Assembly: GCF_009914755.1 (NCBI RefSeq) | Contig: NC_060925.1 | Length of the DNA: 64,000 bases | Origin: the human T2T-CHM13v2.0 reference genome, Homo sapiens | Direction: 5' to 3' (one strand) | In this document: positions 1 through 64,000 of the stretch, piece by piece | Layout of the letters: each line of letters opens with the position of its first letter | Numbering within the stretch: position 1 is the first letter of the stretch | Notes under the pieces: model-generated | Databases searched by the model: none | What the model was told of the DNA's origin: nothing | What the model saw: the letters and a program-made list of their open reading frames with translations, nothing else | Program-made: the position numbers and the translations under genes

Positions 1-235
1 CCACAGGAACTCGGAGATAGGGACACTATCTTCCGTGATGTTTGCATTTCAAAAAGATGACTCCCAGGCCCTGCAGGAAACATTCCTGAGTTGAGAAACT
101 TATTTAGCCAAAGAGAAGATTTATATACATTTGAAAAGGAAGGACAGAAAAGTTCTGAAAAAAGAGTTGAGGATTGCAGGGCAGGGTTGATGGGGGTGTG
201 TCTTTTCTCTTATTTTTGTTTTCAAGAAGGAGAAT
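1..235. mobile_element. ERV1-type LTR fragment (MER31/MER4-group-like)
   Basis: ttgcatttcaaaagatgactcccagg..gaaacattcctg motif typical of this LTR group; recognised from memory. Confidence 0.45.
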
Positions 236-282
236 TAGGTCTTCTATTATTTTCTAAATTTTTATTTTATTTTGTTTTGTTT

Positions 283-400
283 ATAAAGACAGGGTCTTGC
301 TATGTGCCCAGGCTAGCGACAAACTTCTGGGTTCAAACACTCCTCTTCTCTCAGCTCCCCAAGTAGGTGGGACTACAGGTGAATGACATCACAGCCAGCC
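283..400 (-). mobile_element. Alu monomer (FLAM/AluJ-like)
   Basis: agacagggtcttgctatgtgcccaggct..gactacaggtg after a T-rich tail. Confidence 0.75.
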
Positions 401-479
401 TTAGGCCCTTTATTTTTCATTTTTACTTGCTATCACATTAGGGAGAGAAATATTTTACCTGTTTTCCTCTACCTCTGAA

Positions 480-720
480 TTAGGATCAGATTCTCAGATC
501 TGAAAGGTACCAGAAAGAAAAATTCCATCCAGGCCCCTGCCTTCGGGCAGCTGAATGTTGAAATCATTAGAACCTGTAGTTGTCTGGTCACCTCTGATGA
601 TCTCCAAGGATGGAGATGTCACCCATTTCCATTGGTAGTAACTTCCAGTTTTTTAGCAACCAGCTAGGTTCATAGTTCTTTCTTTTGCCTAGCTGAAGTC
701 CTTCCTGCTATAAATTAATC
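480..720. mobile_element. CR1/L3 LINE 3' remnant
   Basis: ctccaaggatggagatgtcaccc..ttccagt..ttctttc..gctgaagtcc resembles the L3 3' end. Confidence 0.45.
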
Positions 721-901
721 ATCAGATAAATAATACCATAAACTAATTAATTTATCATCAGATCTAGACAACACCTGAGTGTCTTAACAGACAGTGTCAC
801 CATGTGCACACATTGTCCTCCTTGAAGATAGCTCTCAGCTGTGCCCCTTGACATCTACTTGATCAGGGGAAGTAAACTACCCATATGACTCAAATTTTTA
901 G

Positions 902-1344
<443 letters not shown>

Positions 1345-2382
1345 TAATACTTACTTCATAGGATTATTATATTATGTATAAATTATTTTCCATGCGGTAT
1401 ATCTTACCTGCCTAAAGCTCCATGAAGGGATCATGCCCTTCACTATTTGATATCTTCCATAATGCCTGGCAGAATGACTAATACAGAGAAAAACTAGGCC
1501 TAGTGGGGAAGGGAAAGATATATTCCATGGTGACAGATTTCAGCTCAGTCTAGGAAAAAGCTGTCTAATAATTAGAACCATTCTGCCATGAGTGTCTCAG
1601 GAATTACTGGGATCTCAATGGCTATCAATAGTTAAGTAGAGACTTTAAGACTGCCCATCATGGTGAAATATGAAGCATGTCTGCAATGAGTAGGATATTT
1701 AATTCATTGGTTGCCCTGAAGAGAGTTTGAAACAGGTTTTTTTACTCTGAAAGGAAAAAAAGAAAGTGATTACTTACTGCAATGTACTGAGAGCTGGATT
1801 TCTGTTCAAGTTCTTGACGCTTCTTTCCCATCTCTCAGCCCCAGAGGAGAGGTGAAACTAATGTCAAGGTTCCTGGCGGATGTTTAGACGATGGAGAAAA
1901 AGCATGCACAGTTAAATAAACACTCGAAGTCACTATACTGTCTACCATCACATACCAAGGGGAGGTGGGGAAAGGGAGGGAGAAAGAGGCATTCCACTTC
2001 TGTCATAAAGATTTGTTACAATGCAATTAGATAACTAGAAGGGAGTAGATGCTGGAAGATAAGAACACCTCCCAGAGATTAACACACTGGGAAGACCACT
2101 TTTGGCTTCCACTTGTGGCTCCATAGATATGATCAATATCGGGGTTTTTCTTGACAAACAACCTTATCTCTTGCCTGCAATCTCAATTCACTTTCCCTTC
2201 TTCAGTCTTGTTGCCTGCATATAAGAAGACTAGTAGAGGTGATGCTGGTTCAGCCCCTGCCACCTAAGTCCTACTCTCCGGTGAGAGAATGCACTGGACA
2301 TGTGGTAGGAAAGGGGATATTTCAGAAATCTTAATTTGAGCATTTTCCTAAACTAGCTTTTCATTGAACCTGCGATGATGGC

Positions 2383-2735
2383 TGATATGTTTTGGCTTTG
2401 TCTCCACCCAAATATCAACTTGAATTGTATTTCCCAGAATTCCCACATGTTGTGGGTGGGACCCAGGGGGAGGTAATTGAATTATGGGGGCCGGTCTTTT
2501 CCATCCTATTCTCATGGTAGTGAATAAGTCTCATGAGATCTGATGGGTTTATCAGCGGTTTCTGCTTTTGCTTTTCTCATTTTTCTCTTGCTGCCTCAAT
2601 GTAAGAAGTGCCTTTTGCCTCCCGCCGTGATTCTGAGGCCTCCCCAGCCATGTGGAACTGTAAGTCCAATTAAACCTCTTTTTCTTCCCAGTCTCAGGTG
2701 TGTCTTTATCGGCAGCATGAAAAGAGGCTAATACA
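2383..2735 (+). mobile_element. THE1 (MaLR) solo LTR
   Basis: TGATATG...GGCTAATACA termini; 5-bp TSD ATGGC at 2378-2382 and 2736-2740. Confidence 0.9.
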
Positions 2736-3188
2736 ATGGCCTATGGTGGGTCAGCTCACACAGAAATAGGCGGATGCTATGTTCAAACAGCATAAGGAAT
2801 AAAGCCATTTTATACTCCTGTTTGAAGGGAATAAAAATGTTTTGTCCCCAAACATACTTCTTTGACATATTTTGACATGGTTGTTCAGAGAACTTGCAAA
2901 GAGAAGTAGTCCTGCAAAGCTGTCTTGTGTAGGGGAGATTTGCATCTGTACAGAGTCTGCATTGATGCAGCAGGCTTTCTCTGAGGCCCTCCCTTGTCTG
3001 GATGTAGGAAAGGTTAACTGAGAGTCTGACACCTTTAAAGGTCTGGAAAAAACATTTACCATCTACTCTGTCTGAGGGCAGCTACCTATGAGGTTCATTC
3101 ATCTACAGAGCAAGACCACCTTTGCTAGTCAGGCCTCCTCTTCTTCCCCTCCTATACCCTGTCTTACCACCATAGTCAGATTTACCAT

Positions 3189-3916
<728 letters not shown>

Positions 3917-4798
3917 ACCACCATAACCTGTTTTGGGCCAGGCTGCAAGCCCCTATTCTTTCTGTAACCTCAGTATGGTATATAAGCTTCTGAACCCTAT
4001 TGGGAGGTTGGGGCAATCACTCTGTGGTTCTCTCCTCTGCTTGTTAATAGATTTGTATGCCATTTCTCCTATTCATCTGCCTTCTTGTCAGCTGATTTTA
4101 AGCGACCCTTCACAGGGCAAAGGGGAAGTTTTCCCTTGGCCCCTATAGTTTTGGCACTGTGAGCAGGATACCAAAACTCTGCTCTTCTGGAAGCCACAGA
4201 CAAGAAAACTCAGGATCAGACATGCCAGCAGAAGGGTAAGAAATTTCTACCAGCTAAGCTCCTTGCCTCTCTCTCTGTGTAGTCTGGTCAAATGGATGGT
4301 AAAAATCACTGTTTCTTTTGCCCCTTTAAAATCTTGACTAATAGGAGAAAAGGATTTGTGTGACTAGTCTTTGGTGTAGTGACTCTGGTGTACCTTTTGG
4401 TATAAATATTCATATTGTTGAATCTTTTTTCTCCCCAAAATGGTATTTTTCTTTGTCTTTTTGTGTTGCCTATCATAAAGTGGGGTACCATATGGTAGAA
4501 CACAAACCTAAAACCCTCATATGTCTGTTGTTCAGGCCAGCCCTGTGGATTGACCAGTTTCGCAGTTCTGACCAGACTGGCATTTATTTAGACAAACTGC
4601 TGTGAGTCTTTGATATAAAAACCAGATGAGGTTCCATTCTTATCTTGTTTTATGTCCTTGAGAGCTTGGCTTGTGAACAAGTGGGAGCATTGTTTCTTGG
4701 TCTCTGCCATCATGGCAGAGGGAGGGATACAGTTTTTGGTTCAAATTGGTGGCCAGCCTAAAAAAATTTGGAACCCTGAGACATATCAGCACACCCTA

Positions 4799-5115
4799 TT
4801 TTTTTTTTTTTTTTTTTTGAGATGGAGTCTCACTCTCTCACCCAGGCTGGAGTGCAGTGGCTTGATCTCAGCTCACTGCAACCTCCACCTCCTGGGTTCA
4901 AGCAATTCTCTGCCTCAAGCAATTCTCTGCCTCAGCCTCCCAAGTAGCTAGGATTAGAGGTGCCTGCCATCCACGCCCAGCTAATTTTTGTATTTTTAGT
5001 GGAGACAGGGTTTCACCATGTTGGCCAGGCTGGTCTTGAACTCCTGACCTCGTGATCCACCCACCTCGGCCTCCCAAAGTGCTGGGATTATAGGCGTGAG
5101 CCACCGCGCCCTGCC
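4799..5115 (-). mobile_element. AluS with internal tandem duplication of aagcaattctctgcctc
   Basis: Alu consensus; duplicated 17-mer at about 4900-4933. Confidence 0.95.
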
Positions 5116-7608
5116 AGCACACACTTTTTGTTCTGAACATGTCAAACTCTCAGGGGGATTTGTCTTAATAGAAGGTCCCATTCACAAGGAGCTTTTGTTG
5201 TCTCAACCCTTGCTGTCCCTGGGAAAGTCCAATCCTAGGAGGGCATAGCCAATGTCACAGATTAATGTGTCTGTGACTGGCAGCCTCCCACAAATATGTG
5301 GGATAGTGGAGGCACTGTACACACAAACACCATCCTTAACCACATGTGGTAACAAGAGTCTTTTAGTATTTTAGCCTATTCCTGGGAGTAGATTTTGGGG
5401 GATAATTGAAACCATCTCTTCTATGCCCTCTCCAGAAAACTAAAAACTTGTTCTAAACCTGGTAAATTACCCCCTGGGCTTTCGATAAAAAGACTTATTG
5501 AATTAAGTTGCTATTGAAATAAGTACACCATTGGAAATTCTCAACGTCAGTGGCCAAATGATGGATTTGTTAAATTGGAAAGACCCCTAAATTAAAAAAA
5601 GATTTTAGACTCTCATTCTAAGCAATTGTCTTGTTTGTATTTATGAGATCAAATTTTTTAATATCATATAAAATAGATTCAGATTTGTTTATTCACAAAA
5701 CAATAGACTCTACAACCACTGAAGACTTTGCATGAAAATATCTCATGTTAAGTCAACCTTTAGACACAAAATGTCAATAATTGAAAATATTCAATTATGT
5801 AAAAAGGTCCATAGACTATGGTTGGCGGAGAAATGGTCATATTTTTTAAAAGACACATAATAATGTCGTGGATAGCCTTAAAAATTCTCTTGACAAAATT
5901 GAAGAGCAAAAATCTGACTTAAAATAAAGTTAAAATCCCTTGTATTTTAATGACAGCCACTCCACCTTGTTGTCTAGTTAAAATTCCATGCTTCACCACT
6001 TTGGCCTGGGTTTGCTTCTCAGTCAGGAAACCAGTCCCTTTTGGTTGATATTTGTGTCACTTTTCACTTTTTAGGATTATTGATTCTTTTCCCCTTTTAA
6101 ACAGCTTTTGATTTTCTGTCTCCTTCTGTCTGTGGGGGCATACGAGTCTTTTTGGGTCTTTATGTGTTCACAGTCAGCTGAGAAGCTGAGATCCTAGAGA
6201 ATATGGCCAGACAGATGTGGGTTGTACTCCATTTGCAGCTAGTGAAAGTTTCCTTTCTTTAACTCTCTTTGGGGTGGTTCTAGATCTTGTGAGGACTGCT
6301 TTACATCTCTTTAGAGAGGCCTCATGCATCTTTGACTAAGTCATAACCTTGGTCAAGACTTTGATTTTGGTAAGTCACTTGGGAGATCACCTTTGGTAAA
6401 AAGTGCAAAAGCCAGGAATATCAGCTGTGTGTTGCTGCTAACATCTGAAAATCAGAGATTTTAGAAGATATCTCTACGGTCAGAAGTTTAATTAAAAGCT
6501 GATATTTAAGTGGCAAATATATTTTTTAGAAGTGTTTTTGCTTTTTCTCTTTTGGATTTTGTTTCTGAGAAGTTATTTTCAGTCAACTGAAACCCATTTT
6601 AAATTAGGTTTAGTTCTCATTTGCTTCCATTCATATTGGTATGATTTTTGTTAAAATGAACAAACAAACCCCAAAACCAAAAACATGTAAACTTCATTGG
6701 CCTTTTAAAAAGCTCAAAATCTCCCCCAAATTGGCTCATCTAAGACTTGTTCTTCCATTTATTTCCACTTGTATTACTTTTCCTTTTTTCTATCTTTGAC
6801 CACATTAAGAAAAATCTGAGAGACTTCTAGCAACCCTGAGACTCCTTGAGAAACACAGCAAAAACACCACACATCCTCTTTTGGGGGTCTTCTGTTTTCC
6901 TCCTGGAGTCCCTAAAGTCCTGGGCCAGTTTTTGTCAGGTCTAAAGCTCTACCCTCTTTTGTATTAAATTCCTTGATCTCTTTCATTTTGGTGGTGGTGG
7001 TGGTGGTGGTTGAGGGGGTGGTTACAAGGAATTACATTATACTGTAAAAGAAAACTTGACCTTTGTGTGTATGGTGACTGACTAGTCACTGGTGAGAACC
7101 ATAGTTTTGGAGGTGGCTGACAGCAGTTGCTGTAAATGGTTATTTCTACAGGGGGCTACTTATTTCTTTGTGAATTCAGATAAAAAGGGTACAGTTTAAA
7201 CACTTAGAGGCTGTGGAAACACTTGCTACTGAGGGATAAGATTCCCATGAGAGACAGGCTGATCACAGAGTGGGCTGATTAACATGAGGTCACCCAGCAG
7301 CCTTACAGAAATGTCCTTACAGTAAGGTATACTCTGAAAGCAATACACTCTCCAGTCCCATGACATTTCCTTCTATTTAGGGTGCCAAACGACAGTGTAA
7401 AAATCGGACCCTTGAAGTTTTGGGTGTCTGTCTTCCAGTTGCACCTGCTTTCCACATATTTAGGTATTAGGCTCTGTCTTAGCCATTTATGTTGCTGTAA
7501 AGGAATACCTGAGGCTGGGTAAATTTGTTAAGAAAATAGGTTTATTTGGCTTACCATTCTGGAGGCTGCACATGAAGCATGGATCTACTATCTGCTTCTG
7601 ATGATGGC

Positions 7609-8159
7609 TGTAGTAGTCAGGGTTCTCTAGAGGGACAGAACTTATAGGATAGATGTATATAGGAAGGAGAGTTTATTAAGGAGTATTGACTCACACAATC
7701 ACAAGGTGAAGTCCCACAATAGGCCATCTGCAAGTTGAGGAGCAAGGAAGCCAGTTCAAGTCCCAAAATCTGAAAAGCAGGGAAGCCAACAGTGCAGCCT
7801 TCAGTCTGTGGCCAAAGTCCAGAGAGCCCCTGGCAAACCACTGGCGTAAGTCCAAGAGTCCAAAAGCTGAAGAACTTGGAGTCCGATGTTCAAGGGCAGG
7901 AAGTATCCACCATGTGAGAGTGATGAAGGCTGGAAGACTCAGCAAGTCAAGTCCTTCCACGTTCTTCTGCCTGCTTTTATTCTAGCCACATTGGTAGCTG
8001 ATTACATGGTGCCCACTCAGATTGAGGGTGGGGTGGCCTCTCTCAGTTCACTGACTCAAATGTTAATCTCCTTTGGCAACACCCTCACAGACACACTCAG
8101 GAACAATACTTTGCATCCTTCAATTCCCGTCAAGTTGACACTCAATATTAACCATCACA
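7609..8159 (-). mobile_element. MLT2A (ERVL) solo LTR
   Basis: Reverse strand begins TGTGATGGTTAATATTGAGTGTCAACTTG; TSD ATGGC at 7604-7608 and 8160-8164. Confidence 0.9.
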
Positions 8160-8202
8160 ATGGCTTTAGGCTGATTCCACTCATAGTAAAAAAGGAAGGG
8201 TA

Positions 8203-8589
<387 letters not shown>

Positions 8590-10302
8590 TCAACAACCAG
8601 TTCTCACAGGAACAAAGGGTTAGAGAACTCATTTACTTCCATGAGAATGGTACCAAGCCATCCATGAGGGATTTACCTCCACAATCCACACACTTGCCAT
8701 CAGGCCCCACCTCCAATGTTAGAAATCAAATTTCAACATGAGACTTCGTGGGGATAAACAAACCACAGCAGTCCCTGAAAACTACATATGCTTTTTTCGC
8801 TCCGTTTGTTATTGGGTTCTGCCCTGAGCTCAGTGGCCTAGTTGGAAAATGAAGACTAAATTTAAAACTAACTGATAAATAAAATTGGTTTCCTTGTAAA
8901 ATCTTATGGTAAATTCTTATGATTTATTTTTATTCCTATGATTTTACCTTGATACCCATTTTTAATCTTCCTTTAATATACCCAAACTTCTTTAAAGAGC
9001 TTAAATTCTCTCTGTGTTTTAATATGTAAATTTGCTACCTTGTTTACTCCAAAATGTGATAAGGGCTTCTAGCCATGTGGAACAAACTTTAACGCATTCC
9101 ATTTACAGAGGCAAAATTTAACTATCCTTTTAAACTAGTGAGTTTTACCTGTTTCACGGCTAAAATTTTTAAACGAAAGCTACAAAATCTATATTTGTGT
9201 ATTTTTCTGTGCACATATGTACATGTCTGTGTTTGCATATTGTGTACATGGTACCAGATTGACATAAATTAATAAGTACTCATAACGTAAGTATGTCCAA
9301 ATACTTTCAAGTTAATGTGATTTTAGAAATCTTTAATAAATAAAGCTAGTTTAAAAATTATTAGTAAAATAAAATAAAAAACATCTTCAAAATTTAATTC
9401 AGACATGTTTGCCTGGGTCTGTTGGTCAGACTGGTTTATATTGTCTCTAGTTGATGTTTTAGGGTCATAAAACTCTTATTTCTGTAATATTAATACTAGC
9501 TTAATTTGTCTCTGAACTTATGTCTTGGTTTTGAGTGTTTAGATTCTGGAGTCTAGACAAGTGGCCATGATGAGGACTGGGGACACATGTGTGTTCACAG
9601 TGCCTGGGCCCTATTCTCCCTGGTCCAGCTGTTTCCAGGCTATGCTAATAGGGGTCAGATCCTCCAGATACTGTCTTCACAGTCCTGTTCTCTGTACTTG
9701 GCTCTGCACCTGACACATAACAATCACAGTTACTTACTTCCCAGGTTTTCCATTAAAAATCAGGGTTATTAAGAGCTAAAATTGTAATTAATATATTATT
9801 GAAACTACTAAATATTTTAAAATTCTATACACAAAGTATAGATATAAGAAAAGTAATGTCTTTTTAATAAAACATTACAAAAAGACATCAACATATGGAT
9901 TTTGTTAAAAAGAAAGTAATTTTTTCTAGTGTAAAGGTTTTCAAAAAGTTGTTTTAAATTTAAAATACAGTTGAAATGAAATAAAATATTTTATAAAATC
10001 TTATTTACAGAATCTTATTTTGTGTTGCCAAAACTAAAATTAGATGTTTATAAAGTTTTCTTAAAATTAACTTTAATATTAAGGATACATAAAAAGGATA
10101 AAATTTGTTCTTTTCAACAAAATTTTTATGTCATATTAATAATAGATAATAAAATATTTTTGTTCACCTTTTAAATAAACTACAACCCCTCCCCCACCCC
10201 AAAACTAGGAGCACATTTTCTTATTCTGTCTTTATGAAATCTTTTAATTATTTGGAAAACTGCCCCATCAAAGGAGTAAAGGTTTTGCTTTGCAAATCTT
10301 TA

Positions 10303-10570
10303 AGGTTGGTATGGTGGATCCCACCTAATGCCAGCACTTTGGGAGGCCGAGGCAGGTGGATTGCTTGAGGCCAGGAGTTTGAGACCAGCCTGGGCAACAT
10401 GGAGAGGCCCTGTCTCTATAAAAAATACAAAAATTAGCCAGGTGTGGTGGCATGTACCTGTAGTCCCAGCTGTTTGGGAGGCTGAGGTGCAGTGAGCCAT
10501 GATCATGCCACTGCACTCAGCTGGGCAATAGAGTGAGACTCTGTCTCATAAAAACAACAACAAAAAAAAG
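10303..10570 (+). mobile_element. AluJ-like with internal deletion
   Basis: ggattgcttgaggccaggagtt; right arm shortened. Confidence 0.9.
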
Positions 10571-10654
10571 TTTAAAAGAATTGATCAAGATAGGATCAAC
10601 ATAACTGTAAAATAGTAGTCATTTAGCCAAAGCAATAATTTAAAAATTTATTTT

Positions 10655-10943
10655 CTTTCTTTTTTCTTTGAGTCAGAGTCTTGCTCTGTCACCCAGGCTG
10701 GAGTGCACCCAGGCATGATCACAGCTCACTGCAGCCTGGATCTCCTTGGGCTCAAGTGATTCTCCAGCCTCAGCCTCCTGAGTAGCTGGGTCTACAAGTG
10801 TGGACCACGATACCTGGCTAATTTTTGTATTTTTTGTAGAGACAGAGTTTTGCCACATTGCACAGGCTGGTTTCAAACACCAAATCTGCCTGGTTGGTCT
10901 CCCAAAGTGGTGGGATTACAGACATGAGCCACCGTGCCTGGCC
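10655..10943 (-). mobile_element. AluJ-like
   Basis: Alu consensus on the reverse strand. Confidence 0.9.
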
Positions 10944-11661
10944 AAACCTTTCTTTTTTAATATCAAGTGTTTCAAACCATTGATATTTGACAAACTTCCC
11001 AAAATTAATTCTAACATGTCCTTTTGAACTCAAGTTAACTTTTAGACATTCCAAAAAAAAAAAAAAAAAAAGCCCCTGGAAGTCCAACAGAGACATGTTA
11101 GTCTTATTTGGTATGTAAAAGTCATACAGGAAGTATTGTTAATAAGAAATAGTGTTTAACAATCTCTGAGTTATAGTTGTATAAATGTGTTAATATGTGT
11201 TCCAAAATTGTGTTAGATTCCAAAAATTTTGATATGTCTTGTTATATGTTATCAGTCATAGTTATGATTATCCTGTTAAATTGTTGTTTGCTACAGAAAT
11301 AACAAATTTCCTTGTCAATTGTATCTTTAATGATGGCTATTCTAAATTTTGGTTATTCACAACTATTGTTTCACTCTGTTTCTTCACAAAAATGCAGTTT
11401 ATAATCAGCTACTATTCAAACATTGTGCTTCTTCAAGTAAATTCATGGATAGGAAAGTGACAGATACTCTGAAATAATGACCTCTGCTTATGACTGTGAG
11501 ATCATATAATTGGATCGGGTAAAAATTCTAAAACCTTCAAAGAGAAAAACTGGACTCATAAAATGCTAACCTAACATCAAGCAGAAGAATTAATTACATG
11601 AAACTCAACTAATGCAAGGCAAATGATTTTAAAGTTTTCACTTTAAAACATTACTGGTTCT

Positions 11662-11964
11662 TGCCAGGTACAGTGGCTCACGCCTATAATCCCAGCACTT
11701 TGGGAGGCCAAGGCAGGCAGATCACCTGAGGTCAGGAGTTTGAGACCAGCCTGACCAACATGGAGAAACCCTGTCTCTGCTAAAAATACAAACTTAGCCA
11801 AGTGTGGTGGTGCATGCCTGTTATCCCAGCTACTCGGGAGGCTGAGGCAGGAGAATCACTTTAACCCGGGAGGCGGAGGTTGTGGTGAGCCAAGGTCGCT
11901 CCATTGCACTCTAGCCTGGACAACAAGAGTGAAATTCCGTCTAAAAAAAAAAAAAAAAAAAAAA
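11662..11964 (+). mobile_element. AluSp/Sq-like
   Basis: Dimeric Alu; cctgaccaacatggagaaac. Confidence 0.95.
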
Positions 11965-12262
11965 CTTGTTCTTTTTATGTTATTTTCTAGTCAAGAAATT
12001 TTTTTCCTCTTATATTGCTTACAGCAATTGAGTAAAGTTAACTTTTGTGAACAAAATTGAAACATTTACCTTTCTCTCTACCCGATTCCTCCAGAATGCA
12101 GAAACTATTTGTGAGTATTTTTATTTTATGGCAATAGATGTATTTGTGTAAGTTTAATAAGAATCTATTTTCTTCAGTGACAGGACACAATTACAGACAC
12201 TGGTTATTTTACCAAGGCTTTGACTGGAATGTCACATTTTAAATGTGACCAGACTGCTTTGA

Positions 12263-12610
<348 letters not shown>

Positions 12611-12614
12611 ATCT

Positions 12615-12980
12615 GTTTTTGTTTTTGTTTTTTTTAAGTTCTGGGGTACATGTGCAGGATGTGCAGGTTTGTTACATAGGTAAACGTGCCATGCTGATTT
12701 GCTGCACCTATCAACCCATCACCAAGTTATTAAGCCCAGCATGCAGCAGCTCCTTTCACTAATGCCCTCCCACTCCTGCCCTCCCCCAACAGGCCCCTCC
12801 CTGTGTCCATGTGTTCTCATTGTTTAGCTCTCATTTATAAGTGAGAACATGTTTCTGCATTAGTTTGCTGAGGATAATGGCTTCCAGCTTCATCCATGTT
12901 CCTGCAAAGGACATGATCTAGTTCTTTTTTATAACTGCATAGTATGCCATGATGTATAGGTACCACATTTTCTTTATCTA
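12615..12980 (-). mobile_element. L1PA 3' end fragment
   Basis: gtacatgtgcaggatgtgcaggtttgttacatagg..gtgagaacatg..cttccagcttcatccatg is the L1PA 3' UTR. Confidence 0.9.
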
Positions 12981-14341
12981 AAGACTAACCTACTATCTTG
13001 CCTCAACTGTTCCCTTTCAAGGTTCCTAACCTTGTGATAAGAAAAAAATGTCACTTTTTGACAGGTACAGGAACTTCAAGATATTTTAGGAACAAAAAAA
13101 AAAGAAAAAAGAAAGAAAGAAAGAAATTAATTCACCAAATCTGTACAAGTATTACAAACTTTGGCTTGGCTCCTAAACATTAAGAGCATTTTTAAAGTCT
13201 AATCTGAGATTCCTTATGAAAAAGTTCCAGCAAAACCAACTTGAAAAGACCCTATATGGCCAATCATTATTATTGCTGTACTTTATATAAATAATCAGGC
13301 TAAGTACAATATGACTAAAACTTATTTTGCAAATGTATTGGTTTCACTATGATTTATCTTTGGTACAAATGGGAGATTATAGAGAAAAAATATGTTTTAG
13401 AAGAAAACTATAGTACATGTGACATTAGATTCTAGCCCTGACCATTGTTTTTTAGTTATTATTTGTCTACAATTTGATCTAAATGCTAAATTCTTTCCTG
13501 GCTATAAGTCTCCAAACCGACATTTTCTAATTTTTCTCCTATTTTTCTGACTTGAAATCACTAAAAAATAAAACTGCTTTTCTTAATGCCCTACAAACTG
13601 AAGCTAGAAAACTTGATATAAACTTCCAGAGAAATCACCACAGCAACTTGCAATATAAACAGCCTTTGTGTCTGTTGATGCATGGACTACTTAAAAAGTT
13701 CACTAGAACACCTGATTCTATAGTATAGGAAAATGTACAATGCCAGAAAATCCAGAACTTGAAACTCTAGAACTAGTTTATAGACAACTCTATGAATTAA
13801 CTTTTTTCTTCTGTTTCCAATAAAATGTCTTTTATTAAAGATCTGTTTGCCTGCATCATATATAGAACCCTAGCTCATCTACGATACCACCTCTTGGAAT
13901 GAGACACAGCAATTTAACTGAACTGACCTATTCTCAGGACTAAGAAACTAATTCAAGAAGATATGAGATGATCTATTTAAATTTGCTCTCTTCTGCTTAT
14001 CCCAATTTGTTCCTCACCTCCTTTCCAATCTCTTATCTACCAGCCTCTAAAACAAATCTCTCTAAAGCTATCAAGTTGGTTCTTAACATGAGAAACTTTC
14101 TGAAAGAAAAATTTCAAAAGGTAGGGCAGGGTTGGGGGTGGTACTAAAGGAAATAAAAATCTTTTTTCCAAAATATATTTCTTTGAGCTATTTTGAGATG
14201 GTTTTTCAGAGGACTTGAAACAGAAGTAGTCCTGCAAAACTGTCTTGTGTGGGGGAGATTCGCATCTGTATAGAATCTGCACTGATGCAGCAGGCTTTCT
14301 CTGAGGCCCTCCCTTGTCTGGATCTAGAAAGGATGAACTGA

Positions 14342-14650
<309 letters not shown>

Positions 14651-14846
14651 TGAGTGTCTGACACATTTAAAGGTCTGAAAGAAACATTTGTCATCTATTG
14701 TCTCTGAGGGCTGCTACCTGTGATGTTTCATCTACAGAGAAAGACCACCTTTGTTAGCCAGGCCTCCTCTTCTCCCAGTCTCAAACCCTGTCTTGCCACC
14801 ATAACCCCCATACCTGTTGGCCCCTACATCTGTTGAAAATTCCAGA

Positions 14847-14990
14847 GAAATACCTAATGTAGATGATGGGTTGATGGGTGTAGCAAACAACCATGGCCTG
14901 TGTATACCTATGTAACAAAACCTGCACATCCTGCACATGTATTCCAGAATTTAGAGTATAATTAAACAAAAATTAAAAAAAGAAAAAAAA
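14847..14990 (+). mobile_element. 5'-truncated L1PA tail
   Basis: tacctaatgtagatgatgggttgatggg..aacctgcacatcctgcacatgta plus A-tail; TSD GAAAATTCCAGA at 14835-14846 and 14991-15002. Confidence 0.9.
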
Positions 14991-15384
14991 GAAAATTCCA
15001 GAATAGCCATTTGACCTTCCTTTTTTTTTTTTTTTTTTTTTTTTGGTAATTTTTATACTTTATACTTCTTTGTTCCCTATAATAAAAAATAAAAAAACTG
15101 AGGAGTGACTAGATTTTAATATGCATATGCTAATGCTGCCCTATATTCATGGAGTGCTTTTTAATTTCTAAGTGCCAGAAGCCTTTCCAGATATATTACT
15201 AAAACTGTTCCACAAAGCTTTGCAATTCAACAGCACAGAGCACCACATTCCATTTCTAGGAATAGAAGGCTGCCTTTCCCATGGGAACCATGGAGTGGAG
15301 CTCATGGGAGTCTCTCCTGGGACTCACCAAATGGAATTTGGGAAGGGGAAGTGAGGACTTCTAAAGTGTAAACACTGACTAGAG

Positions 15385-15603
15385 CAAGCTTGTCCAACCC
15401 ATAACGTGCAAGCCACATGCAGCCCAGGACGGCTTTGAATGTGGCCCAACACAAATTTGTAAACTTTCTTAAAGCATTAAGATTTTTCTGCAATTTTTTT
15501 TTAAGTTCATCAGCTATCGTTAGTGTTAGTGTATTTTATGTGTGGCCCAAGACAATTCTTCTTCCAGTGTGGCCCAGGTAAGCCAAAAGACTGGACACCC
15601 CTG
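15385..15603. mobile_element. MER30 hAT MITE
   Basis: ttgtccaacc..cccaggacggctttgaatgtggccc..tggacacccctg; 8-bp TSD GACTAGAG/GACTAAAG. Confidence 0.85.
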
Positions 15604-16065
15604 GACTAAAGTTTAGTCTCTAAATATTAAGAATATTTTAAAAAATGGCTACCTGTTAATAGTAGCTAATTTAGCAGAAAAGTAATTTATTAATTCTTTC
15701 AAAATTTAACCCCTCGAAATTAGCCAGTGCACAAACATTAGCTATAAGATATGAATACTTATAAGAGATTTGGTCATTCCAAAAAAGAATCAGGTTCCAA
15801 GTCTCCATACAAGTGCTACAAGCCTGAGAAACTGCCTTATATTCAGAAAAGAAATTTCAATAGCTCAGGGTGAAAGAACCAGAAAGGTGAGGGAGAAAAA
15901 GGGAAAGAAAAGGGGAAAAAATTAAAAGCCAGCCTTGTAAAATATCCTGTTTCCCCACATTCAACAGGCTATATCTTAAGCACAAATCTTTCAGAGTATT
16001 CAATGAAAATAATCTCAACCTCAGACCTCTAAATTATCTTTGTTATAGATACATTAATAGAACTG

Positions 16066-16650
16066 GGCTGGGCACAGTGGCTCATGCCTATAATCCCAGC
16101 ACTTTGGGAGACCAAGGCAGGCAGATTGCATGAGACCAGGAGTTTGAGACCTGTCTGGCTACCATGGCAAAACACCATCTCTACTAAAAATATAAAAATT
16201 AGCTGGGCATGGTGGTGCACGCCTGTAATCCCAGCCACTTGGGAGGCTGGGGCATGAGAATTGCTTGAAGTTCTGCAAGAGGTGGAAGTTGCAGTGAGCT
16301 GAGATCATGCCAATACACTCCAGCCTGTGTGACAGAGGGAGACTCTGTCTCAAAAAAAAAAAAAAAAAAAGAAAAAGAAAAAGAAAAGAGAAGCCAACAC
16401 TGACAGATCACCCTCATGAGGTCAGGAGTTAGAGACCAGCCTGACCAACAGGGTGAAATCCCATCTCTTCTAAAAATACAAAAGTTAAGTAGGCGTGGTG
16501 GGTCATGCCTGTAATCTCAGCTACTTGGGAGGCATGAGAATCACTGAACCTGGGAGGCAGAAGTTGCATTGAGCTGATACTGTGCAACTGCACTCCAGCA
16601 GGGGCGATGGAATGAGACTCTGTCTAAAAAACAAAAACAAAAACAAAGAA
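16066..16650 (+). mobile_element. Two tandem Alus (second 5'-truncated, from ~16403)
   Basis: Alu consensus twice, each with an A-rich tail. Confidence 0.9.
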
Positions 16651-16681
16651 ACTCTGAAAGTTCTGTCTCCAGAGCTTCATT

Positions 16682-16996
16682 TATTTGTTTGTTTGTTTGA
16701 GACAGGGTTTCACTTTGTTGTCCAGGCTGGAGTGCAGCGGCCTGATCATGGCTCACTGCAGCTTCACCTCCCAGGCTCAAGTGATCCTCCTACCTCAACC
16801 TCCCAAGTAGCTGGGACCACAGGAAGGCACCATCACACCAGGCTTTTTTTTTTCCTCCTTTTTTTCTTTTTTAAATCTTACGTAGAGACAGGGTCTCACT
16901 TTGTTGCTCAGGCTGGTCTCAAACTCTTGGGCTCAAGCCATCCTCCCACCTCAGCTTCCTGAAGTGTTGGGATTATAGGCACAAACCACCCTGCCC
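16682..16996 (-). mobile_element. AluJ
   Basis: Reverse Alu with AluJ diagnostics (ggctcaagccatcctcccacc). Confidence 0.9.
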
Positions 16997-17306
16997 AACA
17001 TTACTGAGGTTTAACAGGAAAAGTGTTCCTTGGTTCTCTGAAAGCACACATACCAAGGTATAACAGTGCTGTGTACACTCCTGTGGAAATTGCATGCAAG
17101 CCAACAACAACAAACCTCTTAGTTGGGTGGTATGCCCTCTAAAATGGCCTTCCAGGCTCCTGTGCTCCACACCATTGTGGAAAGAGAATTGCATTCTGTG
17201 GACGTACTTTTATCCACTAGAATGAACGCAAGCTCAGCAAAGTTTGGATTTTCATCTTTTTTTTTTTTTCTTTCTCCTGCTACTGCTGTCTAGTCAGCAC
17301 CTAGAA

Positions 17307-19060
17307 CAGGGGTCAGCAAATTGTGGCCTGCAAGCCAAATCCAGCTTGTGGATTTTTATTTTTTTTTATATGGCTCATGAGAGATAAATGTTTTTACATT
17401 TTTAAATGCTTGAAAAAAAATTTCTGTGACACATGACAACTCACACTTCAGTGGTTTTGTTAGCAGTGTGACATTGTGAAATACATATTTGGTCTTTGTC
17501 CCCTTTCCTGGAACACTCTTGGAATCTCCAAAGCGTTAAGTGTCTTTTTGTATGCTAATCAGTTGACTAATGACTGGATGGTAATTTCAGGATGGGGGCT
17601 GGTCACTGGAAAAACCAAGGCATGATTAGAAAGTTGGGACTTTCAGCCCCACCCATTCTGACATCTGGGGATGGGAGAGGGACTGAAGGTTGAGTTGATC
17701 ACCAATGATTTCATCAATCATGCCTAGGTAATGAAGTTCCTATAAAAATATCTGAAAGATTGGGTTTGTGGAGCTTCTGGATAGCAGAATGCATCTATGC
17801 GACAGGAGGGGGTACACTCCAGCTCTACTGGGATGGAAGTGCAGGTGCTCAGGACCTTTCCAGACCTCATCCTATGTAGACCTTCATTTGGCTGCTCCTT
17901 TGTATCCTTCAAAATATCCCTTTTAATAAACTGGTAAACTTAAGTGTTTCCCTAGGTTCTGTGAGCTGCTCGAGAAAATTAAACCCAAAGAAGGGTTCAT
18001 GGGAACCCTGATTTACAGTTTGTGAAAAGAACAGGTAAAACCACCCAGAGCTTGCAACTGACATTGGAGGTGTGGGTAGGGGGGAAGTCTTGTGGGACTG
18101 AGCCGTCACTTGTGGGATCTGATGCTATATTTTTTACAGGTGGTTAGACAGGCATGCGTGGAGCAGAAGAGGGCTATTCTCCCACCCACTAGGAATGTTG
18201 GGTGATGGTTCAACAATTATCACATTGCCTCTCTAAAAGTGATAAATTGGCAGCTGGGCACCAGGGATAGTTCACTTGTTGATGGTCCACATCTGTTGCA
18301 CTGAAGTGTTAACTGAATGCAGACACCAGGGAGATGCAACTTCCCAGGCATGCGTATTAAGAGACAAAATGGCGGAGTATGACCTTCAGGGGGCACACCA
18401 CTGGAAAGAGGAAGAGAGCCGCAGGCATGTGTACAACTTCCTAAACACACTGCGCATGCTCACCTCCCAAGGGTAAGGACACTGCATGGGGGCAGGCCAA
18501 CCTAAGGGAAGAATCATGGGAAAGGGGCCAGCCTAAAAGCCCTAGAATCAAAGTTAAACACGGCACTTGATGTTGGTGCCTGCTTGGGTCTCTTCCAAGT
18601 GTATTTTCTTTGCTTTCCTGTTCTAAAGACTTTTTAAATAAACTTCCACTGCTGCTCCGAAACTTGCCTCGGTCTCTTTTCTTGCCTTATGCCTGTTACT
18701 CAAATTCTTTCTCCTGAGGCGGCGAGAACTGAGGTTGTTGCAGACCGGTACAAATTCACTGCCAGTAACTCGGATATCTTCCATCAGTAACATCTCCAGG
18801 TAGATAGTGTATGAACTGAATTGAATTAGAGGACACCCAGCCAGTGTCCACTGCAGAATTGACTGGTTGTTGAGAGTATAAAAAAAGCACTTTCTCCTCT
18901 CTATCCTCAGCCATACTCATTTGTTTACATTTTCTCTAGGGCTGCTTTCACATACTACAATAGCAGAGTTAAGTAGTTGTGATGACGACTTTCTGGCCCA
19001 CAAAGCCTAAAATATTTACTATCTAGCTATTTACAGAAAAAATGTGCCGACTCCTATCCT
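17307..19060. mobile_element. MER58 hAT element split by MER21 LTR (17467-~18870)
   Basis: caggggtcagcaaattgtggcc at 17307 resumes as ..ggcccacaaagcctaaaatatttact..tttacagaaaaa at ~18990; MER21 sequence lies between. Confidence 0.7.
18131..18792 (+). mobile_element. ERV1 solo LTR (MER50-like) nested in MER21
   Basis: ttacaggtggttagacaggcatg...aataaa...cagtaaca; the MER21 gatgcta|tctccaggtagatagtgt junction is interrupted. Confidence 0.7.
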
Positions 19061-19097
19061 GGAAAAGAGACTACCACACAGTAAGCATTAAAATTGA

Positions 19098-19414
19098 TTT
19101 TTTTTTTTTTTTTTTTTGAGACGGAGTCTTGCTCTTTCGCCCAGGCCGGACTGCAGTGGCGCTATCTTGGCTCACTGCAAGCTCTGCCTCCCGGGTTCAC
19201 GCCATTCTCCTGTCTCAGTCTCCTGAGTAGCTGAGACTACAGGCGCCCGCCACCACGCCCGGCTAATTTTTTTTTTTTTTTTTTTTTTTTGTATTTTTAG
19301 TGGAGACGAGGTTTCACCGTTAGCCAGGATGGTCTCGATCTCCTGACCTCGTGATCGGCCTGCCTCGGCCTCCCAAAGTGCTGGGATTACAGGTGTGAGT
19401 CGCTGTGCCCGGCC
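19098..19414 (-). mobile_element. AluY (Yk-like diagnostics)
   Basis: ctttcgcccaggccggactgcagtggcgctatc; many CpGs retained; TSD TAAAATTGA. Confidence 0.92.
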
Positions 19415-19448
19415 TAAAATTGACTTTTTAATTAAAAAATTTTTAAAC

Positions 19449-19734
19449 TTTTTTTTTGAGACAATCTCACTCTATTATCCAGGCTAAAGTGCAGTGGCAT
19501 GATCTCAGCTCACTGAACCTCCGCCTCCCAGCCTGAAGCCATCCTCCCACCTCAGCCTTCCCGAAGTAGCTAGGATTACAGGTGTGCACCACCACCACAT
19601 CCAGCTAATTTTTTGTATTTTTTGTGGAGATGGGATTCTGCCATGTTGCCCAGGCTGGTCTCAAACTCCTGAGCTCAGTCTGCCCGTCTCGACCTACCGA
19701 AGTACTGGTATCACAGGGGCCACCATGCCTGGCC
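19449..19734 (-). mobile_element. AluJ
   Basis: Reverse Alu, diverged. Confidence 0.9.
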
Positions 19735-19932
19735 CACTAAAATTTTTATTGAAGGAATGAAACCACCATATTGCAAGTGGTTCAACAACTTTACTCATTC
19801 CTTCGGAATAACTGCTCATACCCATTACAAACTACTAGCTAAGGTATCAAAGAAGGGAGTGAACTGAATTATTAAGCTGCTTTTCCAATGAAGCTCACAC
19901 AAACAATTTTCTAGGATAAATCATTCTTTCAG

Positions 19933-20253
<321 letters not shown>

Positions 20254-20789
20254 TTAACGTCAACTGCTACCATGTTCGGGAACTTGAACTTAAAATTCAT
20301 GAGAAATTCTACCTACTTCCAGCCTGAGACCTCTTTCAGAATTTAGGCACTAGGAAGTTTGACTCTAAAACTGAACAAATTTGTGATTTGTTCTTTGAAG
20401 TAACAAATTAAAATCATACATGAATGGAAAAAGTTCTTGATTCTCATATTGAGAAGCTGTAATGATCTCTGGGAAAAAGAATAAATAAATAACTACCAGC
20501 ACTCAGATATCTGAGACTAAATCACCAAGAATGACTATGGACTTTGTACAGCATAATCTTAGAGATAAATATGGAGTGAAGAGGTTTACCATCTTCTTCA
20601 AAACGACACAATTTCTTAATGACAAAGTTGGGATTGAAATGTAAATCTCTAAACTCCCTATTCTTTGTCCCTATTTTAAGTTGACAACTGGAACAGATCA
20701 CTGATTTATAATCTATACTTCTCCAGCTTTCACTCCCATTACTTTGTCTTCCACTTTGAGTATAATAATCCTCATACTTTAAAATTTAA

Positions 20790-22075
20790 AAAATTTTTGA
20801 TAAACTTTTAATTTTGGAACAAGGTTTAGATGTACAGAAACATTGCAAAGGTAGGAGAGTTCCCATATACTCACACTCCACTTCTTCTGTTAACATCTTA
20901 TGTTGGTATGGTATGTGTGTTACAATCAATGAACCAATGTGGACACAATAATATCAAGTCCATACTTGATTCAGATTTGTTTTTATGTAATGTCTTTTTC
21001 TGCTTTAAAATCCCATCCAGTTATAGCACAGTAAAGTCTCCTTAGGCTCTTCATGGCTATGACAGATGCCCAGACTTTGTTTCTGATGACTTTTGACAAA
21101 ACTGTCACTGAGCACTGATGAGGTATTGAAGAACTAATTTGTGGTATTTAGTATCAGGTACTATAGTATAGTGGTCCCCAACCTTTTTAGCACCAGGGAC
21201 CAGTTTCGTGGAAGACAGTTTTTCCATAGACCAGACGTCTATGGAAACTCAATAATGACTTTAAAAATTAAGAATCTTCCAAGATTAACTGTGGAGAACT
21301 CTATTAGCTGAAACAATCAGAGGTGGGGTAGTGGTTTGGGAATGAAACTGTTCCATGTCAGTTCATCAGGCATTAGATACTCATAAAAAGCATGCAACCT
21401 AGATCCCTCACATGTGCAGTTCACAATAGGGACTATACTCCTATGAGAATCTAATGCCGCCACTGATCTGACAGGCGGCGGAGCTCAGGCAGTGATGCTC
21501 ACTTACCCACCACTCACCTCCTGCTGTTCGGCCTGGTTCCTAACAGGCCACGGACTGGTACCAGTCTGCAGCCTGGGGGTTGGAGACCCCTGCTATAGCA
21601 GGTTGTCTCTCAACAGGGATTCATCTGGTGTTTTTCTCAGGCTGGGGTTATGTGGTTATTTTTGGAAGAAAGATCAGAGTTAAAATGCCATTTTTCATTG
21701 CATCTTATCAAGAGTATATACTATCAACATGACTTACCACTTTGGATGTTGACCTTGATCACCTGGCCAAGGTAGTCTTTGTAAGGCTTCTCAATTTTAA
21801 ATTGACTCTTTTTTTCTCCTCTTCCATATTGTACTCTTTGGGAGGGAAGTCAATAAGCAGAGACCATACTGGAGTGGAAAGTTATGCTCCATCTCTTTGA
21901 TTTACCTACATAAATTATTTGGAATTCTTCATGGAAAATTTGTCTCTTCTCTATATATTTATTCAATCATTTGTTTATATCAACATGGATTCACATATTT
22001 ACTTTATACTTTGGGTTATAATTCCATGTTACTTCATTTCGTTGTTCAAATTGTTCCAGTTTTGGCCATGGGAGC
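20790..22075 (-). mobile_element. Old L1M 3' region interrupted by MER1B
   Basis: tttagatgtacagaaacattgcaaag..; gttgttcaaattgttccagttttggccatgggagct is typical of the L1MC/ME 3' UTR. Confidence 0.65.
21169..21592. mobile_element. MER1B hAT element carrying an extra internal insertion
   Basis: gtccccaacctttttagcaccagggacc...ggttggagacccctg; TSD CTATAGTA/CTATAGCA. Confidence 0.85.
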
Positions 22076-23246
22076 TACTCATACTTTAAAAATCTGCTTC
22101 CATTGGGCTTAGATGTTCCTTTGCCTCTTATAGCTTAATTCTCACACAAAAAAAAATCCTGAAAACTGCCTCTACTAGTCCTTAATCTCCCACTACTCTA
22201 TGTTTTTCCTGCATATACCTAAAGATTTTGTGTATTATGGTACTTACACCCAGTATACTTATCTGCTTCTCCCACTGAACAATAAGCTTCTTGAGGGTAG
22301 GGATCAAATCTTATTTATATCTATTCTTAGTACATAGTACATAGTTCCCTGCACAAAGGGGGAGCTCAACAAATATGTCTAGAATATCACTATGATTTTC
22401 TCTTCAGTCCAACAGTCCAGAAATGCCTAATACATTAACCAGAAGCCACATGTGGATTTGTTAGCTAACTGCTCTGAGAGGAACAACAAATTTCTACTGT
22501 CGGTAAAGTTTTAATGTTAGCCATGTAACATAATAGGCTCAAGATCTGAGGTAGCACCTCCTAATGTTTCATTTCTAAGTATGCAGACTTCTAATAACCC
22601 CAGTTTTATCTGCATAATTGTATTAAAGGCAATGACTAATTACTCTTATATTTAGGACCAGGGCTGGAGAGTTTCTAGGTCTGCTGACTTAGAGAACTGG
22701 TCCCCCAAAATAGCTCATGAACAGTTTGGTCATGAGTTTCCCAAGTGACTTACTGCTGGCTGAAGATTGTATAACCACCGAAGAAATAAATTTGCTGAGT
22801 TACACTCTTTGTTGTTCACAACTTATAAGACAATGACTTTAAAAATTCAGAATCTTCCAAGATTAAGAATTAAGATTGTGGTGAACTCTATAGCTGAAAC
22901 AAGCTTTTAGGTTGGATAATGCTGCAACCTCACTCCAAGTCTCCATAAACTCTTGACTGATCACCTTCCTAACTGCACTCTTGCCCCCATCTATCCATTC
23001 ACCATAAATCAGATTATGCCATCCCCTTTAGCCCCTCCCTTTAATGCTTTTATGACCAAATTCAAATTCTCAGTTACGTTCTAGAAGGCTCATTGTACTA
23101 GGCTCCTCCATTTCTTTCAATTCAGCCTATACTTCTCTCTTCATTGTTCAGGCTAATCTTTCTGAAGTTGTAGCACAGTCCCATATGTCTTTTGATATTT
23201 AATAGTTCAGTCTTCTTGTAAGAACTGTATAAAATTCTCCAATCTT

Positions 23247-23616
23247 GGCTGGGTGCAAGTACAGTACTTACGGAGGCCAAGGAGTTGCAGACCAGCATAG
23301 GCAACATAGCGAGACCCTGTCTCTACAAAAATAAACTGTGGTCTCAGGTACTTGGAAGGGTAAGGCAGAAGGACTGCTTGAGCCCCAAGGAGTTTATGAG
23401 CAGGGAGCTATGACTGTTACCACTGCACTGCAGCCCACGTAACAGTGCGAGAACCTGTCTCAAAAAAAATTCTTCAAGCTTGGGCTGGCATGGTGGTTTG
23501 CACCTGTAATCCCACCACTTTGGGAGGCTGAGGCAGGAGGACTGCTTGAGGACAGGAGTTCAAGATCAGCCCGGGCAACAGAGAGAGATCCCATCTCTAT
23601 TTAAAAAAGAAAAAAA
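23247..23616 (+). mobile_element. Diverged AluJ plus FLAM monomer
   Basis: Alu motifs at 23247-23469 and 23482-23616. Confidence 0.8.
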
Positions 23617-24525
23617 GTGTTCCATCTTAATGTCTGAGAAACCCCTACAAGTCCACTTAAGTAAAGATTAAATTGGAACATTTTGACAAGCCATACTGTT
23701 GAGTGAGGAGTTTTTGGTGTTAAAATGTATATTACCTTTAAGTTATTTAATAGTATGTTATTTTTGCAAGGAACAGTAATATTAGTTTGATCTTGACATC
23801 TCACAGACATGATCTCAAATTTAAAAATGGTATTTATAAGAAAAAATTAGAAAAAAACTTGAAGCACTGCCTTCTTTAAAAACGAAATTGCTTTGATAAC
23901 TAAATGTACCTTATTGTATTCTTACAAACATGTAGAAATTAAATGGCCCCACAATGTAGACGGTTAGAAATAAACATTAAAAAAGACCAAATAAAATAAG
24001 CACAATAATATGCTTCTACTTAAATGCATTCAGGAGGCATTAACTCTCTGCTTCGTATTTGGAAGATTTTCTACATTTGAATATTCTTTCTACATCTTTG
24101 CAAAAGGTCCTTTATTAATCTTGGAAACAATGTTCAACTAATATTGTTCTGGTGGGTGACCTGTAATTTTTGAACGATACTAGCTTTTCCTCTCAGAATT
24201 GAGTCTAAAAGTTTATCAGGTCTTAACTCACAGAATCAAGATACACTGCTCTTGATTTGAAAATGAAAAAAAAACTAAAAAAAACTAAAAAAAAAAAAAA
24301 AAAAAATTCACCTGACTTTGAGGAACTGGTTTGGTGGTAAAACCAGATCTTGCACTGATACAAAACTGTTTTTGGTTAATTAACCCCATGTAATGTGAAC
24401 ATTTATGCATTCTGCTACAGAAGTATTAATGTGTTTGATTAGGGACTACTGCTCTAGACTCTGTTAGAGGTTGTTACATAATATTCAGTATATATACTCT
24501 ATTAGTTTTCTAATACTTGTGTAGT

Positions 24526-24795
24526 CTTTGTTGCCCAGGCTGGAGTACAGTGGTGCAATCTTGGCTCACTGAAACCTCTGCTTCCTGGGCACAAGTGATT
24601 CTCCCATCTTGGCCTCCCAAGTAGCTGGGATTACAGGCGCCCGCCACCATGCCTGGCTAATTTTTGTATATTTAGTAGAGATGGGGTTTCACTATGTTGG
24701 CCAGGCTGGTCTCAAACTCCTGACCTCAAGTGATCCACCTGCCTTGGCCTCCCAAAGCACTGGGATTAACAGGCATGAGCCACCGTGCCTGGCCA
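24526..24795 (-). mobile_element. AluS
   Basis: Alu consensus. Confidence 0.92.
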
Positions 24796-24913
24796 TACTT
24801 GAAAATTTCTAAGTTCTATGATACATTTGGCCCCAAGTATTTCAGATAAGAAGATGTGAACCTGTAACAGGTTTCAGTAATCTTGAGTGGAAGAATACAT
24901 TGGGATATTCTGA

Positions 24914-25326
<413 letters not shown>

Positions 25327-25491
25327 CTTGTTTATAACTTTTAAAGCAACTCTTTACATTACTTTTGCTTGGCTTGCTGGTCTTCTTTCCTTTTACAATT
25401 TGAAAATAATTTATAAAAACCAACTAGATAATCTAAGTGACCATATGGCTTAGAAATTTGGATAACAGGGCTTTAAATCCTTTTCCTCTAA

Positions 25492-25692
25492 GTTAAGGGC
25501 TGTTGAACTATAGTCTGTGGGCCAAATCTGACCCTCTGCCTACTTCCCAGCCATGCACATTTGTTCACATGTGTCTGTGGCTGCTTTCCTGCTATACTGG
25601 CCAAACTGAATAGTTGTGCCACTGACCATATAACCTGCAAAACCGAAAATATATCCGGCCCTTTACAGAAAAAGTTTGCTGACTCCTGCTCC
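25492..25692. mobile_element. MER58A
   Basis: ggccctttacagaaaaagtttgctgactcctg terminus. Confidence 0.7.
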
Positions 25693-26154
25693 AAGACATT
25701 ACTCAGCCTAGGATGGTACTAAAAGCAATGGACTAGTTGGTTTGGTATACATTTAGGGCTTATGGTATGTTTTTGTAACATTTCAAAGGCAAAGACAGAG
25801 CTAGCTGTCAGAGACTAACATTCTCTTTCTGTTTAAATGTGGTCTCAATAGATCAAAATTTTAGATCTTAGCCAGATTCAGAGAGACTGGACAACATGGT
25901 ACTTGCTGATGATATAAATCTGGTCAGAGAATGAAGAAAGAATTTTATAAAGTAATCTTTCTATCTACCGTAAACAGTAAATTCACTGGCAGAAATCTAT
26001 GTACTTTATATTTTGTTTACATTGATATGTGTAATTCCCAAAGAGGTTGGGAAATACGAACTTTACAAATTATTCACTGTTACATTATAGTTCACATATG
26101 CTACTTCTTAAAAAGAGTTATCTCTTGCTGCATTTGACAAAAACTTTCCAAGCT

Positions 26155-26480
26155 CAACTGTGGCTCAATAAACTTTTATTGTTTTGTTATTTATTTTTAT
26201 TCAAAAGAATTTGTTTCCCTATCACAAAAATTAGATAACACCACCAAGAGCAGCAATGTCCATGGAGTTACATTGATGGTGGAGAGTTGGCTGGGTATTC
26301 CCAATGTCCCAAAGGTCATAAAGGAGGGAAAAGAAAAAAAGAAAAAAATATTCAAAACAAATCCAAAACCCATGATGACTTTGGGGAGAGACATCACATG
26401 ACATTTTCTGTTTCTTCTCTCATTGTCAGCTGCAGATGTATTTCAGCAGGATCAAGTACAATTTGACTTGAGTTAACCCT
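26155..26480 (-). other. COP1: COP1 3' UTR (cleavage position approximate)
   Basis: Unique sequence following the TGA at 26481-26483 and ending in a cluster of AATAAA hexamers. Confidence 0.85.
26175..26201 (-). terminator. COP1 polyadenylation signals (three AATAAA)
   Basis: Plus-strand TTTATT at 26175-26180, 26190-26195 and 26196-26201, about 280-300 nt after the stop codon. Confidence 0.8.
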
Positions 26481-26498
26481 TCATACCAATTCTAGCAC
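26481..26498 (-). CDS. COP1: COP1 (RFWD2) E3 ubiquitin ligase, last coding exon (VLELV*)
   Basis: Minus strand: pyrimidine tract ...cccaattAG|GTG CTA GAA TTG GTA TGA. Spliced to the upstream exon it gives [20 protein letters not shown], the recognised COP1 WD40 C-terminus. Confidence 0.96.
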   Translation of the reverse strand: MLELV

Positions 26499-28522
26499 CT
26501 AATTGGGGGGAAAAAAGGATCCATTTAATAAAATCATTTAAGATATAAAAGGAATTTAATGACTCTTTACTATATTTACCAATAGAAAAGCAAATTTAAA
26601 AAACGTTTCCCAACTGGGAAAATGCCAAAGAATTTGAATGGATTGGACATTAATCCTTTTTGACCTGCAGCTTAACAGCTGCATGAACTCTTTCAGATGA
26701 GCTATCTCCACAGTTAACTTGGGAGCCTTCAAGGTAAACTACATAAAACACATGGAAAAATAAATTGGCTAATGCATAGCACAAATACATTTTTGGAATA
26801 TATGTTGGAATCTTTCCACATTCTTATGAAAGTTTTAAGTATCCTTGTTTAGGATTTTAATCTGTTTTCTTCTTTCATCAATAAACACTGTTTATAATGA
26901 TCAAGGTTACAGGACCTAAAGTCTTGCTCTTTCCTGCTGCTTCATCCATTTCTAGCCAATCATCTAGCGTCCAGATACTTTGTATTTTTAGAATTAAAGT
27001 AGTATACTGTCATAAAAAAGTAAGTTGTGATATTGCTAAAACTAAGAGGAAGCAAATGGCTAAGAAAGATCACGGAACAGGAGGATAGTTATGAGACACT
27101 GTCAAAAAGAATTACATTAGATGGACACTACAACACTCACTAAGTAGCAAATATTTAAACGTGCAACCTTTCCCCTGCTGCTCAGCTAAGGCTTGACTAA
27201 TATATGTGCTTCCATAATGCTTTTGTCTTTATATTAGGTAACTAGGCTACTTAACATAAGAAGTCAATGATGCTGAACAAAATCTTAGATTTGTCAGTGG
27301 GATCCTATGAGAACCTATGTAGTTTTGAGCTCTTGTAGGTATGCTGGCAATCCCAATTGGTGTAAAGGATAAACTTTTTGAAGAGTAAGGTGTAGCTTTT
27401 CAATTCATGACTTGACATGAGAGTAAGAGAGAGACTGAGAGAGTATAGAAAGCCACTTAAATCAGATATTCCAAGACCTTCTACCATCTTGCTTGAGGCT
27501 TCCAGAACATAACAAACACTGATCAGTTAAAAAACCTCGTTTTCATTTAAGCTCTCAGTGGTTCTCTAAAGAGGCTTTTCAAACAGAGAAACTGGCTGCC
27601 TAAAAAAGGAGACTACCATGTAAATTAGTGCAGTTCTTCTGCGTTAAGTTTGCTCATTTCACCTCTGTAGAATGTTTAGGCTAGGATTTGCTGCCTTGGC
27701 TGATGGATTATTCTCCACTTATGATGAGTCTAAGGAAGCTATGGCAAAATTAATGCTAAGTGGCAGGAGAAACACACACGTTATGTTAAAAAACTTTCAA
27801 TATTTCTACCAAATCAGCAGAGAATATGTGGAAAAAACAGGTACTCTCAGAAACACGTACTCCACCAAAAGGGTGTTTTGTTTAGAAAGTTCACTGCTTA
27901 TCTCAGGATTTATTTATCCAATGTATCATGTACAAGTGCTATATATGCATCAATCAATTTTCTTTCCTTTTTTTATGGCTAGGCTTCCTTGAATCACATC
28001 TATCAATTTTCAACTGAACACTAAAATAACTTTTTCTCCCCTTTGACAACTGAGGAAAAACCTACTTCTTAGGGGACAGAAGAAAGAGAACCATGAGGAA
28101 GAGAATAAAATATGACCAAGATATGTTTAAATCTGGTGATGTCTAAGCATCTTCTGCTATATCTTGCATCTCCTGCTATATTTTGGGCTCTATCTACTGA
28201 AAGCCCTGTGGGAGAGTTGTACTGGCATAACAGAAGCTAAACTGTGCTTAGCCCACAGTGAATGTTCACTAGTCTTTATCTGTTTTTCAAACTGACCATC
28301 TATTAATCCATCCAGCATCCATACAACCTCAATAAGCACTATCATCTTCTCCACAGATGCAAGCTACCTATTCTTTTCCCTTAAATCAAGCCATTTGTAA
28401 GGAGACACAGACCCATGATTTGGGATGATCTCTAAGGCTCAGTACAATGGTGTATTTCCATAATCCTGTTTCAGTCTAAAAATGGGCCTGAGTTTAAAAT
28501 GGAGATATAGTAAATAGCTTAC

Positions 28523-28567
28523 CTTAATTGTACCCTGACTGTTAGCAGCAATCAGCACATTGGACTC
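28523..28567 (-). CDS. COP1: COP1 penultimate coding exon ([15 protein letters not shown]), 45 nt, phase 0-0
   Basis: tgttcttttctAG|GAGTCCAATGTGCTGATTGCTGCTAACAGTCAGGGTACAATTAAG|GTAAGC; canonical splice sites; the peptide matches the COP1 C-terminus. Confidence 0.96.
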
Positions 28568-28632
28568 CTAGAAAAGAACAAGAGCTTTTAAAGTATAGAG
28601 AAGGATTTCCTGGAGAGCAATCCAAGAGATAA

Positions 28633-29010
<378 letters not shown>

Positions 29011-30209
29011 TAACATGTTTTTAACTGTATTTTAAACTTAAGATCCCATATTTTGAAGTGTAAGTTTTAATAAAAGAATAAAGTTAGAAGCAGAGTAGGA
29101 CACTTTTGAATGTAAACAAAAATAAAAGGGAAAAAGATTGTCAATGGAAGAAAAGCCAAAAGAAACAAAGACTGAAATAAAATGAAAAAAAGAGTAAGTT
29201 GAGAAAAACAAAGTGAATAATTGCTTTCCCAGCACACTCCTTCTTCATTCATTTTCTCTCATAAAATACCAGTAATTGATGTAAAACCTGCCAACATCCT
29301 TGGCACAAATCTCTATGGATGGACATTTGGTATTAGGAAAACAAGAAAATGTGAATATTCATTTGGGAAAAAGGACTATCTTTCTTTTTAATTATTCTAT
29401 CATTCAGCACATGCATTTTTAATAACCTTGGTAATTACTTGGATGAGAATATATGTGGTGAAGTATTTTTCTATTCTAAGCCAAGGAAAAAACATTTCTC
29501 TGGAAAGTAGGAAGAGTGGGAAAAGAAATGGACATGACTGAGTTTACTAGAGAGAATCTCAGAAAGTAGGAAGAATGGAGACATGCCTCCTGTAGGAAAC
29601 TGGGCATCTAAAGGGCTCTGGAACTTGGATGTGTTGGAGTCTTTTGCTTTCCATGGTAGGCAGCTAAGAGGTGGTAAACAGACTTAAAATGTCATAGAGG
29701 TCAGGCCAGGTGGCAGAGAGAAAAACGAAGTCCAAATAACAGCTATGAGAAACAGATAAAGTGGTCTAATTTGAATGTAGGATAGGATCTACCTAAATAT
29801 CCTTCAGGCTTCATGACAAAGCAATAATAAGAACAAAGAAAACTCTTGGCTTGTATGTTAGAAAAGTTACTTCAGCTAAGCTGAGTTAAACTTTAGTTTC
29901 TTTGACATATGCAAGTTGCGCTTTACAAACTCATACATTTCCATTTTTAAATTTTCCCTTTCATTTCTAATAAAGCTGCTCTTCAGAAATGTGCATCTTG
30001 TTACTAATGGCATACAAGAAAATAATAATGTCTTCCACTATTCCAGAATTTTTAATGGAATCAGAATACTCTTTGGAATTAGTCAGCAGCATCAAAGATT
30101 ATAGGTGTATCAAGAAGAAATAAAGACATGTGGGCATGGGAATTGTTGATCTTTTCCTAGCTGAGGATTTTCCTTAAATTAGCAAATGTTCTTAAAAATA
30201 GTAACATGG

Positions 30210-30594
<385 letters not shown>

Positions 30595-32197
30595 TCAACA
30601 CTTCCATATTCGGGGTGGGGGGCTGGGGTGAGGGGAAAGGAAGATGAATTTGGGATTTATTTACTCTTTTAGTGACCTGAATGTAGAAAGTGGTTGGAGT
30701 AGGTTCTGGATGTCCTTTAGGAATATAATAACTTACCCTGAGTTGGTTAAGAGACAGCATTTCTATGCTGGCCTCAGAAAACAGCAGAAAGAGGCACTGT
30801 GTGGTGCAATATGGATTTCTTTCTAGCAGGAATTTTAAACAAGTTGTATGGTATCAGAACTGCCACTGGTGACCCACAAATAATTCTCCTGTAAACATCA
30901 TCCAGAAAAGCAGTTGAAAATCTCACTGATCAACCTAGTTGCCATTCAAGGAGGGGACAGACTCTGGTCTGCAAGAAAGCTACTGCCAAGAGCCACCACC
31001 ACTAAATGCTGCAGCCATCATGAACTGCTCCCTTTGCTATGAGAACAAATAATGACAGGACAATGAAAAATTTAAAGCCGAAAGCTCCATCTCCTTCTGC
31101 CATTTTGGGTCTAGTCACCTTTTAATATAGAGAAGGAATGCAGAGACCTGGTGAAGATGAGGATTCACTTGGGGATAAGCAGGGAGTCTACTTCTGGCAG
31201 TTACAGGGATTATAAATTACATAATTGAAACTTCTGACTTCTGATGGGAGCAAAACTAGGAAAATTGTAGTATATTATCTTACAGTATGAAAAATTAGCC
31301 CCAATATAAATAAGATAATCTAGTTGGATTACCACACAAGAGGAGTTTAAAATATGTACAATTACCACTCTAAACCCAAGAAGGACATCTGATAACTATC
31401 CAACATGAATAAACACTGTCTTACTGTAACCTCAGGATTACTATGGCATTAATATATGATGTCATATTAGATGCTATCCAAGGGTTAACTCTTAACACTA
31501 TTTCCTGCAGAAACAGATAAATACTTTATGTGTTAAAAAAAAAAAAGTCAACATACGAATTGAATGCCAGTTTGAATGGTCTTTTAGGACTGAAATTTAA
31601 TGAAAGAAAAATAATGGCTTCATATCTCAGTACATCCTCTCTCCCCAAAGGTAGTATGATTACAAAAAAAGTTATTTAGAATTAAACTATCAGATAGCTA
31701 GATATTGGCTTAAGATAAATTATTTTTTTTTTGCATGCAACAGAAAAATAAGACCAGATATTTTACTTCTAGCATAGAGATGTGGAAGTGGTACGTACAA
31801 GGTTATTAATGTAAGTTTTTAATGGTTCTTGATTGTATTTTGGATGACTGGTAATTCCTAGTTGTAGCTGTGGTCTGCTAGGGCCTACTATAAATAAGTT
31901 CTAGCTCAACAGGTTATTTTTTACTTGCTAAATAAAATAAAAGTGTGAGTCAGTAATTCTTATTATTTTCTCCCTCTTTTTTGGAAACCGGCAGTTTTAC
32001 TGCAGAACTCTCCTCAAGGCTAAGCTAATAAAATACCCAATATTTTTTTCTGACTATGAAGAGACTAAGAAAAGACAACAGAAAAATTAGCAAGTCTTTT
32101 ATAAAAACAGAAGACATATAAACATGCACCAACTTGCTTAAGTCAGTGATACTACACTAACTTATACCAAAACATTTTTAGTAGCACACGTAGGCTA

Positions 32198-32612
<415 letters not shown>

Positions 32613-33403
32613 ATCCTGACAAGTTGAGAAATGAACAGTTATTCACTCAGCAACTGGTGGATTTATTCATAGAGATAGATGTAACTGATTTTAAATGTAA
32701 ATTAATTTTAGTATAGGTATAAGTATATACAATGTATTTAAATATAAGATACGTGAATATATATATATATATATATATATAAAAACTTCCATTTTTGGCC
32801 ATAACAGAGTAAACAGACTAAATTTGTTTTCCTACCATATACAACTGGAAAACTGAAAAAAATATGTAAGATACCACTGGACCACAGGCAGTACAGGACT
32901 GTGATCTTTGAGAGAAAAGAAACAAATGAAGTGAGTCCTATAATCACCCTGGTTTTCTACTGAGAGGCAATTTCTGGACCACAAAGCAGGTAAGGAGATG
33001 GACATAACAACAGATGAGACAAGTGAGGAATAAAACATCAAAAAATTTGGTAACACCTCCAAAATTACAACTGAAGCAGACAGGAAAAAAGCATGAGAGG
33101 AAAAAGAGATTAGCATCTCAGTGACCTATTGGGCAATATGCAACCTAATAAATGTATAATTGGAGTCCCAAAGAAGGAAGAGAAAAAAATATATGAAAAT
33201 GTTAAGACTAAAATGTTTCAAATTTGTAAACTATAAACCCACAAATCTAAGAAGCTTAACAATTTCTGGCAGAAAGAAGCACAACACCACATCAAGGCAC
33301 ACCACAGTTACACTGCTGAAGACAAGAAACAGAGAAAATCTGTAGAAATGCCAAAGAAACAAAGACACATTACATAAAGAGAAAGATCGCCAATTTCCCA
33401 TCA

Positions 33404-33739
<336 letters not shown>

Positions 33740-34768
33740 TCAAAAAAAAAAAAAAAAGATGATAAACAAGAAAGCCATCCATTGAGATACACAAAATTAA
33801 AGTCAAAATAAAGATATTTTCAGATAAAATAAAGCTGAGATAATTTTTCACAAACAGACCTGCGCTGTAAGAAATTGTTAAAGGAAGTTCTTCAGGATGA
33901 AGGAATATTATACTACATGAAAACTCTGATCTAAAAAAGGGATAAGGTGGGCATGGTAGCTCACACCTGCAATGCCAGCACTTTGGGAGGCTGAGGTAGA
34001 AGGATCATCTGAGCTCAGGAGTTTGAGACCAGTCTGGGCAACAGAGTAATACCTTGTTGCTACTAAAAATAAAAAAAAACATTAACCAGGCATGGTGATG
34101 CATGCATGCCTCTAGTCCCAGCTACTCCGGAGGCTGAAGCGGGAGGATCTCTTGAGCCTAGGAGTTTGAGGCTGCAGTGAGCTATGGTTGCACCACTGCA
34201 CTCCAGCTTGGGAAACAAAGCAAGACTCTGTCTCAATAAATAAATAAGGGATGAATATTGTGAGAAATGGTGACTAGGTAGATAAATATAAAAGATATTT
34301 GATTTCTTGTTTTTAAGTTTCTTTAAAAGATAATTTCCTATTTTAAGGAAAAATAATAACAGTGCTTTAAGGTGATTATAACACAAACACAAGTAAATAT
34401 ACATGACAACAAAAGCACAAATAATAAAAGGGGAGAATAGAAGTATAATGTTATAAGATTCTTCCATTATAAAGTGGTATCATATAATCTGAAGACAGAC
34501 TGTAAAAAGTTAAACATATTATAAACTTTAGAGAAACCATTAAAAAATACAAGAAACAGTATATACCTAATAAGCTAGTAAAGGAGAAAAAATATTATAA
34601 AAATACTCAAAAAAAAGAAAGGAAATGAGGAACATAGGAACTTAGAGAAGACAAAAAATATGACAGACATAAAACCAACTGTATTGATAATTAAGTATAA
34701 GGGGTCTAAATATTATAATTAAAAGGCAGAGATTATAAGACTGGATAAAACAGCAAGATTCAACTCTA

Positions 34769-34933
<165 letters not shown>

Positions 34934-37084
34934 TTAAACATAAAAATACAGATAAGATACACCACGCAAACATTAATCGTAAGAAAGCTGGAATGGCTAT
35001 ATCAGAAAAAGTAGACTTCAGGACAAGAAATTTGACCAGCGATAAAGACAGGTATTTCATAATTAAATAAGGGTCAACTTATAAAAAAAAAAAAAAACTC
35101 CTATATACATATATATCTAAAACAAAGCCAAAACTGACAAAACTAAATAGAATAAATTGACTCATGTTTGGAACTTTTAACAGTCACCTTTCAATAATTC
35201 AAAGACTAAGTAGAGAGAAAATCAATAACCATATAAAAGACTTAAACAATAGCATAAAAACCAAACTGAACTAACTGACATTTACAGAAAGTTTTATTTA
35301 AATGACAGAATACACATTCTTTTCAAATGCATGCGTACTAGTCCCCAACAAAGATGTGTCAGACCATAAAACAAATCACAGTAAATTTAAAGGGCTAAAA
35401 TCATACAAGTAGGTTCTCTGAAGAAACAGAACTAAAGTAGAAAAGAATAACAAAAAGAAATCTGGAAAAATCCACAAGTATTTGCAAATTTAAAAATATA
35501 CTCCCAAATAACCCAGGGATGGAAATGAGAAACCATTTTGAACTAAAAGATAATAAAAATGCAACATATCAAAATTTGTGTAATGCACCTAAAACAATGC
35601 CTAGAAAGTTATAGCTTCCAATACTTATTAGTAAAGCAGGAAGGTTGAACATTAATGATATAGTAACTTGCACCTTAAGAAGCTAGGAAAAGAGCAAGTT
35701 ACACATGACGTAAGTACAAGAATGACAGTCATGAAGAGCAGAAATCAAAATAAAACCAGAAAAAGGTAAAAAAGTATTAAAATGAAAAGTTAATTCATTG
35801 AAAAAAATCAATAAAATTGATACGCCTTAACAAAAAGAAAATGTAAGTTAACAATATCAGTAATAAATTATGGGATATCACTAGATATTCTATAGATATT
35901 AAAAGAATAATTAGAAAATAAACATGAACAATTGTATGTCAATAAAACTGACAGGTAATGAAATGAACAAATTCTATGAAAGATACAAATTCCCAATTAT
36001 GACAGAAGAAAGAAAAAGTTGTTAAAAATGAAGACTAAGGAACATTTCCAAACTCAGCTTGTAAATCAAACAAAACCAGAGAAAGACATTATAAAAACAA
36101 ATAAAATTACCAACTACTTTTATAAACAGATGTAAAAAACCTTAACAAAATACAAGTAAAGATAATTCAGTCATATACAAAAAGAATAATGCATCATGTC
36201 TAAATGGAATTCATCCAGATATTAAAATTGGTTTTCAACATTAAAAAATATATATATATAATTCACTATGTAAAGAGAATAGAAAAGGCCAGGTAGGGTG
36301 GCTCATGCCTGTGATAGCACTCTGGGAAGCTAAGGCAGGTGGATTGCTTGAGTCCAGGAGTGTGAGACCAGCCTGGGCAATATGGCGAAACCCTCTCTAT
36401 CAAAAACACAAAAAATTAGATGGGTGTGGTGGCATGCACCTGTAGTCCCAGCTACCCAGAAGGTTGAGGTGGGAGAATCACCTGAGCCTGGGAAGGCTGT
36501 AGTGAGCTGTGATTGTGTCACTGTACTCTCGCCTGGGTGACAGGAGTGAGACCCTGCCTCAAAACAAAAAAAAGAAAAAGTAATGTAATCACAACACAGA
36601 AAATGCACTTGAGAGCATTCATCATCCCTTCAGCAAACTAAGAATAGAAAGGAACTTCTTCAAGGTGATAAGGAATACCTATGAAAAACTTACAACTAAC
36701 ATCATACTTAGTGGTGAAATACTGAACCCTTTCTCTCTCAGACTAGGAACAAGGTGAACATGCTTTCTCTCACCATTTGTATTCAACACTGTATTAGAGG
36801 TACAACCCAGTGCGACAGTCAAGAAAAGGAAAAAGCATATGGATCTGAAAAAAGAAAACTGTCTTCATTTGCAAAAGAGATGATGGCCTATGTGGAAAAT
36901 CCTAATGTACCTTAAAAATAAGCCACTAGAATAAATAAATTGTCTTCAGCAAGATTGTCAGACACAAAGTCAATTATACCAAAATCAGTTCACTTCCATA
37001 AACTAACAATAAATGATAAGCAAATAGAATTTAAAAAATACCATTTATAGTACCATAAAAAGCATGAATCATTTAGAGACAAAC

Positions 37085-37141
<57 letters not shown>
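37085..37141. repeat. (CA)n microsatellite
   Basis: Seen directly. Confidence 0.97.
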
Positions 37142-37143
<2 letters not shown>

Positions 37144-37995
37144 CCTATATACTAAAAATTACCAAACAATGCTTAGAGATGTTAAAGAATACCTAAATAA
37201 ATTGACAGTTATACCATGTTCATAGACCAGAGACTCAATAGTGTCACAATGCCAATTCTTCTTACATTATCTATAGGCTCAATGCAATTCCAATTAAAAT
37301 CATACAAACTTTTCTAGTAGAAACTGGCAAAGTGATTCAAAAATTTAAATGAAAAAGCAAAGACATTATAATAGTTAAAATAATTTTGAAAAAGAAAAAA
37401 TAAAACTAGGGACTTACACAACATGATTTGAAGTTCTACTGTTAATAAAAGCATTAGGAATCAATACAGTGTAGTATTATTAGGATAGACATATAAATCA
37501 AAGGCACAGAAAAGAAATTCCAGAAACAGATCCATCCATAATCAACTGAATTTCAAAACAACTTGGCAAGTTAAAAAAAAAATAGAGTAATTTTTACAAA
37601 TGCTGTTGAAACAACTGCAGGTATGTGAAACAACCATATGTGTGCTAAAACAACTGTATATACAGAAAAAAGTAAACTTCAATCCTTCTATCATACCATT
37701 CCCAAAATTAATTCTAAATAGATCTAAGACATACATGTAAAAGCTGAAACAATAAAACTTCAAGAAAAAAAATCAGAGAAAATCTTTGGGTTGGCAACTA
37801 TTTTTTAGGATGCAAAAAACATGTACAATAAAGGAAAAAAAAAACCCTGATAAATTGGACTTCATCAAAAATTTTAAAATACCATCCACACTTACTAGAA
37901 CAACTAAATCTTTTTCTTAAAGTGACAATATCAAGTGTTGGCAAAAATATGTAACAAATGGAATGATTTTAGGATGCTGGCAGGAGTGCAAAATA

Positions 37996-38933
37996 TAGTC
38001 ATGCACTGCACAATGACATTTTGGTCAACGATGGGTCACATATATGATGGTGGTCCAATAAGATTATTGTACTATACTTCTTAATCATTAATTTAGATTA
38101 TACTCCTTCTACTTATTAACAAAAAAAGTTACTATAAAATAGGCTCAGGCAGGTCCTTCAGGAGATACTCCAGAAGAAAGCATTGTTACCATAGGAGATG
38201 ACAGCTCTATGTGTGTTATTGTCCCTGAAGACATTCCGATGGGACAAGATGTAGAAGACAGTGATGTTGATGAGCTTAACAAAAAATGTTTAAAAAGTAA
38301 AAATAAATAAATACATTTAAAAATGGAAGAAAGCTTACAGAATAAGGAAAAATCTGTACAGCTGTACAATGTGTTTGTGTTTTAAGCTAAAAGTTATTAC
38401 AAAAGAGTCAAAAAGTGAAAAAAATTAAAATTATAAAGTAAAAAGTTACAGTAAACTATAGTTAATTTATTATTGAAGAAAGAAAACATTTTAAAATAAA
38501 TTAGTGTAGCTTAGGTATACAGTGTTGATAAAGTCTACAGTAATGTACAATAATGTCTGGGTCTTCACGTTCACTCACCACTCACTCCCTGACTCACCGA
38601 GAGCAGCTTCTACTCCACCAAGCTCCATTCATGGTAATGCCCTAGGCAGGTGTACCATTTTTTACCTTTTATATTGTATTTTTACTATAGCTTTTCTGTG
38701 TTTAGATACACAAATCCCATTGTGTTACAACTGCCTACACTATTCAGTGTAGTAACATGCTGTACAAATTTGTAGCCTAGGAGCAACAGGCTATACCACA
38801 TAGCTAAGGTATGTACTAGGCTATACCATCCAGGTTTGGGAAGTACACTCTATGATGTTTGTGCAATGATGAAATCAAATCACCTAATGGCATTTCTCAA
38901 AACGTATCCCCATTGTTAAGTGACCAATGAATG
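37996..38933. mobile_element. Tigger3/MER7 DNA transposon
   Basis: TA|tagtcatgcactgcacaatgacattttggtcaacg ... cattgttaagtgaccaatgaatg|TA inverted termini. Confidence 0.8.
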
Positions 38934-40059
38934 TAATACAACAACTATGGAAAAAGGTTTGACAGTTTCTTATAAGGCTAAACTTACAACTACTCTACAA
39001 TCTCATAATGCCACTCCTAGGTATTTATCCAAAAGAAATGATGGTATATAGTCACATAAACACTTATTTATGAATGTTTACAGCGGCTTTATTAAAAATA
39101 GTTCAAAACTGGAAACAAGGGCAATATTAAAGATTGGTGAATAGATACAAAATTTGTTGCATAGTTATAAAATGGATTACTAATAAGAAGGAACTACAGA
39201 TACAGGCAATAACACAAGCATTTCAAAGTATCATGCTAAATAAAAGGAGCCAGGTGCAAAAAATTACATACTGTATCATTCCTGTTATATGAAATCCTAG
39301 AATAAGCAAAACTTAACTTATGATAACATAAAGTGGATTAGCAGTAGCTTGTAGTGGAGAAGGGAGGGGACTGATTACAAAGTGACACAAGGTAACTTTT
39401 TGGGTGATGAAAATGTTGTTATAACTGAATTAAGGTAGTAGTTATACTGATGAATACACTTGTAAAAATTCACTGAATACTCTTAAAATGTATGTAGTTT
39501 ATATTTATGTAAATTATATTTCAATAATATCAATTTTAAAAAGCTGGGAACAAACACACAAGAACAAATACGTATTTTATAAGTTAACTTTAAACTCAAT
39601 ATTGGTCTTTAACAATTAAAAGTCATTATTCATGATTTAAATATTTTCTGATTTCCCAACATAATATATAAACCCCTTATCACTACTATATTTATGAGAT
39701 CTCTGTAACCATTCAGTATAATATCAAAGCCATTTCAGCTATGAAGCTAAATATTTCCCCCAAAATAAGGCACTGAATTATCAAAAAGAAAGGTAAATAT
39801 TTTTGTCATTCCTCTCTCCCTGTTCAATATAGATGGTTTTATATATAAACCTTGCTATTTACTATGATAAGCATTTCCACCCTACATTTCTCCTCCTTTT
39901 ATTAACCAGAAGATAACTATTAAACAAAATCAGAATATAACCCTTCTTTAAAATTTATTTCTCCAAATGTTAAGCATTACGTTAAATTGATGACTTCCCT
40001 CAGAATGAGAATAAATAATGTTATAGAAAAAAGAAACTGAAAAGACTTTATGTTAATAA

Positions 40060-40960
40060 ATTTTAATATTTAAGCCAAGTGGAAAAATTCCTATAAAAAC
40101 TTACCCAACTAATCAAGAAGAAATAGAAAGCAAGAATCATCCTACAGGTATTAAATTCATAAATCGACAGTCAAAAATATTTCTACCTCAGGCTTACATG
40201 ACTTCATCTACGAGTTCAGCCAATATTCAAGAAAGAAATAATTTCGTATTACACAAATTTTTCCACATCAAAGGAGGAAAGAACTCCTTAATTTGCTTTA
40301 TGAAGTTAATATACCCATGAAATCAAAACCTGACATGGACAATGCAAAAAAGGAAAAGATTATAGGCCAATGTTATTCATAAAGACAAATGAAAAAATCC
40401 TAAACAAAATAGTAGCAAGTTGATTTTAACAATATATAAGGAGAATAAATCTTGACCAAGTTGGGCTTATTCCAGCGAATGTAAAGTTGGTTTAATATTA
40501 GGTTAAAAAAAAATTTCACCTACTAGATCAATATTTGAAAGAAAAATATTATATCATGTTAAATAGGTACAAAAAAGCAGTAATATACTTTAGCATTCAT
40601 TTATGGTAAGAACTCTCAGCACATTGAGAACTGAAGGAAACTTCTTTGTAAGGGTATGTATCTACAAAACTCTTACAGCAGACATACTTAATGATAACAT
40701 CTTTAAAAGCTTTCCCTTTGGTGAGGAACAAGTCAACGATGCCAGATACCATTACTTTTATTTAACATTACATTAGATGTTCTGGCCATCAAAATACGGC
40801 AAATGAATAAAGATATAAAGGTATAAGTACTGGAAAAGCAGACACTAAACTTTAATTATTTGTGGATGAATTAATTGTGTGCATAAAAAAATCCAAGGAA
40901 CGTAGAAATGAATAATTAAAATTAATAAGAGAGTTTAGCAAGATGGTTGGATTAAAAATG
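40060..40960 (+). mobile_element. Ancient L1M ORF2 fragment
   Basis: aaaatcctaaacaaaatagtagcaag; aattaataagagagtttagcaagatgg. Confidence 0.7.
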
Positions 40961-42132
40961 GGGATAATAAATAATGGATCCCTTAAGGACTACCTAGATA
41001 CCTTTCTCTTATTTAGAAAAATATGTTTATTGGTTAACTTGAATAGATAATATACACATGTGGTAAAAATTCACACAGTACAAAAGAGTAGGGGAAAACT
41101 GAGTGTCTCTCATCTCCCTAGAGAGTCAACTACTATTATCAGGTGTGAAATCTTTCTAGGTAAATTACCATCATTAATGTAAACCTGAATTGTATAATAG
41201 ATCAAATACATCTTCAGGGCTTTCTCAAAATGTACAGAGTCAAAAGTTTTCTATTTGGTGGTTATATCCTCCCTTTATCTTGTTTTGTGTTTCAGGTTTA
41301 ACAAACAACCCTACTTGCAACTTGAGACTCCATTCTGTTTTAAGTGGCAAGCCAAATTTGATATTCAATTCTAAGCCTCTTCATCACCTAAGAGAGGTCT
41401 GTAGGCTTCTCTTATAGAAAAAACAATTTTACAGAGTTTTCTATATTCATGGAAATGCCAGTAACTGGTTTTCAGGAGGAAATGGACCAGAATTTATATA
41501 CGACAATCTGTATTCCTAAAATCAAATTAACAGGTGGACAAAACATAGACAGAGTGACAGAGTAGATTAAATGTCTTTGGAGTCTGAAAGATTTCAATTC
41601 AAAGCTCTAACGCTTCTAGACTTTTCATTATGGGCAAGTTACTTGACCTCTCTGAATCTCAGTCTCCATAACTATAAAACAATGCTAATAAAACTAAGCT
41701 AACAGAACCATTTTTATGATCAAACAGACACATACATAAGTGCCTGGCATAAAGTATGTATCTTATAAGTGATCTTTAAGTGAGGGAAAATTGCTTCTGG
41801 CTTAGCAGTTCAAGGAAGGCAAGCAAAGGAGCCCAAAATGAACAAAGGGGCAGGAAGCAAAACAGAAGACTATTATGGAGGCTAAAAGAAGAGTTTAAGA
41901 AAGAGAAGCAAGTCAAAATTGTCAAAAATCATGAGGAAATGAAGACTGTTTAGTAATAATATGTTATTGGATTTGGACATTAGATGGTACTGGTAACATC
42001 AAAAGCAACTCCACCAAATGGTCAAGTTTGCATTATAAAGGGCCTTTATAAGTCCCTGGCTAACTTAGCCATTAGAAACTGGCTTTGACAGAGGCTTCGC
42101 CAGAAAGCTACTCCTGATGTCCAAGGTAACAG

Positions 42133-42627
42133 TGTGATGGGTAATTTTAGGTTTCAACTTGACTGGATAAAGGGATACTTAGAGAACTGGCAAAGCACTA
42201 CTTCTGGGTAAGTCTGTGAGGGTGTTTCCAGAAGAGACTGGTGTGTGAGTCGGTTGACTGAGTGGGGAAGTTCAGCCCTCAATGTGGATAGGCACCATCC
42301 AATCAGCTGGGGGCCTGGATAGACAAAAAGGGAGCAGAAAGGTGAATTTGCTTCCTCTCTCCTGGAGCTGGGACACTCTTCTCCTGGCCTTGGCCATCAG
42401 AAGTCCAGATTCTCCAGCTTTTGGACTCTGGGACTTGCATCAATGGGCCCTCAAATTCTCAGGCCTTTAGCCTAAGATTCTGCCATGCTACTGGCCTCCC
42501 TGGCATATCATGGTATGTCTCACCCTCTGTAATCATGTGAGCTAATACCCCAAATAAAAACCCTGTCATAGATCTAACTATACATGTCCTATTACTTCTG
42601 TCCCTTTGGAGAACCCTGACTAAGACA
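42133..42627 (+). mobile_element. MLT2 (ERVL) solo LTR
   Basis: TGTGATGGGTAATTTTAGGTTTCAACTTGACTGG ... GAGAACCCTGACTAAGACA. Confidence 0.85.
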
Positions 42628-42874
42628 TAAAGAAACGCTCCCAAATTGATTCACAGAGAGAATAACTTTCAATCATCACAGTCGTTTCATTATACAGTAG
42701 TGACTTTGGCATGAAGTTTATTAATTTCATGCCACTTTATTCATCCATCATTATCCGTCCATTAGGGTAGATATCACATGCCAGATAATTGTGCTGGGTC
42801 CTGGAATTTCAAAGGAGAATAAGACATGATGTCTGATCTTAAGACCATAGGCCAACAGGGGAAATGGACTTTTA

Positions 42875-43135
<261 letters not shown>

Positions 43136-43469
43136 TCACAGATTAGGTCACAAATGGAACAATGGAAGAATAAAACTTGAAATTTCACAGGAGAAAAGAT
43201 GGATATGTTAGGCAAAGGGACACGGTCATGCACATGGAATAAATTTGAAAAAAAAAAATGGTTTTGGAATGATGACAAATTGTGTGGAGAAAGCAGCTTA
43301 TGTATTAGTTAACGAGATGAAAATATGAGGTGGGGTAAGCATGTAAACTGTAGCATACCAGGGTTAGAAAATAAGTAAGATTAATTTATCTGTGAATTTT
43401 ATTTATGGATAACAAAAGTCAGTGACTGCCTTTATGCAAAAAATAGATAGGAGCAGTTTTTCTTTGGTG

Positions 43470-44062
43470 TTGTAGATCAGAATATGCCATCCCAAAATAT
43501 GCTACTCTGGTGGAAAGATTATTTTGAGCTGAAAGCAACTGAGGAGAGCTTTCTGCTCTCCTTCTATCTGCCTGAAAACAGACAATAAATTCCTCTTGTG
43601 AAAGAGAGGAATTCCCTGTACCCCAGTTACTTCCTGTACCAGGAAAGGGATAACAACCTTATTATTATTACCAAAGATGAGATGGTACTGAGAAAAAATC
43701 TGCACAAACCTCACTAACTAGCCCTTATCTACCATTAGTTTCTTATATATTAATATTTGCCTTCCTATTGTTCATCACTCCTAGAAGCTCAAAGTCCCTT
43801 TCCTTTGTCTTGTCGCTTCCCTTTAAATTTGTCTTCTTGTCTAAATGGTATAAAAACCTCCAAACCGAGCCTTTTCATTGGGGGTTTTCTTTCTACGAGA
43901 TATCCCCCACTATTCCAACCCACCCCTGGCAGCTGATTCATGTAAAACTTTGAATATCAAATAAATTTGTATGCCTTTTCTGTTAATCCATCAGTTGTCA
44001 GTTTATTTCACAGACCTAGCCAGAGAACCTAAGAGGGTAGAAAAGAACTTTGCTTCCCACCA
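43470..44062 (+). mobile_element. MER34-group solo LTR
   Basis: gaatatgccatcccaaaatatgc..gattattttgagctgaaagcaac..aataaatttgtatgccttt. Confidence 0.7.
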
Positions 44063-46850
44063 GTGTTCTATTCCTTCAGCCATCTCTCACCGCACCTCCC
44101 CCTCCCTGGGCACCTAGAGTCATCTCCTTTAATCCTATCTCTTAACAAAACTCTTCAATTCACATGTGTTAAGTTAAATAAGTGAATTCTTGGAAAAGCA
44201 GAAAAAAAATTAAGTTGTGTACTAGAAGGTAGAAGTTAATGATTATATCCGCAAACATAGTTCAAGATTTATTGTTTGAAGTGAATATAATGAAACATCG
44301 TCAAATAAACATTTTTTTTAATATGTGAGGGCAAACTTAACATCTTGAAAAACATGAATGTTACATGTGGGTGTTTTCTGTTATTCTTATTCCCCAGAAG
44401 GAAACTGAACACAGAAAAAAAAAACCCTGAATAATTAAATTATTTAATAACCTACCTGAGTAGACTCTCTACTTTTAATCTCTCATTACAATGCACTATA
44501 CCCACTGCTATGATAATACTCTCATGGGATTATCTTCACAGTGGGCTTTAGGCATTTAATGCCTACAGAAGAAGGTCTAAACTTTTTTTTTTTCTCTCAG
44601 TATGGCATTCAAGACTATAATATCTAGCACACTCTCTGGCCTCATCTCTCAATAAAGTCCCTACTCCACCATCCTACTTAGACACTTTATTAGAAGTTTC
44701 TTAAACATCTATTGCACTTTCCCTCATCTGCGCCTTTGTTTACACTGTTCTCTAGCTTTCTGCAGTATAGCAGAAAGGGTGTACGTTTTACAGCCAGCCC
44801 GACCTGGGTTCTAATTCCAACTGTATCCCTTATTTAGCTGTGTAATCTTGGGCAAATCTGAGCCTCAATTTCACTTTTAAAGGAACTCAAGCATATATGC
44901 CTTAAAAGATTGATGATGATGATTTTAAATTAAGATAGCACTTAGTATACTGCCTGGTTGGTACTTAATAGATGTGTTTGTTTATGGTCTTTTGTCCAGG
45001 TACCTTCCTTTCCCTTTGTCTTTAGACTTCTGAAACCCTTTATATCTTTATGAAGCCCAGCTCAAAAGCCCCTATCTTCATAAAGTATTCCATCATTCTC
45101 CAAGTTAGAAGTAACGTCTTCCCTCTAGGGTCAATAATTTCAGGGGTAATGATCTTATAAAGATTTCTTTCATTTGGGTTCATACTATAGTTATTTATGA
45201 ATATTTCTATTTACTAGGTTGTAAATCACTTAAATGCAGAGAATATATTTTCATATTGCACAATATTTGATGAACTAAAAACAAGTACAGTTGTCCAGTT
45301 ATGTGGATTCGTATATAAAATGTTAAAGATGACAGCAACATTTACTGATTGATCATTTATCTTGTGCCAACTATTTTCTTAGTACTTTCCATGTATTTTC
45401 TAATTTTATTTCAGAATATTACATGCAAGATACTATTAATCTAATTTCACAGAAGAGGAAACTGAGGCACAGAAAGGTTAAATAACTTTCCCAAAGTCTT
45501 ACAGCTAATACTTAATGGTGATAGGAGGCAAACCTGGCAACTTGGCTCCAGCACTCTCAATCAGAACATTACCCCAAGACAGAAGGTAATAAATGACACA
45601 TATCCCACCCTCTACCCTTAGATGTTTAAAAGCATAACCTTGCTAAATAAGGATCTAAAAACAAAACAAAAACAAAAAAAAGCCAACAAAAATCAGAAAT
45701 GTTTTCTCCCCTAAAACAACTTCATGACAAAGGAAGGTAAGTTCCTTGAAAATTTTACTGGGGAAAAAAAGCCCAGAAGATGATTTTTAATTTTAGTTCC
45801 CCTTTCAAGTGGTAGAACACTATTAGTGACACAGAAAATGTAAAGTACACTGAAATACTATTTACATTTGTCCTCTAAAAGCAGAAACTGCAGCTGAGAT
45901 GGCTAGCAAAGTTATAAGTAGTTCTGCCTTAAACAATTTGTCCTATAATCACTGAATTTTCTTCTTAAAGTGTGCCCACTAAGTTTAAATTGTATGTCCA
46001 TTTAAGTCCTTTAACAAGCATTTGATTAAATGGAAATGGTAAATCACTATGAACAACATACAGTATCTGCAAATACAGCTCCCTGGAGGGCACAGAACAG
46101 TGAGAAACATGGCTGAATTTAAATATCCTTCCTTAAGTAAATATAAAGAATAAAAATTTGAGGTAACTAGGCTTCACACAAAAAAACTCACAATCTATAC
46201 TATATCTGTTAATTCCTTAATATTCTCTCCATAAGAGCCTCTTGTCTTATTTGGACAAAGGCATTCTCTTTATGAACACAAATGTCTTGTTTTCTCATTG
46301 CCAGAAAAGAGAGTGTTAATTTGCACTCATACAAAGATGATTTCATGTCACTGAAAATAAAAGACCATACCTGCCTTAAGCTCTTTTTCATACCAAGATT
46401 ATAAACATAAAAGAATGGGCTTTTGCTCCATTTTTTTTTTCTGTCTTCAGGGTGGGCTGTTACTATTTGTACTGCAATTGCATCCTGAAAACTAAAATAG
46501 CTTCTCTCCTCATGTAGGAGGTCATGGACTCTGTGTATAGTCAAATCTGATTTTCACTCAGGATCCTACAGCCACAGAACAATTTCAAATAAATTTGCCC
46601 TTCTTTTGATGCATGATCTATAGTTGCCTTATGAACATCCTCTCCCTTGCCCTTGAGAAGAAATACAGATATAAGATATAGGGATTCTTAAATTTTTCTT
46701 TGTTCAACGCCTTGTTAAGTGATACTATTCAATTGTCCAATTTCATCACTCGTGCTGACATTTTGTTACTTCATCCTATTGGGCCACTGTTGATTTCCTG
46801 ACACGCAGAATCATTCTTTTATTTAAAGCACTTTCTAGTACATCTTTTAA

Positions 46851-47223
<373 letters not shown>

Positions 47224-48537
47224 ACTTATCTGGGTTTGATTCATCATAAGAATCCCCTTATTTGACCGGAGTGTTTCTTTACTTTATCCTAGACATAAAT
47301 CTACGCTGCATTTTGAAACCAAGTGAGAGTCCATACAAAGACATTCAAACATAGGTTCCAATATCATCTTCAAAGGTTTTTAAATGCCATTTGTAAGCCT
47401 AATAGTTTCTTTTTGTCCCTGACTTTTCTTTCAGTATGTGGTCTTTCAGAGTTGACTTGGTAAAAATATATATAAATATGTCTAAGAAAGAATGAACACA
47501 AAACTACAATCTATCAATAAAAGGTCTTGGTCTTTAAACTAAAATGTTAGTTAGCCTTCCCTGCATTCTATAAAAAATCCAAGGGGGTTGAGTGAATTAG
47601 CTGTCTGAATTGTGTTTGCAATACACACACACACACACACACAAACACTTAAAAACCTGTTTCATTATCACATATTTATTGAGCACTATAGGTCAGTGAC
47701 TTAGTTAAGAATTTTATATGGATTACTTCACTTAATCTGCATGGCAACCCAATGAGGAAGGTACTATTTTTATCATCAATTTACAAAGAGTAAACATAGT
47801 CTTAGACTTAATAACTTGTCCAAATTCATACACACAGCTAAGAAAGAGCAAAGCCAGGAATCAACTTGTGAAAACTGAGAAATATACCAATGCTGATCTG
47901 TATCATATTGACCCAGTAAGCTTATCACATGTCTGGGCTTCATCCTGAATTTATTAAAGCAAAATGGAAGAAAGAAGAAAGGTGTCTTGGGTGGTCACTG
48001 ACTATGTACAAGAGAGCCTCAGTTCTCATACATTATAAATATACATTACATTTCAAATGTCATAAACCTAGGCTCCTAAAAGCCTTGTTACATGGAAAAT
48101 TTGGTCTTTTATATATCTCCCTATAAGTATTATTTCAAGTAATATCAACAGAGGAAAAGGCTTGGCCACAGAACCAAAGTGGTAAAGAGTGTTCCAAAGT
48201 CAATATACATGGCATTGACAGGCCAAATTCCCACTCTCCTTCCAATCTTCCACCCCCCATACACAAAATCCCAATTTGAGATCTGGGGAATTGGGATTTC
48301 TTCATCACAAAGGAACACTTTCAAAATCAGTTAATCCCAAATCTCTTCTTTCTTCTCCACTAGTATCCTTCCTTACAAAATCTTAAAATCGTTCATTAGA
48401 ATGAACAGAACAGTGGATTTCTAAAGGGCCTAGAAAAGTATGGCTACTCATTTGACAACTGTCTAATGCAAAAACTGCTCAGGGTAAGAAATATGGGATT
48501 TCAGAACCACAAACAAGGATCCTCATACAATTAGTTA

Positions 48538-48978
<441 letters not shown>

Positions 48979-49186
48979 TTAGCAGCAGCTTTCCTCTGCA
49001 AATGGTTATTTCTGAACTTTGGTTACAGCCTTAAAAAATTACATAAACTGGATTTTGGAGAAATCACTTTCTTAATGAGAAAATCTTCACGGAAGCTATC
49101 TCTGATTAGCTCCTTCATATCTAAAGTATTGACCTTCACTGGTAACCCTGAATTCGTTAAGCCAATGTGGCCCCTTAGAAGAATAA

Positions 49187-49492
<306 letters not shown>

Positions 49493-49720
49493 AAGAGAAG
49501 AATAATATTTCCACATTCATTCTACTTCCTGGTTGTAGGTTCCTTAAATAAGCAAATAACACCTATTTTCAAAACTCGTAAGATACCTCAAAAACCAGTT
49601 CAGACGGATACAGAGGTAACTTTACTTGGTTGCCCATTTAAAAAATAATACAGTACTCATAACCAGCAGATACTGAATAAAATGGCAAGGAAACCAAGTA
49701 TTTAGAGTGGCAGTTTTAAA

Positions 49721-49864
49721 GGCTGTATGGAGGGGAACGATCAGACTTAGCCAGCTGTCCTAAGCCAGACAGAGACCTCCATATATTTATGTAGGATCGC
49801 TGCAATCTGTAGACAAAAGGCATTTTTTCATTTGTCCACATGGCTGGTTCCAGCAGCTTCCATT
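49721..49864 (-). ncRNA. SCARNA3: H/ACA small Cajal-body RNA SCARNA3 (HBI-100), guide for U6 pseudouridine 40
   Basis: Two hairpins (GCTGC..TGTGGACAAA/TTTGTCTACA..GCAGC and TATGGAGG..GGCTTAG/CTAAGTC..CCTCCATA), H box ACATAA (49792-49787) and terminal ACA+GCC. The 3' pocket strands TCTCTG and TCGTTCC are complementary to U6 GGAACGA-U-A-CAGAGA, 14 nt from the ACA box. Confidence 0.93.
49724..49783 (-). ncRNA. MIR1843: MIR1843 hairpin (3' hairpin of SCARNA3; 5p arm UAUGGAGGUCUCUGUCUGGCU)
   Basis: 5p arm at 49783-49763 and 3p arm UCUGAUCGUUCCCCUCCAUACA match recalled miR-1843 arms; the hairpin is visible in the sequence. Confidence 0.8.
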
Positions 49865-50593
49865 TCTGGTGTGCTTCATTATTAAGAAGACTTTTGTTAA
49901 CCAGTCTTTTATATTCCAATTAACTAACTGCATCAAATTCTCATTTAAATATACTTCAGGATTCAGATAACAGGAAAAGAACCATTAAGAAGGCACACTT
50001 AGCATACAAAGTCAAAGTGATCCTTATTCAGGGAGAAAAGGCTGTGAAGAACATACACAAGGGAAGAAGGATTTAGATACAAAAGAACACATACATTCAT
50101 CATTCCTTTCTCAATGCTTTCCAAAGTCTTCTCGCCAACTGGCCCTAAACAACTTGATTATCCTTGTCACACTGCACTCAAATATTCTCTCTAAACACTT
50201 TCAACTTGCAGCACATGTTAACAGTTAATATCTCTGGATGATCTTCTGAGTAAAGCTTGAGAAAAATGTGCTTACAATGACAAGTATGAGGGGAAAAAAA
50301 TGACTGGATTGCTGATTAATACTGAGAAGAGCTCCTCTGAGCATAGAACCGTGCATATTTAAGAGAGCTATTCGCAAATTTCCTCCAGACTACTCTGGTA
50401 AAGCTGATTCTAGAATTCAGTACTATTTGGGGAATACCATGTTAACAGAAAAAGCAATACATTCAAGGCATGGAAACCTGGATCTGAATTTTGGTTCTGC
50501 TTAATCCTTTTAGACATTCAATTTCTCCAAATATAAAGCAGATACTCTTAGGTAGAATCTGTATGAAGATTCAAGGAAAACACAGTAGAGCAT

Positions 50594-51075
50594 TGTTAGG
50601 GACCAGAACACACTACCTCCAAATAGTCACCTTGGTATTTGAAAAAACAGCAGAAGCAGGAAGACCTTCTCCCACACTTCTCCTCTGAAGCAGGTCATAA
50701 AAGAATTCTCTGCCCTTCCACTGAAGCAGGTCATAAGACTCTCATTCCAGAGTTGCCTATCCTTACCTGAGGAAAGGAATGCCCTTATCTCTGGAGACAG
50801 AGACACAGAGAAGAAGCTCAACAAACAGGTCTTGCTAAGTTGCCCCCAGTTTATTACCATTAGATCATACCCCTTTGTCCTCCAATCATACTTCTCCATG
50901 AGACTATTCATTTCTTCATCAAACCTAAGCATAAACATATACAAGTTTACCCATTCTTTGGGTCTTCATTTCTGAAGCCTTCTGTGTCACGTAAAACTTC
51001 TATGTCATGTAAAACTTACAGAGGTCTCCGTCATGAATCAAGCCAACAGGTGAGAAAAATCTTTTCTCCCTTACA
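50594..51075 (+). mobile_element. MER34/MER39-group solo LTR
   Basis: TG...CA termini; 4-bp TSD GCAT at 50590-50593 and 51076-51079. Confidence 0.8.
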
Positions 51076-52809
51076 GCATGTAACCAAAGAGTAACTGGCA
51101 CACTATAGGCACTAAACAAATGAATGGTAGTTGCTTTTACTAAAATACTATATAACCTTAATTTCTTTACAGTTAAAGGGTAGTTATCTCAAGCAATGAT
51201 AGTACTATTAGTATCATATTAGTACTGTCAGTATCACAGTGTACTAGTAGTAATAATACTAGTGTATTATTCTAGTCAGTATATTTATGATCTTATGAAA
51301 TTGATAAAAGTAGGCTCTCTGGGTTAGGCAGACTTAAATTTTATTCTCACTCAATCTTTAACTCCTCTTTCCTAGAAAACTAAGTAGCTCTTACTCTGGT
51401 AGCTGCTGGTGTTTGTATTTTTTTGCTCTCCAAGTTGAAGCAAGGAATGTACCTGGGGCAACACTAATGAAGCATAACAAACAATTCAAGATGAATTTGA
51501 ACATCAGTTGGTAGACTGCATTCTATAGGTTCATCAATAGCTGTGAGAAACCAGAAACCAAGGAGATAAAATGGTTAAAAGAGGGAAAGAGAAGCAGTGA
51601 TTGGGCTAAAAAATGATGAGAACTTAGTTAAGCAGAAATAAGAGGATAAGGCAATATGAAGAACAACATGAATACGAGTTTAGAAGCCGGAATGGGAATA
51701 GTATGGGACAATGAAGAAACTTTCTTAATGAAGTAGGTGAACTGTGTTAGAAAACAGAAATAAAGTTAGATGGATAGCATTATATTAGATTATTGAAAAT
51801 CTTGAATGTAATAGTTTAGATACGATAGTCTAAGTGCAAACACATGAGATCAGGAAATAGAGCAGTTAAGAAGTAGATATAGGAACGACATTGTTCTATA
51901 CTTATTATAAAGGCTAATTTTCTAAATACTAGTAAATTTTGAAATCTGAGTTACCTTTGAGTATTTTTTTCTATTGTACTTTTTCCTATAATTTTCTTAA
52001 GGATCATATTTAATAGTAAGGGTAAATATAATTTTAAAATTAGATACAGATATCTGAAGTGAAATAGATTAAATAACTAACAAGTTCAGGTAATATATTT
52101 ATCAAAATTTCCCCTTATTTTTAGTGTTGGCCAAAATATACCAGATAGAGGTACATGCAAATGCTGAATTTGAAAAAAACTTTTCTGAAAGACCTGGGTC
52201 AACTAAAGGTAACAAGCAATGTTTGATTGATTATCTCTGTATAAAGATGAATATTTGGTAGTGCATAAAGGCCGACTGAAAGGGACATAAAGCTGTTAGA
52301 AGTAAATCGAGAGAAGGGGAAGGGGAAGGAACAGAAATGAGGAGATGAAAAGCAGAAACGAAAACAAAGATATATAGAAGACATTTCAAAGAAAGCATTA
52401 CTGCTATTTGATGAATAATTAGATGGAAAATAAAGAGATGCAACAATAATGATTCTGGGGTTTTAGACTTAAATGACTTAGAAAGACTGATAAAGCCAGA
52501 AGGAAATAAGGATGTTAATATGTCAAAGTTGGAAGGGTATTTTGTAGTAACTTTTTTTTTGTTGTACAGAACATATTCTCCAAAAACTCACTGCCTGATT
52601 TAAATTAACCTCATTTGTTATATTTTGAGTCTTACAGTAAGTTCTTATTTTGGTCATTTGGGTCCTTGAAAACTTAATCAGATAAAATTTATTCATTTAG
52701 CAAATTCTTATTAAGCAAATATACAAACAGAAAAGAGCTCAAAAACTGATATTTTATAGCATTTTATTATATATAAATCCCAAAGGGAGTTTGTTGAAAA
52801 TGGAGGTTC

Positions 52810-53005
52810 CAGGGCCTCCAGGTTGGTGAAAACATTGAGGTACTAGGAGGGTACCCATCTGGGAAGAAAATGCCAAAGTGTTTCCAAGAGTCACCAGCAC
52901 AGACCTATTCTGTGTACTCCACCCGCCACTCTCCAATACCTTGCCCTATGCATCTCTTCCCATGAGCTATTTCTGAGTTGTATCCATTGTAATAAATCAG
53001 TCAAT
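52810..53005 (+). mobile_element. MER21-family LTR fragment
   Basis: ggttggtgaaacattgaggtactaggagg ... accttgccctatgcatctcttc ... tatccattgtaataaa resembles MER21 and the in-window MER21 copy near 17770-17940. Confidence 0.7.
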
Positions 53006-53341
53006 GTTTAATGGAATTTGGCTGTAAACATCAGAACACAGTACCTTTCAGGAGGCAGATCTTTGACTCCAGCTGTAATGTTCCAATTAATAATGAGCAC
53101 TACCAGAATGTTCTAGCCTTTGCTTTTGCTACTGAGGAGACTGATGAGAACCCTGGCCTATTATCTAATGTCTCCCTTGGATTTAGTCTCTACATCTTCC
53201 AAAGTGACCAACAGACCATAGAGAGCCTCCTGATGTGGCACTCAGGAGGGTTTGAGACAGTACCTAATCACTCCTGTAAAGAAAGAATAGGTTTGCGGCA
53301 GCGACTGTTGGAAACACTTTGGCACTTCTAAATTTCCACCG
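53006..53341 (+). pseudogene. Vomeronasal type-2 receptor (V2R, class C GPCR) extracellular-domain pseudogene fragment
   Basis: ORF 53011-53331 contains HYQNVLAFAFATEETDENPGLLSNVSLGFSLY..ESLLMWHSGGFETVPNHSC. This matches the V2R/CaSR-family motif YQxxLAxxFAIEEINxNPxLLPNxSLGF..WLSG..ETIPNYxC. The frame decays after about 53280. Confidence 0.85.
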
Positions 53342-53467
53342 GTGGCTCCAAGATTGGATGTGACAGAGATGGGATCTTTGCTTCTCCCATGCAATTCTAG
53401 GATACTTAACAAAACAAAAGGAGAGAATTATGTAACCCATAACAACAACAACAACAACAACAAATAC

Positions 53468-54455
<988 letters not shown>

Positions 54456-55744
54456 AAGCCTTATTTTTTTAACACTTTTACAAGTCTAATTTTTAGTGAA
54501 ATGTATTTGGTTAAAAGATACTATAATCAGTACTGGAGTCTGAATTACACAAATGTCTCATGACAGTTTAGTAAAAGAGTTAACTTTGCAAATGGAAATA
54601 CATTGAGAATTTAAAATAAAAGAAGATGAAATGGGAAACTCAGGACTGGGTTGCTACCTAAACTTCTATAGTTTGCATGTACTAATCTTTTCTTTCATCT
54701 TTCCATTCTCGTATTTTTAAACCAGCCCATGAAAATAAAATACATGAAGTCAGCATAACACAGTAAAAATTAATTCAGAAAATGTTGAATTTTACTGCAT
54801 GCAGAGCTACAAGTTGCTAAATGTTACACATTTTAAAGTATATTACTGTTTACAAAGTGGTGGAAAGAAGAAATTAGGGCTGTTCTTATGAGATAACTTT
54901 GTAAGACTTAAGAGTTTTTGAAAAATATAATGGTTGCCTTGTAAAGCAGGAGCTCCCTACCACTGGAAATGTTCAAATAACTTTGAAAAACACCCCCATT
55001 AGAGATGTGATATACATAATTTCTACAATGGAAAAAAGTAAGTCTAGATCAATCTAATGGTATTTATCTACCCAATGAACACTCTAATATTTTTGTGGCT
55101 ACAAAACTCAGCATTGTGCAAAGTTCCAGTATAATGGCATTATCATATGTAACAAACAGAAGTGCAGGAAAGGGTATTTGGGAACAGTGAGCAGCAAGAT
55201 CTACAGCACAAAGATGAAAACAAGCAAACAAAAAACCCAGCATTCGGTGTTTGAGGATCCTACAGGCAGTTCATGTTGCTGGAGTGTAAAATGTGCTTAT
55301 GCAAGTGGTAAGAGATTGAGCTGGAGAGGGAGGTGGGGGCCTGATAAAGAAGGTTGTTAGATGTCACATAAAGTTTAGATCTTATTCTGTAACCATTGGG
55401 GAAACACTAACAGATTTTAAACAGTGAGATAAACAAGTCTAGAACTATTAAGAAGTAATGGCAGGACATAAACTAAACTAAATGGCAGGAGCTTGAACTA
55501 AAGGCAGGTGGTAGAGTCACAGGGTTGGAAATAAGGATGGATTCAATATATATTAAAGGAAAAACAAGATTAAGTTTGTGCTTAGACACATACCACTGGT
55601 TAGATACATACATACTGGTTTTGCATTTGTAAGATCCAAAGTCTTTAAATTTATGAAATGCCAAAGGATAGGACTGTGCTTAAAATTTTAGAAATTTAAT
55701 CCAATATTTTCCATGTGATAGTAAGTCAATGCAATAGACTACAT

Positions 55745-56266
<522 letters not shown>

Positions 56267-56741
56267 CCCACAAAGAAAACCCCCCAAAATTGCATAATTC
56301 AAATGCAATTCATGCAAAGAACCAAAATCTCATGCTCATTTTTAAAAAATATTGACAGCTGTCAGTAAGAAACATGGCACCTAAAGGGCAGGTAGGAAAT
56401 CTCTTCCTAAGGATTTATTCACACCTATTCAGAGCCAACAGTTTCATTCTTAGTAACTCTGGTTGATGCAAATCTCTGTATCTAAAATACATAGGATATA
56501 TAAAAGCTTCTAAGTTACCTATGCTTTTGATAGATTTCATTTGATAGGATAAATATACCTTTAAACAATTTACTAATATTATCCCCCACCCCAAAACCTT
56601 CCCCACTCCCACCACCATTAGTTACATTAGATGTGTGAGTTTGGAGTTAATATGGCATTTAAACAAAGACTAACAAAAAACCAAAAGCCAGAACCCACAA
56701 CCATCCCGAAGTTATTACTCTTGAAAAATGATCCTTTTCTC

Positions 56742-57032
56742 TTTTTTTTGAGACAGGGTTTCACACTTTGTCACCCAGGCTGGAGTGCAGTGCCACGATC
56801 TCGGCTCACTGCAATCTCTGCCTCCTGGGTTCAAGCGATTCTCATGTCTCAGCCATCTCAGTAGCTGGGATTATAAGCATGCGCCAATATGCCAGGCTAC
56901 TTTTTGTATTTTTAGTAGAGACAGGGTGTTGCATGTTGGTTAGGCTGGTCTTGAAATCCTAGCCTCAAGTGATCCACCCACCTCGACCTCCCAAAGTGCT
57001 GGGATTACAGGTGTGAGTCACTGCACCTGGCC
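56742..57032 (-). mobile_element. AluS
   Basis: Alu consensus. Confidence 0.93.
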
Positions 57033-57562
57033 AACCCTTTTCTCTATATTCCTAAAATAATGATTTGGAAGGACAAAATGAAAAGGAAACACAAGTATGT
57101 AAAAGCATGAATTTAATGCATAAAGGACAATCATGTACTGGATAAAATAAATGGTTTTCTCTATTCTAAGATGATTAGGAACCTGTTTTAACACAGTAGA
57201 TACTCTGATGGAGAATGTAAAGTCTACATGATAATTGGGCTTTCCCTACCAGTAAGAACAGTGAGATCTCCATAAGGGATCTTAGAATTTGTTTTGCTAT
57301 CAATGACATTTCATGCTTTCTATTAGTAAAGGGAAAATCAGTTGTCAGATCTCAAAAATCCAGTAATATGTAAAAGATGTAGAATTAGAAGGTCTCAATC
57401 CTTTACAAAACAAAAAACTTTGAGAAAATAAGAATATTGGTAATAAACAGGGACTCTTATTGAACTCTGAAGTTGCAAGGCTAATTTGTTAATTGGGAAA
57501 GGTATAACTATTTTATTCTGTTCAGAATATAAAACTATTTTTAAATGCAAATACCCATATAA

Positions 57563-57952
<390 letters not shown>

Positions 57953-60900
57953 TAGTACAAACATTAAGGATGATCATGGGAATACAGATTTGGCTGGTTA
58001 GCAAAAATATGATAAAGGCATATCAGTATTAGTTGTGAAACTTAAATTATTCTTGGCTGCTACAAAAAAGAATTACATACATTCAGTTACATATTCTGAA
58101 TCTGACAAAAATATTTAGATAGCTCGTAATGAAATAAGACATTGAACTTCTTATTTATCAGGTTCCATGAGGACTTTTTTTGAAAGTTGTAACAAGTCTT
58201 CTTAGCAATTAAAAGAAAAAATGATAAACTCTTGTATCTCCTAAAACAAACATTTGGAATGTTGTGAGAAATAAAAAACACTTAAAGCAAAATCAACTAT
58301 TAGTATTTTTTTCTCCCAATCTCTGGAAATCATTTCACAAAGATATGTTTGGTGAGTCATGGCATTACTGCTTCAGATATTTAGGATTTAAAACAATAAA
58401 TTATCAAAAAGGAACTGAATCTTGAAGTCGGATTTACTTTCTACACAATCTATTCCCTAAAGCTTTCTACTTTTATCAGAGAGCAAAAGATCCTGAAGAT
58501 AAATAAAAGTATGACCAACTGCTTATTTAATTCTCTACAATGTGTAAAGACTTTATCATTTAAACCAAAGATTTAGATTCATTTTCTGCCCTCATATTCA
58601 TCTTTCAGTTGGCAATCACAATTCAAATAAAGAATATATATTTTCATCCCACTAATCTGCATATCTAGTTAAAAAAAGACTAATGCAAACAGGCACAAAA
58701 TTAAATGGCTTCTTTACAGCAATTATAACAGATTGACTTTTCTTCAATCTACATAATCAAATTATTCCAGTGTTCAGCAGTAATAACCTTTTTATTTTCC
58801 TGGAAATAGCTGATGTCAACCCTGATAGCTTTATTTGGGAAACTGGTGAATAAAATAGAATTTAAGAAATAATGGAATAAGAGATAAAAAAGGTACAAAC
58901 CATATAAAGATCACATCAATATAGGAGAGTGTCATGAGAACAACAGTGGTTATATGTGAGACTGTACAAGTAAAATACAAAAAAAAGTTTCTTTTCCCCA
59001 GACAATCTGTATATTCTTAAATTAGTAAAAAAACCTTTTTTCTTAAGCAACTGCCATCCATTTTCTAAGCAAAACATACTTATTTTTGCTTAGTTAATTC
59101 TGCTTTCAGTATTTATTAAATCCATTTTATTCAATTTAGAAAATAATAATGTTTTTCCATTACATACACTTCAGCATATTACACCAATTCAAATAGTATC
59201 CATCAAAAGCTTTTAAGTAAAGGAAATAATATCCAATATTCACTTTCCTTCTTTCTACTATTACTATGAAAATTTGGTAGGGATTACCAAAAGATAAACA
59301 TTAGAAACCAAACTCAAATCCCTTCCCATCTCAAAATATTTTGGATACTTTTTAGCATGGTGAGATTACAATAAAAGTTACTGTTAGGATAATGGCATAA
59401 TTCATAATACACTCTCAAATTAATATTATTTCTTTTCTTCCCTTAAAAAAGGCAGGACTAAAACCAAAAACAGCAAGTAGCTTAAAAATTGGCATCAATT
59501 CTATGCTTCAAGATTGGCATACACAGAACACTCTTTTTAAAAAAGGATTTAATGAGGAAGAAAAGTTAAGAATCATTCTAATGTAGGTCAAACTCTATTA
59601 CAGAAATATAAAAATGATAATAATGAAAAATTTAAAATGTCAACTAGCAGACCTCATAAATCATATTTTGTTGATTTTATTATAATATTCACCATAAAGT
59701 ATCTAATGCAACAGATGTTTTCCCAGAGGCTGTCCACACAGTAGTGGACATTAAGGTTAAAGAAAATGTATACTTCCTGTAATTTACTTAGAGAAAAACA
59801 AATTACTAGGGTTGCCTCAGTTTTCTACCACCTTCTTATTTCCTTCCTTTTCTACTTCCCCACCCCACTCTATTCTGGATACTGAGGGAAGAGTGAGGCA
59901 CTGAGGAGGAGATGGGAGTCTTTCTGGAAGTCAGGGTCCATGCTCAGAATCTGCTTTCATTCTACTCCCAAGACAGACAAAAGCTCATTCAGATTGGCCC
60001 TCTTCCAGTCAGGGAAATTTTCTAAAGTGTTATAAACAATCCAGTCAGAGGAAAGAAGAAAAGAAAGGAAAGATAAAAGGAAGAAGAGAAACAGAGTTGA
60101 AGGAAGACAGAAAGAAAGAGAAGAAGCTTCTATGTTGTCTTCTTCGCACTCATTGAGGAATTTAAAATAAGAAACACCTTTATAAGTGTGGAAAGTTAGT
60201 ATATTTTTAGGAGTAGCATTTTTTAATTAACACAAATAAAAAAGACCGTATCTTACTTTTTTGGATTTGTTTCTTCCTGAGGTAGGTGAGGGATCAGCAA
60301 AATCTAACAGACATTAGGTATTCATAATTATAACTGTTTCTGCTAGCAGATGCTTAAGAACCATTTAGGTTTCTTGGTTAGGATGTATAACAAACTTCTT
60401 CCCAGTGGTAACATGATTCATTTGTTCCCAAACATGATTGTTCATATAATTTCCCAAGGAGACCTGGGGAACTTTTCAAAATACAGATCTATACCCTCCT
60501 CCTTCCTCCCCCAAAATATGTATTCATGGGTCTAAAAATAGAATTGTTTTGTTAATTGTTTTTGAAAGAGCCCCAGGGTTTTCTGATTATCAGTCAGTTT
60601 TGAGAACCACTGGTATAAATAAATTTTATTATAGACATCTTTTATACTTTAATGAAAGCAGACTGGAATACAGTATTGCATGGCTTCTCAAATGTGCTTT
60701 ACTTTTCTAGTTTACTGAAATCTGATGTTTTACATACCCCAAGAAAATGTTACTAAGAAGCAAGGGATTCCTTAGATAAAACTCACATAAATTTGGAAAG
60801 TAGATATGCCTTTAAAAAAAAAAAAGACTGAGTTGTGAAATGTCATAACGTGATGGAGAAGGGAAGGGAGAACATAATATAAATGTAATAAAAATATTAA

Positions 60901-62744
60901 GCCAATAATAAACGCCTACTTTCTTGTAGCTGCACACATTTAAAAATTTTTGTTGCTTTTGAAAATAGACAAAATGGGCTGGAGATTATATCCCAAGGGG
61001 CAAAATGGTATTTTTGAAGTAATTATATGTACATATGAATGGTTCATGTCAGCAAAACTGCTTTTCTTAAATGGTAATTGATTATTACCATTTAGTTTCA
61101 AGTGAGCCTATTAGATATTAGAAGTATCTCCCAACTCCACTTCAGCATTTCTTTGATTCCAATTAATTACCATTTAATTATGCAACAGAAAAGATAAAGG
61201 CCAAGCTTGAAGTGTTGTATCGTTCATTACAAAAATTATATATTAATTATGCATTATGTACAAACACGCTGTGTAATGCTAGGGGTAATTAAAAATATAA
61301 TACTAATAGCAAACATGTATCGCTTTTGCTGTGTATCAGGAACTGTTCCAAACACTTTATGTGCATCACCACATTTTAACATTATAACAACCCTAGAAGA
61401 TAAGTGGCTATTATTATGGGCACTTTAGAGATGAGGACACTGAAGCACCGTGTGGTTAAGGAAATTCAGCAAGGTCACACAGCTGATCAGTGGGGAATCT
61501 GAGAGATTTCAACCTAGGTAGCCTGGCTCTGCTCTTACTCAGTATATTAATTCATTCAGTATATTAATTCATTCAGCAAGTATTTTTAATACTTATATTA
61601 AATATATACTGTCAAAAGACAGTATATTAATTCATTCAGCAAGTATTTTTAAAGGCCAAGAATCAGAAGAAACTTAGGTAAGCAAAACATCTGCTTAAGA
61701 ACACAGTTTAGTTCAATGTTTCAGAATAGTATTTCATCATATAACAAAAAAGTTTTGTTAGAAATTAGAGAGAATAAAATTTAATGATGTAACTGAAAAC
61801 AAAGGTGCACAGTTATAACTGCATAGAAAGTATTACAGCATAGTTGATAGGTTCCCAAGCCAAGTTTTGCTGCACTTGGTTTCAGAGAGGGGAAATTTGG
61901 AAATCTGTTATCCTGATCCCTGCCTCCCCTAACCCTAAAGCTACAGAAACTTTTAATATGATTCCTGATGTCTCAAGCCACAACAGAAAATGTCCACCCT
62001 AATGACCACTGCTTTTTTTTTTGCCTGAGGATAGAGTGTACTTTTTGGGGTCACTTCTGAAGAGCTAAAGGAGTAATAAGTGTCCTTTACAAGTACTGCC
62101 TTTTACTATTAGCTATCCACTTAGGATTGGTGAGTAGCTAAGTACGTATGTTACGGTTCAGAGCTGACAAAACAATAATAGGGTATCTGCAGCCTCAAAA
62201 GAAGTTACTATGGACTCAGGGTCTACCCCTAACAAAAATATTGTGTCCCTTTACACAGGCATCATCACATAGGAACAAATTTATTCATTTGTATACTTAA
62301 AACACTTCATATTTCATTCCAATAGTTTCAGATAAGAGTCATATCACAGATCCACAGATACAGAATATATATACGTTCCCTTACCTAACTCCAGTCTCTA
62401 GATAAATCAATGTTAATAAAAAAGATAAGACTTTCATCTGGAATCTTTTTCTTTCTGCCCTAAGCATATCCTCTAAGGTTTTCTTTAGTGTAGGTTTGCT
62501 GATTGAAAATTTTTCAGGTTTATTTATTTTAAAATGTCTTTATTTTACCACTGTCTAGAGATTTTCACTGGATGTAGAATTCATGGTTTGCAAATGTTTT
62601 CCTTCCCACACTATCTGGTTTCACTGTCTGTTGGCTTCCACTATTTCATTGAGAAGTTGGCTGTCAGTCTAACTGACAATATTTTCTCTCTGCCTTCTTT
62701 CAAGAATCTCTCTGGGGAAGCCAGGGAGGAAGAAAAAAGAATCT

Positions 62745-63650
62745 CTCTGGGGGAAAAGATAGTCTCTTCAATAAATGGTGTTGGGAAAACTGGATATCCA
62801 TATGCAGAAGAATGAAGTTGAGTATCTCACACCATATACAACACTCAACTCAAAATGATTAGAGGCTTAAACATAAGACTGAAAACTGTAAAACTACTAG
62901 AAAACATAAGGTAAAAGCTCCATAATGGTCTGAAAAATTTTTTGGCTAAAACTGCAAAAGCAAAAACAGACAAGCATGAATGCATCAAACTATCAATATA
63001 AAGCTTCCTCACAACAAAGGAAACAACAGAGTGAAAAGACAACATGTGGATTGGGAGAAAATATTTGCAAACTATTTATCAGTTAGGGGGTTATAAGGAA
63101 CTCCAACACCTAAACAGCAAGAAAACAAATAACCCACTTAAAAAACAAGCAAAGAACCTGAATAAACATTTCTCAAAAAAAGACATACAAATAACAAACA
63201 GGTATATGAAAAAATGCTCAATATCATTAATCATCAGGGAAGTTTAAATTAAAACCACAATGAGGTATCGCCTCACAACTGCTAGAATTTCTATCATCAA
63301 AAAGACAAATGACATCTGTGAAGTGGGGTGTGTTAAAAAAAGATGAAAGATAACAAGCGTTGGCAAGAATGTGGAGAAAAGAGAACTCTTGTAACGTTGG
63401 TGGGAATGTAAATCAGTACAGCTTTTATGGAAAATAATATGGAGGTCCTCAAATACTAAATACAGAATGGCAATATGACCTAGCAATTACACTTCTGAGC
63501 ATTGAATCCCACTTCAATTTCAAAAGAGTTAAAATTAGGATACAGAAAAAAACATGCACACTCTTTTATTCATTGCATTATTCACAACAGCAAAGATATG
63601 AAATCAACCTAAGTGCCCATCAACAAATAAATGGATAAGAAAACATGGTA
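62745..63650 (+). mobile_element. L1 (L1MA/PB-like) ORF2 C-terminal region
   Basis: agtctcttcaataaatggtgttgggaaaactggatatcc; ORF 63044 [36 protein letters not shown] is the L1 ORF2 tail. Confidence 0.9.
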
Positions 63651-63651
63651 T

Positions 63652-64000
63652 ACAGCTGACCCTTGGAAAACACAGGTTTGAACTGTGAGGAACCACTTAT
63701 ATGCAAATTTTCTTCCTCTTCTACCACTCCAGAGAAAGACCAACCCCACTTCTTTCTCCTCCTTCTCAGCCTACTCCATGTGAAGATGAGGATGAAGACC
63801 TTTATGATTCACTTCATTTAATAAACAGTAAATATATTTTCTTTTATGATTTTCTTAATAATATTTTCTTTTGTCTAGCTTATGTGGGTTAATTGTTTAT
63901 GTTATTGGTAAGATTTTCAGTCAACAGTAGGCTATTAGTAGTTAAGCTTTTGAGTCAGGGAATCAAATTATACCCGAATTTTCAACTGAGTGGAGGGTCA
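63652..64000. mobile_element. Tigger2a/MER28-like DNA transposon
   Basis: TA|cagctgacccttggaaaacacaggtttgaactg ... gagtggagggtca. Confidence 0.75.

What the first reader, a model, noticed from the sequence alone, without database searches (positions are those of the whole stretch)
52797..53479. Fossil retrocopy of an LTR-driven, spliced vomeronasal receptor (V2R) transcript inside COP1
Seen in the sequence, in order: (1) MER21-like LTR sequence from ~52810. (2) LTR similarity stops after AATAAATCAGTCAAT (53005), at the position where MER21 carries a GTAAGT donor; compare the in-window copy AATAAACTGGTAAAC|TTAAGT at ~17925-17945. (3) An open frame running into an unmistakable V2R Venus-flytrap motif (YQNVLAFAFATEE..NPGLLSNVSLGF..WHSG..ETVPNHSC). 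(4) A decayed poly(A) signal (AACAAA ~53408) and an (AAC)n tail at 53441-53467. (5) Degenerate TSD candidates AAAATGGAGGTTC (52797-52809) and AAAAGGTGGTTC (53468-53479), with MER5-like halves outside them. Established: V2R genes are multi-exon and are pseudogenes in humans. Inference: an ancestral V2R locus was transcribed in the germline from a MER21 promoter, spliced, prematurely polyadenylated and retrotransposed by L1 antisense into COP1. This would be a snapshot of a lost LTR-V2R chimeric transcript. I do not know whether it is annotated.
Basis: partly seen in the sequence, partly recalled or inferred. Interest (0 to 1): 0.85.

Follow-up and report, generated by a model that had tools for sequence, protein, structure and literature searches.

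The report
LTR-fused orphan V2R exon fragment
An intron of human COP1 holds a decayed, stand-alone piece of a pheromone-receptor (V2R) gene fused to the transcribed core of an old retroviral LTR, most likely a retrocopy of an LTR-started transcript, which makes it a curiosity and not a working gene.

Summary
The sequence features are real. Window 52810-53007 is the part of an old ERV LTR that runs from its transcription start to a GTAAGT donor motif just after AATAAA. A copy of the same family lies at 17473-18487. Then come 65 nt, a whole class C GPCR (V2R-type) exon 2 at 53073-53341, its unspliced GT donor, about 80 nt that resemble V2R intron 2, and (AAC)7.7. A 12/13-nt direct repeat flanks the whole.

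A second copy of this LTR family, on chr1:231.6 Mb, starts at the same LTR base and stops at the same donor region. I show that it is a spliced, TSD-flanked retrocopy of an LTR-started chr4 transcript. So the proposed mechanism has a proven precedent in this family.

Three claims were not borne out.
- No V2R exon-exon junction is shown. Both sides of exon 2 look intronic.
- The tail and right repeat also resemble V2R intron 2.
- The MER5 halves were not found.

It keeps 31 nt that the direct copy has lost.

Verdict: partly supported, probably a retrocopy, of modest interest.

The parts
52797..52809 (.). Candidate 5' target-site duplication AAAATGGAGGTTC, abutting the LTR transcription start.
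   Evidence: Edit distance 2 to 53468-53479. No random 13-mer of 1500, and 1 of 700 13-mers starting AAAA, did as well. It is also weakly LTR-like: the profile alignment reaches back to 52795 with low posterior.
52810..52853 (+). LTR part A. It begins at family profile position 316, the same base (within 1-2 nt) at which the proven retrocopy L006 begins.
   Evidence: nhmmer alignments. L006 starts at profile 316, directly after its TSD.
52844..52911 (-). Inverted copy of the 3' part of V2R exon 2. It reads TQNRSVLVTLGNTLAFSSQMGTLL on the minus strand. It replaces about 30 profile positions of the LTR and overlaps LTR part A by about 10 ambiguous nt.
   Evidence: Inverted repeat 52868-52911 / 53284-53327, 36 of 44 nt. 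It is the only six-frame hit in the whole 64-kb window to a V2R exon-2-end profile (E 0.19). Alignment A2 shows that it keeps 31 nt missing from the direct copy.
52912..53007 (+). LTR part B with AATAAA at 52993-52998. It ends where the family has GTAAGT.
   Evidence: No LTR likeness follows.
53008..53072 (+). 65 nt of V2R-locus sequence ahead of exon 2, ending tctttgactccAG. Most likely the tail of intron 1; the tail of exon 1 is not excluded.
   Evidence: Three short ORF records from other sources (P0083, P0140, P0145) are homologous from about 53026 onward. Exon 1 tests were negative. There is no likeness to intron 1 tails of human paralogues.
53073..53341 (+). V2R-type exon 2 (N-terminal lobe of the Venus flytrap). 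The frame is open from 52996 to 53331. The last part has two frameshifts and a 31-nt deletion after about 53327. It ends KFPP, where relatives have KFPQ.
53342..53420 (+). Retained GT donor and head of V2R intron 2.
   Evidence: Collinear likeness from offset +6/+7 to intron 2 of the chr9 paralogue (2 of 500 shuffles as good) and of the chr19:7.05 Mb paralogue (10 of 500). blastn alone did not find it.
53441..53463 (+). (AAC)7.7 tract. Either a decayed poly(A) tail or an A-rich tract of intron 2.
   Evidence: TRF. The chr3:158.8 Mb paralogue has AACAACAACAAC at about +35 of its intron 2.
53468..53479 (.). Candidate 3' target-site duplication AAAAGGTGGTTC.
   Evidence: Caveat: it matches chr9 V2R intron 2 at +70 in 11 of 12 nt.

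Best explanation
This is a fossil retrocopy of an aberrant transcript. In an ancestral germline, a solo or proviral LTR of an old ERV family lay upstream of exon 2 of a V2R gene that is now lost.
1. Transcription began at the LTR's own start site.
2. The LTR exon was spliced from the GTAAGT-type donor just after AATAAA to an acceptor 65 nt ahead of V2R exon 2, probably a cryptic site in intron 1.
3. The RNA read through exon 2 without using its donor and ended about 100-130 nt into intron 2.
4. L1 machinery copied this RNA into an intron of COP1, antisense to COP1.
5. Later a 68-nt inverted, templated copy of the end of exon 2 was written into the LTR part, and 31 nt were lost from the direct copy.

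Shown here: the anatomy, the V2R identity, the two LTR bounds, and the fact that this LTR family does yield such retrocopies.

Inferred: the splice, the L1 step, the 3' end, and the order of events.
For: - The LTR piece covers profile 316-473 only.
- Of 27 other copies, 24 run through position 473, one (L007) is cut there by an Alu, and two stop there.
- One of those two, L006, begins at profile 316 right after an 11-nt TSD.
- The non-LTR part of L006 maps to chr4 in two blocks 1.73 kb apart with AG and GT borders.
- A full LTR of the family lies about 2.7 kb upstream of those blocks on the same strand.
- The family has GTAAGT at the break point.
- With the left end fixed at 52809, the TSD match is rare: 0 of 1500 random 13-mers and 1 of 700 AAAA-starting ones do as well.
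- An A-rich tract precedes the right repeat.
- The V2R piece is an orphan: no other V2R exon in 84 kb, and no 7tm_3 or ANF_receptor hit nearby.
- Passages of PMC4419796 name MER21A among LTRs previously reported to regulate CYP19A1 expression in placenta.
Against: - No V2R intron is shown to be removed. The exon 2 donor and about 80 nt of intron-like sequence are kept.
- The 65 nt upstream look like an intron tail with AG. The exon 1 tests were negative.
- The right TSD matches chr9 V2R intron 2 in 11 of 12 nt. Related AAAGGT motifs lie at +72 to +105 in two other paralogues, and one paralogue has an AAC run in intron 2. So the tail and TSD may simply be intron.
- A free local-alignment test of the two flanks was not significant (121 of 2000).
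- The left TSD is weakly LTR-like.
- No poly(A) signal can be recognised.
- No parent locus exists in human.
- The LTR part is interrupted by an inverted insert, so the locus was rearranged.
Confidence: 0.5

Rival explanations
1. The copy derives from a properly spliced V2R mRNA. In this reading 53008-53083 is the end of exon 1 joined to exon 2 with intron 1 removed, and the LTR donor was spliced into exon 1.
For: - The frame is open from 52996.
- Several phmmer alignments to full-length V2R-type proteins reach back to query residues 12-18.
- The spacing F-R-x-Q...C resembles the F.E.P....C stretch of some V2R-type proteins.
- There is no AG at the canonical acceptor position five codons before the Y of YQ.
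Against: - The upstream 30 residues add 3.6 bits, and 138 of 1000 shuffles do as well.
- An exon 1-only profile finds nothing in the window.
- The Cys is Phe in the three related ORF records.
- tccAG|C at 53071-53072 followed by F/C-K/N looks like a normal exon 2 start shifted by four codons.
Confidence: 0.15
2. A DNA-level fragment with no RNA step. It is either a relic of a V2R gene that once lay here or a piece of a V2R locus copied in during break repair. The LTR remnant was already in intron 1.
For: - Both sides of exon 2 look genomic.
- The right 'TSD' and the AAC tract have counterparts in intron 2 of paralogues.
- The locus shows templated, inverted patchwork typical of repair.
Against: - The LTR piece is cut at both ends at the very points that bound a proven retrocopy of the same family.
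- No further V2R exon lies within 84 kb.
- None of 7 sampled human V2R pseudogene loci has this LTR.
- The flanking repeat is rare once its left end is fixed.
Confidence: 0.2
3. A two-RNA chimera. L1 reverse transcriptase began on a V2R pre-mRNA and jumped to the 3' end of a short LTR transcript that ran from the start site to the poly(A) site. This is the mechanism described for chimeric retrogenes.
For: - The LTR piece equals the stretch from the start site to about 10 nt past AATAAA, which is also where cleavage is expected.
- Such chimeras are described in print. I saw only the search listing and abstract starts of PMC2104539 and PMC4476161.
Against: - There is no A run at the junction 53007/53008.
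- The precedent L006 shows that the donor at this point is used for splicing.
Confidence: 0.1

Closest known systems
L006, chr1:231.6 Mb: retrocopy of an LTR-started, three-exon chr4:171.81-171.82 Mb transcript
   Same: It belongs to the same LTR family. It has the same first LTR base (profile 316) and stops in the same donor region (profile 465-473). It is flanked by a TSD.
   Different: Its downstream exons are cleanly spliced, with a 1.73-kb intron removed. Its parent still exists in human. It carries no receptor sequence.
Human V2R (class C GPCR) pseudogenes, e.g. the four chr9 copies and chr19:7.05 Mb
   Same: Exon 2 is 39-44% identical at protein level. It has the same exon end (...YK.PQ|GT) and a similar intron 2 head. 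Passages of PMC2864566 state that all human V2Rs are inactivated.
   Different: The chr9 copies are multi-exon loci with a 7tm_3 exon about 12.5 kb downstream. The window holds exon 2 alone, fused to an LTR core.
LTR-promoted chimeric transcripts (MER21A and CYP19A1)
   Same: An LTR supplies the start site and first exon of a host transcript. Passages of PMC4419796 name MER21A among LTRs previously reported to regulate placental CYP19A1.
   Different: Those are living promoters at their own loci. This is a dead copy elsewhere. That paper lists MER21A as primate-specific, whereas copies of this family are only about 60-65% alike.
Chimeric retrogenes made by L1 template switching
   Same: Two unrelated RNAs are joined head to tail between TSDs.
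   Different: The join here sits at a splice donor that the family is shown to use. I saw only the listing and abstract starts of the papers.

Membership tests
V2R-type class C GPCR (exon 2 of the Venus flytrap domain) | Significant likeness to the N-terminal lobe of class C ligand-binding domains | tested here: met
   145 hits at E<=1e-3. A 36-sequence profile scores 71.8 bits. Pfam ANF_receptor itself does not reach the ORF, and PDB gives only T1R2a at E 0.83.
V2R-type class C GPCR (exon 2 of the Venus flytrap domain) | Relatives have the architecture ANF_receptor + NCD3G + 7tm_3 | tested here: met
   7 of 7 hits tested. One of them, P0135, has a partial 7tm_3 fused to KRAB and zinc fingers.
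V2R-type class C GPCR (exon 2 of the Venus flytrap domain) | Closer to V2R than to CaSR, T1R or mGluR | tested here: inconclusive
   In the reciprocal search the chr9 exon ranks the window (E 9.1e-9) above CASR (1.5e-7) and the mGluR loci. The label V2R for the unnamed hits, and the gene names for these loci, rest on my recall of motifs and map positions, not on a named reference.
V2R-type class C GPCR (exon 2 of the Venus flytrap domain) | Conserved exon borders | tested here: inconclusive
   The 3' border ...KFP(Q)|GT is kept. The 5' border has an AG nine codons before Y, not the usual five.
L1-mediated processed retrocopy | Introns of the parent removed | tested here: inconclusive
   Loss of the LTR's downstream part at its donor fits a splice, and the precedent is L006. 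No V2R intron is shown to be removed, and the head of intron 2 is kept.
L1-mediated processed retrocopy | Starts at a transcription start site | tested here: met
   It has the same first LTR base, within 1-2 nt, as the TSD-bounded retrocopy L006. The start site itself is inferred, not measured.
L1-mediated processed retrocopy | Poly(A) tail | tested here: inconclusive
   (AAC)7.7. An AAC run also lies in intron 2 of a paralogue.
L1-mediated processed retrocopy | Target-site duplication | tested here: inconclusive
   The match is rare with fixed ends and not significant in a free test. The right copy matches chr9 intron 2 in 11 of 12 nt.
L1-mediated processed retrocopy | Parent gene elsewhere | tested here: not met
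   There is no other copy of 53006-53290 in the human genome. This is expected if the parent V2R was lost. Other species could not be searched.
MER21 LTR family | Match to the curated MER21 consensus | not testable with these tools
   No Dfam or RepeatMasker is available. What is shown is membership of one LTR family with at least 40 copies, including window 17473-18487.
Split MER5 element at the insertion site | Flanks match one repeat family and join up | tested here: not met
   Flanks 52600-52809 and 53468-53680 have no other match in the genome or in the window. Old MITEs may escape these word-based searches.

The most novel reading that the evidence does not exclude
The element is a very old (pre-primate) snapshot of germline, LTR-promoted transcription through a V2R gene that no longer exists. 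The three short related ORF records from other sources would be its orthologues in other mammals. Reverse transcription would have been primed by a 12-nt match between the nicked COP1 target and the motif AAAAGGTGG.TC in the V2R intron, not on a poly(A) tail. That would explain why the right repeat looks like both a TSD and intron 2.
Probability: 0.15. Interest if true: 0.5.

Novelty: new member of a known kind. Interest (0 to 1): 0.35.

Why it matters
If the retrocopy reading holds, the locus preserves the 5' structure of a transcript from a V2R gene that primates have since lost. It also shows that this old LTR family drove spliced germline transcripts at more than one locus.

In practical terms it is a V2R-derived fragment that the supplied RefSeq table does not list. 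Its 106-codon ORF already sits in protein libraries as a predicted protein. Its antisense strand supplies a splice acceptor to predicted COP1 isoforms. None of this points to a present function.

Tried and rejected
- Pfam on the ORF gave nothing.
- The word-indexed protein search over longer proteins gave nothing.
- An exon 1-only profile and an anchored shuffle test did not show exon 1 sequence.
- Intron 1 tails of the chr9, chr11 and chr19 paralogues show no likeness to 53008-53085.
- I looked for LTR likeness after 53007 and found none.
- I looked for this LTR family in 7 human V2R pseudogene loci and found none.
- I looked for a parent of the sequence after the truncated LTR copy L054 and found none.
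- The 17-nt direct repeat 53204-53220 / 53578-53594 is no better than chance (40 of 300 shuffles).
- The right flank 53460-53560 against chr9 intron 2 is not significant as a whole (127 of 1000).
- A scan for other right-hand TSD candidates up to 56500 gave only AT-rich matches.
- Rfam gave nothing.
- The ESM Atlas gave only sub-threshold ANF_receptor leads.
- Paper searches for RFWD2 with vomeronasal and for VN2R with COP1 returned 0 papers. Two V2R papers gave no exon lengths.

Full report
WHAT IS THERE

Reading the window and listing frames shows a 111-codon open frame at 52996-53331 on the plus strand. Residues 31-95 are class C GPCR sequence.
- Pfam does not reach it. PDB gives only fish T1R2a at E 0.83.
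- A full HMMER search of 1.84 billion representative proteins gives 145 hits at E<=1e-3.
- Of 7 hits tested, 7 carry ANF_receptor, NCD3G and 7tm_3.
- A profile of 36 of their N-termini scores the window ORF at 71.8 bits.

In the human genome the ORF finds 7 places: itself, four chr9 copies (E 3.6e-8 to 4.7e-6, 39-44% identity), chr19:7.05 Mb (E 0.038) and one weak chr9 hit (E 0.95). Each chr9 copy has 7tm_3 pieces about 12.5 kb downstream on the same strand. They are therefore multi-exon class C pseudogenes. The reciprocal search ranks the window (E 9.1e-9) above CASR (1.5e-7). The gene names I give to human loci (CASR, mGluR) likewise rest on recall of their map positions.

EXTENT OF THE V2R PIECE

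The chr9 exon ends ...IYKLPQ followed by GTGAGA. The window has the same end at 53327-53341 (SKFPP, then GTGGCT). It is reached through two frameshifts and a 31-nt gap (alignment A2). So exon 2 is complete apart from that gap, and its donor is unspliced.

The next 80 nt or so align collinearly, from offset +6/+7, with intron 2 of the chr9 copy (2 of 500 shuffles as good) and of the chr19 copy (10 of 500). blastn alone did not pick this up.

At the 5' side, many unspliced genomic ORFs among the 145 hits show the usual acceptor: AG, one base, then five codons before the Y of (K)NYQ. CASR, chr3:158.8 Mb and chr19:61.1 Mb show the same. The window has no AG there. It has tctttgactccAG at 53071-53072, nine codons before Y.

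Three short ORF records from other sources (P0083, P0140, P0145) share this nine-codon spacing. They are homologous to the window back to about 53026.

Tests for exon 1 sequence in 53008-53083 were negative. The upstream 30 residues add 3.6 bits, and 138 of 1000 shuffles do as well. An exon 1-only profile finds nothing. I therefore read 53008-53072 as the tail of intron 1. The tail of exon 1 is not excluded.

No other V2R exon lies in the window or in the 20 kb beyond it. The genome-wide Pfam scans show no 7tm_3 or ANF_receptor hit near chr1:175.3 Mb. The V2R DNA is single-copy in human.

THE LTR PIECE

Window 52916-53007 matches many copies of one repeat. The call listed 40 scored matches out of 158 candidates.
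- A 16-copy profile of 671 positions aligns window 52795-53007 to positions 301-473 (E 4.9e-31). The alignment is firm from 52810, which is position 316.
- The in-window copy at 17473-18487 is a full member.
- After 53007 there is no LTR likeness.
- The family has two donor-like motifs directly after AATAAA. The second is GTAAGT at the break.
- Among 27 other copies, 24 run through this point. One (L007) is interrupted there by an Alu. Two stop there: L006 (positions 316-465 only) and L054 (376-472).

A PRECEDENT

L006 (chr1:231.6 Mb) settles what such a truncated copy is.
- The sequence after its LTR core maps to chr4:171.81 Mb in two blocks 1.73 kb apart.
- The chr4 blocks are bordered by AG and GT, and in L006 they are joined exactly.
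- The second block continues for about 685 nt.
- A full LTR of the family lies about 2.7 kb upstream on the same chr4 strand.
- L006 is flanked by GAAACACCTGT / GAAACACCTAT. The left copy abuts profile position 316, and the right copy follows a short A-rich run.

So this LTR family starts transcripts at about position 316 and splices from the donor just after AATAAA, and such RNAs were retrotransposed. The window's LTR piece has the same two bounds. That is the strongest support for an RNA origin. For L054 no parent was found.

THE ENDS

TRF finds (AAC)7.7 at 53441-53463. With the left end fixed at 52809 by the start site, the 13-mer 52797-52809 lies at edit distance 2 from 53468-53479. None of 1500 random 13-mers, and 1 of 700 that start with AAAA, did as well.

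Against this:
- A free local alignment of the two flank regions is not significant (121 of 2000).
- The left 13-mer is weakly LTR-like.
- The right 12-mer matches chr9 V2R intron 2 at +70 in 11 of 12 nt.
- Related AAAGGT motifs lie at +72 to +105 in the chr19 and chr11 paralogues, and the chr3:158.8 Mb paralogue has AACAACAACAAC in intron 2.

So the tail and the right repeat may be intron 2. One reading reconciles both: priming by complementarity between the nicked target and that intron motif. This is speculation.

The MER5 halves could not be found.

The LTR piece carries about 40-70 extra nt. Window 52868-52911 is an inverted repeat of 53284-53327, with 36 of 44 nt matching.

A profile of the exon 2 end (PNYxC to PQ, 104 sequences) has a single hit in all six frames of the 64-kb window. 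That hit lies on the minus strand at 52844-52915 (TQNRSVLVTLGNTLAFSSQMGTLL, E 0.19).

Alignment A2 shows that this inverted copy keeps the 31 nt that the direct copy lacks. It therefore predates that deletion. The junction with the LTR has about 10 nt that fit both sources. I read it as a templated, inverted insertion during repair or replication. An origin during reverse transcription is not excluded.

VERDICT

The best reading (0.5) is a retrocopy of an LTR-started RNA, spliced at the LTR donor and otherwise unspliced, from a lost V2R locus.

Rivals:
- a DNA-level fragment or relic (0.2);
- a template-switch chimera (0.1).

No print record was found in two searches: RFWD2 with vomeronasal, and VN2R with COP1. 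The supplied RefSeq table lists nothing here. GENCODE, HGNC and Dfam could not be consulted.

It is a new member of known kinds (a retrocopy, and an LTR-chimeric transcript) and of modest interest.

Noticed in passing
L006 (G000:C1:231606620-231609694), LTR core at locus 1649-1501, minus strand: A TSD-flanked, spliced retrocopy of an LTR-started transcript. The parent exons lie at chr4:171814813-171815104 and 171816835-171816943, and the parent LTR lies at about chr4:171819692-171820334.
   Followed up: yes
window 53404-53406, minus strand: The supplied table says exons of other COP1 transcripts reach 53404. On the minus strand the sequence reads ...ttctctccttttgttttgttaag|TATCC there. So the antisense of the A-rich V2R-intron/tail region supplies the pyrimidine tract and AG of a COP1 alternative exon. 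That exon overlaps the inverted-repeat arm.
   Followed up: partly
window 53011-53328, plus strand: The ATG-to-stop ORF of 106 codons is held in protein libraries as a predicted protein. P0001 is 99% identical, and the ESM Atlas holds it letter for letter. Nothing shows that it is made.
   Followed up: partly
L054 (G000:C11:72478950-72480300): Another LTR copy that stops at the donor position (profile 376-472). An inverted piece (profile 318-388) lies about 650 nt upstream and overlaps it by 13 profile positions. This may be twin priming. No parent was found for the sequence that follows.
   Followed up: partly
G000:C9 near 39.04, 41.44, 43.40 and 79.11 Mb: Four copies of one class C (V2R-type) pseudogene lie in chr9 duplications. 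In each, exon 2 is open for 103 codons and 7tm_3 pieces carry stops.
   Followed up: partly
window 53204-53220 and 53578-53594: A 17-nt direct repeat (16 of 17 nt) links exon 2 and the right flank. It is no better than chance in a shuffle test (40 of 300).
   Followed up: yes
protein P0135 (representative library): A 941-aa record joins a V2R-type N-terminus to a KRAB zinc-finger tail. It is probably a merged gene model.
   Followed up: no
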